From positions 1 through 49,541 of the forward strand of contig QZIX01000014.1 in assembly GCA_003599635.1 (NCBI GenBank): 49,541 nucleotides of DNA, written 5' to 3'. The stretch comes from Candidatus Parcubacteria bacterium. Its GTDB lineage: Bacteria; Patescibacteriota; Patescibacteriia; Buchananbacterales; SURF-54. The first letter of the stretch is position 1, and each line of letters begins with the position of its first letter. This document shows, piece after piece, positions 1-49,541 of this stretch. Both the position numbers and the translations under genes were made by a program. The notes under the pieces are model-generated. The model did no database searches. It worked only from the letters and a program-made list of their open reading frames with translations, and was not told where the DNA came from.

Positions 1-2777
1 TTAAACTTCTTACCCGACCCGCAGGGACAAGGGTCGTTTCTGCCGACTTTCTGGCCATTATAATAAGTCTGCTGATTTTGTTTTAAATCCACCTGCCGTT
101 TGGCAACTTCCTTCTGCATCGCCTGCTGTTCATCAGGCCGCAAACCCGATGCCATGCCTTTTTCCATGGTTTTGGTCGGAGCCGAGAACTGCATTGACGA
201 TTTTTGGAACACGCCCGGCGCCAGTTGCCTGGCAATGCCTATTTTAAATATGGAGTAAACGACCTGTTTTTGTATCAGGTTCATAAGCTCGGTAAAAAGG
301 CGGAATGCTTCTTTTTTGTATTCAATTAAAGGGTCTCTCTGGCCGTAACCGCGCAAACCGATTCCCGTCCGTAAATTATCTATTGCATCCAAATGCCCCA
401 CCCAAAGATTGTCTATAGATCGCAAATACAGCTGCTTTTCAATCTTCCGCATCACGTTTGTCTTAATGTCGCTGTCAACTGACGACTGTTGGCTTTCGAC
501 TGATAAAATTTCTGACTCCAGCTTTTCATACTGCTGTTTTGCTATGCCTGCTAAATAGTTTATAATCTTAGTCCGGGCTTTAACAGCTTCGGGTTTGTTG
601 TCTTTATCCACCGTCTCATCTTTTATTTCCTCAAGTTTTATCCGCAGATTTTCACCGACCGGAAAAATCGAATGCATCACCTCATATATTTCTTTTAAAT
701 CCCACCGGCTTTCATCGCCTTCAGCCGTGTGAAATGAAACCACGGCTTCGATTTCCGCGTCTATCAATTTTAAAATTTCTTCTTTAACGTTTTCTTTGGA
801 CAAAATCTCTTTCCGTCTTTTATAAATAACCTGGCGGTGCTTGTTGACAACGTCATCGTATTCGACCAGATGTTTTCTGATGTCAAAATTATGGCCTTCA
901 ACTTTTTTTTGGGCGGCTTCAATTGACTTGGAAACCATGCGGTTTTCAATGGGCATATCTTCCGGCACCTTGAGCGTATCCATCATTTTTTTAATCCGCT
1001 CTGAACCGAAAATGCGCATCAATTCATCTTCCAAAGAAAGATAAAACCGTGACAATCCGGGATCGCCTTGCCTGCCCGACCGTCCGCGCAACTGATTGTC
1101 AATGCGCCGCGATTCATGGCGTTCGGTTCCCAAAACATACAAACCGCCTGCCTGCCGCACCCTATCCCCGCCCTCTTTTTCCGGCGGATTGCCGCCTAAA
1201 ATAATATCAACTCCCCTGCCTGCCATGTTCGTCGCCACGGTTACCGCACCCGGCCTGCCTGCCTGGGCAATTATCTGCGCTTCTTTTTCGTGGTGTTTGG
1301 CGTTTAAAACCTGATGTTCAATGCCCTGGCGGGAAAGCAATTCTGAAAGCATTTCATTTTTTTCTATGGCAATTGTGCCTATAAGTACCGGCTGTCCGGC
1401 TTTCTGCCTTTCCTTAACGTCTTTAATCAACGCCTGGTATTTTCCCATTTCGGTTTTGTAGATAAGGTCGTTTTTATCCTGACGGATCATTTCTTTATTT
1501 GTCGGCACCACTACAACTTCCAGATTATAAATTTTGGAAAACTCTTCCGCTTCGGTTGCGGCCGTGCCTGTCATGCCGGAAAGTTTTTTGTATAAACGGA
1601 AATAATTCTGAAAAGTTATTGTCGCGAGAGTCTTTGATTCCCGCTGTACAGTTACGCCTTCTTTGGCCTCAATTGCCTGATGGAGCCCCTCGGAATACCT
1701 TCTGCCGTGCATCAGCCGTCCCGTAAATTCATCTACAATAATCACTTCGCCGTCTTTGACCACATAATCTTTATCGCGCTTGAATAAAGCCTGGGCCTTC
1801 AGGGCTTCTTCGATATGATGAACCATTATAATTCCGCCTTCAGTGTAAATATTTTCCATACCAAGCCACTGTTCCATTTTACCGATGCCGTCTTCGGTCA
1901 AAGTGGCAGCACGCATTTTTTCATCGATATTGTAGTCATCATTAAGCTTCAAGCGATTCACCAACTGAGCAAATTTTGTGTACATATCGGTTGATTCGGT
2001 GTCAGGCGCGGAAATTATCAAAGGCGTTCTGGCCTCGTCAATTAAGATACTGTCAATTTCATCGATAATCGCGTAATTAAGTTCCCGCTGTACCATTTGG
2101 TCAAGCGATTGAACCATATTGTCCCTTAAATAATCAAAACCGTATTCGTTGTTCGTGCCGTAAGTAATGTCGGCAAGATAAGCTTCTTTTCTTTGCACCG
2201 GCCGCAAAAACTCATGGACGATTTTAAACGACCCCTTCGTATCACGTTCTTTATCCAGTTCAGTCTGCTGACTGCTGTATGAAGGATCGTAAAGAAACGA
2301 TGACTCATGCTGGATGCAGCCGACACTTAAACCCAAAGCATTATAAACCTGGCCCATCCAGACAGAATCCCTGGCAGCCAGATAATCGTTTACTGTAATA
2401 ACGTGAACGCCCCTTCCCTGCAAAGTATTAAGATAAACAGCTGTGGTTGAAGCCAGAGTCTTGCCTTCTCCGGTTCTCATTTCCGCAATCTGACCGCGGT
2501 GCAAGGCAATGCCGCCTATTAACTGCACGTCATAATGGCGCTGGCCTAAATTGCGTTTAGCCGCTTCTCTTACCGTGGCAAAAGCTTCGGGCAAGATGTC
2601 ATCAAGCTTTTTGCCGGCTTTTAGTTCTTCTTTGAATTTATTTGTTTGATTTTTCAGATCAGCATCCGAAAGAGATGAAACTGTCTTTTCTAAAGCGTTT
2701 ATCTGCTCTACGACTTGCTGCATTTCACGTATTACGCTTTTATTGGGATCGCCGAAGATTTTGGTTAATATGGACAT
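1..2777 (-). CDS. secA: Preprotein translocase ATPase SecA, 3' end truncated by the window edge
   Basis: Manual translation from ATG at 2777 gives MSILTKIFGDPNKSVIREMQ..., EMRTGEGKT (Walker A), IIDEIDSILIDEARTPLIIS, NMAGRGVDI, and ends in the SEC-C motif GRNDPCPCGSGKKF at the edge. Absent from the ORF track because no stop lies in the window. Confidence 0.98.
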   Translation of the reverse strand, partial: MSILTKIFGDPNKSVIREMQQVVEQINALEKTVSSLSDADLKNQTNKFKEELKAGKKLDDILPEAFATVREAAKRNLGQRHYDVQLIGGIALHRGQIAEMRTGEGKTLASTTAVYLNTLQGRGVHVITVNDYLAARDSVWMGQVYNALGLSVGCIQHESSFLYDPSYSSQQTELDKERDTKGSFKIVHEFLRPVQRKEAYLADITYGTNNEYGFDYLRDNMVQSLDQMVQRELNYAIIDEIDSILIDEARTPLIISAPDTESTDMYTKFAQLVNRLKLNDDYNIDEKMRAATLTEDGIGKMEQWLGMENIYTEGGIIMVHHIEEALKAQALFKRDKDYVVKDGEVIIVDEFTGRLMHGRRYSEGLHQAIEAKEGVTVQRESKTLATITFQNYFRLYKKLSGMTGTAATEAEEFSKIYNLEVVVVPTNKEMIRQDKNDLIYKTEMGKYQALIKDVKERQKAGQPVLIGTIAIEKNEMLSELLSRQGIEHQVLNAKHHEKEAQIIAQAGRPGAVTVATNMAGRGVDIILGGNPPEKEGGDRVRQAGGLYVLGTERHESRRIDNQLRGRSGRQGDPGLSRFYLSLEDELMRIFGSERIKKMMDTLKVPEDMPIENRMVSKSIEAAQKKVEGHNFDIRKHLVEYDDVVNKHRQVIYKRRKEILSKENVKEEILKLIDAEIEAVVSFHTAEGDESRWDLKEIYEVMHSIFPVGENLRIKLEEIKDETVDKDNKPEAVKARTKIINYLAGIAKQQYEKLESEILSVESQQSSVDSDIKTNVMRKIEKQLYLRSIDNLWVGHLDAIDNLRTGIGLRGYGQRDPLIEYKKEAFRLFTELMNLIQKQVVYSIFKIGIARQLAPGVFQKSSMQFSAPTKTMEKGMASGLRPDEQQAMQKEVAKRQVDLKQNQQTYYNGQKVGRNDPCPCGSGKKF

Positions 2778-2798
2778 GATTTTTAAGTTTTTATTTGT

Positions 2799-2854
2799 CA
2801 GTTATCAGTTAGCAGCCACTGGTAACTAGCTGCTAGACACTAGAAACTAAATTA
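2799..2854. repeat. Degenerate 7-nt periodic array in the secA leader
   Basis: cagttat cagttag cagccac tggtaac tagctgc tagacac tagaaac taaatta; internal inverted pair tagcagc (2810-2816) / gctgcta (2829-2835). Confidence 0.6.
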
Positions 2855-2868
2855 TAAATGCAGATTTT

Positions 2869-2897
2869 ATTATAATAAAAAACAAGCCTAAATGCAA
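2869..2897 (-). promoter_or_regulatory. Putative sigma70 promoter for secA
   Basis: Minus strand TTGCAT-N17-TATAAT, about 90 nt upstream of the secA ATG. Confidence 0.6.
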
Positions 2898-2995
2898 GGC
2901 TGGTTAATTTAAAATATTATCTTCTTTTTATTTTTTGAAGCAATGTATGGATTACGAATTACCAATCAACGTAAATATACTAATCGTGTATCTTT

Positions 2996-3234
2996 GTCAT
3001 CTCGACCGAAGTGGAGAGATCTAGTTCAAACAAAGCATTTTTTTGACGAGATATTCCATTCGCTTCGCTCCAACCCCGAAGTAACAACATTTCGTCATCC
3101 TGAACGAAGTGAAGGATCTTATAATAGTTAATGAATAGATTCTTCACTTAGCGAAAGCAGGCGGAGAAAAAGGAAGCGTGCCATCTAGAACGTCCGAAGC
3201 CTCACCCCAACCCTCTCCGATTTCGGAAAGGGAG
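2996..3234. repeat. Cluster of REP-like short palindromic element remnants
   Basis: gtcatctcgaccgaagtggagagatct (2996-3022) and cgtcatcctgaacgaagtgaaggatct (3093-3119) are related copies, each followed by a partial inverted mate (3048-3070, 3137-3148). A second family, cctcaccccaaccctctccgatttcggaaagggag, lies at 3200-3234. Confidence 0.65.
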
Positions 3235-3243
3235 CAGAAAAAA

Positions 3244-3657
3244 TTATTTCTTCTTCAAGATATTTTGCAGAAATTTTTTTTCCCCCGCCATTTTCAATCT
3301 CTTCTCGATCTCGCACATCTCCTGCTTGTTTCTTTCGTAAATAAATTCCGATTTTTTTAAATATACTACTTCGATTTTTTTCTTCAGGAGTTTTTTTAAA
3401 GCCGGAAAACTAATTAAAGGTGTGCGGATTTTTTTCGCCTTTAAATGAATCAATAATACCGCCGCCGGATTGCCGATGATTTTGTCGTAGACGACGTATT
3501 TCGCTAATGGCTTATTGCTTATGGCAAATCTGGATAAAGTCTTTATCCCTGCGGCGCGGCTTCGCAGCTCTATTTTTCCATTCCTAACCAGCCAAAAAGT
3601 GTCAGTGCTTTGCCGGAATTTTTGTAGTAACGCCCGACAATCACTTTTGGCTGTCAT
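3244..3657 (-). CDS. DUF1893 (TM1506-like) protein
   Basis: Motif YVVYDKIIGNPAAVLL preceded by GIKTL, C-terminal MCEIE, 137 aa; matches the family pattern as recalled. Confidence 0.75.
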   Translation of the reverse strand: MTAKSDCRALLQKFRQSTDTFWLVRNGKIELRSRAAGIKTLSRFAISNKPLAKYVVYDKIIGNPAAVLLIHLKAKKIRTPLISFPALKKLLKKKIEVVYLKKSEFIYERNKQEMCEIEKRLKMAGEKKFLQNILKKK

Positions 3658-4519
3658 TGGCGTTTACTATAAGATGATATGCCAGTTTTGCCGCCGTGAA
3701 TTCAGATTGAACTGAACCAGGGATCGGACAAAGTTCAACGACATCACAGCCGATTATTCTTTTTTTCTTTGAAACGGCTTTAATAATATCTATAACTTGC
3801 TGCCACAGCAGACCGCCCGGTTCCGGAGTTCCTACGGCAGGTAGAATTGACGGATCAAACGCGTCTAAATCAAAACTTATATAAACTTTCTCAGTCAGAG
3901 AATCTAATACTTCATTGGCGGATGGCACTTCCGGCATAAGGTAGGATTTGATTTTTTTTCTTTTCACAAATTCCTTAACCTCTGAATTTAAGTTGCGGAT
4001 GCCTATTTGTACAAAAGGTATTTTTAAATCATAAACCCTGCGCATAACGCTGCCGTGACTGTATTTCGTATTTTCAAGCTCGTCAATCAGGTCAGTGTGG
4101 GCATCAAAATGCAAAATAGAAAAATTTTTATGCTTTTTCCTTAAAGCTCTGACTACCCCCAGGGTAATGGAATGTTCACCCCCTAAAACAAGAGGTATTT
4201 TATTATATTTTATAATTTCGTTGTAAACAGCCTCTTCAATGCTTTCAATTGCCTCTCTGGCTGAATTTTTGTTAATTTCTATTTCATCCAGAGTAAAAAT
4301 TTCAGTGTCTTTTATTCCAAGCAGATTTCCTTTACCTTTCGGATCAAAAAGTTCATCCAGAAATCTTGAGGCATAAATAATAGATTTAGGACCCATTTTG
4401 CTTCCGGAAATAAATGACGCAGTGCTGTCATAAGGTACCGGTAAAACAACAACTCTGGCCTTTTTAAAATCTTGCTTCTCTATGCCCCCGAAATTGTAAG
4501 GTATGAAATGGTATTTCAT
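3641..4519 (-). CDS. speB: Agmatinase (ureohydrolase family)
   Basis: PYDSTASF..GSKMGP, GGEHSIT, DAHTD, SFDLDAFDPS..PAVGTPEPGG metal-binding motifs. Confidence 0.9.
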   Translation of the reverse strand: MKYHFIPYNFGGIEKQDFKKARVVVLPVPYDSTASFISGSKMGPKSIIYASRFLDELFDPKGKGNLLGIKDTEIFTLDEIEINKNSAREAIESIEEAVYNEIIKYNKIPLVLGGEHSITLGVVRALRKKHKNFSILHFDAHTDLIDELENTKYSHGSVMRRVYDLKIPFVQIGIRNLNSEVKEFVKRKKIKSYLMPEVPSANEVLDSLTEKVYISFDLDAFDPSILPAVGTPEPGGLLWQQVIDIIKAVSKKKRIIGCDVVELCPIPGSVQSEFTAAKLAYHLIVNANDSQK

Positions 4520-5598
4520 AATTTAATATTATTTTTTTCCATCCGTTCAAACAGGGCTTTCATTAAAACCGGAAAACCGATTGTGGCGTCGGCAAAAACT
4601 TCAGCCATTTTTCCTCCCTGCGACCTGGGAACGAATTTGCCCCAGGAAACGCCTTCGGAATAGGTGCAGCCCGAAAGACCGCCCCAGTGAACCGGTTCAG
4701 GACAGATGCGAACGCCGTACCAGAACGGTTTGTAATATTCGTCTTTCGCGTCCATGGCTTCATACTTTTTTTCATCGCCGCCGGCCAGAATCCTGTATTT
4801 GTAAATATCCAGAAACGGCGCTACCTGCTGCGCCCAGTTTCTCGGAACTCCCCCGCCTAAAGTAAGAATGCCGGTTTTTTCGGCTTTGGTTACCATATCC
4901 GAATATTTTTCCAGATCCAAAAAAGGATTAAACTGCAATTCCCGTCTCCCCGCCATTTTTTGTTTTCTGTTATACAAAGCGAAATCCAGCCCCATTTCGC
5001 AATCGGTAAAAGCCGGAATAAATATGGGGACATTGTTTTTGTAAGCAGCTGAAAAAATGCTTTTGCCTTTCACGTTTTCGTAAAGATATTTTCCAAGTTC
5101 TCTTACCAGCACATGGCTGCACAAGGTTTTTTCGGTATCCTGCGCTTCTAACACTTTGGTTACGATTTTATCGGCCTCGTCGAAATTGCTTTCGCTTTCC
5201 AAAGTATCGTAAACCCTGTCAAGACGCAGTTCCCGCAGTTTTTCATCAGAAATATTTCCGGGATTTTTAAAATGTGTCAGGCCGGCGCTTTCAATAAAAC
5301 CGTGAGAAATAATGGCGCCGGTTGAAACCACGGCATCAATTATTCGTTTTTCTATCATTTGCGTAATAATAAGACCCATTTTTGCCATAGTCATGGCGCC
5401 GGAAAGCGTTAAAACTTTCAGACAATTTTTGTCATTTACCATGTCCCATAAAACTTCCAAAGCTTCTCCCAACGCCCTGCCGGAAAAAGCGGTTTTGCCC
5501 ATGGCGGTTACAAGTTCGTCTGTGTCTTCTGCCTTTTCAATATCGATAGATTTCATCGGCTCAAGTTTTTTATAGATTTTTTGGTGTTCTTCTTTCAT
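4516..5598 (-). CDS. Deoxyhypusine synthase-like protein (possible homospermidine synthase)
   Basis: LTLSGAMTMA, VSTGAIISHG, IPAFTDCEMG, LGGGVPRNW, GGLSGCTYSEGVSWGK with the SWGK lysine retained. Start moved to ATG 5598 (MKEEH), 4 nt after the upstream stop. Confidence 0.9.
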   Translation of the reverse strand: MKEEHQKIYKKLEPMKSIDIEKAEDTDELVTAMGKTAFSGRALGEALEVLWDMVNDKNCLKVLTLSGAMTMAKMGLIITQMIEKRIIDAVVSTGAIISHGFIESAGLTHFKNPGNISDEKLRELRLDRVYDTLESESNFDEADKIVTKVLEAQDTEKTLCSHVLVRELGKYLYENVKGKSIFSAAYKNNVPIFIPAFTDCEMGLDFALYNRKQKMAGRRELQFNPFLDLEKYSDMVTKAEKTGILTLGGGVPRNWAQQVAPFLDIYKYRILAGGDEKKYEAMDAKDEYYKPFWYGVRICPEPVHWGGLSGCTYSEGVSWGKFVPRSQGGKMAEVFADATIGFPVLMKALFERMEKNNIKL

Positions 5599-5602
5599 CG
5601 GT

Positions 5603-6136
5603 TTAATTAAATATCTTACCGGCAAATCTGGCCAATACCGGAACCGATACAAGCTGTAAAATAATTCCCGGCCAGCCGAAAATTACCGCTTCCTTAACAT
5701 AGATCCAGCCGTTAAAGCCTGTCAGGCCATCAATTAAGGGTATAAGAAAAATCCTGCCTGAAATGGCTGTCACTAGCAGGGCAACAACGACTGAAAGACG
5801 GAATTTTTCCCTCAGTATTCCCGCCAAAAGACCGTAAATTAAGGATTCAAGAGTTATTACAGGCAAAACTGCCCAAACCGGCATACCCGAGACGAAGTAG
5901 CTTATCAGGGGCGTCATTAAGCCGACTATCATTCCCGTCTGATAGCCGAAAGTTAAAGCCGCCACTAAAATAAAAATCTGCATCGGTAAAAAAATCCTGC
6001 CGGCGGCTCCGAACTGATGGAAAACATAGGGCAGAAAAACCGATAAAATCGTAAAAAGGCAGACCGCTAACGCCTTTTTTCTGATTGATATTTTATTTTG
6101 CGCATAACCCGTAAAAAAACTTGAACTTAAAATCAT
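5603..6136 (-). CDS. ECF transporter S-component (substrate unknown)
   Basis: About 177 aa, 5-6 hydrophobic helices, FLPMQIFILVAALTFG..G..VG..TP..S...SGMP pattern. Confidence 0.75.
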   Translation of the reverse strand: MILSSSFFTGYAQNKISIRKKALAVCLFTILSVFLPYVFHQFGAAGRIFLPMQIFILVAALTFGYQTGMIVGLMTPLISYFVSGMPVWAVLPVITLESLIYGLLAGILREKFRLSVVVALLVTAISGRIFLIPLIDGLTGFNGWIYVKEAVIFGWPGIILQLVSVPVLARFAGKIFN

Positions 6137-6141
6137 AAATA

Positions 6142-6447
6142 TTATTTATTTAATTGTTTTGACTTGTATTTTACCAATTCGATTTTAAGGTGATCCTTCA
6201 CTTTGTCAATGGCCTTAAAAATATCTTCTTCGGTTTTTTCCACCCGTAAAAGCTTGCCCGGCACATCCAGATTAACCTCTGCCCGGTAAAGCTGACCCTT
6301 TTGATGATGGGCCGTGGTATATTCAACCTCGACGTCTGCCCGGAGAATATTTCCGTAGTACTTAAGCAATAAAAGCATCTTTTTTTCTATATAATCCTTA
6401 AGCTCCGGCGTCAGATCCATTTTTGTTCCCTTTATTTTTATTTGCAT
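6142..6447 (-). CDS. hpf: Ribosome hibernation factor HPF/RaiA (short form)
   Basis: MQIKIKGTKMDLTPELKDYIEKK...AEVNLDVPGK.LR.E....DIFKAID; start moved to ATG 6447. Confidence 0.92.
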   Translation of the reverse strand: MQIKIKGTKMDLTPELKDYIEKKMLLLLKYYGNILRADVEVEYTTAHHQKGQLYRAEVNLDVPGKLLRVEKTEEDIFKAIDKVKDHLKIELVKYKSKQLNK

Positions 6448-6451
6448 ATAT

Positions 6452-7420
6452 TTAAAAACCCAGCTTTTGTATTTCTTCTTCAAGCTGAAGACCCAGTTTG
6501 TTTCTGACTTTCTCCTTTATGATACTGACAAGCATTATAACATCAGAACTGGTTGCTTTGCCAGTGTTGATAATAAAATTACAGTGCTTTTCCGATACCT
6601 GGGCACCGCCTATATTTTTTCCTTTAAAACCAAGCGCATCAATTACGTATCCCACCGGTAATTTCCCGAATTTAGTCAGTTCCTCGAATTCGCCGCGGCT
6701 TAAATCCAGCCCTTTTAGGACTTTTTCTTTGTCAATACCGGCTAAAAGAACATTTTTAAAAATACATCCGGCGGACGGCTCTGCTGGCAGATTTTTGCAG
6801 CGAATCATGGTGGTATCATAAACAATTTTTTGCATTTCCTCTTTAGCGCCAGGTTTTAATTTTAAAACTGCCGAAAGAATTATTGCCCCGTTTTTTTTAA
6901 AGACGCTGTCGCGATAACTGAAACGGCAGTCAGCGGCTTTTAATCTTTCTATTTTCCCGTTTATCAGACATTCAACTTCACTGACCGCTGAACCCACGCT
7001 TTTACCGAAAGCCCCTGAATTTCCGAATATGGCCCCGCCGACAGTACCGTAAATGCCGACAAGTTTTTCCAAACCCCCAAGCCCGGACCTTGCCGTTTCG
7101 TTAACCAGTCGGCAAAAATTATAGCCGGCGTCGACAATAACATTATCGGCTTTAATTTCCATTTTTTTTGAGCCGACTTTTATTATCAGCCCGTTGTAAC
7201 CCTGGTCGGATACCAAAAGATTGCTGCCGCCGCCCAAAATAAAATAATCTAATTCCAGATCCTTCGCCGTCTTTATAAATTTAATCAGCTCGTCATTACT
7301 TTCGGCGGTAACAAAAAATTTGGCCGGACCGCCGATTTTAAAAGTCGTCTGTTCCGAAAGCATCACATTTTCCAGCAGCTTATCGCCGAATTTTTCCTTT
7401 AAAACGATTTTTTTTGCCAT
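6452..7420 (-). CDS. murB: UDP-N-acetylenolpyruvoylglucosamine reductase
   Basis: TTFKIGGPA, LGGGSNLLVSD, GIYGTVGGA, PSAGCIFKN, VSEKHCNFIIN, LEEEI. Confidence 0.96.
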   Translation of the reverse strand: MAKKIVLKEKFGDKLLENVMLSEQTTFKIGGPAKFFVTAESNDELIKFIKTAKDLELDYFILGGGSNLLVSDQGYNGLIIKVGSKKMEIKADNVIVDAGYNFCRLVNETARSGLGGLEKLVGIYGTVGGAIFGNSGAFGKSVGSAVSEVECLINGKIERLKAADCRFSYRDSVFKKNGAIILSAVLKLKPGAKEEMQKIVYDTTMIRCKNLPAEPSAGCIFKNVLLAGIDKEKVLKGLDLSRGEFEELTKFGKLPVGYVIDALGFKGKNIGGAQVSEKHCNFIINTGKATSSDVIMLVSIIKEKVRNKLGLQLEEEIQKLGF

Positions 7421-7439
7421 CCAATTTCGTTAATTACGT

Positions 7440-7474
7440 TTGTAAATTGTAAATTGTTAATAGTCAATTGTCAA
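7440..7474. repeat. 7-nt tandem repeat at the murC/murB junction
   Basis: ttgtaaa ttgtaaa ttgttaa tagtcaa ttgtcaa; overlaps the murC stop codon. Confidence 0.6.
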
Positions 7475-8846
7475 TAAGCTTGTAGACGTCTCCCGCTCCC
7501 ATAACCACCACGACATCATTTTTTTTCACATTTTTATCAAGAAATTTTTTTGTTGATTTTAAACTTCCTGTATAACGCGCATCCGGATGGCTTGTCCCGG
7601 TTTTTTTGCATAAAATTTCCGAGCTGCAGCTTTTTTTCTTTTCACGGGCCGAGGCGAAAATGTCGGTAAAAACAATCTGATCGCATTTGCCGAAGCAGCC
7701 GGAAAAATTTTCTAAAAGCGCCCTGGTCCTGGAATAGGTATGCGGCTGAAAAACGCAACGGACATATTTTTTTGGAAATTTCTGCCTCACCGCCTCAAGT
7801 GTCGTTGAAATTTCCGTCGGATGGTGGCCGTAATCGTCTATATAAGTGACGTTTTTTATCCTGCTGATATTAAATCTTCTTTTTGTTCCCTTAAAATTAA
7901 ACAATGCCTGTCTTATCTTTTCCTTTGAAACACCTTCACCAGAGGCAACAGCAGCACAGACGCAAGCATTCAAGACATTGTGGCTGCCTAAAAGCCTGAT
8001 TTTGAATTCACCGAAAAATTTTTCCCTTTTTTTTATCTTAAACAAAGTATACCCGGGAAAAAATCGCACATCATAAGGTTGCCACAAAGCTTTGCTGTTA
8101 AAGCCATAAGTGATTATATTTTTTTTACCTGAAATTATTTTGTTTATTGCCGGCCAGTCGCTGCAGACAAAAATTTTGCCCTTATTACTTATAGTTTTGT
8201 CAATCAAATCCGTAAAAACTTTTTGCATCTGTACCAAGTTTTTATAAATATCGACATGTTCCCATTCCAGGCTGGTAATAACCGTGATTTTGGGCCGCAG
8301 ATCAAGAAACTTCGGCCGGCTATTGCTTATACTTTTGGCATATTCATCGCCTTCGACAATAAAATGCCTGCCGCTGCCCCAATGTCCGTTTCCTTTCAGT
8401 CCGTAAGCTTTCGAGCTGCCGAAAAGATAAGCCGGATCTTTTTTATCCCGGCTGAAAATATATGACAGCCAGGCGGTTGTTGTGGTTTTGCCGTGCACCC
8501 CGGTTACGGCAATGGTTTTTTTCTGTCTGCTTATCCAGCCGCGCACATCGGATTCGGAAAATGACGGGATTTTATTTCTGACAGCATAGGCAAGCTCGCT
8601 GTTTTTCACCCATGATGCCCCGAAAACAACAGCGTCAGGTTTGAAAATTTTTAAATTTTCTGCGTCGAATTTTTTAAAAATTCTTATTTTGTTTTCCAGC
8701 AACACCTTGTCAGTCAGGAATTTATCGGGCACGTCAGAGCCGGAAACTTCAAAGCCAAGCTGTTTTAAAATCAAAGCAAGCCCCGACACAGCAACTCCTT
8801 TTATGCCGATAAAATAAATTTTTTTAAACTTTTTAAAACCGGTCAT
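7464..8846 (-). CDS. murC: UDP-N-acetylmuramate--L-alanine ligase
   Basis: GIKGVAVSGLA, VTGVHGKTTTT, EGDEY, EWEHVD, G.KRRF, DDYGHHPTEI, FQPHTYSRT, VMGAGDV. Confidence 0.95.
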   Translation of the reverse strand: MTGFKKFKKIYFIGIKGVAVSGLALILKQLGFEVSGSDVPDKFLTDKVLLENKIRIFKKFDAENLKIFKPDAVVFGASWVKNSELAYAVRNKIPSFSESDVRGWISRQKKTIAVTGVHGKTTTTAWLSYIFSRDKKDPAYLFGSSKAYGLKGNGHWGSGRHFIVEGDEYAKSISNSRPKFLDLRPKITVITSLEWEHVDIYKNLVQMQKVFTDLIDKTISNKGKIFVCSDWPAINKIISGKKNIITYGFNSKALWQPYDVRFFPGYTLFKIKKREKFFGEFKIRLLGSHNVLNACVCAAVASGEGVSKEKIRQALFNFKGTKRRFNISRIKNVTYIDDYGHHPTEISTTLEAVRQKFPKKYVRCVFQPHTYSRTRALLENFSGCFGKCDQIVFTDIFASAREKKKSCSSEILCKKTGTSHPDARYTGSLKSTKKFLDKNVKKNDVVVVMGAGDVYKLIDN

Positions 8847-9910
8847 AGGCCGTGTTTTTTTGTTCTTATTATCTTAAGCGCTACTTCGGCCAGATTTTTT
8901 GCCCCTTCGGCTGACATTAATTTCGACACATTTCTGGACAAATTTATAAGCAAACTTTTGTCGCTTAAAATTCTTTCCAAAGCTGAAACGAAGGCAGTTT
9001 TGTCCAGTTCGTCTTCCTTAAGATATACCGCGGCATTGTTTTTATGAAAATAAAGGGCATTCTCTTCCTGATGGGAATTCGGCAGAGGTATGACAACGCA
9101 GGGTTTTTTTAATACGGCGGCTTCTGACAGAAGCGACATGCTGGCGCGGCAGACAATCAGATCGGCAGCTGCCATCATATCGTTTAATCCCCTCTGGACA
9201 AATTCATACTGCAAATAACGGCGGGAAAAAACTTTTACTGCCTTGCCCTTACCGGTAATGTGAATTACCTGACAGAAATTTGCCAGGTCGGCAATCGAAT
9301 CGTAAACAAGGTTATTTATGGCAGCTGAACCCGTACCTCCGCCCAGAATAAGTACCAAAGCCGCTGACGGATCCAAATTCAAATCCTGATAAACCTTTTC
9401 CTTGAAACCTGACAGAATTTCTTTTCTGACGGGATTGCCGGTAAGAACCGCCTCCTTAAAATCTGAAAAAGATTTTTCAAAGGTAACGGTAACTGTTTCA
9501 GCGAAAGGCGCCATAAGTTTATTCGCCAGCCCGGGCCTGATATCCTGCTGATGGCATAAGCTTGGTATTTTTAAAAAATATGCCGCCCAAACCAACGGCA
9601 CGCTGACAAATCCCCCTGCCGTAATGACCAAATCCGGCTTGTGCTTTTTTAAAAATTTTACAGATTGGAAAAATCCCGCCAGTATTTTAAAAAAATCAAA
9701 AAAATTCTGCCAGGAAAAATACCTTCTCAGTTTCCCTGAAGATATGGAATAAAAATCTATTCCGTAATTTGAAACGAATTCACGTTCCTGACCATTTTTT
9801 GTGCCGACCCAAACGAATTCGGCCGGATTTTTGCCTGAAATTTCCTGATACAGGGCAATTAAAGGTGAGACTGATCCGAACGTCCCGCCGCCTGATAAGA
9901 TAATTTTCAT
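8843..9910 (-). CDS. murG: Lipid II GlcNAc transferase MurG
   Basis: SGGGTFGSVSP (variant of GGTGGH), GKLRRY, AGGFVSVP, HQQD..PGLAN, TGNPVR, LGGGTGS, HQEENA. Confidence 0.93.
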   Translation of the reverse strand: MKIILSGGGTFGSVSPLIALYQEISGKNPAEFVWVGTKNGQEREFVSNYGIDFYSISSGKLRRYFSWQNFFDFFKILAGFFQSVKFLKKHKPDLVITAGGFVSVPLVWAAYFLKIPSLCHQQDIRPGLANKLMAPFAETVTVTFEKSFSDFKEAVLTGNPVRKEILSGFKEKVYQDLNLDPSAALVLILGGGTGSAAINNLVYDSIADLANFCQVIHITGKGKAVKVFSRRYLQYEFVQRGLNDMMAAADLIVCRASMSLLSEAAVLKKPCVVIPLPNSHQEENALYFHKNNAAVYLKEDELDKTAFVSALERILSDKSLLINLSRNVSKLMSAEGAKNLAEVALKIIRTKKHGL

Positions 9911-9913
9911 AAT

Positions 9914-10315
9914 TTATAATCCCAATTTTATGCCGTTGTCTATGACATGACCGTATTCATCCAAAAAAATGATATTTTTTACCTTTTTTTGCAAAAAAAG
10001 CTGACACTGATTTTTTGGCATCCTGTCAGTTTCCTCAAACGGCTGATGAACCACATCAACCGCCCAGCCGGGAACTATCTCTTCAGACAAACACGGGCGA
10101 TTTTCCAAATCGTAACCGCTTTTTAATCTAGCGTCAAGCAGAATTCTAGCCTGGTTAATGGCGTTAAGCTTATGGCTTTTAATTTCATTGATTTTGGTTT
10201 CAGCCTCGAAAACAGCGCGTCTTACACCTTCCTTGATAATGGAAACATTGGCATAGTATAAAATAGCGACTCCGGCAACAATGACTATAAAATAACTTAT
10301 CAGCTTTTTTATCAT
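9914..10315 (-). CDS. Hypothetical membrane-anchored protein with two Cys
   Basis: N-terminal TM helix, then GYDLENRPCLSEEI..WAVDVVHQP...MPKNQC; 4-nt overlap with ftsW and 3-nt gap to murG. Confidence 0.7.
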   Translation of the reverse strand: MIKKLISYFIVIVAGVAILYYANVSIIKEGVRRAVFEAETKINEIKSHKLNAINQARILLDARLKSGYDLENRPCLSEEIVPGWAVDVVHQPFEETDRMPKNQCQLFLQKKVKNIIFLDEYGHVIDNGIKLGL

Positions 10316-11448
10316 AGCTGTTTGTTAAATTTGGAAATATTTAAAAGCAGCCCCGATGCCGCCATTAACGACATCAAAGAAGTGCCGCCGTAGCTGATAA
10401 AAGGAAGGGGTACCCCGGTTAACGGCGCCAAACCGATTATGGCGGCAATATTGATAAAAGCCTGAAAGGTTATCCAGGAAATAATCCCGACTACCAGGAA
10501 TTGACCGAATTTGTCAGCCGTTCTTTTGGCCAGCATTAATCCTTTAAACATTAACAAAAAATAACATAAAATTAAAAGCGCTGAAAAAATAAATCCTGTC
10601 TCTTCGCTGATAACGGCAAAAATGGAATCTCCGGTCACTTCGGGCAGGTAGGAAAATTTCTGAATAGACTTGCCAAGCCCCCGCCCCAGCCAGCCGCCTG
10701 AACCGACCGCTATTTTTGCCTGATTAATGTGGTAGCCGGTCTGATATGGATCAGTGTCGGGATTTAAAAATGTCGTTAACCGGTCCAGCCTGTAAGGCGC
10801 CTGCAGAATCAAGAGCAAAAAAATCAGGGCTGCCCCTAAACAGATAAAACCGATATGGGTGAGCTTTCCCCCGGCAGCGAAAAACAGCGACATGGCAATA
10901 GCGACAATTATTATAGCCGTACCGATATCCGGCTGCAAAACAACCAAAGTCAGAATAAACGCCAGTAAGGATATAAAAGGAACAAAGCTTAAACCGATAT
11001 GTCCCAATTCCTGTTTTTCTTTCAGCGAAAACCAGCCGGCTAAATAAAGAATCAGACAAAATTTTACTATTTCGGACGGCTGAAACGAAATCCCGAAAAT
11101 ATTAATCCAGCTTCTGGCTGTGCCGAAAGAAGAACCGATTTTAGGCAAAAAAACGGCCAGAAGCAAAACTAGGCTTACACCCAGAATTATCAGGCTCCAT
11201 TTTTTCCAGACGTGATAATCCAGCCGGAAAAACAGATAAAAGAAAAACAAACCTGGCAGAAATCCAAAAGTAATTTGATGCAGCAAAAGATAATAAGTTC
11301 CGCCGTAATTTTTATAGCTGGAAATACTTGAGGCAGAAGAAAGAAATACCAGTCCGGCAAAAACCATAAAACAAATCAGCCCCGACAAAAAATAATCAGG
11401 CGGCGGATTGAATATGCCCGCTATCAGATTTTTAAAATTTCTTCTCAT
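10312..11448 (-). CDS. ftsW: SEDS family peptidoglycan polymerase FtsW
   Basis: SSAS, ARSWI..FGISFQPSE..K, LQPDIGT, YRLDRL..FLNP, GYHINQA..AVGSGG..G.G, LPEVTGDSIFA..EE.G, GVPLPFISYGG. Confidence 0.93.
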   Translation of the reverse strand: MRRNFKNLIAGIFNPPPDYFLSGLICFMVFAGLVFLSSASSISSYKNYGGTYYLLLHQITFGFLPGLFFFYLFFRLDYHVWKKWSLIILGVSLVLLLAVFLPKIGSSFGTARSWINIFGISFQPSEIVKFCLILYLAGWFSLKEKQELGHIGLSFVPFISLLAFILTLVVLQPDIGTAIIIVAIAMSLFFAAGGKLTHIGFICLGAALIFLLLILQAPYRLDRLTTFLNPDTDPYQTGYHINQAKIAVGSGGWLGRGLGKSIQKFSYLPEVTGDSIFAVISEETGFIFSALLILCYFLLMFKGLMLAKRTADKFGQFLVVGIISWITFQAFINIAAIIGLAPLTGVPLPFISYGGTSLMSLMAASGLLLNISKFNKQL

Positions 11449-12836
11449 TTGCGCGTTAAGATTTTTTTAAACTGCCTGCCGCGGTCGAATTCATTGGCAA
11501 ATAGACCGAAACTGGCGCAGGCCGGCGACAATAGCACAATATCGCCCTCAACTGCGGCTTGTCTGGCATAAGACAGCGCCCTGCGCATGGTTGCGACATT
11601 GCCGATAATTCGTTTATACCCGACCCGTAAAAGAGATTTTCTGATTTTTATGCTGCCTTCGCCTTTAAACAGAATAACTCGCTTGCACGATTTTTTTATT
11701 TCGTACGCCAGATTTTGAAACTTTAATTTTTTGTCTGATCCGCCCGCAATTAAAATTACCCGCTTTGGCGGAAATGTTTTAAGCGCGGCAATAGCGGCTT
11801 CGGGCGTGGTGGATGTCGTATCGTTAACGAATGTGATGCCGTTTTCTTTCTGCACAACTTCCAGCCGTCCGCCCAGGCCGGAAAAACTTTTTAACCCCCT
11901 TGCTATCTGTGAATTGTTTAAATTCAAAATTTTGGCAACAGCCAGAGCTGCCATGGCGTTTTCAATATTATGACTGCCTTTAAGCCGCAAAACTTTTATC
12001 GATACAATTTTACTGCTTTTTTTATTCTGTTGCCAGAAAAAATTTCCGTTGTGAAAATAAATTCCGTCTTGAATCATCTTGTTTTTTGAAAACCAGATTT
12101 TCTTTGAATCGTATTTCTTTTCCAGATTTGCCAGCAAAGCACAATCTTTGTTAAGTATTGCAAAATCGGAAGAATCCTGATACTGCATTATGTTTTTTTT
12201 GGCCTGGTAATAACGGTTAAGCGTGCTGTAACGATTCAGATGATCAGGCATTAGATTGGTTATTACCGCCAAAAAAGGACTTACCCTTGACGCCTGCAAG
12301 CGTTCCAGATGCCAGGAAGAAAGTTCCAGAATAACCATTTCATTTTTATTGATCTTTTCGACCGCCTCAAGCATGGGCAGTTTTGCAATATTTCCGGCTA
12401 AAAGAATATTTTTGTATTTTTGACAGAGAATTTTCTGGATTAATGTGCTGACAGTTGATTTTCCCCTGGTCCCGGTTACGGCGATTATTTTTTTCGGATT
12501 ATGCAGCTTAAAAAACAGCGTGGCTTCATTTTCAATCTGGGCACCAGACGATCTGGCGATTTTTAAAAATTTTGAATCGTTCGGGACAGCCGGATTCTGC
12601 ACCACAAGATCATAACCGACAAAATCCCTGCGTTTATGTTTGCCAAAAATGAATTTTATAGGTAAACCCTTCAACTTCATCATACTTTCACTGAGCTGTC
12701 GTTTCGACTTCAAATCAGCGACCGTGACTTTGGCGCCGTTTTTTGAAAACCATGAGGCGACAGCCGCTCCCCCGCCGCAGATGCCAAGCCCCATAACCAG
12801 AACTTTTTTATTTTTATAAAATTCCTTTAAAATCAT
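11445..12836 (-). CDS. murD: UDP-MurNAc-L-Ala--D-Glu ligase
   Basis: VMGLG..GGG, VTGTRGKSTV, ELSSWHL, NLMPDHLNRY, GRLE, NDTTSTTP, IAGGSDK, LLSPACASF..F.NEFDRG. Confidence 0.96.
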   Translation of the reverse strand: MILKEFYKNKKVLVMGLGICGGGAAVASWFSKNGAKVTVADLKSKRQLSESMMKLKGLPIKFIFGKHKRRDFVGYDLVVQNPAVPNDSKFLKIARSSGAQIENEATLFFKLHNPKKIIAVTGTRGKSTVSTLIQKILCQKYKNILLAGNIAKLPMLEAVEKINKNEMVILELSSWHLERLQASRVSPFLAVITNLMPDHLNRYSTLNRYYQAKKNIMQYQDSSDFAILNKDCALLANLEKKYDSKKIWFSKNKMIQDGIYFHNGNFFWQQNKKSSKIVSIKVLRLKGSHNIENAMAALAVAKILNLNNSQIARGLKSFSGLGGRLEVVQKENGITFVNDTTSTTPEAAIAALKTFPPKRVILIAGGSDKKLKFQNLAYEIKKSCKRVILFKGEGSIKIRKSLLRVGYKRIIGNVATMRRALSYARQAAVEGDIVLLSPACASFGLFANEFDRGRQFKKILTRK

Positions 12837-13531
12837 TTTTTCATCCCCAAAAATGCCGCCTGGGCCGTTATTGTTTTTTTCCCTTCCCGGCGGAAAGAAA
12901 AATATTTTTTACTCAAACAATAGGTGCAGTCAGAGGAAACTTCTATTTTTTTTGTGTCCGCCCTGGCGGACAGCAGCTGGGATTTGGCGGCATTTTTTAA
13001 ATCGATAAATAATTTATTGCTTCTTTTGGTTATTAAACTGGCGGGAAATAATCCGGCAACGGCCGGTCTGACTTCGAAATGACATTTTGAAATAGACGGA
13101 CCGATGTAAAAAATTAAATTTTCCGGCCTGATGCCGTATTTCATGCAAATCTTTTTCACTGCCTTTTTTAAAATTGATTTCGCCAGACCTTTCCAGCCGG
13201 CATGAACCAGAGCGATTATTTTCCTTTGCGGTTCAAAAAACATTACCGGCACGCAATCAGCAACAGTAACCATTAAATAAATGTTTCTTTTTGAGCTGAC
13301 CAGACAGTCGCCAGGATAATTTTTTTTATTTTTATCGATAAAGACAATATCAGATCCGTTCTGGATTCCGGCTTTGACGATTCTTGCAGGGTCGATTTTC
13401 AATTTTTTGGCCAGCCGTTTTGAATTTTTTTTATATTCTGCCGGTTCCTTGAAATCCCCCCAGCTTCTGGTCGTTATCCCGCATATCAGCGACTTATATT
13501 TGGAAAAAATTTTTGGCCTGACTATTTCCAT
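12833..13531 (-). CDS. pgeF: PgeF/YfiH family protein (peptidoglycan editing factor, laccase-like fold)
   Basis: GDCLV, VADCVPV, HAGWKG, IGPSISKCHFEV, CTYC...YFSFRR. The usual first His (Q.H) appears as IQNG. Confidence 0.88.
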   Translation of the reverse strand: MEIVRPKIFSKYKSLICGITTRSWGDFKEPAEYKKNSKRLAKKLKIDPARIVKAGIQNGSDIVFIDKNKKNYPGDCLVSSKRNIYLMVTVADCVPVMFFEPQRKIIALVHAGWKGLAKSILKKAVKKICMKYGIRPENLIFYIGPSISKCHFEVRPAVAGLFPASLITKRSNKLFIDLKNAAKSQLLSARADTKKIEVSSDCTYCLSKKYFSFRREGKKTITAQAAFLGMKK

Positions 13532-14572
13532 CTAACTGCGGTCTAATAAAAATAAAATTAATCCTAAAACCGCTGACACACCCGATATTACCCAAAAACG
13601 CATGACGATTTTTGGTTCTGACCAGCCGATCGCCTGAAGATGATGATGTATCGGAGAGGAAATGAAGATTTTCTTTTTTCGCAGAAGTTTTGACAGCCAT
13701 TGCACGATAACCGAAAGCGACTCAATAACAAAAATCAGACCTATTAAAGGCAAAAGCAAAGAGGCATCGGTTAACATCGCTATCACGCCCAAGGTAACGC
13801 CCAAAGACATCGCCCCGGTGTCTCCCATAATAAAACGCGCCGGATTTATATTGAACCATAAAAACGCCAGCAACGCCCCGATTATAACAGCGCAAAATGA
13901 AGCCAGGTCATAACGCCCCTTGGCAAAAGCAATGGCGCTGAAAGCGGCAAAGGAAAAAAGCAGGGCGCCCCCAGCCAATCCGTCAAGACCGTCGGTTTCA
14001 TTGACCGAAAAAGCAGTGGCGACAATAACGAATATAAAAAATGGAATGTACCACAGGCCAAGTTCAAAATTGCCGTAAAAAGGCACATAAAGAGTTGTCC
14101 ATTCAAGCTTGAAAAAAAACCACCAGGCGCCGACAATGGCGATGATGGCGTAAATAATAAATCTGTGCCTCATCCTCAGGCCGCCGCCGTTATGGCCCAG
14201 GCGGAGAATGTCAAAAAGGTCGTCTATCAACCCTACGATTGCCGACGCCACCAAAGCTCCCAAAGGCAGAAGCGTTTCTTTGCGTGACAAAAAATTCAGA
14301 TCCGTAAATATGCCGTTAAACAATTCAGACAAAATAAAAAAAGTTACGGCAAAAGCCAGGGTAGTAAGCCAAATTAACACACCGCCCATAGTCGGCGTTC
14401 CTTTTTTTTCCTTATGAAATTTGTAAAATACCGGGGCTGTTTTTTCATCCCTGATCTGCTTGCCCAATTTATATTTGTAAAGTATGTGCGTCAAAGCCGG
14501 CGTCCAAAGCATGGTTACCACGAAAGAAAGCGTAGCCAAAAGAAATATTTTTACAATATAATAATTCGTCAT
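13532..14572 (-). CDS. mraY: Phospho-MurNAc-pentapeptide transferase
   Basis: KKGTPTMGG, VGLIDD, NETDGLDGLA, FNINPA.F.MGDTGA, PIHHHLQ..GW.E.KIV.RFW. Confidence 0.97.
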   Translation of the reverse strand: MTNYYIVKIFLLATLSFVVTMLWTPALTHILYKYKLGKQIRDEKTAPVFYKFHKEKKGTPTMGGVLIWLTTLAFAVTFFILSELFNGIFTDLNFLSRKETLLPLGALVASAIVGLIDDLFDILRLGHNGGGLRMRHRFIIYAIIAIVGAWWFFFKLEWTTLYVPFYGNFELGLWYIPFFIFVIVATAFSVNETDGLDGLAGGALLFSFAAFSAIAFAKGRYDLASFCAVIIGALLAFLWFNINPARFIMGDTGAMSLGVTLGVIAMLTDASLLLPLIGLIFVIESLSVIVQWLSKLLRKKKIFISSPIHHHLQAIGWSEPKIVMRFWVISGVSAVLGLILFLLDRS

Positions 14573-14575
14573 AGA

Positions 14576-14950
14576 CTAACTTTTTATGCTTAAAACCAGA
14601 AATGTCGCTCCCAGCAAGATTGCCTGGTAAAACAAAATAAAAAAATTTAAAAAATAAAACGGCAGATCAGCTTTTAAACGGATCAGCCGTGCCAGAAAAT
14701 AATTTATTAATATTATAACTGCTCCGACAGCAGGTAAAATAAAGTAATTTTTTACCTCTCCGAAGTAATCTATCCCAAAATAAATGTTATAATGAAGCGC
14801 CGCCTGCTGCTCTCCTTTTAAAAACCTGACGTAAACAATTACCCAATTAATAAGATTAAGCAATAAACTCAGGATGATGATATTTCTTATTCTGGAGGCG
14901 AAATTTTTTAAATAATCTAAAATTTTAACCATACCTTTTACCTTTATCAT
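14576..14950 (-). CDS. Hypothetical membrane protein (about 3 TM helices)
   Basis: Hydrophobic helices around ALHYNIYFGIDYFG; 3 nt upstream of mraY; alternative start at 14932. Confidence 0.7.
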   Translation of the reverse strand: MIKVKGMVKILDYLKNFASRIRNIIILSLLLNLINWVIVYVRFLKGEQQAALHYNIYFGIDYFGEVKNYFILPAVGAVIILINYFLARLIRLKADLPFYFLNFFILFYQAILLGATFLVLSIKS

Positions 14951-14997
14951 ACTAAAAAATCCGGTTTTTGTCCATAATAGCGGATAATTAATTTTTA

Positions 14998-15006
14998 TGA
15001 TATAAT
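14998..15006 (+). promoter_or_regulatory. Extended -10 element for the pil operon
   Basis: TGATATAAT (TGn-TATAAT) ending 9 nt before the pilB ATG; no SD sequence. Confidence 0.55.
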
Positions 15007-15015
15007 AATTACACT

Positions 15016-16749
15016 ATGTTGTCACAAAATCAGCTTGAAGAAATCTTAATTAAGGAAAAGGTTCTGTCTCAAAATGAGCTGGATCTTAACCTTAAAGAAT
15101 CTGTCAAGGAAAACCTCGGGCTTGAGGAATATTTAAAATTAAAAAAACTCGCCTCGGAAGACGAAATTTACAAAGCCGCTGCCAAACACTTTAATGTTCC
15201 TTTTGTGGAACTAAAGAATTTAAACATCCGAAAGGATATTCTGTTTCTTATACCCGAACCTCTGGCGCAGACTCATAAGATTATTGCTTTTGATAAAGAT
15301 GAAAAAGTTTTGAAAATTGCCGCCCTGGATCCGCAGGACCTTGAAATTTTTGAATTTTTAAGAAAAAAAACGGATCTGTCCATAATGATTCACCTGACAA
15401 CGCCGGAAAACATCAAGGAAGTATTAAAACAGTACCACAAAGGGCTTAAAGCCGAATTTAAAGATCTGACCAAAGAAGACAGTCAGAAAACTAACGCCAA
15501 AACCGGCGAAAAATTAAAAGAACTGGCTCAAGACCTGCCTGTAATCAGAATAGTTGATACCCTTCTGGAATATGCAATTTTTGAAAATGCTTCCGATATA
15601 CATATCGAACCGCTGGAAAAGGAAGTCAATGTAAGATACAGGATTGACGGTTTACTAAAAAATGTCATGACCTTACCTAAATCTGTTCATGCCGGGGTTA
15701 TTGCCAGAATCAAGATTTTATCACGGCTGAAACTCGACGAACACAGGCTGCCGCAGGACGGCCGCTTCAAAGTCGTCAATCCTGAATATAAAGTTTCTTT
15801 CCGGGTATCTATCGTTCCAACCTTTGACGGCGAAAAAGCCGTGCTCCGCCTGCTAAATGAAAAGAGCCAGCTGCTGACTTTGGAACAACTTGGTTTGCAG
15901 TCAAAAGCGTTTGAAATAATCAAAAGAAATATCGCCAAGCCGCACGGTATGATTTTGGTAACCGGACCGACCGGCTCAGGAAAAACGACCACTCTTTATA
16001 CGATCTTAAATATCTTAAACCAGCCCGAGGTCAACATCTGCACAATTGAGGATCCGATTGAATACAGAATGATAAATGTCAATCAAAGTCAGGTGAATCC
16101 GAAAATCGGCTTTACTTTCGCCTCCGGCCTCAGGGCGTTTTTGCGCCAGGATCCCGATATTATCATGGTCGGCGAAATACGCGACAATGAAACTGCCGAA
16201 ATTGCCATCCATGCTGCCATGACCGGCCATCTTGTGCTTTCCACCCTGCACACAAACGACGCTGTAACCACACTGCCACGCTTAAGCGACATGGGTGTTC
16301 CTTCTTTTCTGCTCGGAACCACAACTAATGTGATTATTGCCCAGCGCCTGGTCAGGAAAATCTGCACCGAATGCATCGAAAGCTATAGTCTGGACAAAGA
16401 AGCGGTAAAGCAGCTGGAAAAACAGGTGGACATTGAAAAAATCATGCACAAGCTGGAAAAAGAAAAGATAATCATCCCTGGAAAGCAGACAATAGGTAAT
16501 ATGCTTTTTTATCGCGGCAAGGGCTGCCGCCGCTGCAACAATGAAGGCTATAAAGGCAGAATCGGAATTTATGAAGTTTTGGAAATGACGGAAAACATCA
16601 TCGGCTTGATTTTGAAAAACGCACCAGAAGACAAACTTCGTGAAGCGGCGTCTGAACAAGGAATGTTAAGCATTATCGACGACGGCTTTATCAAAGCCAA
16701 AAACGGAATAACGACTCTGGAAGAAGTTCTGCGGGTAACCAAAGAATAG
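15016..16749 (+). CDS. pilB: Type IV pilus assembly ATPase (PilB/GspE)
   Basis: ASDIHIEP, RLPQDGRF, GPTGSGKTTTLY, TIEDPIEY, LRQDPDIIMVGEIRD, TGHLVLSTLHTN, Zn motif CTEC...GKGCRRC. Confidence 0.95.
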   Translation: MLSQNQLEEILIKEKVLSQNELDLNLKESVKENLGLEEYLKLKKLASEDEIYKAAAKHFNVPFVELKNLNIRKDILFLIPEPLAQTHKIIAFDKDEKVLKIAALDPQDLEIFEFLRKKTDLSIMIHLTTPENIKEVLKQYHKGLKAEFKDLTKEDSQKTNAKTGEKLKELAQDLPVIRIVDTLLEYAIFENASDIHIEPLEKEVNVRYRIDGLLKNVMTLPKSVHAGVIARIKILSRLKLDEHRLPQDGRFKVVNPEYKVSFRVSIVPTFDGEKAVLRLLNEKSQLLTLEQLGLQSKAFEIIKRNIAKPHGMILVTGPTGSGKTTTLYTILNILNQPEVNICTIEDPIEYRMINVNQSQVNPKIGFTFASGLRAFLRQDPDIIMVGEIRDNETAEIAIHAAMTGHLVLSTLHTNDAVTTLPRLSDMGVPSFLLGTTTNVIIAQRLVRKICTECIESYSLDKEAVKQLEKQVDIEKIMHKLEKEKIIIPGKQTIGNMLFYRGKGCRRCNNEGYKGRIGIYEVLEMTENIIGLILKNAPEDKLREAASEQGMLSIIDDGFIKAKNGITTLEEVLRVTKE

Positions 16750-16759
16750 CAAAATAAAA

Positions 16760-17842
16760 ATGAAAAAAATCTGGGAAAAAATAAAAAATTTTGTAATTAA
16801 ATATCAGGGCGTACCTGCTTCCCAAAAAATCTTTTTCGTCCAGCAGCTGGGGGTAATGATAAGAACCGGCATTTCTCTTTCCGCCGCTTTAACCACGCTC
16901 AACAAACAGGCCAGCAGCGGCAAGTTCAAGCGCATTTTAACTGATGTTAAGGAAGAAGTGGAAAAAGGCAATCTTTTATCCAAAGGGCTGGAAAGGTATT
17001 CCAAAATTTTCGGTGAACTTTTTATTAATATGATAAAAGCCGGGGAAACATCCGGAAAACTTGAGGAAGTTTTGAAACAGCTGTACATACAGATGAAAAA
17101 AGATCACGAAATAATGGGTAAAGTCAAAGGCGCGTTAATTTACCCTTCAATTGTCATTGTTATGATGTGCGTGATAGGTATATTGATGATGATCTATGTA
17201 ATCCCCAGCATCACCGGAATTTTCGAAGAAGTCAACGCGCAGTTGCCGCTGATGACCAGGATTTTGATCAGCATCAGCAAATTTATAACTCATAACGGCA
17301 TTTTAACGGCATCAGCTGCCGTTCTTTTAATTACGGGGTTCGTCAGATTTATCACCTGGCCCAAGGGCAAATTCCAATTTCATAAATTACTGCTTAAGAC
17401 GCCGATTGCCGGCAAAATAATAGTAAAGGTGAACCTGGCCCGTTTATGCCGGACACTTAGTTCCCTGCTAAAGACGGACATCCCTATAGTGCAGACTTTT
17501 TCGATTACCTCGCAGGTTTTAGGCAACATGATTTATCGGCAGGCGTTAGAAAAAGCCAAAGAACAGATAAAAAAGGGGGTCAGTATAGAAGAATGCCTGA
17601 ATGGCTATCCCAAACTTTTTCCTCCGGTATTTTTACAAATGGTCGCTGTCGGTGAAGATACCGGATCACTGGATGACATTTTGGAAGAATCGGCCATTTT
17701 TTACGAAGATGAGGTCAGCCAAACTATGAGCAATCTTCCTTCCATAATTGAACCGGTATTGATGGTAATTTTAGGTATCGGCGTTGCAGCCATGGCTGTG
17801 GCGGTCATAATGCCGATGTACAGCTTGTCACAAACACTATAA
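16760..17842 (+). CDS. pilC: Type IV pilus platform protein (PilC/GspF)
   Basis: Two T2SSF-like halves, MIKAGETSGKLEE, ALIYP, QMVAVGEDTGSLD, IIEPVLMV..G..V....AVIMPMY. Confidence 0.93.
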   Translation: MKKIWEKIKNFVIKYQGVPASQKIFFVQQLGVMIRTGISLSAALTTLNKQASSGKFKRILTDVKEEVEKGNLLSKGLERYSKIFGELFINMIKAGETSGKLEEVLKQLYIQMKKDHEIMGKVKGALIYPSIVIVMMCVIGILMMIYVIPSITGIFEEVNAQLPLMTRILISISKFITHNGILTASAAVLLITGFVRFITWPKGKFQFHKLLLKTPIAGKIIVKVNLARLCRTLSSLLKTDIPIVQTFSITSQVLGNMIYRQALEKAKEQIKKGVSIEECLNGYPKLFPPVFLQMVAVGEDTGSLDDILEESAIFYEDEVSQTMSNLPSIIEPVLMVILGIGVAAMAVAVIMPMYSLSQTL

Positions 17843-17846
17843 AAAT

Positions 17847-20069
17847 ATGAACAAAAAAGGCATCTCTCTGGTAGAAACCTTAATATCATTGTCCGTCCTG
17901 GCGGTTTTAAGTGTAAGTATTTTTTCACTTTTTCAGCTGGCGCTAAGGGTGATAGCCGAAAATAAGGCCAGAACCGGGGCTGTTTCATTAGCCAACGAAA
18001 AAATGGAAATTGTAAGAAATCTGGCATATGAAAATATCTGCATAATCGGCGGCGTGGTTACCTGCCCTGACGGAATTGCCGGCTTGCAGCAAAGCGAATC
18101 GGTTAACGACAATAACATCAACTACGACGTCACAACTCAGGTACAATGCGTTTTCGACGCTTTCGACGGACTGCTTCCCCCGGCTGACAATGAACCCTGC
18201 GATTACAAAAGAGTCAGCATAACTGTTTTTTGGATAGGACACACCGGCCAGAAAAATTTGGCAATGGAAACGGCAGTCGCCCCGAAAGGACTGGAAACCT
18301 CAAGCGGCGGTGTTTTAAAAATTTCAGTTTTTGATGCCGGAGGAAATACGGTGCCTCAGGCAGACGTCCATATCGTAAAATCGCCAATTGACACGACATT
18401 ATTGACGGGAGATGACGGAGTTTTGCTGATTGCCAATCTTGAAGAGGCCTTAAACTCCTATTCAATCAGCGCCACAAAAACCGGTTTTAGCACCGACCAG
18501 ACCTGCGCCATTAACGCCGGCGCGGCAGATTGTGTTTTAGGCAATCCGAATCCTCTAAAGCCCCATGCCACTGTTCTGGACGGACAAGTTACGGAAATCA
18601 GCTTTGCCATTGATATTTTATCCAATCTGCAGTTCAGGACTGTCAGCCAGACAACGCCGGATGTATGGCAGGTCAATACTGGAGGAGACGGCGAAGATCA
18701 GGATAATCCGTCAATTGCCATTTGTCCCGGCGGCGATTATGTGTTCGGCTGGCGAGATGATGACATCGGCCAAAGCAAATTATACAGCCAAAGATATGAC
18801 AGCGACAGAATAAAACTCTGGAATGACGGAGATAAAGCCATAGCCACCGCCTCGCACCAGAACAATGTCGATTTAGCGACTGACTCACTTTGCAATTCTT
18901 ACGCTGTCTGGAATGACGACCGAGACAGCCAGGGCAATGAAGATGCGTATTTTATAAGCTATGATGAAAACGGCAACCTGCTGTGGGGCTCTGAGAAAAA
19001 AATTGAAACTCAAGCTGACAACAAAGACCAGAATTTTCCGAAAATCGAACTGAATTCGACTTCGACTTTCGCCTTCATTGTCTGGCAGGATAACAGAAAT
19101 GATAACGGCGATATCTTCATAAATAAATTCAATATCGTTTCCAATCCTCCGGTAGCTTTATGGTCGCCGGAAATAAAAGTGAATGAAACTTCCGGAAGCA
19201 GCACCCAGATACTGCCGGCTTTGGCAGTCGATTCGCAGAACAATGCTTACGTTGTCTGGCAGGACGGCAAAAATCTAAACAATGACATTTACTCTCAAAA
19301 AATTTCCGGGGAGGGGGTAAAGCTTTGGCCGTCTGACATTAAAATTAACACTGACTTGGGGCTTAGCGATCAAATCAATGCCGATATAGATTTAGGGCCG
19401 TCAGACAACATCTACGTTGTCTGGCAGGATGACAGAAACGGCAATTACGATATTTATCTGCAAAAATACAGTCCGGCCGGCGCCGCTTTATGGGAAAATG
19501 ACATTAAAGTTAATTCCGATTCAGGCAGCGCTGCAGACGAATATCCGGCGATTGCCATAAACAACTTGGAAGAAATATTTATCGTCTGGCAGGATTACAG
19601 AAACAGCAAAGCCGATATTTATCTGCAAAAACTAAACAGTGACGGCGTAAAACTTCTTGATTATGACGTTTTAGTAGCTGAAGCCACAGGCGATCAGGAA
19701 AAGCCGGATATTGCCATACCGCCGCCGCCGAGCACGCAGAATCCTACAATTACCTGGCAGGACAATTCCAACGGCGACTGGGACATTAAAGCGGCGCAAT
19801 ACGGCGCAACAATTGAAACCGGTATTGCGGTTCCCAATGTTCCCCTAACCATCACCGGCAGCAAAAGTTACGATGTCGAGGGAAATATCCCTAAATTCAG
19901 CTTAAGCTCTCAAACTGACGGTTCGGGCATCTTAAATGCCAATCTGATAGAATGGGACACTTACGATGTGATTGTCGGGGGAAGCTACAGTCTGATTTCC
20001 TCCGATCCCGTTGTTCCTTTTTTGCTTGAACCCAATCAAAATTTAACTGTTTATTTAAATGTCGAATAA
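17847..20069 (+). CDS. Large minor pilin (PilV-like N-terminus) with internal 7-repeat beta-propeller-like module
   Basis: Class III signal KKG|ISLVE plus hydrophobic helix; Ig/carboxypeptidase-regulatory-like segments flank seven W-x-D repeats. Confidence 0.85.
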   Translation: MNKKGISLVETLISLSVLAVLSVSIFSLFQLALRVIAENKARTGAVSLANEKMEIVRNLAYENICIIGGVVTCPDGIAGLQQSESVNDNNINYDVTTQVQCVFDAFDGLLPPADNEPCDYKRVSITVFWIGHTGQKNLAMETAVAPKGLETSSGGVLKISVFDAGGNTVPQADVHIVKSPIDTTLLTGDDGVLLIANLEEALNSYSISATKTGFSTDQTCAINAGAADCVLGNPNPLKPHATVLDGQVTEISFAIDILSNLQFRTVSQTTPDVWQVNTGGDGEDQDNPSIAICPGGDYVFGWRDDDIGQSKLYSQRYDSDRIKLWNDGDKAIATASHQNNVDLATDSLCNSYAVWNDDRDSQGNEDAYFISYDENGNLLWGSEKKIETQADNKDQNFPKIELNSTSTFAFIVWQDNRNDNGDIFINKFNIVSNPPVALWSPEIKVNETSGSSTQILPALAVDSQNNAYVVWQDGKNLNNDIYSQKISGEGVKLWPSDIKINTDLGLSDQINADIDLGPSDNIYVVWQDDRNGNYDIYLQKYSPAGAALWENDIKVNSDSGSAADEYPAIAINNLEEIFIVWQDYRNSKADIYLQKLNSDGVKLLDYDVLVAEATGDQEKPDIAIPPPPSTQNPTITWQDNSNGDWDIKAAQYGATIETGIAVPNVPLTITGSKSYDVEGNIPKFSLSSQTDGSGILNANLIEWDTYDVIVGGSYSLISSDPVVPFLLEPNQNLTVYLNVE
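18660..19806 (+). repeat. Seven intragenic 53-58 aa repeats (consensus approx. P.IA.D..N..YVVWQD.RNGN.DIY.QK....G..LW..DIKVN)
   Basis: Trp codons of the WxD motif at 18750, 18909, 19083, 19257, 19422, 19587, 19755 (spacings 53, 58, 58, 55, 55, 56 codons). Confidence 0.9.
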
Positions 20070-20679
20070 AAAAAGCAACAACCGCGGCTATACTTTGGCC
20101 GAAGTAATCGTTGCCATTTCTATTTTTTCCGTGGCCATAACTGTTGTTTCCTCCTATATAATTATGGGCTACAAAACAAATCGCTTTGCCGAAGAGCAAA
20201 ATGACGCCATTGAACATGCCAGAAACGGCATTGAAACTATGGTCAAGGAAATCAGAGAAGCCGGCACCGGCAAAAACGGCGATTATCCGATTGTCCAAGC
20301 GCTTGATCAGTCTTTTTCTTTTTACAGCGATATCGACTTGGATGAAGAAACGGAAAAAGTCAGATATTATCTTGATGATACCAATTTAAAAAAAAGCATC
20401 ACTGAACCATCAGGTTTTCCCGCGGAATATTTAACGGAAAACGAAACCGTGAACATTCTTTCCAGGTATGTCAGAAACGACACGCTGCCGATCTTTTACT
20501 ATTATAATAAGGACTGGCCGAATGACACGGTAAACAATCCCTTGTCCACCCCGGCATCGCCAAATGATGTAAAAATCATCCGTCTTAATCTGGAAATTAA
20601 CATAAATCCAGCTATTGCGCCCGAACCATTTATTTTACAATCGTATACGCAGGTCAGGAATTTAAAAGAAAATCTTTAA
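20059..20679 (+). CDS. Minor pilin (PilW/PulJ-like)
   Basis: NRG|YTLAEVIVAISIF prepilin motif; E.MVKEIREA; RYYLD; 11-nt overlap with the upstream pilin. Confidence 0.85.
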   Translation: MSNKKSNNRGYTLAEVIVAISIFSVAITVVSSYIIMGYKTNRFAEEQNDAIEHARNGIETMVKEIREAGTGKNGDYPIVQALDQSFSFYSDIDLDEETEKVRYYLDDTNLKKSITEPSGFPAEYLTENETVNILSRYVRNDTLPIFYYYNKDWPNDTVNNPLSTPASPNDVKIIRLNLEININPAIAPEPFILQSYTQVRNLKENL

Positions 20680-20688
20680 AAAAAGCCA

Positions 20689-22218
20689 ATGCGTAAAATA
20701 TCAAAAAAACTGCTCTGTCCAAACTGTCAAGCTGAAGATAAAGGTGCTATACTGATAATGACTCTGGTTTTTACTTTTATTTTTGTGATAGTCGGCGGCG
20801 GTCTTGTTTCTTTGGTTAATCAGCAGCAAAAATTAAACCGAATCAAAAAAGCTCAGGCGCAGGCTTTGCATATCGCCGAATCAGGAGTTAATTATTACCG
20901 CTGGCATCTTGCCCACGACATCGACGATTACGGCGACGGCACCGGCGGGAATTGCGATTCAGTCACGCCCTGCGTGCACAGCTATCCGTCCGGTGACCCG
21001 ATAGGACAATTTTCACTTGAAATCATTCCACCTGCCACCGGATCAACGGTGGTTACGATAAAATCAACCGGCTGGATTAATGAATTTCCCAACTACAAAA
21101 GAATCGTGCTTGCCAAATACGGACGATCGGCTTTGACCAAATATGCGGTTGTCGCCAACAACAGTATGAGATTCGGCGAAGGTACGGTCATTCACGGCCC
21201 GGTTCACGCCAATGGCGGAATCAGGTTTGACGGTACAGCTTATAATGAGATTACTTCAGCCCAGGAATCCTATGATGACCCTGATCATGATGATCAGGGG
21301 GAAGAATTGGAAGAATTCGGCGTACACACACATTCGATTGACGGGAGCGGCCAGATGGATCCCCTGCCTCCGGCGGCAGTACCGAAACGGCTTGATGTTT
21401 TCGCCGGCGGCAGAAAATTTCCCGTACCGACGGTCGATTTCGACGCCATAACCTTAAATCTGTCCGAACTGGAAACAGCCGCCGAAGATAACGGACTTCA
21501 TCTCAATAAATCGAATCAGCGCGGCTGGCATATACAATTATTTGATAACGGAACTTTAAGATACAGCAAGGTAAAAACTGTAAACAACTGCGTTTATATG
21601 TCTGGCAGCGACTTAATAAGTGTTTCAGATGGTTTTCCCGCCGCTTACCAGGGAAACTGGACAACCGCTGATTATCCGGCAAACGGCATAATTTTTGCGG
21701 CCGACAATGTCTGGGTTGACGGAAAAATAAATGATGCCCATCTGACAATAGTGGCGGCGGAAGATCCGCTGGCTTCCGGTGATTCGGATATCTGGATCAA
21801 TAATGATATTGAATATACCAATTACGACGGCACAGACGCTGTCGGGCTGATAGCGCAAAATAACATCAACATCGGCCTGCGCAGCGAGGGTGATTTTCTT
21901 GGCACGGAAGATCTGACAGAACTCAGAATCGATGCTGCTTTGGTCGCTCAGAAAGGCAGAGTAGGACGATTTTATTATCCTGCTGACTGCTCGTCCGACT
22001 ATTATCAAAGAAACAAAATCACTGTTTTCGGCACAATTGCCACCAATCAAAGATATGGCTTTTCCTGGAATTGTGGCGGCACTTATTGCTCAGGTTATCA
22101 GGACAGACAAATTAATTTTGACAATTACCTTTCATTTACCCCGCCTCCCCTGTTTCCGACGGGAAACGTTTACGAATTCATATCCTGGGAGGAAATTTTA
22201 GAAGATGAAACTTACTAA
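20689..22218 (+). CDS. Minor pilin, PilX/GspK-like with large beta-rich C-terminal domain
   Basis: DKG|AILIMTLVF (no Glu5, as in PilX), QALHIAESGVNYY.W.L, GPVHANGGIRFDG, LIAQNNI, IDAALVAQKG, ending FISWEE. Confidence 0.8.
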   Translation: MRKISKKLLCPNCQAEDKGAILIMTLVFTFIFVIVGGGLVSLVNQQQKLNRIKKAQAQALHIAESGVNYYRWHLAHDIDDYGDGTGGNCDSVTPCVHSYPSGDPIGQFSLEIIPPATGSTVVTIKSTGWINEFPNYKRIVLAKYGRSALTKYAVVANNSMRFGEGTVIHGPVHANGGIRFDGTAYNEITSAQESYDDPDHDDQGEELEEFGVHTHSIDGSGQMDPLPPAAVPKRLDVFAGGRKFPVPTVDFDAITLNLSELETAAEDNGLHLNKSNQRGWHIQLFDNGTLRYSKVKTVNNCVYMSGSDLISVSDGFPAAYQGNWTTADYPANGIIFAADNVWVDGKINDAHLTIVAAEDPLASGDSDIWINNDIEYTNYDGTDAVGLIAQNNINIGLRSEGDFLGTEDLTELRIDAALVAQKGRVGRFYYPADCSSDYYQRNKITVFGTIATNQRYGFSWNCGGTYCSGYQDRQINFDNYLSFTPPPLFPTGNVYEFISWEEILEDETY

Positions 22219-22223
22219 AAATT

Positions 22224-23276
22224 ATGTTTTTTCCCCAACACAACGGAGCATTAGGACTTGATATTTCCGATTACGCTTTAAGAATAGTTGATCTGTCAAA
22301 AAAAAGAGGAAAACTTTACCTGTCTTCCTTTAATCAAATTAAAATTCCGACGGGCGATATATCCGAAGGCGTAATAAAGAATCCAGACAGGGTGGTTTTA
22401 CTCATCAACCAGCTGATTAGAGAAGCAAAAGGAAATAAAATATTAAAAAAAGAAGTGATTGCCGTTTTGCCTGAAACCAAAACATTTATCAAGCTTTTGG
22501 AAATCCCCAAAGTCGAGGAAGAAAAAATAGGTGAAGAAATCAAAAAAGAACTGAAAAACCATTTGCCGGTAAGCATTGAAGAACAATATCTGGACTGGCA
22601 GGTAATTTCTGCAGATGATGAAAAAACTTATATCCTGGCCGGTGTCGCCCCAAAAGACATAGTTAATTCACACCTTTCCCTGCTGCAGAAAGCCGATCTT
22701 TTGCCGCTGGCCTTTGAAATTGAAGCCGTTGCTATTTCCAGGGCTCTTATGGAAAATTCAAACGGTAAAATGATTATTGATATCGGGGCCGCCAGAACCG
22801 GTTTAATCATCCATGACCGTGACGTCGTCCAATTAACGGTAAGTTTGCCTATTTCAGGCGAAGCAATCACCAGAGAAATCTCGGACAGTCTTAATTTAGA
22901 ATATAAAGAAGCTGAAAAAGCCAAACTGGTCTGCGGGCTTGATAAAACCAGATGCAAAGGCGCTTTAAGGAAAATACTGTTTGACACAATGGATAATCTG
23001 ATAAAAGAAATAGATAAAGCCAAAAATTACTATGAAAATTTGTCAGAAAAAAACAAAATCTCCGAAATTGTTCTGTGCGGAGGCGGCGCTTATTTTCTTA
23101 AAATAGAAAAATATCTGTCTCACCGGCTCGATATGACGGTCAGTCTGGGCAACCCCTTGAAATTTATTGAAAAAGACAATTTAAAACAGCTTAAATTCCC
23201 GGAAGACAAATCGCTGACTTATACCACGGCCATCGGTTTGGCCATAAGAGGAACGCAAAAAAATCAACTTTTATGA
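22224..23276 (+). CDS. pilM: Type IV pilus assembly protein PilM
   Basis: LGLDISDYALR, YLDWQV, FEIEAVA..RAL, IIDIGAART, ISGEAIT, LCGGGA, LGNP, TTAIGLAIR (actin-like fold). Confidence 0.92.
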   Translation: MFFPQHNGALGLDISDYALRIVDLSKKRGKLYLSSFNQIKIPTGDISEGVIKNPDRVVLLINQLIREAKGNKILKKEVIAVLPETKTFIKLLEIPKVEEEKIGEEIKKELKNHLPVSIEEQYLDWQVISADDEKTYILAGVAPKDIVNSHLSLLQKADLLPLAFEIEAVAISRALMENSNGKMIIDIGAARTGLIIHDRDVVQLTVSLPISGEAITREISDSLNLEYKEAEKAKLVCGLDKTRCKGALRKILFDTMDNLIKEIDKAKNYYENLSEKNKISEIVLCGGGAYFLKIEKYLSHRLDMTVSLGNPLKFIEKDNLKQLKFPEDKSLTYTTAIGLAIRGTQKNQLL

Positions 23277-23797
23277 TAACATTAAATCTGCTGTCCCCGG
23301 AACAAAAAAAAGAAATACGGCTGCTGAGATTTTTTATTGTCACCAAAATCATCATCATCTATCTTTTACTGTTTTTGATTATTACGGCGATCGTACTTTT
23401 ATTCGCCAAAATGATACTGCAGAATTATTTTAACAAAGTCGTTGCCAACTACAATTTGAACAGTAAAACTGGAGCCCTTTTGAGCCAGGATATCAAACAA
23501 TTCAATAAAAAATTGAAATCCATACAATCTATTCAAAATGATTTTGTACCCTGGTCGGATTTAATTTTTAAAATCAATGAGATTGTCCCGGAAAACATAC
23601 TCCTTTACGCCATAGAAATAAAAAAAACCAGCGGTGATCTCCAGCTGACGGGGAGGGCAAAAACCAGGGACGACCTGAAAAATTTTGAAAAAAATTTAAA
23701 TGATTCGGGATTGTTTGAATCAATAAAAATTCCCTTTACCAGTCTGCTTGAAAAAGAAAATATAGATTTTAAAATAACATCAAGTCTAAAACGATGA
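23273..23797 (+). CDS. pilN: PilN-like protein
   Basis: MITLNLLSPE (INLLP-type motif), TM helix, coiled coil, LTGRA.TR..L..F...L; follows pilM with ATGA overlap. Confidence 0.8.
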   Translation: MITLNLLSPEQKKEIRLLRFFIVTKIIIIYLLLFLIITAIVLLFAKMILQNYFNKVVANYNLNSKTGALLSQDIKQFNKKLKSIQSIQNDFVPWSDLIFKINEIVPENILLYAIEIKKTSGDLQLTGRAKTRDDLKNFEKNLNDSGLFESIKIPFTSLLEKENIDFKITSSLKR

Positions 23798-24318
23798 ATA
23801 TAAAAAATAAATTCTTTCTCTACCTTTTCGCCTGTTTGGCGGTGTGTGCCGCCATCATCGGTTTTATTATTATACCGACCGTAAATGACATAAGAAAAAT
23901 AAGTTCCATGGTTACAGACGAAAGGGCTGATTTGGAAAAAAAATACAAAAAAGGCCAGTTGCTGCAAAAAACGATTAATGACTTCAATAAAATAAAGCCG
24001 TTTGAAGAAAGAATCAATTCCATATTTGTAAAAAAAGATCATGAACTTGATTTTATCCTGGAACTGGAAAAGATCGCGGCTGAAAATAAAGTTAACCAGA
24101 AGCTGATAAACCGGTCAGATCAGACAGCTAACGACACCCTGCCCCTGGAAGTGCAGGTCGAGGGTTACTTTCCCGACACGCTTAAATATTTAAGGCAGGT
24201 TGAAAAACTAAGCTATTATTTTAATGTCGAGGAAGTCAAGTTTTCTTCCGCGGGTCAAAAATATGACGGACAAATAAAAATGTTCTTATCAGGCAAAATA
24301 TTTATTGACGCCAACTAA
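23794..24318 (+). CDS. pilO: PilO-like protein
   Basis: N-terminal TM, coiled coil, ferredoxin-like tail V.G.F..TL.YL..VE.L; position after pilN. Confidence 0.72.
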   Translation: MNIKNKFFLYLFACLAVCAAIIGFIIIPTVNDIRKISSMVTDERADLEKKYKKGQLLQKTINDFNKIKPFEERINSIFVKKDHELDFILELEKIAAENKVNQKLINRSDQTANDTLPLEVQVEGYFPDTLKYLRQVEKLSYYFNVEEVKFSSAGQKYDGQIKMFLSGKIFIDAN

Positions 24319-24322
24319 AACA

Positions 24323-24637
24323 ATGAAAATAAAAACAATCCACATCAATTTAAACTGGCTGCTAAAGATTCTTTACCCTCTGCTGGCTTTGATTATTGTC
24401 GCCGGGATTGCTTATCTTTCTACCTTTTTGTACTTTGATTTTTACATGACAATTTCACAGGCAAAAGAAGTCCCTGTTCTAAAAACGCAGGTTACAGCCG
24501 ATGTCGTGGATGTAAAACTTTTTGAAAATATTATTAACCGCCTTGACGCAAAAAATAATGCGATCAGTTTTGAGAATATTATAAAAAATCCGTTTTCATT
24601 GCCTCCTGTTAACAGTGAAAAACCGAAATTTGAATAA
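24323..24637 (+). CDS. Hypothetical single-TM protein closing the pil operon (PilP-position)
   Basis: ATG 4 nt after the pilO stop (track start TTG 24305); TM helix; C-terminal KNPF motif. Confidence 0.6.
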   Translation: MKIKTIHINLNWLLKILYPLLALIIVAGIAYLSTFLYFDFYMTISQAKEVPVLKTQVTADVVDVKLFENIINRLDAKNNAISFENIIKNPFSLPPVNSEKPKFE

Positions 24638-24638
24638 A

Positions 24639-25811
24639 TTATTTATAAGGAGACATTTTCCTTAAATTGCTGATGATTTCTGGCAGAATTAAAAGAAGCT
24701 TATCTGCTTCTTTTTTAGTATTATATTTGCCCAGGGTGATCCTCAGACTGCCATGAGACATTTCTTTCGGCACACCGATGGCTGTCAGGACATGAGATGG
24801 CTCAAGTGAACCCGAAGAACAAGCAGAACCGGTCGATACTGCAATCCCTGCTATGTCAAGCAGCATAAGTATGCTTTCACCCTCGGCATTTTTGAAAGTC
24901 ACATTAATGTTGGAAGGAATCCTCGCCGCCAGATCGCCGTTTAACTGCGACTGGGGTATCTTTAAAATTCCCTTTATAAGATAATCCCGCAACTGTTTTA
25001 TTTTCCGGTTATTTTTTTTATTTTTTCGTATCTGTCTTACTGCTTCGGCCAATCCGGCTATTCCCGGCACATTTTGTGTCCCCGGCCTTAAACCGCGCTC
25101 CTGGTGACCGCCAAACTCAAGTGCGGCCAGAACCGTCCCTTTTTTTACATACAATACGCCGATTCCTTTCGGTCCGTATATTTTATGGCCGGACAAGGTC
25201 AATAAATCAACTTTTAGCTTATTAACGTCAAGATCGCAATAATTAGCCGCCTGGACGGCGTCAGTATGAAAATAAATTTTATCGTCGCGTTTCTTGTTTA
25301 ACTGACCCAATATTTTACCAATTCTGGCAATGGGCTGAATCGTTCCAATTTCGTTATTCACATACATAACCGAAACCAAAACTGTATTTTTTCTGATTAA
25401 CTTTTTTAATTCTTCCGGCCTGACCAGCCCCTTGTTTGTTACTTCCAAAAAACTTATCTGAGCGCCTTGTTTTTTAAGTTCAGCCGCCGGCCCGAGCACT
25501 GAAGGATGTTCGATTTTGGAAATTATTATATGAGGATTACGCCATTTTTTCTGAACGGTACGGAAAACGCCGCCCAAAGCCAGATTATTGGCTTCCGTGG
25601 CGCCGGATGTAAAATAAATCTCTTCGCCGAAACAGTTTAAAAAATCGGCCACGGTTTTTCGCGACTCTTCCACGGCTTTTAACGCCTGCTGACCAAAACT
25701 GTGAATTGAGCCGGCATTACCGTAATTTTTCAGATAAAACGGCTTCATCTTAAGCCAGACCCTGTTGTCAACCGGCGTAGTTGCTGAATGGTCAAAATAT
25801 ATCTTTCGCAT
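24639..25811 (-). CDS. iscS: Cysteine desulfurase (IscS/NifS group I)
   Basis: YFDHSATTP, FTSGATEANN, EHPSV, HTDAVQA, SGHKIYGPKG (PLP Lys), RPGTQN, STGSACSS (catalytic Cys). Confidence 0.95.
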   Translation of the reverse strand: MRKIYFDHSATTPVDNRVWLKMKPFYLKNYGNAGSIHSFGQQALKAVEESRKTVADFLNCFGEEIYFTSGATEANNLALGGVFRTVQKKWRNPHIIISKIEHPSVLGPAAELKKQGAQISFLEVTNKGLVRPEELKKLIRKNTVLVSVMYVNNEIGTIQPIARIGKILGQLNKKRDDKIYFHTDAVQAANYCDLDVNKLKVDLLTLSGHKIYGPKGIGVLYVKKGTVLAALEFGGHQERGLRPGTQNVPGIAGLAEAVRQIRKNKKNNRKIKQLRDYLIKGILKIPQSQLNGDLAARIPSNINVTFKNAEGESILMLLDIAGIAVSTGSACSSGSLEPSHVLTAIGVPKEMSHGSLRITLGKYNTKKEADKLLLILPEIISNLRKMSPYK

Positions 25812-25813
25812 AT

Positions 25814-26038
25814 TCAAACTTTAATTACTTCTTTTACCTGCGGAATTTTTTCTTTTAATACTCTGCCGATACCCTGTTGTAAAGTCATTTCCGACATCGG
25901 GCAGTGAGTACAGGCGCCTTTTAGACGCAACTTTACCGTGCCCGTCTTTTCGTCAACTTCAATTAATTCCACATCCCCGCCGTCCGCCTGAATTGTCGGG
26001 CGCAATTGATCAATGATTTTTTTTACCTCTTCTTTCAT
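25814..26038 (-). CDS. NifU C-terminal / NfuA-type Fe-S carrier
   Basis: LRPTIQADGGDVEL, LKGACTHCPMSEMTL..GI. Confidence 0.93.
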   Translation of the reverse strand: MKEEVKKIIDQLRPTIQADGGDVELIEVDEKTGTVKLRLKGACTHCPMSEMTLQQGIGRVLKEKIPQVKEVIKV

Positions 26039-26101
26039 AAATTTTTAAACGCCGACAGTCTGCCGCTTTATGTCAGGCGATAAACTGTCAACATCTCTTT
26101 A

Positions 26102-26473
26102 TTAAATTAATTTTTTTTGATAAATGTTTATCGCGTTTGTCAAAGCATGATGGGCCAGAACCGAACAATGGATTTTTACAGGCGGCAAATCGCCCAATTC
26201 TTTCACAATGTCCGCCTTAGATATTTTTAATGCCGAATCAAGGTCTTTTCCCTTAGCCATATCAGTTAATATCGATGAACAGGCAATAGCTGCCGCACAA
26301 CCGAGAGTTTCGAATTTTATATCCTTAATTTTGTTATTTTTGATTTTCAGATAAATCTTCATCACATCGCCGCACATCGGATTGCCGGCTTCGCCGACAG
26401 CATCGGCGTCAGCCATACTTCCCTGATTATGCGGATTCTTAAAATGATTTAAAACTGTCTGTGTATATGTCAT
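26102..26473 (-). CDS. iscU: Fe-S scaffold IscU / NifU N-terminal domain
   Basis: HFKNPHN.G, GNPMCGDVM, GCAAAIACSS, LPPVKIHCSVLA. Confidence 0.94.
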   Translation of the reverse strand: MTYTQTVLNHFKNPHNQGSMADADAVGEAGNPMCGDVMKIYLKIKNNKIKDIKFETLGCAAAIACSSILTDMAKGKDLDSALKISKADIVKELGDLPPVKIHCSVLAHHALTNAINIYQKKLI

Positions 26474-26514
26474 AATTTAGGTATTAATTTTATCAAGATA
26501 TTTTGTTGAATTTA

Positions 26515-26916
26515 CTATTTTATCAAATCAGACAATTTCGTATTCTCCAAAGTTATTTTGATTCCCTGGTGGACTTTAATCCACATCTTTCTTGTCAGGC
26601 AGCCCTTTTTGGCGCAACAGTTGCCTTTCGGGGAAACACAGTAAAATGGCTCCAGACTGCCCTCAGTCGCTTCAATTATATCTGCGGCGGAAACATTTTC
26701 CGGACTCCGTAACAGAATATATCCGCCGTTTACCCCTTTGTTTGCTGTAACCAGATGATTCTTCTTTAATTTAGAAAACAACTGCTCCAAATAAACCTTG
26801 GAAATTTTTTCTTCCCGGGCGATCTTTGCCAAAGATACGGCAGTTTTTTTGTAATTTTTAGCCAAAATAGCCATGGCTCGCAAACTATATTCGGCTTTGG
26901 TGGTAAATTTCAACAT
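26515..26916 (-). CDS. iscR: Rrf2 family regulator, IscR-like
   Basis: TTKAEYSLRAM, ISKVYLEQLFSKL, GVNGGY.L, Cys cluster YCVSPKGNCCAKKGCLTR..W; heads the Fe-S operon. Confidence 0.85.
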   Translation of the reverse strand: MLKFTTKAEYSLRAMAILAKNYKKTAVSLAKIAREEKISKVYLEQLFSKLKKNHLVTANKGVNGGYILLRSPENVSAADIIEATEGSLEPFYCVSPKGNCCAKKGCLTRKMWIKVHQGIKITLENTKLSDLIK

Positions 26917-26917
26917 A

Positions 26918-26942
26918 AAAACCTAGTAAAATACTAGGTTTT
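26918..26942. promoter_or_regulatory. Perfect 11-3-11 inverted repeat, candidate Rrf2/IscR operator
   Basis: aaaacctagta-aaa-tactaggtttt between the -10 box and the iscR start codon. Confidence 0.7.
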
Positions 26943-26970
26943 AGTATACCATGCCGTAAATCTTTGTCAA
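26943..26970 (-). promoter_or_regulatory. sigma70 promoter of the isc operon
   Basis: Minus strand TTGACA-N16-TATACT with TGn extension. Confidence 0.7.
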
Positions 26971-27005
26971 ATAGATAAGATAGAAGATGTATGCCGCTAT
27001 TCCGG

Positions 27006-27803
27006 TTATCGTCCGCTGACTACAATCATAATTTTTTTACCCGACTTCATCTCATCTTCTGTCATGCCGTCTGCGGCTTTTCCGTGATCCCAGTCATGAA
27101 CCGCATCTGTTAATAAACCGTATTTATACTTATAGCCTTCCCCTTTTCTGGTTCCGGGATCATTGGTAATGAATTCATTTCTGTCATACCCTCTGATTAA
27201 TAACATATGATAAATAGGCCCGGGCTGTTTGAAATTCGGATTCTCCAGCATCCTTCCGGCCGCCGGGACGATTATTAATTTTCCCTGTGCCAAAACATTT
27301 TTTATGTTGTCGACTGTCACTTTATCGTCGACTGTTGCCCTTAAACCAAAATACCTTTCAAGTATTTCTGCTGTTTCCTCCGCAGTTGCGTCAATATCAT
27401 TGTATTTATTTTCTTTTTCCCAATCAACCAATTTTAGAATTTCTTCCTCCATTATTCTGGCGTCTAACGGCTGTTTTTTAAAATACCTGGCAGCCATTAT
27501 CATTGACGCTTCTTCACAGGCCTCGCCATGAAGTTCATCCCAATTGCCAAACGGCGCTTGCGAGGCGAATAAAACCTTAAAATCAATTGCCTTGGGGACA
27601 GACGTGTCTTTTTCAGTATTCCTTTCTGTCGATTTTTCGATTACAGGTTCTGTCGAACTGCCGGTTTTTTCGACAGGATCAAAAGCTGCATTTCTATTTT
27701 CCGGGTCGGCTTTAAGATCTTGTGTTGTCTTTAAGCCATCGGAACAGGAAACCAGAAATAAGGTGGACAAAATAACCGTAAGAATTTTAAATTTATTAAT
27801 CAT
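27006..27803 (-). CDS. C39-like peptidase, predicted lipoprotein
   Basis: Lipobox LVSC (Cys20); QAPFGNW...EACEEAS, YHML.I.GY, NDPGT (Gln/Cys/His/Asp set). Confidence 0.85.
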   Translation of the reverse strand: MINKFKILTVILSTLFLVSCSDGLKTTQDLKADPENRNAAFDPVEKTGSSTEPVIEKSTERNTEKDTSVPKAIDFKVLFASQAPFGNWDELHGEACEEASMIMAARYFKKQPLDARIMEEEILKLVDWEKENKYNDIDATAEETAEILERYFGLRATVDDKVTVDNIKNVLAQGKLIIVPAAGRMLENPNFKQPGPIYHMLLIRGYDRNEFITNDPGTRKGEGYKYKYGLLTDAVHDWDHGKAADGMTEDEMKSGKKIMIVVSGR

Positions 27804-27882
27804 GGCAGTTTGCTTTGACCTTATAATGCCTAAATTAAACCGGCATTAAAGACATCACCAAGTATAATATGACAAAGAATTC

Positions 27883-27911
27883 TTGACAAGTTCAAAATAT
27901 TAAGATATCAT
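27883..27911 (+). promoter_or_regulatory. sigma70 promoter for rpmA
   Basis: TTGACA-N17-TATCAT. Confidence 0.75.
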
Positions 27912-27945
27912 TATTATTGTTTAATTAATAAAAATAAACACAGTC

Positions 27946-28227
27946 ATGGCACATAAGAAAGCCGGCGGTTCTACAAGCTTAGGCCGCGACTCGATATCAA
28001 AAAGATTGGGAGTAAAATTAGCAGACGGACAATTTGCAAAAATCGGCAGCATAATCATTCGCCAGAGAGGTTCAAATTACCGGCCCGGAGAAAACGTTAA
28101 AAAAGGCGGTGACGACAGTTTGTTTGCTGTTGCTTCAGGGATTGTAAAGTTTACTCGCAAAAAAACCAAAAAATACAATAACAGATTAGAATGGACCAAA
28201 TTCGTAAATGTTTTTCCTAAAAAATAA
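27946..28227 (+). CDS. rpmA: 50S ribosomal protein L27
   Basis: [35 protein letters not shown]. Confidence 0.98.
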
Positions 28228-28232
28228 ACAAT

Positions 28233-28267
28233 AAAAAAAATCGCCCGAAACCGGGGCGATTTTTTTT
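28233..28267. terminator. Bidirectional intrinsic terminator
   Basis: aaaaaaaatcgccc-gaaaccg-gggcgatttttttt between convergent genes. Confidence 0.85.
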
Positions 28268-28271
28268 ATTT

Positions 28272-28685
28272 TTATTTTATAAGCTTGGTCTTGAACGCGC
28301 CTTCTCCTGTTAAATTGGCTGTGCCAACTCCTCTTACAGACAACTGAACTTTTTCGCCGCAAATCTCAACCACTAAATCGCTGCCTTTAATCAGAACGCT
28401 GCCTGTTCCCGAATACTGCCACTGATTGGGGGCAATTTCAGTTTTTTCGCCGAATCCGTTAGCTGCGATCCTGACGTCACCGGCATTGTCTGTAATAACA
28501 ACAGTACCTGTCGCGCTGACTGAAAGGTAATCAATCTGGCCGGAAATTGCGGCATTGCCGTTTCCATACGCCAGCAATTTACCCGTGCCATCGAACGCCA
28601 CTTCCCCCGCTAAAACAGGCATAACTGAAAATACGAATAAGCCCAAAATGGCGGCAGCCGATATAAGTTTTTTGCTACTCTTCAT
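28272..28685 (-). CDS. Hypothetical secreted Gly-rich beta-strand protein
   Basis: Signal peptide ending PVLA; alternating G/hydrophobic strands (L.A.GNG.A.I.G, GTANLTGEG). Confidence 0.65.
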   Translation of the reverse strand: MKSSKKLISAAAILGLFVFSVMPVLAGEVAFDGTGKLLAYGNGNAAISGQIDYLSVSATGTVVITDNAGDVRIAANGFGEKTEIAPNQWQYSGTGSVLIKGSDLVVEICGEKVQLSVRGVGTANLTGEGAFKTKLIK

Positions 28686-28787
28686 ACATTTGATGTTATT
28701 CCAATAATTAAAACGACCTTTTTTAAATAATTAACTTGCGCTGTCTTACAAATATAGTCGCTTAAGGTTACGCCGGTATAACAATAA

Positions 28788-28812
28788 TAAAAAGCACCCT
28801 GAAGCGGGTGCT
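28788..28812 (-). terminator. Intrinsic terminator after pyrG
   Basis: agcaccc-tgaagc-gggtgct stem followed by a T-run on the minus strand. Confidence 0.7.
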
Positions 28813-28832
28813 AAAAATTGAATTATCAAAAA

Positions 28833-30455
28833 TTACTTTTTTCGGACTGCCGTTCTGATAAATTCCATAAAAAGAGGATGGGGTTTTAAAGGCCGTGACT
28901 TGAATTCGGGGTGAAATTGTACCCCGACAAAAAACGGATGGCCGGGCAACTCAATGATTTCTACCAGTTTCTTGTCAGGTGACAAACCGGCTAAAAGCAG
29001 ACCTTTTTTTTCTATTATTTTGCGGTAATCGTTATTGAATTCATAGCGGTGTCTGTGGCGCTCGTTGATTTTGGAACTGCCATATGCGAAAAAACTTTTT
29101 GATTTTTTATTGATAACGCAAGGCCAGGCTCCCAGCCGCATGGAATTGCCGTATTGTTTTGCCGCAATTTTTTGTGCCTGCTCGTACATGATATGAATTA
29201 CAGGATGTTTGGTTTTCGGATCTATCTCGGTTGAATTCGCGTTCCTTAACCTGCAGACGTTTCTGGCAAATTCAATTGTCGCCAGCTGCATACCGTAGCA
29301 TAAACCAAGAAACGGAATTTTGTTCTTTCTGGCATATTCAATGGCTTTGATTTTTCCTTCAATTCCTCTGCCGCCAAAACCGCCGGGGATAACTATGCCG
29401 TTATAATTTTTCAATTCTTTTATTTTAGCCGGATTTTTTTCAAAATCATCAGAATTCAGCCAGTGAATTGTCGGCCTGATTTTATTCGCCCAGCTGGCAT
29501 GCTTTATTGCTTCAATAACCGAAATGTAGGAATCAGACAGCACAAACGACCCTGTGGCGAAATATTTCCCTATCATAGCGATTCTGACCTGCCTTTTGGC
29601 GGTTTTTATAACTTTTAAAACTTTTTTCCAGTCATTCAGGTTTTTCTTTTTGGCCTTAAGATTCAGTTTATCCAAAATCTTTTCACTTAAGTGCTCTTTT
29701 TCAAAATTTACCGGCACTTCATATATGGAATCGACATCAGGCGCGGAAATAACATCCGCTGCCATAATATTACAAAAGGTCGACAGCTTTTCCCTTCTTT
29801 TTAAATCCAGCGGCTTTTCCGCCCGACACAAAATAAAATCCGGCTGTATACCAGCCGAATTCAAGCTTCGTACGGCGTATTGAGTCGGCTTGGTTTTCAT
29901 TTCACCCACTTTATCAGGAATGGGCAGATAGCTTACCATAATAAATAAAACATCTTCAGGTTTCTGCAGATGCATCATTCTGGCCGCTTCCAGAAATAAA
30001 ATGTTCTGGTATTCGCCGACTGTTCCGCCGATTTCAATTATGGTAATATCCGCTTTTGACTTTTTGGCCGCCAGGTTAATTCTGCGGATGACTTCTTCCG
30101 GTATATGGGGCACCACCTCAACACATTTTCCCTCGTATTCCAGATTCCTTTCCCTGGAAATAACCGACTGATAGACCCGACCGGTAGTCATATAATTGAT
30201 CCTGTAAATATCAACATCTAAAAATCTTTCGTAATTTCCTATATCCTGGTCTGTTTCATCGCCGTCTTCGGTAACAAACACTTCCCCGTGTTCCGTCGGA
30301 TTCATTGTTCCCGCATCGACATTAACATAAGGATCGATTTTTATGGCGGTAACTTTATATCCCCTTGACTGAAGAATTTTTCCTATAGACGCGCAAGCCA
30401 CCCCTTTGCCGACGCCCGACATAACTCCTCCGACAACGAAGATGTATTTGGACAT
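28833..30455 (-). CDS. pyrG: CTP synthase
   Basis: GGVMSGVGKG, KIDPYVNVDAGTMNPTEHGEVFV, EIGGTVGE, KTKPTQ, PGGFG.RG, LGLCYGMQ, ERHRHRYE, QFHPEF. Confidence 0.98.
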   Translation of the reverse strand: MSKYIFVVGGVMSGVGKGVACASIGKILQSRGYKVTAIKIDPYVNVDAGTMNPTEHGEVFVTEDGDETDQDIGNYERFLDVDIYRINYMTTGRVYQSVISRERNLEYEGKCVEVVPHIPEEVIRRINLAAKKSKADITIIEIGGTVGEYQNILFLEAARMMHLQKPEDVLFIMVSYLPIPDKVGEMKTKPTQYAVRSLNSAGIQPDFILCRAEKPLDLKRREKLSTFCNIMAADVISAPDVDSIYEVPVNFEKEHLSEKILDKLNLKAKKKNLNDWKKVLKVIKTAKRQVRIAMIGKYFATGSFVLSDSYISVIEAIKHASWANKIRPTIHWLNSDDFEKNPAKIKELKNYNGIVIPGGFGGRGIEGKIKAIEYARKNKIPFLGLCYGMQLATIEFARNVCRLRNANSTEIDPKTKHPVIHIMYEQAQKIAAKQYGNSMRLGAWPCVINKKSKSFFAYGSSKINERHRHRYEFNNDYRKIIEKKGLLLAGLSPDKKLVEIIELPGHPFFVGVQFHPEFKSRPLKPHPLFMEFIRTAVRKK

Positions 30456-30562
30456 TGTAATTTAATTAATTAAAGTTAATATTAGCTAAATGTCAACAGA
30501 TCAGTTGCTCGGTTATCTTATCACTTTCACTTTTATTTTATTTTAAATTATCGCTCTGTCGT

Positions 30563-31012
30563 TTATTTCTCCTCGAGTTTGGTTACTGTCAGAATAACCC
30601 GGGACTCAAGGCCGTGCGCCAAATTGACCGTTATTTCAAATTCGCCCAATTCCTTAATGTGTTCAGCTCTTATTTGATTTTTTGAAATATCAAATCCTTT
30701 TTCTTTCAGAGCACCAGCTACTTTCGCCGGACTTATTCCGGCAAACAACGTTCCTTCTTCCGACGCCCTGGCTTTAATTTCAATTACCTGTCCGTCAAGC
30801 TTGTGCGCCAACTCCTGCGTTTTTGCCAGATCCATCTCGGCTTCTTTTTGTATTTTTTCTTTTTTAATTCTGGCTTCGGCGATAATTTTCGAGTCTGCCT
30901 TTTTGGCGATACAGTTTGGTTCTAAAAAATTCCTGAAGTAACCAAAACTAACTTCAACTATATCGCCTTCCTGACCCAGTTTTTCGACGTTTTTTAGAAG
31001 TATTACTTTCAT
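30563..31012 (-). CDS. rplI: 50S ribosomal protein L9
   Basis: MKVILLKNVEKLG..GDIVEV..GY.RNFL.P; LFAGI; IKELG; start moved to ATG 31012. Confidence 0.96.
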   Translation of the reverse strand: MKVILLKNVEKLGQEGDIVEVSFGYFRNFLEPNCIAKKADSKIIAEARIKKEKIQKEAEMDLAKTQELAHKLDGQVIEIKARASEEGTLFAGISPAKVAGALKEKGFDISKNQIRAEHIKELGEFEITVNLAHGLESRVILTVTKLEEK

Positions 31013-31094
31013 AATTTTTCTCATAGCTTCAGATTCCCTTACCTAAAAAATTTTAGCATTATTGCCGGGTGATTTCAAATTTCAAAAAATCCCC

Positions 31095-31364
31095 TTAATT
31101 TATGCTAAAATCGTTATATTCTCCTTTAAAAGGATACCAGTTTATCTTTATATCGTCAACTTTGGCTCCGCTTATCCCCGTTTTTAGCCAATCCGCAAAA
31201 AAAAGTATCGCCTTTTTTTCTCCTTCTGCAATTATTTTAACGCTGCCGTCGTCTTGATTTTCCACCAAACCTTTTAAATTCATTTCACGGGCTTTCTGCA
31301 GAGTCTGATATCTGAAGCCTACGCCCTGCACTAAACCTTTAACATTAATTTCTGCGCCTGTCAT
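31095..31364 (-). CDS. acyP: Acylphosphatase
   Basis: GLVQGVGFRY and G.VENQDDGSV.I.AEG; start at ATG 31364 forms an ATGA overlap with the upstream stop. Confidence 0.92.
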   Translation of the reverse strand: MTGAEINVKGLVQGVGFRYQTLQKAREMNLKGLVENQDDGSVKIIAEGEKKAILFFADWLKTGISGAKVDDIKINWYPFKGEYNDFSIN

Positions 31365-32305
31365 AGGGTTGTAATCGGCCGTGACTGCGTAATGAATATT
31401 TTTCCTCTTTCTATCGCCCACTCAATATCTTGGGGTTTTTTGTAATGTTTTTCTATATCAAGGCAAATTCCAGCCAGTTTTTTTATTTGGGCATCTGAAA
31501 TTTTTTGACTGAATTTTTCTGTGACCGAAACTTTGACCCATGTATTGCCACTGCCTTTTCGAATAATTTTTCTTTCCTGCCCGGAAATGTTCTTGTCCAA
31601 AATTTCAAGGCTTTTCTTGTTTAGAATATAACTGTCCGGCGTTATCTGACCTGAAACCACGGCTTCTCCCAAACCCAGGCCGGCCTCGATTATCATTTGC
31701 GATTTGTCGCGCGTCACGGGATGAACGGTAAAGGCAATACCCGCGACTTCCGACTGCACCATTTTTTGAATAACAACGGCGACCGAAACTTTGCTATCCA
31801 ACAATTTTTTCTCATAACGGTAAAAAATCGCCCTCGGCGTAAATAAAGATGACCAGCAGAGTTTTATATTTTTTAATAAATCTTTTTCAGTGGTATTGAG
31901 GTATGTCTCCAACTCCCCAGCCCAGGAAGCCACATCGGAATCTTCTGCCGTGGCCGAGCTTCTTACGGCGACAAACTGGCATTTTAATTTTTCAAATTCA
32001 TGCGAAAACTTTTCGGATAAATCTTTTGGCATCTTGGTATCGGCAATAATGTCCCGGATGACATTGGAATATCTGTCAACGGAATTCGTGTCTTGATAAT
32101 TTACTTTCTCAAGCTGGGCGTCGATTTCAACCCCAACATCGCTTTCTTCCAAAAACCTGTCAAAAGCTGATGCCAAAATAACAAAACCGAAAGGTATCGG
32201 CATCCTGGCATTGGTCATTTCTCCCAGCGATGCTCCCTTGCCACCCGCAAGTGCGACATCTTTTTTACTGATTTTTAAAAACGGTAAAATATATTCTTTT
32301 TCCAT
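31361..32305 (-). CDS. Stand-alone PEP-synthase/PPDK N-terminal ATP-binding domain
   Basis: AGGKGASLGEM, VAVRSSATAEDS..ASWAGELETYLN, VIQKMV, AGIAFT.HP, GLGEAVVSG..TPD, PQDIEWA, QSRPITTL-stop; no His swivel or PEP-binding barrel. Confidence 0.92.
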   Translation of the reverse strand: MEKEYILPFLKISKKDVALAGGKGASLGEMTNARMPIPFGFVILASAFDRFLEESDVGVEIDAQLEKVNYQDTNSVDRYSNVIRDIIADTKMPKDLSEKFSHEFEKLKCQFVAVRSSATAEDSDVASWAGELETYLNTTEKDLLKNIKLCWSSLFTPRAIFYRYEKKLLDSKVSVAVVIQKMVQSEVAGIAFTVHPVTRDKSQMIIEAGLGLGEAVVSGQITPDSYILNKKSLEILDKNISGQERKIIRKGSGNTWVKVSVTEKFSQKISDAQIKKLAGICLDIEKHYKKPQDIEWAIERGKIFITQSRPITTL

Positions 32306-32311
32306 AAATTA

Positions 32312-32340
32312 ATTATAGCTTTAAGTTTCATTCTAAACAA
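32312..32340 (-). promoter_or_regulatory. Putative promoter giving a leaderless transcript of the ATP-binding domain gene
   Basis: Minus strand TTGTTT-N17-TATAAT with the ATG 6 nt downstream of the -10 box. Confidence 0.5.
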
Positions 32341-32444
32341 TTATTGACAAATTTATTAATTTATGATGTATTAATTTGTTATTAAAACAAGAGTCCTATA
32401 ATTTGCTCAATAGGGTCAGCAAAGCTTAAAGGAGGATGACGCCA

Positions 32445-33018
32445 ATGAGAAAATCATTGTCCCCATCTCCAATAACTGAGAAACAGATTGGTAAAATTTA
32501 AGAAATTATCGCAGCCGTACTGCGGAAGCACCGTTGGGAATTTCCTAAGAAAATTGTGTAAAAAATGATCAAAGACGGTGCAAAGTTTCGCCTTGACATC
32601 CTGACGCTGATGCGGGCGAAACTTGAATATGACGCAGATTTTTTTCTGAGGATGACAGCCGTTAACCGGAAGCGCGGCCCGCATGTTGCGATGCTGGCAG
32701 TTGGCAAACGCATTGTCTGCATCAACAAAGAAGATAAGTTTCTAACAGGAAAGGTTCCTTCAGGTCTTAACGAACTGCCAAATTTTACCGTTGTCATGTT
32801 CATTAAGAACACTAAAAGAACTAATGCGGAAGAAACATTTTCCCTGTTTAAGAAGTATCATCTAAGGGAGACCCTATGCAGTTCTTGCGGCCGTTGAAGC
32901 AGAGCCGGATGCATTCAACTACTGCGCCGTCGGAACACTTTTCAGTGACAATAAGGGAAATAAAGCCCTGATGTCAATTATTCACGCAGTACTGCGTCAG
33001 GAATTTTTCACATTATAG
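32445..33018 (+). pseudogene. Disrupted hypothetical gene (two in-frame TAA, at least one frameshift)
   Basis: SD aaaggagg then ATG 32445: MRKSLSPSPITEKQIGKI*EIIAAVLRKHRWEFPKKIV*KMIKDG...; stops at 32499 and 32559 are in frame with track ORF 32565..32897; protein-like sequence continues in the +1 frame from about 32870 (PYAVLAAVEAEPDAF...). Confidence 0.7.
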
Positions 33019-33173
33019 ATTGTCCTGATGAAAGCATTGTCCTTTAGGAAAATGCAGTTCAAGCATACGGATTTTATCCGAACACCTTGATTGGGGGAGT
33101 TTTGGAGATCTGAATTTCTGGCTAACCATTCAACTATAAATGTATTCTGTTAAATGAAAGGTGGTGAAATCAA

Positions 33174-33199
33174 AGCGCGAATTAAAATTAATTCGCGCT
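33174..33199. terminator. Hairpin between convergent units
   Basis: agcgcgaattaa-aa-ttaattcgcgct, 12-bp inverted repeat. Confidence 0.7.
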
Positions 33200-33217
33200 A
33201 TTAAAAATATTTAAATT

Positions 33218-34510
33218 CTAATATCCCTGAGGATTTCCTTCTTTAATTAAGAAAAACCTAGAACCATCTTTTCTCTCGCATTCTACATTTATTTTACCCA
33301 AAAGCACCATATCGCAATGAACCTTTGCAGAATTAAAACTTGGATGATTTTTGGGAACTCCCAAAGACCCATTACTGCCAACAGCAATGTGGACTGTACC
33401 ATACAATTTTTCCGTTTCACTGGATCCCCAATCCTTATCCTCTTTACCTTGACATGCCTTAGTATTCGTACCTATACCCAATTCAGCTAATCTATAACCG
33501 TGATTATTTTTATTATTGCCGGCATTTAAATACGCTTTGACTGACTCGGCTAAAGGGTTATCAGTTAGTTCATTTGCTGGTTGACCATTTATTTTAACAA
33601 TTTCACCCTCAACTATTTCTAACTTCAAAGGCCCAAATTTTTTCACTTGATCTAACATGTGTTCACCACCCAAAGGGCCGTCAATAACCAGGTTACCGCT
33701 GCTGCCTTTCCAGTCAGGAGAACAGGCCCACTCACCAATAGGATAATTTCCTAAAGCGCCAGGTTTTGAAAAATCTTCCGATTCCATGCCTTTCGCTTCT
33801 TCTATTAAATTTAATCTTATATCGGTCCCCTCAGGGGAAGTTAGTTGTACTATTTTGACGTCTTTCATCAGTTCACCAACTTTTTCGTCTCTTTCCAGAA
33901 TCTTTTCTACTGACTCTTCAACTGCACCTTTGGTTAAAATCTCGTGGGGATTTTTGCCTTTTGTAATTGAAATCAACCGTACTGCTCTTTTTTTAGCTTC
34001 CTTAACTATTTTTTGCCATTGCTCATCATTTAATTGGTCATCTAGACCTTTTAGATGGCCTTGGATTTTTGAAGCCTGTAATTGTTCATCCAATTCTTTT
34101 CTGCTATACATTTCTCTAATTGCCGAGCCTGTTTCTTTTGAATGGGAACGTGACATTGAAGTAATAATTAATATAGGACTATTTCTCCAATGCTTTAATT
34201 CATCACCAATATATTCACCCATATCCTCTGCTGACCTTTTTGATTCAGGTAAAACCCTGATCCGATAATTAACTCTGTTACCTGATTTTTCTATTCTTCC
34301 TTTTAATTCTTCTTCTATAGAACCTACTAATTCCGGTTGTGCTTCAATTACGCCAGTGTCAGTAATAACTAAAAAACTTTCTTTCTTTGGCTGAAAACCG
34401 AAAGTATCAATAATGTTTTTAGCAACTACACCCATTCTTTCTTTAAGTTCAGGATCTTCTACAGTTTCGATATTATCGACAGATATGGGGTTTTCTTTTT
34501 CATCGTTCAT
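33218..34510 (-). CDS. M29 / AmpS-type metallo-aminopeptidase-like protein
   Basis: GNYPIGEWACSP, GNLVIDG, LAELGIGTN, ETEKLYGTVHIAVGSN, VHCDMV. Confidence 0.8.
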   Translation of the reverse strand: MNDEKENPISVDNIETVEDPELKERMGVVAKNIIDTFGFQPKKESFLVITDTGVIEAQPELVGSIEEELKGRIEKSGNRVNYRIRVLPESKRSAEDMGEYIGDELKHWRNSPILIITSMSRSHSKETGSAIREMYSRKELDEQLQASKIQGHLKGLDDQLNDEQWQKIVKEAKKRAVRLISITKGKNPHEILTKGAVEESVEKILERDEKVGELMKDVKIVQLTSPEGTDIRLNLIEEAKGMESEDFSKPGALGNYPIGEWACSPDWKGSSGNLVIDGPLGGEHMLDQVKKFGPLKLEIVEGEIVKINGQPANELTDNPLAESVKAYLNAGNNKNNHGYRLAELGIGTNTKACQGKEDKDWGSSETEKLYGTVHIAVGSNGSLGVPKNHPSFNSAKVHCDMVLLGKINVECERKDGSRFFLIKEGNPQGY

Positions 34511-34555
34511 AAATTTATCTTAATTGTTTAATTATTAAGTGAATCTTTTTTATCT

Positions 34556-34642
34556 TTACACATACCAGGTGTAAATACTCATGAGGATTCTAAATATCAC
34601 TTCTTTTAACTTCTTTTTAATTTCAGTTGTTTTAACGCTCAT
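34556..34642 (-). CDS. Candidate 28-aa small ORF MSVKTTEIKKKLKEVIFRILMSIYTWYV
   Basis: ATG 3 nt after the upstream TGA, the same tight spacing as neighbouring genes; below the ORF-track cutoff; no homology evidence. Confidence 0.3.
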   Translation of the reverse strand: MSVKTTEIKKKLKEVIFRILMSIYTWYV

Positions 34643-34645
34643 TTT

Positions 34646-35344
34646 TCAATTAAAAATAAATAACGGTTCGGCATAGTACCTGACCATGTTTGATTTAAAC
34701 CGGTCATGTATATATTTTTGAAAAATCTTGTTTTTCTCTGCAGCGGTGATCTTTTTTCTAAAAAAACTTAACGGCATTTTTACAAATAATGCTCTGCCTG
34801 CAATTATATGCCTGCTAATGCCTGACGGGATTTTCCTACCTTGATTGGCAAAGTTTAATATATCTTTAGGCTTCAATTTGGGGAATATGGCAAGGCAGCA
34901 TATATTAGGATAATGTTTCCTTATTTTTTTAATGTCAGTGCCGATTACTCTATGGAAATAAAATTTACCGTTGTAACTGTTCACAAAATCAATCATTTCT
35001 TTTATTTGAAATTTTTTGAACTTTTTAATACCGTGAAATTTCTTGTAATCCTTATCGCAGATAATATGATTCCATGTTTCTAAAATAACATCGGGTTTTT
35101 TATATTTTACTTGCTGCACCATTATATGCGGTATATGCAATTCTTTAAAAACACTGACCCGATTGGCACCGTCTAGAACAACAAATTTGCCTTTTGTCAA
35201 ACTTGCCACAATGGGCGGATCCAAAAGATAACCGTCTTTTTGTATCATCTTTTTGTACCTGCGTACTCGCGCCAAATCCGTTTCTTCATGCAATACGGCT
35301 TTTTCGATTTCAATAATTTTAAGATTGGGAAAATTTTTGTTCAT
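34646..35344 (-). CDS. ParB/sulfiredoxin-fold protein, SbnI/SerK-like (possible small-molecule kinase)
   Basis: VLHEETD..RV...I..DG.L.DPPIV......VVLDGANR; no ParB HTH; C-terminal P.GISRH motif. Confidence 0.65.
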   Translation of the reverse strand: MNKNFPNLKIIEIEKAVLHEETDLARVRRYKKMIQKDGYLLDPPIVASLTKGKFVVLDGANRVSVFKELHIPHIMVQQVKYKKPDVILETWNHIICDKDYKKFHGIKKFKKFQIKEMIDFVNSYNGKFYFHRVIGTDIKKIRKHYPNICCLAIFPKLKPKDILNFANQGRKIPSGISRHIIAGRALFVKMPLSFFRKKITAAEKNKIFQKYIHDRFKSNMVRYYAEPLFIFN

Positions 35345-36180
35345 TTTTTTTCGCTATTTAACATGGCAACGCAATGGACTATATGCCAGAAAAAATCTTT
35401 TTCATTCCTGGAACCGTCCTCCCACGCAACCCCTAAATCCAGATAAGGACAGCAAAGAAGTTTCCAGTCACCTAAATAAAGCAAAGCTTTTAGCCAGGCA
35501 TTTCCAACCAGTCCCATTGAAGGAACAATTAAATTGGCTCCTTCCCACACAGCTGATTCATATTCAAAGTAATACTCTTTTACATCGTGTCCTTTTTCTT
35601 GAAGATATTTTGCCAAATTTTTATTAATTTCCGCAACATCGTCAAGGCTTTTGTATTTGCCCACTTTGCTTGTTGGTCTTAAACTTGACATTACGGCAAT
35701 TTTAGGAGTTAGACTAAAATTACTTTGCATATAATCAATCATCTTGTCAATTTCATGAATTTTATCTTCTAATGTCATACCTTGATAGATTGAACATGTA
35801 CTTACAAAAAAGCAGTATTTACCTTTCTGCATCGCCCCGGGACAGACTTTTCTGTTACTTGGTATAGGCACTTTACCAAACATCTTGAAAAAAACATCCA
35901 AGGTATATGAGTCTTTAACCTGTCCTCTGACAAGGCCTTCTATTTTTTCATTGTAAAGAAGCTTAACTAAAATTTCACTGGCTTTATCTTGATCCTCTTC
36001 TACAATATTTTCAAACCCTTTTACTTTGGCACCGACAATAACCAAATCAGCATATTTTTTTGCTTTTTTTAAACTTTTTATAGTTTCAGGAATTGGTCTC
36101 ATAATTGCAATGCCTATTTTTCTTCTTTTCTTTTTAGCCTGGTTTATAAATAATTTTGGAATATCGATTTTTTTGTTCAT
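35341..36180 (-). CDS. MtxX / methanogenesis-marker-4-like protein (phosphate acyltransferase-like fold)
   Basis: IEGLVRG, QGMTLEDK, PKIAVMS..R, ANLIVP.MG..GN...KAL.YLG, WEDGSR parallel the MtxX pattern (AVRG, EG.T..EK, PKIAVLSGGR, II.PDG..GN.I.R.L..LG, VDTSR) as recalled. Confidence 0.65.
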   Translation of the reverse strand: MNKKIDIPKLFINQAKKKRRKIGIAIMRPIPETIKSLKKAKKYADLVIVGAKVKGFENIVEEDQDKASEILVKLLYNEKIEGLVRGQVKDSYTLDVFFKMFGKVPIPSNRKVCPGAMQKGKYCFFVSTCSIYQGMTLEDKIHEIDKMIDYMQSNFSLTPKIAVMSSLRPTSKVGKYKSLDDVAEINKNLAKYLQEKGHDVKEYYFEYESAVWEGANLIVPSMGLVGNAWLKALLYLGDWKLLCCPYLDLGVAWEDGSRNEKDFFWHIVHCVAMLNSEKK

Positions 36181-36818
36181 AAAGTTGATGTTAATTTTTT
36201 TTCATTATTTATAATATCAGTTAATCTCCCTATTTCAAAATATCCTCTTTTCTTTCTTATTCCTTTTTTGTCGTTTAAGATGTGATAAAGACGGTATTTC
36301 AAACCTTTATGCCTCTTCTGCATTGATTTGACTGCGCTGATGAAAAATTTACAGTTGCTTAATTTATCGTCAATATAAAGAACTGTTCTATATCCTTGCC
36401 TGTATTTTTTACCCAGATAATTTATCAGCATCTCTTTTGTCTTCTTGTTAGTTTCGCCGTAATCAAAAGTGGAATTGAATTTCTGAAAGAATTTTCTGAT
36501 GTCACAGCCGGCCTTGGGATTAAGATATTTGGCGCGCCAGGCCATCTGCTCCTGCATGCCGGTGCTGAATGTTTCATTATGCTTTGTCCATATTAACACT
36601 TCCTTAAATCCAGGCTTTAATGCCAGCTTAATAGGCCAGCCATGTTCGTAGGCAAATCGGTGCATTTCTTCATATTCCCTGTCCGTTACCTCACTCTTTT
36701 TCTTTTTCAATTTAGCTGCAATCCAGTCGCCTATTGCAGGATAGCCGGTTTTTTTAATATCCCATTCTTCATAAAACAAGGTGCCTGCCAGATCCCAAAG
36801 ATATAAAGTCTTTGACAT
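36177..36818 (-). CDS. HAD-superfamily-like protein
   Basis: Motif I LWDLAGTL, ALKPGFKEVL, motif II FST, motif IV LYIDDK..N. Confidence 0.7.
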   Translation of the reverse strand: MSKTLYLWDLAGTLFYEEWDIKKTGYPAIGDWIAAKLKKKKSEVTDREYEEMHRFAYEHGWPIKLALKPGFKEVLIWTKHNETFSTGMQEQMAWRAKYLNPKAGCDIRKFFQKFNSTFDYGETNKKTKEMLINYLGKKYRQGYRTVLYIDDKLSNCKFFISAVKSMQKRHKGLKYRLYHILNDKKGIRKKRGYFEIGRLTDIINNEKKLTSTL

Positions 36819-36820
36819 AA

Positions 36821-38401
36821 TTATTTTCTTTTTAAAATCTTAACCACGCCATGGTTGGCGTTTACTTCCACCAAATCGCCATCATTTAAGATATCCGTAG
36901 CAATTTTTGTCCCGATTATGCAGGGTATGCCAAGCTCCCTGGAAACTATTGCCGCGTGGCAGGTTATTCCTCCTTCGTTTGTAACTATGGCAGATGCCCT
37001 TTTCATCGCCGAGATATAATCAGGGCGCGTCATTACTGCCACCAAAATATCACCCTTTTCAATTTTATTGACTTCCGTGGCGCTTTTTAAGATTTTAACG
37101 CTTCCTTTGACTTTGCCGTTTGAAGCGCTCAAGCCCCGAAAATCGTTGATATCTTTTTTTATTTCTTTATTAAATAAAACATGCTGGAATTTTCTGGCTT
37201 GGTTGCCTGTTAAAATTTCATACTCTTTTCCGCGATGGTACAGAATGCAGTATTTTCTCCTGTCTCTGGCTCGGGCACAGGTAACATGCTGTTTGTTTTT
37301 ATCAAACAAGTCAATCACTTCGCAATTCAAGAGATATTTCATTTCAGTGAGCGTATAGCCAAATCTTTTCCCTATTTCCTGCAAGATAATGGAAGAATAA
37401 TGCGTCGCCCAAAAAGTATATTTTTTCCTTTCATCCTGGAAGTGAGTGAAAGTTTCGGAAATTTCCAAAAGGTTTCTTAAAAAAACGGGAAGGCTTAATC
37501 TTTGACTAAGCTTTTGTTTTTTAATTTTATTCTGCTTAGGCGTATCTAAAATTCTTTTGATCTCCGCCTTAATATCAACCTTGTATCTGAACATTTCTTT
37601 GATTTGTCCGATAAAATCTTCTACTGTGAGCGTTTTATTCAAAAAATAATTATTATTGCTCCAAAAATAATTTTTCTGATGCTTTTCTAAAAATTTTTTT
37701 GTCTTGGGATATTCATTCAATATTGAAATTATTTTTTTTGCGCTGTTTTTTACAAATTCTTTTTTAAGTTTTCTGCCTTTTTCGACATTCAAGGCAATTT
37801 TAAGCAAAGAAATTTCTGCCTGGTTGATAAACGAAGCGTCGATTGGAGCTGTCAGCGTTGAGAAAATTTCCCCTTGCCCCTTTGCTATTTTTTTATTATT
37901 TAAAAATTTTACAAGCTCTTCCTGCACAAACCTGTCTGATCCAAGCGCAAAACCATCAATAATAGAGCTCATGGTCACCCATTTTTGGTAGGTGTTAACT
38001 AATTCTTGATATAGCGCTTCCAATTTTTCACCGCTCAAATTTGCCACATCGATTTTATCTATCCTTTTGCATAAGTTTATAAAGCTTAACTTGTCTTTAT
38101 CCCATTTTTTTTCTACATCTAGTCCAATATGCTTTTTCGATTTGTTTTTTGCCAATTTTATAAAGATATCGGTAATCCTCTTATTGTCCGCCTCGTCGAT
38201 ATACCAATCCCCTCTATCATCGTCAAAAATGACAATATGGCTGGTATATTCACCACCAGAGAATTTCCTTTTTTCGCGAACCAGTTCAGCCTCGCCGATT
38301 AAATATAAAAAATTCGGGCAGGCATCAAAACGCTGATGATACCATTCTTTTCTTTTGACTTTAGGCAATTCTTTTTTAATAAAGCCCTTTTTATAAATCA
38401 T
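36821..38401 (-). CDS. Helical domain + phospho-His swivel (PEP-utilizer mobile) protein, paralog 3
   Basis: C-terminal GLSAS.GKVKG.V, ILVAVMTRPDY, TNEGGITCHAAIVSRELGIPC (His482); no ATP-binding or TIM-barrel domain. Confidence 0.88.
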   Translation of the reverse strand: MIYKKGFIKKELPKVKRKEWYHQRFDACPNFLYLIGEAELVREKRKFSGGEYTSHIVIFDDDRGDWYIDEADNKRITDIFIKLAKNKSKKHIGLDVEKKWDKDKLSFINLCKRIDKIDVANLSGEKLEALYQELVNTYQKWVTMSSIIDGFALGSDRFVQEELVKFLNNKKIAKGQGEIFSTLTAPIDASFINQAEISLLKIALNVEKGRKLKKEFVKNSAKKIISILNEYPKTKKFLEKHQKNYFWSNNNYFLNKTLTVEDFIGQIKEMFRYKVDIKAEIKRILDTPKQNKIKKQKLSQRLSLPVFLRNLLEISETFTHFQDERKKYTFWATHYSSIILQEIGKRFGYTLTEMKYLLNCEVIDLFDKNKQHVTCARARDRRKYCILYHRGKEYEILTGNQARKFQHVLFNKEIKKDINDFRGLSASNGKVKGSVKILKSATEVNKIEKGDILVAVMTRPDYISAMKRASAIVTNEGGITCHAAIVSRELGIPCIIGTKIATDILNDGDLVEVNANHGVVKILKRK

Positions 38402-38408
38402 TATATAT

Positions 38409-39902
38409 TTATACTTTATTTATAGTACCGTCTGACAAGTCCAATATTATTTTATCATTATTTTTCAAAATTTTGGATGCCCCTTTAGTGCCGATAATGC
38501 AAGGAATTTTTAGCTCCCGAGAAACGACTGCGGCGTGAGTCGTAATGCCGCCTTCGTCCGTGACTATGGCTTTTGCCTGCCTCATCAGCGGCAGATATTC
38601 GGGCCTGGTCATCGGTGCCACCAAGATATTTCCTTTTTTGAACCTATCTCTTGCAGGATCATTTATTACGCTCACTATTCCGGATATTTTGCCACGGCCT
38701 GACGCAACGAATCCTTTCATTTCTTTTATAATACTTTTTCGAAGAAAAATACTGTCAATTATTTTTGCTTTTTTACCTAAAAGCAAAGTATCTGATTTAG
38801 GAAATGTGGAGTATATGCTGAATTTGGACCTTTGCCGTAAAATATTTTTTGAAATTTTTATTTTCTTTGTTAATAAATTTTCAATATCACTGATTAAAAA
38901 GCTTTGCGTTTCGTAAAGAGTATATCCGAACCTTTTGCCAATCTCTTTTAGAAGTTCATTCTGATAATGGTTGGCGATAAGAACAATTTTTTTTCTTTCA
39001 TCCTGCCACCCGGCCATAAACGAAATAAATTTCAATATCCTTTTGTAATACCCCGGCAGATGAAGTTGGCTAAACAAGTTTTTTTTCTGAATTTTGATTC
39101 TATTTTTAACACTCCGTAAGTTTTTAAGTTCATTTGTTATATCATTTTTAACACGCTTTTTAACTTCTTCTTTGACTAGCTCTAAAAATTCATTTTCGGT
39201 AATTCTATGGGTGTCTTTAAAATTGTTCCTGACCCAAAAAAAACTGTTGGCATGCTTTTCCAATTCTTTATTAAATTTGTCCGATGCCGATTTTCCACCC
39301 TTACTTTTTAAAAACAAAAGACATAACTTGAGAAAACTCAGCCGTTCGGTTTCAATGAAACTGTGTTTTGCGGGTGAAGTCAGGATTAAAAGTTTTTTTG
39401 ATGATGCCTGCTGGCTTAATCCCGTAAGCCGGGTAAAATCTTCAACAATCAATTTGTCCGTATACATATCGCAACATTCAGCTGATATAGGAGGTGTAAA
39501 TTCCTTTATAATAGAATCTATCAAATCTTCGTAAAGATTCCAAAGCTGCTTGTTATTTTGGCTCTTTAAGTCACAATTTTCTATAAAAAGGCATTTTTCC
39601 ATCAACACCTTTTTTAGTAGTTCCCATTGTTTTACTTTTTTCTTAAAAAAACTTTTGTCATTATTGTATTTTCTTAAAAAAACATAAAACATCTTCGTTT
39701 TTTCCTTAACGCAGGTTTTTTCTGAAATTATTCCGTTTTTAACCACAAGCAATGAAACTGTCCAGGGTTTCAAGCCGAAAAAGGGACCGACCTTTTCAAA
39801 TGCTTTCATAAAAGGAATGCATAACTGCAAAACCGCGGGTGCCTCTTCTGTCCACCAGTCATTTTCTTTGATATGTTTTAATAAGGCCTCAAATTTCATC
39901 AT
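38409..39902 (-). CDS. Helical domain + phospho-His swivel protein, paralog 2
   Basis: ILVAPMTRPEY, TDEGGITTHAAVVSRELKIPC (His456). Confidence 0.88.
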   Translation of the reverse strand: MMKFEALLKHIKENDWWTEEAPAVLQLCIPFMKAFEKVGPFFGLKPWTVSLLVVKNGIISEKTCVKEKTKMFYVFLRKYNNDKSFFKKKVKQWELLKKVLMEKCLFIENCDLKSQNNKQLWNLYEDLIDSIIKEFTPPISAECCDMYTDKLIVEDFTRLTGLSQQASSKKLLILTSPAKHSFIETERLSFLKLCLLFLKSKGGKSASDKFNKELEKHANSFFWVRNNFKDTHRITENEFLELVKEEVKKRVKNDITNELKNLRSVKNRIKIQKKNLFSQLHLPGYYKRILKFISFMAGWQDERKKIVLIANHYQNELLKEIGKRFGYTLYETQSFLISDIENLLTKKIKISKNILRQRSKFSIYSTFPKSDTLLLGKKAKIIDSIFLRKSIIKEMKGFVASGRGKISGIVSVINDPARDRFKKGNILVAPMTRPEYLPLMRQAKAIVTDEGGITTHAAVVSRELKIPCIIGTKGASKILKNNDKIILDLSDGTINKV

Positions 39903-40028
39903 AACTTTAATTTTTTTACTATTCCATTGTCGGCGTCGACTTCTGAGTTCCGGTAATGCAAGTCAAAGAGAAAGGCAATATATTCCCCCTTCTATATACT
40001 AACCAGTCTTTTGGTTGCTCTCCTTTTC

Positions 40029-41480
40029 TCATAATTTTTTAATTATTCCCTTCTCCGTGTCGATTTCCAGATAATTTCCGTTTTTAAAAACCTTAGTTGC
40101 GTTTTTTGTGCCTACTATGCAGGGTATCCCCAGCTCTCTTGATACAATTGCCGCGTGGCTGGTCATGCCTCCTTCATCGGTAACCACAGCTGCGGCTTTT
40201 CTCATACCGATGACATAATCAGGCGAGGTCATTGTCGCCACCAAAATTTCACCTTTTTTAACCAGGCGGATATTTTTAGCCGAAGTTACAATTCTTGCCC
40301 TGCCGGTCACCTTTTTGCCAATGCTCACAACTACTCCCGACAATTCTCCTTTTTTTTCTTTCAAATCTACGTTTAGATATTTTTTAATTATTGATCCGGC
40401 TCTTTTGCCCGACAAATAGGATAAATTATTCTTTTTCATATTGTAATAAACCACAAAATGCTTTTTCCTTCTTGCCATTTCCGTCTTTCCTATTATTTTG
40501 CCTGAGTCTGCCAGACGGGACATTTCATAAACGTTATAATACTGCAAATCTTCGAATTTAACCTTAAGTCTTCTTTCAAATTCTTTAAGAAAAATATCAA
40601 TGTAATGGTTGGCCAAAAAAATATAGTATTTTCGTAAATCCTGCCACCAGATACAAAAACTCAAACATCTGGCGGCTTTGGCAATTTGCTGTCCCAGTTT
40701 ATATTTCTTAAAAATTTTTTCCTTTTCCCTTTTGACCTTGCAAGATAAAGCCAAAATGTTTTTAATTTTTTTCTGACATTGTTGTAATCTTTTATTTTTA
40801 AGTTCAGAAACAAAATATTTTTGAGACAAAACTTTTGTGTGATGGTAGCTGTTTAAAATCCAAAAATACCGCTCCTGATGCCTTTTAATTTTTTTGTCGA
40901 ATACATCTGTTCTTTCATATCTTTTAAGCTTTAACAGATCTAATTCCGCCTTCTGATAAAATGACATATTTTCCGGCGCCGATAATTTTTCAAAAGCATA
41001 AATAAAATCGTTGCCCTTTAATTTCTTTTTAAGCAAATCCGTTAAATACTTTTCGCCGCCCCAGTTGGCCACTTCCGGCAGTTCACCGATGCTCCAGAAT
41101 TTAAGATATAATTTTGACCATAGATTATATTTTTTTTGCAATTCATCTCCCGAAAGTCTGCTTAATCTTAAATTTGAAATATCATTTTGAAGATCTAACA
41201 ATTGTTTCAGATTTGCATGCCACAACCGGTACCATTTCATTCTCTGACTATTTTTAAGAATTATTTTTTTAAACAGTTCCTCGCCGCTGGCCCGCAATTT
41301 CGGGTATTCACAAAGATATACCATCTTTTCATCAAAAAAAAGGCCTGCTAAATCAGGCCAACTGTTAAAATATTTTGGAAATTCCGTAAAGGCAACGCTA
41401 AAAAAGTCAGGGTAAATAACCTTGCCGTCAATCGGGCCCCACCTGAATAATTCACTGCGACAATTTATTTTTATTGTCAT
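40029..41480 (-). CDS. Helical domain + phospho-His swivel protein, paralog 1
   Basis: ILVATMTSPDY, TDEGGMTSHAAIVSRELGIPC (His442). Confidence 0.88.
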   Translation of the reverse strand: MTIKINCRSELFRWGPIDGKVIYPDFFSVAFTEFPKYFNSWPDLAGLFFDEKMVYLCEYPKLRASGEELFKKIILKNSQRMKWYRLWHANLKQLLDLQNDISNLRLSRLSGDELQKKYNLWSKLYLKFWSIGELPEVANWGGEKYLTDLLKKKLKGNDFIYAFEKLSAPENMSFYQKAELDLLKLKRYERTDVFDKKIKRHQERYFWILNSYHHTKVLSQKYFVSELKNKRLQQCQKKIKNILALSCKVKREKEKIFKKYKLGQQIAKAARCLSFCIWWQDLRKYYIFLANHYIDIFLKEFERRLKVKFEDLQYYNVYEMSRLADSGKIIGKTEMARRKKHFVVYYNMKKNNLSYLSGKRAGSIIKKYLNVDLKEKKGELSGVVVSIGKKVTGRARIVTSAKNIRLVKKGEILVATMTSPDYVIGMRKAAAVVTDEGGMTSHAAIVSRELGIPCIVGTKNATKVFKNGNYLEIDTEKGIIKKL

Positions 41481-41490
41481 AATGTTTTTA

Positions 41491-41519
41491 ATTTTACAAA
41501 AAATTTACCCTTAAGTCAA
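41491..41519 (-). promoter_or_regulatory. sigma70 promoter at the head of the phosphotransfer island
   Basis: Minus strand TTGACT-N17-TAAAAT, ATG 10 nt downstream, no SD. Confidence 0.7.
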
Positions 41520-41520
41520 T

Positions 41521-41549
41521 TAAAAAGCCACGGCCTTTAGGCCGTGGCT
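41521..41549 (-). terminator. Intrinsic terminator after ctpA
   Basis: agccacggcc-ttta-ggccgtggct 10-bp stem followed by TTTTTA on the minus strand. Confidence 0.8.
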
Positions 41550-41558
41550 CTTGCTGCC

Positions 41559-42764
41559 TTACTTTAATATTTCCAGCGCTTTGTCCAGTTGCGGATCGCG
41601 GTCGTTATCGTAATCGTCTTTTGTCAGTTCAACGGCTATGTCCGGCTCAATGCCTTCCTGGTTGATATTTCTGCCGCTTGGCGTGTACCATTCTGCAACC
41701 GTCAATTTAATTGATGAACCGTCACTTAATTTTACCAGATCCTGAACCGAGCCCTTGCCGAAAGAAGTTTCACCGACTAATGTTGCGACTTTATAATCCT
41801 GCAAAGCGCCGGCCACAATTTCTGATCCTGACGCCGAACCGCCGTTAATCAGCACGACGGTCGGCAAATTCTTAAACCGCGCTTTGCCGTTGGCTTTATG
41901 GCTGAATTTGGTTTCATCGCGGCCTTTTTCATAAACCACAACATCTTTTTCAATCCAGGCGCCGGCAACTTCCACGGCTGTCTGCAAATACCCGCCAGGG
42001 TTATTTCTAAGGTCTAAAATTACCGCTTCGGGTTTTAAATCAATTATTCTGGAAACGATCTTGTTGAATTCTTCCAAGGTATCGCCGTTAAAATACATCA
42101 GTTCTATGTAAGCAACGTCACCGGACTTCATTTCCCAGCGTACGCTGACAATATCTATCTTATCCCTCACAATTTTGACTTCAAATGGTTCCTCGCCTCC
42201 TTCACGGAAAATCATCAGCGTAACTTCCGTACCCTTGGGCCCCCTGATCTTGCTGACGGCGAAATCAAGAGCGATTCCGCTTGTGTCCGTTCCGTCAATT
42301 GACAAAATAAAATCACCTGCCATAAGTCCGGCTTTCTGGGCGGGAGTTCCGGGTAAAGGGGCAATTACGGTTAGTTGATTTTTTTTAATTCCTATTTCCG
42401 CGCCTATTCCTTCAAAAGAACCGGAAAGTTCGTCATCAAATTTTTCAGCCGTTTCGGGTTCCAAAAAAATTGAGTAAGGATCTTTTATGGAAGCAACAAT
42501 GCCTTCAAGCGCGCCGTAAAAAAGCTGCTTATCTGAAATATCTCCCTTTACTGAATTTTCTTTGACATAATTCCATGTTTCCCAGAATAAATCAAAATCT
42601 ATCTTGTCGTTGTTTTGTGATATATTGCTTTTATCGATGCTTTTTTGCCAATCTGAAATCCCGTAAGAATAACCAAATCCAAAACCAGCTACCAGAATCG
42701 TAACTCCAAAAAATAAAATTAAAAGTTTTTTAAAATAATTTTTCGGTTTTTGGTTTTCAGTCAT
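41559..42764 (-). CDS. ctpA: S41 C-terminal processing peptidase (PDZ)
   Basis: DPYS.F, GIGAEI, AGDFIL.IDG, IRGPKGT, LDLRNNPGGYL, SASGSEIVAGALQD, SFGKGSVQ, GIEPD, DPQLDKA. Confidence 0.95.
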   Translation of the reverse strand: MTENQKPKNYFKKLLILFFGVTILVAGFGFGYSYGISDWQKSIDKSNISQNNDKIDFDLFWETWNYVKENSVKGDISDKQLFYGALEGIVASIKDPYSIFLEPETAEKFDDELSGSFEGIGAEIGIKKNQLTVIAPLPGTPAQKAGLMAGDFILSIDGTDTSGIALDFAVSKIRGPKGTEVTLMIFREGGEEPFEVKIVRDKIDIVSVRWEMKSGDVAYIELMYFNGDTLEEFNKIVSRIIDLKPEAVILDLRNNPGGYLQTAVEVAGAWIEKDVVVYEKGRDETKFSHKANGKARFKNLPTVVLINGGSASGSEIVAGALQDYKVATLVGETSFGKGSVQDLVKLSDGSSIKLTVAEWYTPSGRNINQEGIEPDIAVELTKDDYDNDRDPQLDKALEILK

Positions 42765-42773
42765 TGAATTAAT

Positions 42774-44057
42774 TTATATTTTTACTTTTTTAATGTCGGC
42801 TCCGATTTTTTTCAGCCGTGATTCAATGCTTTCGTAGCCGCGGTCTATTTGATACACATTGGAGATTCTGCTTTCACCTTCCGCAACCAAACCGGCAATC
42901 ACCAAAGTCGCACCCGCCCTAAGATCGGTTATTTCCATTTCCTGCCCGTATAGCTTGGTCGGTCCGACTATAATTACACGGTGAGGATCGCAAATGGTGG
43001 CATTTGCGCCCATCTTTATCAATTCATTAACATATTTTGTTCTCCCTTCATACATCCAGTCATGAATCAATGTCGTGCCCTCGGCCTGCGTCATTAAAAC
43101 TGCAAAAGGCGACAGAAGGTCTGACATAAAACCGGGGTACGGCATATCGTTTAGCTTCTTTACCGCCCTTAGTTTCGACGGTTTGACTATTATGTCAGAC
43201 AGATTCTTACCCTGGATTTGCCCCCGGGGAATAATTTCCATCCCGACCTGAGCCATTTTAAGTTTTTCCAGCTCCTGGGCGAAAAAATCCGTACTGGAAT
43301 TTTTTATTATCAGCTCAGATCCTGTCGCTGCGGCCAGGCAGACAAATGTTCCGGTTTCAATCGGATCCGGCATAACAGTGTATTCGACTGAATGCAATTT
43401 TTTGACTCCCTCAATTTCTATTGTATGCCCTGAAATTTTGATTTTGGCTCCGGCCTGATTTAAAAAACCGGCCAATTCCTGCACTGAATACCCGTAGTCG
43501 GCTCCATACAGAACAGCTTTGTAATCAGATTTGCACAAAGCCAGAATCAAATTCACTGTCGCTGTGGGCGAAATTTCAGAAAGTAAAATTTCCTTGTGCG
43601 GCGAGCCTATCCTTTTAAAATAAAGTCCGCTTTCGGAATTTTCAACTGAAAACCCGCATTTTTCAAAACCCATAAGATGCGCATCCAGAGGACGGGCGCC
43701 GATTTGGCAGCCCCCGGGATGAGGCAGTGAAAGTTCGCTCAACCGGCTTAAAAGACTTCCTATAAACAGGACAGATGACCTTAGTTTGCAGATAACTTCC
43801 TGCTTTAGGTCAGCCGGATTAATATCTGAGACTTTCAGATAAAGCTTGTTTTTTTCCAGCCATTCCGTTTTTATGCCCAGACTGTTCACTATTTCTATCA
43901 TTCTTTTCACATCCTCTATTTCCGGGACATTATTTAAAATTATTTCACCGTCAAATAAAAGAGAAGCCGCAATCAATGCTGTCGCGGAATTTTTGGCGCC
44001 TTTGACTTCAATTTCGCCCGCCAGCGGCTTTCCACCATGAATAATGAATTTTTCCAT
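42774..44057 (-). CDS. murA: UDP-GlcNAc 1-carboxyvinyltransferase
   Basis: GAKNS, LRSSVL, PGGCQIGARPLDAH, PDPIETGT, PYPGF.SD, YEGR, DLRAGA, IDRGYE. Confidence 0.96.
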   Translation of the reverse strand: MEKFIIHGGKPLAGEIEVKGAKNSATALIAASLLFDGEIILNNVPEIEDVKRMIEIVNSLGIKTEWLEKNKLYLKVSDINPADLKQEVICKLRSSVLFIGSLLSRLSELSLPHPGGCQIGARPLDAHLMGFEKCGFSVENSESGLYFKRIGSPHKEILLSEISPTATVNLILALCKSDYKAVLYGADYGYSVQELAGFLNQAGAKIKISGHTIEIEGVKKLHSVEYTVMPDPIETGTFVCLAAATGSELIIKNSSTDFFAQELEKLKMAQVGMEIIPRGQIQGKNLSDIIVKPSKLRAVKKLNDMPYPGFMSDLLSPFAVLMTQAEGTTLIHDWMYEGRTKYVNELIKMGANATICDPHRVIIVGPTKLYGQEMEITDLRAGATLVIAGLVAEGESRISNVYQIDRGYESIESRLKKIGADIKKVKI

Positions 44058-44063
44058 AAAAAA

Positions 44064-44103
44064 TGATATAATTAATTATAACCGCAAACTAATTTTTTTT
44101 CAA
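44064..44103. promoter_or_regulatory. Overlapping opposite-strand promoters (murA and PEGA gene)
   Basis: Minus: TTGAAA(44103-44098)-N17-TATAAT(44080-44075). Plus: TGnTATAAT at 44064-44072. Confidence 0.55.
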
Positions 44104-44107
44104 TAAG

Positions 44108-45460
44108 ATGAAATTATTCTGGAGACGTTCAATTTATATTGCTTTTTTTGGCATTTTTTTTATTCTGGCGCCGTTTCTGGTCATCAGTTCGTCGGGTTTT
44201 AGGCTTAATTTAAAAAAGATGCGCCTGGAAAAAATCGGCATCCTGGTTTTTGAAACAAAACCAAAAGAGGCAAATATTTATATTGACGGCAAAAAAATAG
44301 CCGACAAAACACCTGCTCAGTTTAATAATTTTTTTCCGGGCAATTATAACGTCATTATCGAAAAGCCGGGCTACTATCCCTGGAACAAGACCCTGACGGT
44401 CAAAAGCCAGGAAACCACTTTTGCCAAGGGTATAATACTATTTAAAAAATCACTGCCGGTGTTAAAAATAGAATCTTTAACCGACAATCTTAAATATATC
44501 GGAAATAAACAGTCGATAATTTACGTCAATAAAAACAACGAACTTGAAATTTATAATCTGTCAAGCAAACAGACAAAAACCGTTTTGGAATTGCAAAAAG
44601 ATGAATCAGCTGATCTGAAAAATTCAATCATTTCCCCGGAGGGAAACAAACTGGCGCTTGAGATAGGTTTTCATAATACCATAAGCCTTGCGGTTATCGA
44701 TCTTAACAGCGGCAATATCATAAAACTACAAAAAATAACCGGATCAGACCTGACCCGGTTAAAATGGGACTTGAATAATGAAAACCTTATCTACGGCATA
44801 ACCGACCAGTCGCTGTACCGGATAGATTTAACTTCACAGACAGCAGAAAAAATTCTTGCCAAACCTTTAAAGGATTATCTTATTAACGGATTCAATATTT
44901 ATTATATTACGGAAAATAATTTTTTGGTACAACAGCGTCTCTATGACAAAACCTTAAATGAAATAAAACTGCCTCCTGATTCGGATTATTTTCTTTCGGA
45001 GCTAAAAAACGGTTTGCTGATCCTTCACGATTCGAAAAATTCCGATCTTATGGCCCTTGATGAAGATGCATTCTTTGAACCGCAAAAAATCGATCAAAAT
45101 ATACTGCTCCAAATAAAAGCCGACAAAACCAGCCTGAATGATGATAAAACCGATCTCCTTTACTATACTGATTTCGAACTTGCAATCTATGATTTTAAAT
45201 CGAAAAAAGAATATTTACTGACCCGTCTTAGCGAAGAAATTGACAATGCTTTCTGGTTCAGCGACAACAAATACGTACTTTATGAAAGCGGCGGGAAGAT
45301 AAAAATAATTGAACTTGATTCAAAAGACAGAAGAATCGATATAACACTGGCAACAGCCGATGAAATTTTCGTTTCTTTTTTCAATCCTGTGGACAATAAA
45401 ATTTATTTTACCGGAAAAATAGGCCATCAGATTGGATTATTTGAGCTGGAGACAATATAA
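44108..45460 (+). CDS. Membrane-anchored PEGA-domain protein with beta-propeller-like C-terminus
   Basis: N-terminal TM; G.LVFETKPKEANIYIDG...TP......PG.Y.V.IEKPGY.PW.K; then ISPEGNKL and WFSDNKYVLY repeats. Confidence 0.82.
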   Translation: MKLFWRRSIYIAFFGIFFILAPFLVISSSGFRLNLKKMRLEKIGILVFETKPKEANIYIDGKKIADKTPAQFNNFFPGNYNVIIEKPGYYPWNKTLTVKSQETTFAKGIILFKKSLPVLKIESLTDNLKYIGNKQSIIYVNKNNELEIYNLSSKQTKTVLELQKDESADLKNSIISPEGNKLALEIGFHNTISLAVIDLNSGNIIKLQKITGSDLTRLKWDLNNENLIYGITDQSLYRIDLTSQTAEKILAKPLKDYLINGFNIYYITENNFLVQQRLYDKTLNEIKLPPDSDYFLSELKNGLLILHDSKNSDLMALDEDAFFEPQKIDQNILLQIKADKTSLNDDKTDLLYYTDFELAIYDFKSKKEYLLTRLSEEIDNAFWFSDNKYVLYESGGKIKIIELDSKDRRIDITLATADEIFVSFFNPVDNKIYFTGKIGHQIGLFELETI

Positions 45461-45496
45461 AAAAAGGCCCCGTTAAGCCCGTTTTCTAAACTTCCC

Positions 45497-46210
45497 CTAT
45501 TTTCCGGCAACAAGTTTCGCGGCTTCAAAAAGACTGTCAAAGGATTCGCCGGCATCGCCCCAAAAGCCGTTTAAAACTTCGTATTCCATTTCATTTTTGC
45601 TGATGTAAAAATTATTGACATCGGTAATTTCCATCTCCCCCCGGGCGGAAGGTTTTAAACCGTCTATAACATTCCAGACCTGCTCGTCGAACATATAAAC
45701 GCCTATTACGGCCAGATTGGTTTTCGGTTGCGCAGGTTTTTCCACTATGCGGATTATTTTATTTTCCTTGATTTCGGCTATGCCGTATGACTGCGGATTT
45801 TTCACTTCTTTAAGAAAAACCTTGGCGCCTTTTTTTCTACCGCCAAATTCCAACGCTGACTTTTTCAGGTTGTCTTCGATTATATTGTCGCCTAAAATGA
45901 CGACGATTTTTTCGCTATCGGCAAAATCGCGGCACAATCCCAATGCCTGGGCGATACCACCGGCTTCTTCCTGAACGCCATAAGAAAAATTAGCGCCGAA
46001 TTCACTGCCTGATTTTAAAAGTTCCAGAAATTGTCCGGCATGCCCTTTGCCCGAAACTATCATTATTTCAGTAATTCCCGCGGAAACCAAAGTCTGAATA
46101 GGATAAAAAATCATCGGTTTATTGTAAACCGGCAGTAAATGCTTGTTGGTTACTTTTGTCAGCGGCGACAAACGGCTTCCCGTTCCGCCCGCTAAAATTA
46201 TGCCTTTCAT
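45497..46210 (-). CDS. rfbA: Glucose-1-phosphate thymidylyltransferase (short form)
   Basis: MKGIILAGGTGSRL.PLT...NKHLLPVYNKPMI.YP, QEEAGGIAQA, LKPSARGEMEITD, WGDAG. Confidence 0.9.
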   Translation of the reverse strand: MKGIILAGGTGSRLSPLTKVTNKHLLPVYNKPMIFYPIQTLVSAGITEIMIVSGKGHAGQFLELLKSGSEFGANFSYGVQEEAGGIAQALGLCRDFADSEKIVVILGDNIIEDNLKKSALEFGGRKKGAKVFLKEVKNPQSYGIAEIKENKIIRIVEKPAQPKTNLAVIGVYMFDEQVWNVIDGLKPSARGEMEITDVNNFYISKNEMEYEVLNGFWGDAGESFDSLFEAAKLVAGK

Positions 46211-46512
46211 AGTTTTTTATATTTTTTTGTCCCGGATGTACCTTCTGACAAACTTATTTATATCGTCCAAGCATGATAATCAGCTACATTACCTTTAATA
46301 CAAATACCTTTGCCCAAATTTGAATATTCATCAAATACTCCATAAAGGCATCTAGTACCACATCAGTTTCTTCTTACAGCTAACTAACTGCTACTGAAAG
46401 TTTATTTAAAAAATTATTTTTTGTCAATATAAAAAAAGGCCTAAGAATTTATTTATTCCCAGGCCGTCGTTTTGCTTAAAGAACATACTGTCATAAAACT
46501 TTCAAATCTTAG

Positions 46513-46761
46513 TCAAGGGAAAATAACATCGTAGTTTTTTACCAGTTGAAACTCAAGCTGTTTCCACTCGTCCGGGCTAAGTTCCAACCTGTCTTTTTTG
46601 CAGACTTGATCTTTAATTTTTGTCCTGACCCTCCTTCTCTGCTCTTCTGTTGATTCCGGATTTTTTTCAAGCCATTCCAGATAAGACAACTTCATTTCCG
46701 CTTCAAATGCCAAAAGCTTCCAGTCTTTCGTCTTTAAAACCCGCTCGTCCTGATCCGGCAT
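46513..46761 (-). CDS. Hypothetical small charged protein
   Basis: 82-aa ORF with purine-rich leader (aagggagaaggga), preceded by an imperfect hairpin (about 46803-46836); no recognised motif. Confidence 0.5.
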   Translation of the reverse strand: MPDQDERVLKTKDWKLLAFEAEMKLSYLEWLEKNPESTEEQRRRVRTKIKDQVCKKDRLELSPDEWKQLEFQLVKNYDVIFP

Positions 46762-46864
46762 TTTTAGATTCCCTTCTCCCTTAAGAGTTATTAATTAAAA
46801 AACCCTCCTTCATTTACTAAATATGACGAAGAGGGAAATTAAATTACCTGAAATTTTATTTTAA

Positions 46865-47728
46865 TCAAATTAATTTGTCATTAAGATAATTTTTTAATGC
46901 TTCCTGCCAAGGTCTTAATTTTTTGAATTTAGTGTTTAAAAGCACGCCGTGCGCCGGACGGTTTACTTTCTGCCTGCGTTTCAAAGTAGCCACGGGAATA
47001 ATCGGTATTTTTACACCCTTTATCCTGAATGCCTCCTGCGCCAGCTCAAACCATGAAACTCCGCAACTCAACGATTCATTGACCAGATGATAAATTCCGC
47101 ACGGCGCGTTATTTTCCAGCAGATCTCGGGTTGCTTTTGCCAAATCATAAGAAAAAGTCGGCCTGCCGTACTGATCATTTACCACCTCGATTTTTTCTTG
47201 TTTTCGGGATAATTCAAACATCACGTCGACAAAATTGACTCCCCTGGGCTTGCCTTTCTGCCGGCTTTTCCCGTACAGCCATGAGCTACGGATCAAATAA
47301 AAATTACGGCAGTTTTCACTTAGCAACCTTTCTCCCATGGCCTTTGACTTTCCATAATTATTTAAAGGATTTGGCAATTCTTCTTCCGAATAGCCGTTTT
47401 TATTTCTGCCGTCAAAGACATATTCCGTGCTGTAATGAACCAAAATTGCGTTATTATCCTCTGCCGCCTGCGCCAGATATCCAACCGCATCGCCGTTGAC
47501 TTTAAACGCCGAGCCGCAGTTTTCTTCCGCACCTTCTACGTCTGTAAAGCCTGCGGCATTGATGATAATTTCAGGTTTAATCAGCTTTATTTTTTCTTTT
47601 ACCTGCTTTTCATCGGTTATGTCCAAATCAGACCGGTCAAAGCAGACAGGATTCTTTCCGCTAAAAACCTGTGCCAGGTCAGAACCCAGCATGCCTTTTG
47701 CTCCGAGAATTAAAATTTTCTTTTCCAT
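46865..47728 (-). CDS. rfbD: dTDP-4-dehydrorhamnose reductase
   Basis: ILGAKGMLG, LDIT, INAAGFTDV, HYSTEYVFDG, PLNNYGKSK, IRSSWLYG, DQYGRPT, RPAHGVL. Confidence 0.95.
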   Translation of the reverse strand: MEKKILILGAKGMLGSDLAQVFSGKNPVCFDRSDLDITDEKQVKEKIKLIKPEIIINAAGFTDVEGAEENCGSAFKVNGDAVGYLAQAAEDNNAILVHYSTEYVFDGRNKNGYSEEELPNPLNNYGKSKAMGERLLSENCRNFYLIRSSWLYGKSRQKGKPRGVNFVDVMFELSRKQEKIEVVNDQYGRPTFSYDLAKATRDLLENNAPCGIYHLVNESLSCGVSWFELAQEAFRIKGVKIPIIPVATLKRRQKVNRPAHGVLLNTKFKKLRPWQEALKNYLNDKLI

Positions 47729-48402
47729 GTCTTTGACAGTAATTTGGCAATTTTGTTTTTATATTCAAGCTGCTCTGCTATCGGATTGATCAGCTCCAAA
47801 CAAATGTACCGGGAAAAATATGATTGTGGCAGCTTATGCAGATAATTGAAGTTTTCATCTTTTTTTGCCAGATGATCGCTTTCTCCGTCTGGCAGAATAA
47901 CACTTAAATGATTACAGCCGATTTCATATTTTTTTAAAGCTTGTTTCGTCATTTTTAAAAAAATCGGACGCTTGCGGCTGTCTTCAAAAAAATGAGCCAA
48001 ATCCAGACAAATTCCTTTAAACAGCCTTATCTTTTCTGAAAGCGCTTTTTCATCAGAATTGAAGCTGTTTTCAATAAATATTTTGTTTCGATAAACGGAA
48101 GCTATAAAATCTGAAATAAATTCCTGATGAGTGGTAAAAGCCCGGGTATTATAATTTTTTATCAAGTAGGTCATTTCTTCGTCCGTCATTTCGCTCATCA
48201 AATGCACATGGGGGATAAATTTAACGCAACTACTTTTCAACTGCCTGTATATACGGCTGCGGTCTGGTTTTGCGGTTGCGGTTAAAAATAAAGAAACTTT
48301 TTCAAGCTTTAGTTTTCTGACGTCACTTATCATTTGCTCCCAGTTACCGCGATAAGTGACAATCGAAGGATAAATTATTTCTAATATTTCGTTTTCCGTC
48401 AT
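47710..48402 (-). CDS. Hypothetical protein, possible metal-binding TIM barrel (AP-endonuclease-2 / xylose-isomerase-like)
   Basis: IPHVHL, FTTH, IFIENS, ICLDLAH, CNHLS; overlaps both rfbB and rfbD. Confidence 0.55.
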   Translation of the reverse strand: MTENEILEIIYPSIVTYRGNWEQMISDVRKLKLEKVSLFLTATAKPDRSRIYRQLKSSCVKFIPHVHLMSEMTDEEMTYLIKNYNTRAFTTHQEFISDFIASVYRNKIFIENSFNSDEKALSEKIRLFKGICLDLAHFFEDSRKRPIFLKMTKQALKKYEIGCNHLSVILPDGESDHLAKKDENFNYLHKLPQSYFSRYICLELINPIAEQLEYKNKIAKLLSKTWKRKF

Positions 48403-49421
48403 CTGATTTGCGCCTTTCCGTACTGAAGCTGGTAATATTTTTTATATTCACCTGATTTTATTTTCTGCCACCATTCCTTATTATCCCGATACCACTTGAT
48501 GGTCATTTCAAGATAGCTGGAAAAATCATATTCCGGCTTAAAACCCAGCTCTTTTTTGGCTTTGCTCCAGTCAACGGCGTATTTGCGGTCATGTCCCGGC
48601 CGGTCTTTGACAAAATCAATCTCTGTTTCGTGTTTGCCCAAAATTTTCAGAATCATTCTTGCTATTTCCAGATTGTTTATGTCATCCGTCATTCCTCCGA
48701 TGCAGTAAGTTTCACCAGCTTTTCCTTTTTGCAGAACCAAATCAATTGCTTTGCAATGGTCGTCAACATAAAGCCAGTCGCGAACGTATTTGCCGTCGCC
48801 GTAAATCGGGACCTTTTTACCTTCCATTAAATTAGTGATGGCCAAGGGAATCAATTTTTCGGGAAACTGATACGGACCGAAGTTATTGCTGCAATTGGTA
48901 ATTGTATATTTTAAGCCAAAAGTATTGCCATAAGCACGCACCAAATGATCCGATGCCGCCTTGGATGCCGAGTACGGGCTTTTGGGATCATAAGGAGTGC
49001 ATTCATTCCATTTAGTTTTATCATCTAACGCTAAAGAGCCGAAGACCTCATCTGTTGAAACATGATGAAAATGCTTAACCTGGTTTTTTAAAGCCGCATC
49101 AAGCAAAATTTGAGTGCCGATTACATTTGTTTTTAAAAAAATCTGCGAATCGATAATCGACCTGTCCACATGTGATTCAGCGGCAAAATGAACAACAATA
49201 TCAACTTCCTTTATTAATTCATTTACCAGATTACCGTCGCAAATATCCCCCTTTACAAATTTATATTTCGGATTGTCTTCTATTTCTTTCAGATTTTCCA
49301 GATTGCCGGCGTAGGTAAGCTTGTCTAAATTGATGATATTATCAGCAGGATGATTCTTCAGCCAATAACGGATAAAATTGGACCCGATAAACCCCGCTCC
49401 GCCGGTTATTAATAATTTCAT
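48399..49421 (-). CDS. rfbB: dTDP-glucose 4,6-dehydratase
   Basis: LITGGAGFIGSNF, DKLTYAGN, FAAESHVDRSI, STDEVFG, PYSASKA, SNNFGPYQFPEKLIP, DRPGHD. Confidence 0.97.
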   Translation of the reverse strand: MKLLITGGAGFIGSNFIRYWLKNHPADNIINLDKLTYAGNLENLKEIEDNPKYKFVKGDICDGNLVNELIKEVDIVVHFAAESHVDRSIIDSQIFLKTNVIGTQILLDAALKNQVKHFHHVSTDEVFGSLALDDKTKWNECTPYDPKSPYSASKAASDHLVRAYGNTFGLKYTITNCSNNFGPYQFPEKLIPLAITNLMEGKKVPIYGDGKYVRDWLYVDDHCKAIDLVLQKGKAGETYCIGGMTDDINNLEIARMILKILGKHETEIDFVKDRPGHDRKYAVDWSKAKKELGFKPEYDFSSYLEMTIKWYRDNKEWWQKIKSGEYKKYYQLQYGKAQIR

Positions 49422-49480
49422 ATATTTGTTGACTTTTGCTGGGTTATTTATTAATATTGATACAAATTAGGAGGTGGAAT

Positions 49481-49541
49481 ATGTGGGTGTGGCAAAAAAT
49501 CAGGCAATCAATTAAGATTTTCCAAGAAAATCGGCGTTTAC
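49481..49541 (+). CDS. 5' end of an unknown ORF, truncated by the window edge
   Basis: TTGACT-N17-TAATAT (49429-49457), SD AGGAGGT (49469-49475), ATG 49481, open to the edge (MWVWQKIRQSIKIFQENRRL). Confidence 0.55.
   Translation, partial: MWVWQKIRQSIKIFQENRRL

Follow-up and report, generated by a model that had tools for sequence, protein, structure and literature searches.

We consider it likely that the four-gene cassette at positions 3244-6136 of this Candidatus Parcubacteria contig comprises two separable modules, both lodged in a single variable interval from hpf to secA. The first is a SpeY-like DHS-family enzyme with an agmatinase-family ureohydrolase; the second is a small membrane protein of the S-component fold ('5TM') with a DUF1893 protein, and would be accessory to the first. 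The homospermidine pathway to which the first module appears to belong is already known. Its recurrent tie to the 5TM-DUF1893 pair is new, and gives a modest lead only to the function of that pair.

The window, meaning the whole stretch of DNA analysed, covers positions 1-49,541 of contig QZIX01000014.1 (assembly GCA_003599635.1; host genome 79.7% complete). The initial annotation had named the four genes and placed all of them on the minus strand, which family profile matches confirmed. The features that bear on the argument are as follows.

6452-7420, minus strand: murB, at the end of the dcw genes (TIGR00179, 206.7 against a cut-off of 144.5)
6142-6483, minus strand: hpf, ribosome hibernation factor, likely ATG at 6447 (TIGR00741, 70.8 bits against 40.9; PF02482 match)
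6182-6209, minus strand: sigma-70-like promoter candidate, TTGACA-16 nt-TAAAAT, within the hpf 3' end
5603-6136, minus strand: 5TM, S-component-fold membrane protein of 177 aa with six predicted helices (PF12822 ECF_trnsprt, 33.6 against a cut-off of 30.7 bits; PF07694 5TMR-LYT, 37 against 24.6)
4516-5652, minus strand: SpeY-like DHS-family enzyme, predicted diagmatine (G44G) synthase (PF01916, 270.8 bits)
3641-4519, minus strand: agmatinase-family ureohydrolase, predicted diagmatine ureohydrolase (DUH) (TIGR01230, 230.8 against 174.3)
3244-3657, minus strand: DUF1893/TM1506-family protein, 137 aa (PF08973, 65.8 bits against 27)
2885-2901, minus strand: terminator-like hairpin with a T-run, in the 466-nt spacer from DUF1893 to secA
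3-2777, minus strand: secA, by translation, a conserved gene that closes the variable interval downstream; relatives have a secA of 53-61% identity after the cluster
Contig C5, 165-749: PdaD-type pyruvoyl arginine decarboxylase (ADC) (PF01862, 217.5 bits)

The cassette is tightly packed behind the mraY to murB-hpf genes. All genes from 14950 to 3244 run in one direction (an unknown gene, mraY, a PgeF-like gene, murD, ftsW, a second unknown, murG, murC, murB and hpf, then the cassette), and neighbouring genes overlap or are separated by no more than 5 nt, with the sole exception of a 43-nt gap between murC and murB, as had been described. The placement is conserved: in CPR relatives murG-murC-murB and hpf, here the final gene upstream of the cassette, also precede the cluster, and DUF1893 abuts or overlaps secA where the window has its spacer. 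A search from murB to the cassette found no convincing terminator, and the four-gene unit is probably transcribed together with the dcw-hpf genes. To that extent the claim of an uninterrupted operon stood, and the accompanying check for a separate promoter returned a candidate. The site at 6209-6182 matches the sigma-70 consensus at 11 of 12 positions and lies 46 nt ahead of the ATG that opens the cassette; in 13 kb there are two such matches only, the second just before murB. Because this site is present inside the hpf 3' end, the cassette is possibly also driven by an internal promoter of its own. An Rfam scan of 2600-6600 gave nothing credible, so that a riboswitch or leader appears to be absent from that region.

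We examined the DHS homologue by alignment, profile scores and phylogeny. The catalytic Lys in its motif EGVSWGKF aligns with the Lys of the archaeal DHS structures 8put and 7cmc, which bears out the earlier observation of an intact SWGK site. The longest version of the open reading frame starts with a TTG at 5652, and translation probably begins at the ATG at 5598, 4 nt past the 5TM stop codon. The protein fell under every NCBIfam SpeY/DHS equivalog cut-off, scoring 219.1 bits on NF002699, the curated G44G-synthase equivalog (cut-off 500), and 201.6 bits on TIGR00321 for canonical DHS (cut-off 304.25); its best NCBIfam model was NF002006, named deoxyhypusine synthase (275 bits). A canonical SpeY from the same CPR order, ~30% identical to it, scored 576.6 on NF002699. 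In the tree the SpeY-like clade stood apart from canonical SpeY with 100% SH-aLRT, and the clade has a ~30-residue insertion ahead of the catalytic loop. It is common to DPANN archaea, CPR and scattered bacteria, the nearest relatives of the window protein being DPANN archaeal proteins of up to 60% identity; DHS-family genes occur in ~9% of the genomes of this CPR class. In Micrarchaeota the clade gene and a canonical DHS form a tandem, the latter scoring 314-319 on TIGR00321, which argues that in DPANN archaea the clade is a paralogue with a job other than that of DHS. Features of the SpeY functional class are nonetheless present, namely the SWGK Lys and, in the genome, both ADC and agmatinase partners. 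Because of the low NF002699 score and the distance from canonical SpeY, we infer the product by analogy: the enzyme would join two agmatines to give N1,N9-bis(guanidino)homospermidine (G44G).

The ureohydrolase gene begins within a 4-nt overlap that takes in the SpeY-like stop codon. The Mn-ligand motifs of its product (GGEHS, DAHTD, DLDAFD and VELCP) are intact and readable in an alignment to 3lhl, in line with membership of the agmatinase family. Its counterparts in relatives, encoded by the agmatinase gene after SpeY-like, are 42-59% identical to it. By the same analogy it would act on G44G. We propose a route in which the C5 pyruvoyl ADC converts arginine to agmatine, the NAD-dependent SpeY-like enzyme condenses two agmatines to G44G through its active-site Lys, and the Mn ureohydrolase releases homospermidine by taking off two ureas. 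Because the DHS homologue belongs to a distinct clade, this chemistry is modelled on that of the characterised SpeY/DUH enzymes. Homospermidine was also the product predicted at the outset from the DHS-like and agmatinase homologues, and that part of the prediction fits the SpeY/DUH pathway; the agmatine import attached to it did not survive, as set out below.

The second module was approached through the fold of 5TM. An AF2 model (pLDDT 87, pTM 0.83) compared with PDB folds gave ECF S-components as all of its top 17 matches, with TM-scores of 0.71 and 0.74 to TmRibU and of 0.42-0.64 to ThiT, BioY, FolT and PanT. The ECF modules that the initial annotation had proposed to look for were not there: EcfT (CbiQ, PF02361) had no match in the host genome or in four others with the same membrane protein, four of these five genomes being at least 98% complete, whereas a control search detected it in 11 of the 14 genomes known to have it. 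On the strength of this result we rejected a canonical ECF transporter.

The DUF1893 gene overlaps the ureohydrolase gene by 17 nt. Its product matches PDB 1vk9 (TM1506) with an E of 3e-7, and D58 aligns with D56 of TM1506, an Asp found to be ADP-ribosylated (PMC3239186). Residues S33, D58, K59, G62, A66, C115 and E118 are invariant in 12 DUF1893 homologues. A word-indexed protein search with the window protein as sole query matched only itself; an alignment of the 12 homologues used as query found further members. The pairing of DUF1893 with 5TM genes had been noted by Iyer et al. 2011 (PMC3239186), and we find the pair to be widespread in bacteria and archaea. 5TM lies immediately upstream of DUF1893 in CPR, a Woesearchaeote and a common bacterium, the two are adjacent in nearly all loci examined, and in one genome they overlap by ATGA. 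In the window the two polyamine genes stand between 5TM and DUF1893, yet all four form one tight unit whose members overlap or stand 4 nt apart. We suggest that 5TM is a membrane ligand-binding subunit and DUF1893 a cytoplasmic partner that probably binds NAD or ADP-ribose, working without an ECF ATPase, and that together they might take up and trap a small molecule, or sense one. In this lineage the pair may serve the polyamine pathway as an accessory and would not be an obligatory step of it.

In this CPR class both modules occupy the single variable interval between hpf and secA. A neighbourhood survey found the four-gene linkage in other CPR genomes, as the initial annotation would predict: 5TM and DUF1893 were present within 4 kb and on the same strand in 11 of the 14 informative CPR genomes that carry the SpeY-like clade. 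In an unbiased sample of the class (n=401), five genomes had both SpeY-like and DUF1893, two SpeY only, six DUF1893 only and 388 neither (Fisher p = 1.1e-7, in a test that ignores phylogeny). A functional link between the modules is plausible, yet unproven because each also occurs without the other. Much of the association could stem from inheritance of a common position, since the modules occur apart and in several genomes the pair alone is found directly upstream of secA.

Taken to its conclusion, the latter argument holds that 5TM and DUF1893 are unconnected with polyamines and that two unrelated modules co-inherited in the hpf-secA slot were lost independently, which we regard as a real but minor possibility. 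It accounts for five genomes in which secA is immediately preceded by 5TM-DUF1893 and the site has neither a SpeY-like nor a DUH gene, and for two in which the pair is missing and the order is ADC-SpeY-DUH-secA in one and SpeD-like-SpeY-secA in the other. It is also consistent with three pair-bearing CPR genomes of a phylum sample that lack any DHS-family gene (six more in the class sample lack the window-clade SpeY-like gene, making nine CPR genomes in all) and with the unrelated contexts of the pair elsewhere, which include AKR-Fe-S, NadA/FmdE/thioredoxin, NUDIX and DUF362 genes. These same observations temper the functional lead claimed for DUF1893, which is indeed linked to polyamine genes in CPR but belongs to a pair that exists independently of them. 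Several features are less easily reconciled with chance neighbourhood. The window interleaves both modules in one overlapping unit; the pair also adjoins SpeY-like in one archaeon, there in divergent orientation; and the association is specific to the SpeY-like clade, no DUF1893 being found in the ~25 genomes of the class with a canonical-type SpeY. FmdE-like and GARS-like genes recur beside SpeY-like and beside DUF1893 alike, and the ADC type was swapped three times while the remainder of the cluster was retained.

A stronger version of the functional link would make 5TM and DUF1893 a self-sufficient, ECF-ATPase-free uptake or sensing device coupled to the agmatine-using DHS clade of DPANN and CPR, with, for example, a pyridine-nucleotide-related or guanidino ligand controlling homospermidine synthesis, and would equate the Micrarchaeota clade with the 'agmatine-dependent archaeal DHS'. 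We hold this to be speculative and rather unlikely.

We examined the source of agmatine because it bears on the model first put forward, in which agmatine or a related amine that the cell cannot make enters through the orphan S-component and is turned into homospermidine by the cassette. The window does lack an ADC, as had been stated (tblastn with the AR-fold ADC of relatives), and the same query had no match in the genome, nor did SpeD-like ADC. PdaD is the sole ADC type present, encoded on contig C5 and unlinked to the cassette. Alignment with the M. jannaschii enzyme (1n2m, the S53A form) places its sequence NLVTVSSIYPP at the cleavage site, with the Ser-Ser pair kept. The protein is 69% identical to a PdaD whose gene, on a Staskawiczbacteria contig, immediately precedes SpeY-like. 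Agmatine import is therefore unnecessary. In CPR relatives, ADCs of three folds (AR-fold PLP, PdaD and SpeD-like) are found immediately upstream of SpeY-like-DUH, and among the best 80 SpeY-like loci, which include DPANN archaea and Desulfonatronovibrio, an ADC-type gene lies within 10 kb in 16 and an agmatinase in 22. Most relatives carry the ADC in one cluster with the membrane protein and DUF1893, so the membrane protein is no substitute for it, and we rejected both proteins as ADC replacements. What speaks for import, apart from the window's own lack of an ADC, is that the membrane protein sits in the relatives' ADC slot and that one genome (G587) has lost SpeY-DUH but still carries ADC-5TM-DUF1893, a hint that the role of the pair is connected with arginine or agmatine. 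Set against the intact PdaD, the shared clusters, the missing energising module, the occurrence of the 5TM family in genomes without a DHS-family gene and a 5TM alignment with no invariant acidic residue pointing to a polyamine or guanidinium site, these points leave the import model improbable.

Two other readings concern the product of the DHS homologue. The SpeY-like clade could use agmatine to make an asymmetric guanidino-polyamine, or a product further processed by an ATP-grasp enzyme, a methyltransferase or DUF1893. The clear separation of the clade from canonical SpeY and its insertion would suit such a change, as would the GARS-like ATP-grasp and methyltransferase genes inserted in Moranbacteria-type clusters and the GARS-like gene near SpeY-like in Micrarchaeota. 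The chance that this applies here seems slim, given that the window has no ATP-grasp or methyltransferase gene, that the agmatinase partner is conserved, and that the published G44G-making SpeY enzymes were chosen as phylogenetically diverse (PMC13625781).

The second of these readings is protein modification, in which the DHS homologue would modify a protein such as EF-P and the agmatinase homologue would complete the reaction. An agmatine-based route of this kind has reportedly been proposed for aIF5A in Haloferax. The close DPANN archaeal relatives and the name of the best NCBIfam model point that way, but the idea is very improbable in view of the missed DHS cut-offs, the tandem canonical DHS in DPANN archaea, the ADC-SpeY-agmatinase clustering, which fits a small-molecule pathway, and the production of G44G by every bacterial SpeY tested (PMC13625781).

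On our preferred reading of two modules, some ultra-small, biosynthetically poor CPR keep a complete predicted route from arginine to homospermidine at a fixed site behind cell-wall genes, which suggests that polyamine supply is not always outsourced. The separate DHS-family clade of DPANN, CPR and scattered bacteria also bears on the question of agmatine-dependent archaeal DHS paralogues (PMC13625781).

The closest known system is the SpeY/DUH homospermidine pathway of Thermus thermophilus, Anabaena, Caldilinea aerophila, Winogradskyella algicola and others (Li et al., J Biol Chem 2026, PMC13625781), in which SpeY from diverse bacteria converts agmatine to G44G and SpeY-linked SpeB homologues are G44G-specific ureohydrolases. 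As there, a DHS-family enzyme with the catalytic Lys adjoins an agmatinase-family ureohydrolase, an ADC of varying fold (AR-fold PLP, pyruvoyl PdaD or SpeD-derived) is found in the cluster or genome, and the distribution is patchy, as horizontal transfer would give. The window enzyme differs in belonging to a DPANN-shared clade, with ~30% identity to canonical SpeY and 219 against 500 on NF002699; in CPR, moreover, the S-component-like gene and DUF1893 usually follow, a feature unmentioned in PMC13625781. 5TM shares its six-helix fold and an above-cut-off PF12822 score with ECF S-components (RibU, ThiT, BioY, FolT) and with the solitary BtuM (PMC6072759), but EcfT is absent from the five genomes and its constant partner is the soluble DUF1893 in place of an ATPase module. 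The 5TMR-LYT sensor domains (Commun Biol 2024, PMC11109136) offer a precedent for the S-component fold in a receptor role; like them, 5TM exceeds the PF07694 cut-off and is an S-fold membrane domain without an ECF module. They carry fused cytoplasmic signalling domains, whereas 5TM has no soluble domain, so that any signalling must run via the separate DUF1893 protein. The TM1506/DUF1893 and '5TM' neighbourhood (Iyer, Zhang, Rogozin and Aravind 2011, PMC3239186; 1vk9) likewise joins a small deaminase-fold protein to a small multi-pass membrane protein, and the Asp corresponding to the ADP-ribosylated residue of TM1506 is invariant in the DUF1893 proteins studied here. The partner enzymes known until now were Fe-S aldo/keto reductases, from Firmicutes and Bacteroidetes, with no earlier report of the family in CPR, DPANN or other archaea, whereas here they are polyamine enzymes in CPR, two of whose genes split the pair in the window. 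The DUF1893/S-component pair thereby gains a second testable enzymatic context besides the Fe-S aldo/keto reductases.

The genome carrying the window is 778 kb in size and 79.7% complete, the window is one entire 49.5-kb contig of it, and the named genomes nearest to it are MAGs of Patescibacteria (CPR). A co-directional minus-strand run extends from 14950 to 3244 in the order unknown 124-aa ORF, mraY, a gene for a PgeF-like Cu-oxidase_4 protein, murD, ftsW, unknown 133-aa ORF, murG, murC, murB and hpf, followed at its 3' end by the four cassette genes:

5603-6136, minus strand: 5TM, a membrane protein of 177 aa (PF12822, 33.6 bits; PF07694, 37 bits)
4516-5652, minus strand: SpeY-like protein of the DHS family (PF01916, 270.8 bits)
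3641-4519, minus strand: DUH, an agmatinase-family enzyme predicted to be a diagmatine ureohydrolase (TIGR01230, 230.8 against a cut-off of 174.3)
3244-3657, minus strand: DUF1893 protein (PF08973, 65.8 bits)

The SpeY-like gene probably starts at the ATG at 5598, 4 nt past the preceding stop codon. Its catalytic Lys (SWGK) aligned with the position seen in solved archaeal DHS structures, and the ureohydrolase has kept its Mn-ligand motifs. Coordinates, family scores and these catalytic features thus bear out the four genes placed here by the initial annotation. The further proposal of a cassette fused to the cell-wall operon is supported by the tight run, in which genes overlap or lie at most 5 nt apart except at murC/murB (43 nt). 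It is qualified by a near-consensus sigma-70-like candidate site 46 nt 5' of the first cassette gene, still within the 3' end of hpf, and by the 466-nt spacer between DUF1893 and secA, which contains a terminator-like hairpin. This spacer holds two minus-strand copies (2996-3013 and 3094-3111) of the hairpin repeat AGATCyyTC-ACTTCGkTC-rrGATGAC, which occurs eight times genome-wide, with six further copies on contigs C3, C11 and C15; both arms of its 5-bp stem vary from copy to copy (ATCTC/GAGAT versus ATCCT/AGGAT).

The AF2 model of 5TM (pLDDT 87) had ECF S-components as its top 17 PDB matches, with a TM-score of 0.71-0.74 against TmRibU. Since no EcfT was found in the window genome or in four other 5TM-carrying genomes (four of the five at least 98% complete), 5TM is predicted to be a solitary S-fold protein; the fold is used for both transport and sensing (PMC11109136). 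A half-size MFS protein of 183-190 aa, six helices' worth, is encoded directly upstream of 5TM at loci L088 (11939-12511) and L134 (8951-9502), and the gene accompanies 5TM in genomes of family f168 with and without polyamine genes. L088 (CAZQLY010000004) is labelled 'uncultured Gammaproteobacteria' and has CPR synteny; the public label looks wrong.

The DUF1893 protein matched the TM1506 structure. Its invariant Asp58 is the counterpart of the Asp ADP-ribosylated in TM1506 (PMC3239186), and Ser33, Lys59, Cys115 and Glu118 are invariant too. The pairing of 5TM with DUF1893 was already noted by Iyer et al. 2011 (PMC3239186). We found 5TM to be the gene just upstream of DUF1893 in other CPR genomes that lack DHS-family genes altogether, in a Woesearchaeote, and in a widespread bacterium in which 5TM is itself preceded by an Fe-S aldo/keto reductase gene; in one relative 5TM and DUF1893 share an ATGA overlap. 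Other contexts of DUF1893 were NadA...FmdE-DUF1893-thioredoxin in archaea, NUDIX-DUF1893 and DUF362. A small FmdE-family gene lies directly upstream of DUF1893 on archaeal contigs L112 (5564-5998) and L113 (5526-5966), which also encode NadA, thioredoxin and DUF2148, and another stands between DUH and 5TM in one of the CPR clusters (L055, 11929-12306).

Among the 80 closest SpeY-like loci, the 5TM-DUF1893 pair lay no more than 4 kb downstream, on the strand of the SpeY-like gene, in every CPR locus with sufficient flanking sequence, and in one archaeon the pair was divergent from the SpeY-like gene. Of 401 genomes sampled without bias from the class, five had both SpeY-like and DUF1893 genes, two had SpeY-like only (one of these two contigs stops inside the 5TM gene), six had DUF1893 only and 388 had neither (Fisher p = 1.1e-7, not corrected for phylogeny). 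DUF1893 was absent from about 25 further genomes carrying canonical-type SpeY. Over all data the pair stood beside a member of the window's SpeY-like clade in 11 of 14 informative CPR genomes, and the four cassette genes are linked in other CPR genomes.

The position of the cluster was constant: murG-murC-murB-[hpf]-[ADC]-SpeY-DUH-[variable genes]-5TM-DUF1893-secA, where ADC is arginine decarboxylase. Each module also occurred alone between murB/hpf and secA, as ADC-SpeY-DUH-secA in genome G571 and hpf-SpeD-like-SpeY-secA in G358, both lacking the pair, and as 5TM-DUF1893-secA without SpeY-like/DUH genes at that site in G648 and others. The cassette's halves therefore form two separable modules that share one variable slot. 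G587, of the same genus as G448 (full cluster), has hpf-ADC-5TM-DUF1893-secA (L135, 4889-10795) with an intact ADC and SpeY-DUH missing, reflecting either a recent deletion of SpeY-DUH or a pair that works with arginine/agmatine. A PurD/GARS-like ATP-grasp gene sits between DUH and 5TM in Moranbacteria-type clusters (L091, L094, L100), accompanied by a methyltransferase in L091 and L100, and recurs near DUF1893 in a Woesearchaeote (L114, 4412-5710) and near SpeY-like genes in Micrarchaeota (L044, L058); the encoded enzyme may couple a carboxylate with an amino group of a polyamine.

A functional tie between the separable modules is plausible because their association is specific to the SpeY-like clade of the window, there is a case in an archaeon, the modules are interleaved in the window, and FmdE-like and GARS-like genes partner both. 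The tie is not obligatory, and part of the association signal is due to shared descent. As a genomic pattern the link to polyamine genes, put forward as a functional lead for DUF1893, is real; as a lead to function it is only a soft one.

The window SpeY-like protein scored under every curated NCBIfam cut-off (NF002006, 275 against 434; NF002699, the G44G [N1,N9-bis(guanidino)homospermidine] synthase model, 219 against 500; TIGR00321, 202 against 304). With one genome per species, its closest relatives were from DPANN archaea (Woesearchaeota, Micrarchaeota, Nanoarchaeia; identity up to 60%); other relatives came from CPR and scattered bacteria. In the tree its clade (81 members) was set apart from canonical SpeY and canonical archaeal DHS with 100% SH-aLRT; canonical SpeY is also present in the window's CPR order (577 bits on NF002699). 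At five loci on Micrarchaeota and related DPANN contigs (L046, L053, L054, L059, L060), a clade member is followed in tandem by a canonical archaeal DHS gene passing TIGR00321 (314-319 bits), which argues that the clade is a paralogue and not the aIF5A-modifying enzyme. These loci bear on the existence of agmatine-dependent DHS paralogues in archaea. An agmatinase homologue lay within 10 kb in 22 of the 80 closest loci and an ADC-type gene in 16, including loci from DPANN and Desulfonatronovibrio. From gene context, rather than family membership, we infer that the clade is SpeY-like in function.

Other DHS-family genes were also seen. One, of archaeal DHS-like type, belongs to a CPR bacterium from the window's order (G422) and lies on the minus strand of L018 at 7421-8386 (PRK01221, 335 bits, slightly below the cut-off of 350), with an agmatinase homologue about 1 kb off. 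Another group in the class (G622:C2:22321-23256, G719:C9:5116-5997, G460:C1:28145-29044) shares 37-42% identity with the window's SpeY-like protein; its unusually long frames (485-526 aa) suggest a possible fusion.

Bacterial SpeY proteins of diverse phylogeny convert two agmatines to G44G, and SpeY-linked SpeB homologues are G44G-specific ureohydrolases yielding homospermidine, as reported in a 2026 study; the pathway requires an ADC, which unrelated folds can supply (PMC13625781). As first observed, the window holds no ADC. The genome encodes an intact pyruvoyl-dependent one (PdaD) on contig C5 (165-749; PF01862, 217 bits), with a conserved Ser-Ser self-processing site and 69% identity to the PdaD immediately upstream of the equivalent cluster on a Staskawiczbacteria contig. 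Agmatine import is therefore not required, and the suggested import through an orphan S-component is not supported. In relatives the ADC lies within the cluster, its slot occupied by three different folds: AR-fold PLP (G448, G505, G590, G674, L055, G571), PdaD (L069, G520) and SpeD-like (L094, G358). This swapping is the pattern described for SpeY clusters (PMC13625781). We read the core of the cassette as a new variant, at the level of a clade, of the published homospermidine pathway.

What the first reader, a model, noticed from the sequence alone, without database searches (positions are those of the whole stretch)
17847..20069. Minor pilin with a seven-bladed beta-propeller-like adhesin module spliced into it
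Seen: a prepilin motif, then about 380 aa of seven regular WQD.RN..DIY.QK repeats inserted between ...SFAID.LS.L..RTV and VPNVPLTITGSK...EWDTY, segments I recall as nearly adjacent in shorter CPR homologs. Loops are Asp/Asn-rich (DDRDSQGNED, DDRNGNYD). Known: PilY1/PilC tip adhesins use Ca-binding beta-propellers, and CPR epibionts use type IV pili for host contact. No pilY1 is in this cluster. Inference: a pilin-fused propeller replaces the tip adhesin and may set host specificity as a swappable cassette.
Basis: partly seen in the sequence, partly recalled or inferred. Interest (0 to 1): 0.72.

Follow-up and report, generated by a model that had tools for sequence, protein, structure and literature searches.

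The report
Pilus minor pilin carrying a propeller
A small-genome (CPR/Patescibacteria-type) bacterium encodes a pilus subunit with a seven-bladed propeller domain inserted into its stalk, most likely a binding head shown at the pilus tip; this is a new variant of a known design, not a new kind of system.

Summary
ORF 17847-20069 (+) encodes a 740-aa prepilin: leader MNKKG, Glu at +5, a long alpha-1 helix and a 4-stranded head. It sits in a PilB-PilC-[this gene]-pilin-PilX-like-PilM-PilN-PilO operon. Residues about 263-660 hold seven 53-58-aa repeats. AlphaFold2 models them confidently as one compact domain (pTM 0.92). Foldseek's best match is the seven-bladed propeller of CylK (TM 0.74); the other top hits are also propellers, several of them seven-bladed by my recollection. 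The propeller lies between two prealbumin-like stalk domains. In short homologs those two domains are joined by only 12-16 residues, so "inserted" is right. In 20 relatives with identical gene order, the same slot holds the propeller form (11), a propeller interrupted by a further insert (5), or non-propeller modules (4: DUF2341, DUF2341+BNR, other, or none). Module exchange is therefore real but rare and old; it is not a fast-swapping cassette. No PilY1 was found in the genome. Adhesin function, calcium binding and host specificity remain untested inference. Two precedents exist: modular pilins (S. sanguinis PilB/PilC), and the Saccharibacteria PilX2 minor pilin, whose heptabladed propeller binds host cell wall. 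Verdict: a new variant of a known kind, of moderate interest.

The parts
15016..16749 (+). PilB-type assembly ATPase (577 aa)
   Evidence: Pfam T2SSE E 5e-132 and MshEN
16760..17842 (+). PilC platform protein (360 aa)
   Evidence: Pfam T2SSF E 3e-56. Its stop codon lies 4 nt before the pilin start.
17847..18296 (+). Pilin module of the 740-aa protein (aa 1-150): leader MNKKG, cleavage after Gly5, Glu at +5, alpha-1 helix aa 8-58, 4-stranded head aa 83-144
   Evidence: Sequence. N_methyl 18.7 bits, below cut-off. Weak ComGE/PilV matches. AF2 secondary structure.
18297..18632 (+). Stalk domain 1 (aa 151-262), prealbumin/CarboxypepD_reg-like beta-sandwich, ending in SFAID..S.L
   Evidence: PF13620 at aa 159-223, E 4e-4, below cut-off here but above it in orthologs. 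AF2 models it as all-beta.
18633..19826 (+). Inserted seven-bladed beta-propeller (aa 263-660). W-x-D anchors at aa 302, 355, 413, 471, 526, 581, 637. The N-terminal strand at aa 273-275 probably completes blade 7.
   Evidence: TIGR04275 E 1e-15. AF2 on the domain alone: pLDDT 90.9, pTM 0.92. Foldseek CylK 7roo TMq 0.74, E 3e-14. Profile versus PDB: CylK E 1e-7.
19827..20069 (+). Stalk domain 2 (aa 661-740) and stop codon. Starts NVPLTITGSK and contains EWDTY.
   Evidence: Aligns with the second Ig-like domain of short homologs. AF2 models it as all-beta, aa 666-739.
20059..20679 (+). 206-aa minor pilin (GspJ/PilW/ComGF-like). Overlaps the end of the 740-aa gene by 11 nt.
   Evidence: N_methyl E 1e-6; weak XpsI/GspJ/ComGF matches. 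Syntenic in all 20 relatives.
20689..22218 (+). 509-aa PilX/GspK/ComGG-like large minor pilin without Glu at +5 (KG|AILIM)
   Evidence: Weak PilX_N and ComGG matches. Sequence. Syntenic in relatives.
22224..24318 (+). PilM (22224-23276), PilN (23273-23797) and PilO-like (23794-24318) alignment proteins
   Evidence: PilM_2 E 5e-41, PilN E 1e-7, PilO E 2e-3

Best explanation
The gene encodes a modular minor pilin of a type IV pilus. A small PilV/GspI-like pilin module (class III signal peptide, Glu5, alpha-1 helix, 4-stranded head) is followed by two prealbumin-like stalk domains. A seven-bladed SBBP/TIGR04275-type propeller is inserted into the linker between those stalk domains. The proposed mechanism is inferred. 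The prepilin is cleaved after Gly5. With the two co-transcribed minor pilins (206 aa, J-like; 509 aa, K/PilX-like and lacking Glu5) it forms the priming complex on PilC/PilMNO. PilB then polymerises a major pilin encoded elsewhere underneath that complex, so the trio ends up at the pilus tip. Both chain ends of the propeller lie in blade 7, on the bottom face. The top face (B-C hairpins W-x-D-x-R-N-G-N-x-D and the blade-connecting loops) therefore points away from the stalk. That face would serve as a ligand-binding surface, most likely for cell-surface glycans of a host or partner cell. Shown: the gene, the operon, the repeats, the predicted fold, the insertion site and the module variation among syntenic orthologs. 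Inferred: tip location, binding function and ligand class.
For: The operon is PilB-PilC-pilin-pilin-PilX-like-PilMNO, and this order is conserved in all 20 relatives examined. The full-length AF2 model has pLDDT 85.9 and shows a pilin fold, two beta-sandwiches and the propeller. The propeller modelled alone gives pTM 0.92. Foldseek hits are all propellers: CylK seven-bladed TMq 0.74; GH145, PL42 and the CV39L lectin 0.62-0.67. CylK also matches by profile at E 1e-7. Its propeller is described as seven-bladed (PMC8916777). The insertion border was mapped against short homologs. Long-form orthologs carry an extra module in the blade 3-4 connecting loop, which lies on the top face. The same propeller family occurs in thousands of proteins. 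Those in the annotated list carry surface-protein domains such as T9SS sorting, FlgD-Ig and PKD. Precedents: the TM7x PilX2 propeller minor pilin is needed for host binding and binds host cell-wall material (PMC11623550; 10.64898/2026.10.06.756255). Modular pilins are proposed to be tip-located adhesins (PMC8179133).
Against: There are no functional data for this protein or its family. The PilV/GspI, J and K assignments rest on sub-threshold matches and gene order. None of the three shows sequence similarity to a solved minor pilin. No prepilin peptidase (PF01478) and no PilT-sized ATPase were found in the assembly, though it is only 79.7% complete. Conserved propeller residues all sit at repeat positions, so they may be purely structural rather than forming a binding site. 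The model coordinates could not be inspected, so ring closure and face orientation are inferred from fold matches and strand order.
Confidence: 0.62

Rival explanations
1. The propeller is an enzyme carried on the pilus, such as a polysaccharide lyase or glycosidase that cuts host wall glycans, rather than a passive binder.
For: Many Foldseek hits are propeller enzymes: GH145, PL24/PL25 ulvan lyases, PL42 rhamnose-glucuronate lyase, sialidases and CylK.
Against: Sequence identity to those enzymes is only 9-16%. The fold is generic. Every position conserved at 80% or more among 29 orthologs lies at a repeated motif position, and no blade-specific cluster suggests a single active site. CylK's active site needs its N-terminal domain, which is absent here.
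Confidence: 0.1
2. The protein is not a pilus subunit. The pilin-like N-terminus only anchors or exports a surface receptor, as in archaeal bindosome proteins, and the propeller works at the cell surface.
For: No prepilin peptidase was found in the assembly. The bulky 75-kDa extension is unusual for a filament subunit. The N_methyl score is below the Pfam cut-off.
Against: The gene sits in strict synteny between PilC and two further minor pilins in 20 genomes. It has a canonical leader, Glu5 and a pilin head fold. Comparably large modular pilins are assembled into pili in S. sanguinis.
Confidence: 0.13
3. The propeller has mainly a structural or self-association role, for example pilus bundling, kin aggregation or acting as a spacer. 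In that case its acidic loops are structural calcium sites, not ligand sites.
For: Conservation is radially symmetric. The closest solved relative, CylK, has structural blade-bridging Ca2+ sites at each blade junction.
Against: Orthologs replace the propeller with lectin-like or sialidase-like modules (DUF2341, BNR_2) at the same site. This fits a ligand-recognition slot better than a spacer.
Confidence: 0.12

Closest known systems
[quoted passage not shown]
   Same: Both are CPR type IV pilus minor pilins carrying a seven-bladed propeller, with no PilY1 involved. PilX2 is required for host binding, and its propeller binds host cell-wall polysaccharide and peptidoglycan.
   Different: The PilX2 propeller is described as RCC1-repeat type, C-terminal, and on a pilin without a predicted PilD signal. 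Here the propeller is SBBP/TIGR04275/CylK-like. It is nested between two prealbumin-like domains, on a PilV/GspI-like pilin with a canonical leader and Glu5. Direct sequence comparison with PilX2 was not done.
Modular type IV pilins (Streptococcus sanguinis PilB with vWA and PilC with a ConA-like lectin; InterPro catalogue of Raynaud et al. 2021)
   Same: A small pilin module carries a grafted functional module, proposed to be tip-located and adhesive. The catalogue already lists CPR pilins with PF13620 domains.
   Different: The module here is a propeller that Pfam does not recognise. It is inserted inside a multi-domain stalk rather than appended by a short loop.
PilY1/PilC tip adhesins (PF05567 propeller)
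   Same: A seven-bladed propeller presented at a type IV pilus tip through the core minor pilin complex.
   Different: PilY1 is not a pilin, and its propeller is a different family. PF05567 gives no match to this protein or this genome.
CylK C-terminal seven-bladed propeller (PDB 7RON/7ROO)
   Same: It is the best structural match (TMq 0.74, E 3e-14) and the only PDB match by sequence profile (E 1e-7). Both share the repeat core D-x-[YW]-L-x-K-[YF]-D-x-x-G-x-x-x-W.
   Different: CylK is a cytoplasmic alkylating enzyme whose active site lies at the interface with an N-terminal Ca-binding domain that is absent here.
IncI-plasmid PilV shufflon adhesins (e.g. TP114)
   Same: A PilV-type minor pilin whose variable distal part sets partner-cell specificity (abstract of PMC9045228).
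   Different: There the variation comes from site-specific DNA inversion within one genome. Here alternative modules are fixed in different lineages.

Membership tests
Type IV (pre)pilin, class III signal peptide | Short basic leader ending in Gly, hydrophobic alpha-1N, Glu at +5 | tested here: met
   MNKKG|ISLVETLISLSVLAVL.... AF2 helix aa 8-58 followed by a 4-stranded sheet.
Type IV (pre)pilin, class III signal peptide | Pfam PF07963 N_methyl above the gathering score | tested here: inconclusive
   18.7 bits versus a 21.2 cut-off for this protein. Orthologs P0002, P0003 and others carry PF07963.
Type IV (pre)pilin, class III signal peptide | Processing by a prepilin peptidase (PilD, PF01478) | tested here: not met
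   No PF01478 match in the 79.7%-complete assembly; the control search hit 12 of 14 genomes. Absence may reflect the missing 20%.
PilV/GspI-type core minor pilin | Match to TIGR02523 / TIGR01707 / ComGE models above cut-off | tested here: not met
   ComGE 24.1 bits versus 49; PilV 14.8 versus 52.2. The assignment rests on head size, Glu5 and gene order ahead of J-like and K-like pilins.
Modular pilin (sensu Raynaud et al. 2021) | N-terminal pilin module plus at least one domain not specific to pilus biology | tested here: met
   Pilin module, two CarboxypepD_reg-like domains and a propeller.
Seven-bladed beta-propeller fold | Seven 4-stranded blades closed into a ring | tested here: met
   Seven repeats. 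AF2 pTM 0.92, with 3 long strands and 1 short strand per repeat. TMq 0.74 to seven-bladed CylK. This is a prediction only. Closure by N-terminal strand 273-275 is inferred, because the coordinates were not inspectable.
TIGR04275 beta_prop_Msarc repeat | Score above the curated cut-off (85 bits) | tested here: inconclusive
   57 bits, E 1e-15, 4 stretches. Related, but below the family cut-off.
PilY1/PilC (PF05567) | PilY1-type C-terminal propeller | tested here: not met
   No PF05567 match to the protein or to the genome.
Calcium-binding propeller adhesin | Ca2+ coordination by loop Asp/Asn residues | not testable with these tools
   The loops are Asp/Asn-rich, and the nearest solved relative, CylK, has Ca2+ at each blade junction. 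The conserved hairpin is D-x-R-N-G-N-x-D, with an Arg and an N-G turn, and is not a canonical DxDxDG site.

The most novel reading that the evidence does not exclude
The linker between stalk domains 1 and 2 of this PilV-like pilin is a conserved docking site across a CPR class. Different recognition modules have been installed there: an SBBP-type propeller, a propeller with a nested Cys-rich/jelly-roll insert, DUF2341 (described as LamG-like from memory), and a BNR sialidase-like module. On this reading the module type tracks the host or partner surface glycan, making this gene the host-range determinant of these uncultured episymbionts. The propeller itself would be a seven-site multivalent lectin stabilised by CylK-like blade-bridging calcium.
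Probability: 0.25. Interest if true: 0.65.

Novelty: new variant of a known kind. Interest (0 to 1): 0.45.

Why it matters
Most CPR/Patescibacteria are uncultured, and how they recognise hosts is known only for oral Saccharibacteria. This gene gives a concrete candidate recognition head for another large CPR group. Its closest named homologs are from Buchananbacteria, Falkowbacteria and Andersenbacteria. The domain borders are defined well enough to express the head alone. The finding also reveals one fixed insertion site where related lineages carry different modules. That makes it possible to test module type against host identity in metagenomes. It extends the 'modular pilin' idea to a domain nested inside a stalk, and in some relatives to a further domain nested inside that.

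Tried and rejected
- PilY1 membership: PF05567 gives no match to the protein or the genome.
- Solenoid or open-repeat fold: rejected on AF2 pTM 0.92 and on every top fold match being a propeller.
- Single-active-site enzyme: no blade-specific conserved residues.
- Other copies in the genome: tblastn finds no other copy of the propeller or the stalk domains.
- Sequence searches of the pilin head, the 206-aa pilin and the 509-aa pilin against PDB found nothing useful.
- Pfam found nothing for the alternative ~140-aa insert of class-3 homologs or for the Cys-rich nested insert.
- Homology between those two alternative inserts is only suggestive (E 0.018 over 34 aa).
- A literature search for TIGR04275 found no paper.
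- No public sequencing run could be listed for the gene, so expression and environment are unknown.
- Earlier notes on this genome concern other loci.

Full report
**Observation.** The window carries a 740-aa ORF at exactly 17847-20069 on the + strand. It begins MNKKG|ISLVETLISLSVLAVL: a short basic leader ending in Gly, Glu at +5 of the mature chain, and a hydrophobic helix. Pfam N_methyl scores just below its cut-off (18.7 versus 21.2 bits), but close orthologs carry PF07963.

The gene sits in a co-directional type IV pilus operon. The order is PilB (15016-16749), PilC (16760-17842), this gene, a 206-aa pilin (20059-20679, overlapping by 11 nt), a 509-aa PilX/ComGG-like pilin lacking Glu5 (20689-22218), then PilM, PilN and PilO (22224-24318).

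Seven repeats are anchored on W-x-D at aa 302, 355, 413, 471, 526, 581 and 637, with a period of 53-58 aa. Blade-to-blade alignment scores average 46.5, against -16.7 +/- 10.8 for shuffled blades. NCBIfam TIGR04275 ("beta-propeller repeat") matches at E 1e-15, below its family cut-off.

**Fold.** AlphaFold2 with 29 full-length homologs gave mean pLDDT 85.9. The model has four parts:
- a helix at aa 8-58 plus a four-stranded head (aa 83-144), which is a pilin fold;
- a beta-sandwich at about aa 155-267, with a weak PF13620 match;
- seven units of three long strands and one short strand at aa 273-651;
- a second beta-sandwich at aa 666-739.

The repeat region modelled alone (aa 262-662, 16 sequences) gave pLDDT 90.9 and pTM 0.92. 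Foldseek against PDB returned only propellers. The best is CylK (7roo) at E 3e-14, TM 0.74 normalised to the query, rmsd 4.5 Å. GH145 enzymes, a PL42 lyase and the CV39L lectin follow at 0.62-0.67. A sequence profile of the module also finds CylK, and only CylK, in PDB (E 1e-7). The shared blade core is D-x-[YW]-L-x-K-[YF]-D-x-x-G-x-x-x-W.

The CylK propeller is described as seven-bladed, with a Ca2+ site at each blade junction (PMC8916777). The segment VWQVNTGG at aa 272-279 matches the outer-strand motif (LW..[DE]IKVN) that ends each repeat. The chain therefore probably starts with the outer strand of blade 7, which is the usual velcro closure. Both chain ends would then lie side by side on the bottom face.

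**Insertion.** Shorter homologs of about 440-460 aa (P0051, P0052, P0065, P0082) join ...SFAID..S.L... to ...[NG]V.F.L.G.K.IG... through 12-16 residues. In this protein about 395 residues lie between those points. A third class of about 570-585 aa (P0046, P0050, P0061) has an unrelated ~140-aa insert at the same point. Long forms of about 1085-1112 aa carry the propeller with a Cys-rich plus beta-rich insert in the loop between blades 3 and 4. The short forms have an extra C-terminal prealbumin-like domain that the propeller forms lack.

**Orthologs.** A search with the N-terminal 260 aa found a match in 34 of 41 genomes (40 relatives of the same order or class, plus the window's own). For the 20 best non-self hits, the flanks show the same order: PilB-PilC-[large pilin]-206-like pilin-509-like pilin-PilM. 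The slot holds:
- a 734-766-aa propeller form in 11 genomes;
- the 1081-1112-aa interrupted-propeller form in 5, all in one family and one clade with 99% support;
- non-propeller proteins in 4.

The four non-propeller proteins are 753 aa with DUF2341; 1526 aa with DUF2341, BNR_2 and fn3; 727 aa with the two stalk domains adjacent plus other sequence; and 435 aa with three CarboxypepD_reg domains.

A tree of the shared N-terminal part needs about three changes between propeller and non-propeller states. Mean pairwise identity among 29 propeller-form homologs is 0.43 (pilin), 0.49 (stalk 1), 0.40 (propeller) and 0.43 (stalk 2). But module exchange is rare and old, and the propeller is not hypervariable.

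**Distribution of the module.** An exhaustive search found 19,380 representative clusters at E <= 1e-3. They include many large multi-propeller proteins. In the annotated search, some of the non-pilin hits carry T9SS sorting, FlgD-Ig or PKD domains. This is a common extracellular propeller that was recruited into a pilin. The window's genome has no second copy.

**Function.** Nothing here tests function directly. Positions conserved at 80% or more among orthologs all fall at repeat positions: W0, D+2, R+4, D+9, I+10, Y+11, Q+13, G+19, W+23, D+26 and Q-17. There is no sign of one asymmetric active site. The pattern fits either structural conservation or seven equivalent sites.

The conserved hairpin D-x-R-N-G-N-x-D contains an Arg and an N-G turn and is not a canonical DxDxDG calcium loop. 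CylK-like calcium sites in the blade-connecting loops remain possible. PF05567 (PilY1) is absent from the genome (no positive control). PF01478 (prepilin peptidase) and any PilT-sized ATPase are also absent, but the assembly is only 79.7% complete.

The tip-adhesin reading rests on three things:
- the operon position ahead of J-like and K-like minor pilins;
- the geometry, with the top face pointing away from the stalk and the nested insert of long forms sitting on that face;
- precedent.

**Precedent.** Raynaud et al. 2021 defined modular pilins and catalogued more than 1,200 of them, including CPR pilins with PF13620 (PMC8179133). In Nanosynbacter lyticus TM7x, the minor pilin PilX2 carries a C-terminal heptabladed propeller (RCC1 repeats) and is needed for host binding (PMC11623550). 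The isolated PilX2 domain binds host cell-wall polysaccharide and peptidoglycan (10.64898/2026.10.06.756255). The concept is therefore published.

What differs here is the propeller family (SBBP/TIGR04275/CylK-like), the pilin type (canonical prepilin with Glu5, PilV/GspI-like) and the nested topology at a recurrent insertion site. I found no description of this architecture in the searched library.

**Verdict.** This is a new variant of a known kind. Confidence is about 0.9 for the architecture and about 0.6 for the tip-adhesin function. Interest is moderate.

Noticed in passing
Own genome contig C11, locus L001:3146-13063: A second type IV pilus locus: PilB2, PilC2, pilins of 148, 173 and 163 aa, and a giant 1186-aa prepilin with no recognised module apart from one weak Asp-box. 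It also has a PilM fused to a C-terminal SH3_3 domain (492 aa). The genome therefore has two pilus systems, each with one giant modular pilin, as in TM7x.
   Followed up: partly
Own genome (G000), whole assembly; C6:44232-45413: No prepilin peptidase (PF01478) and no PilT-sized ATPase were found. There are three PilB-sized T2SSE ATPases (open frames 563-582 aa), the third on contig C6. The assembly is 79.7% complete, so absence is not proven.
   Followed up: partly
L033:3166-6504, L039-L042 (relatives G029, G025, G013, G017, G015); P0018, P0021: Long-form orthologs (1081-1112 aa) carry a ~390-aa insert in the loop between blades 3 and 4. It consists of a Cys-rich stretch with many C-x-W/C-x-x-C motifs, then a beta-rich ~140-aa unit. 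This is a domain nested in a domain that is itself nested in a stalk. Pfam finds nothing in it.
   Followed up: partly
P0026 (676 aa homolog): This homolog has only six W-x-D repeats (336-aa module), so blade number may vary between six and seven within the family, unless it is an assembly artefact.
   Followed up: no
P0033 / P0150 / P0157 (about 1150 aa homologs): These homologs have about 400 aa of extra sequence, LamG/ConA-like by eye, inserted in the pilin head region ahead of stalk domain 1, in addition to the propeller.
   Followed up: no
window 24305-24637 (+): A 110-aa ORF with one predicted membrane helix directly follows PilO and overlaps it by 14 nt. It has no family match and could be a PilP-like or lineage-specific pilus component.
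   Followed up: no
window 17840-17849 and 20059-20069: The pilus genes are tightly packed: 4 nt between the PilC stop and the pilin start, and an 11-nt overlap with the next pilin. This suggests translational coupling of the minor pilins.
   Followed up: no
P0122, P0129, P0135, P0138, P0140: The same propeller repeat occurs in giant proteins of 2,000-4,500 aa with up to 11 matched stretches, so this module family is very widespread in metagenomes.
   Followed up: no
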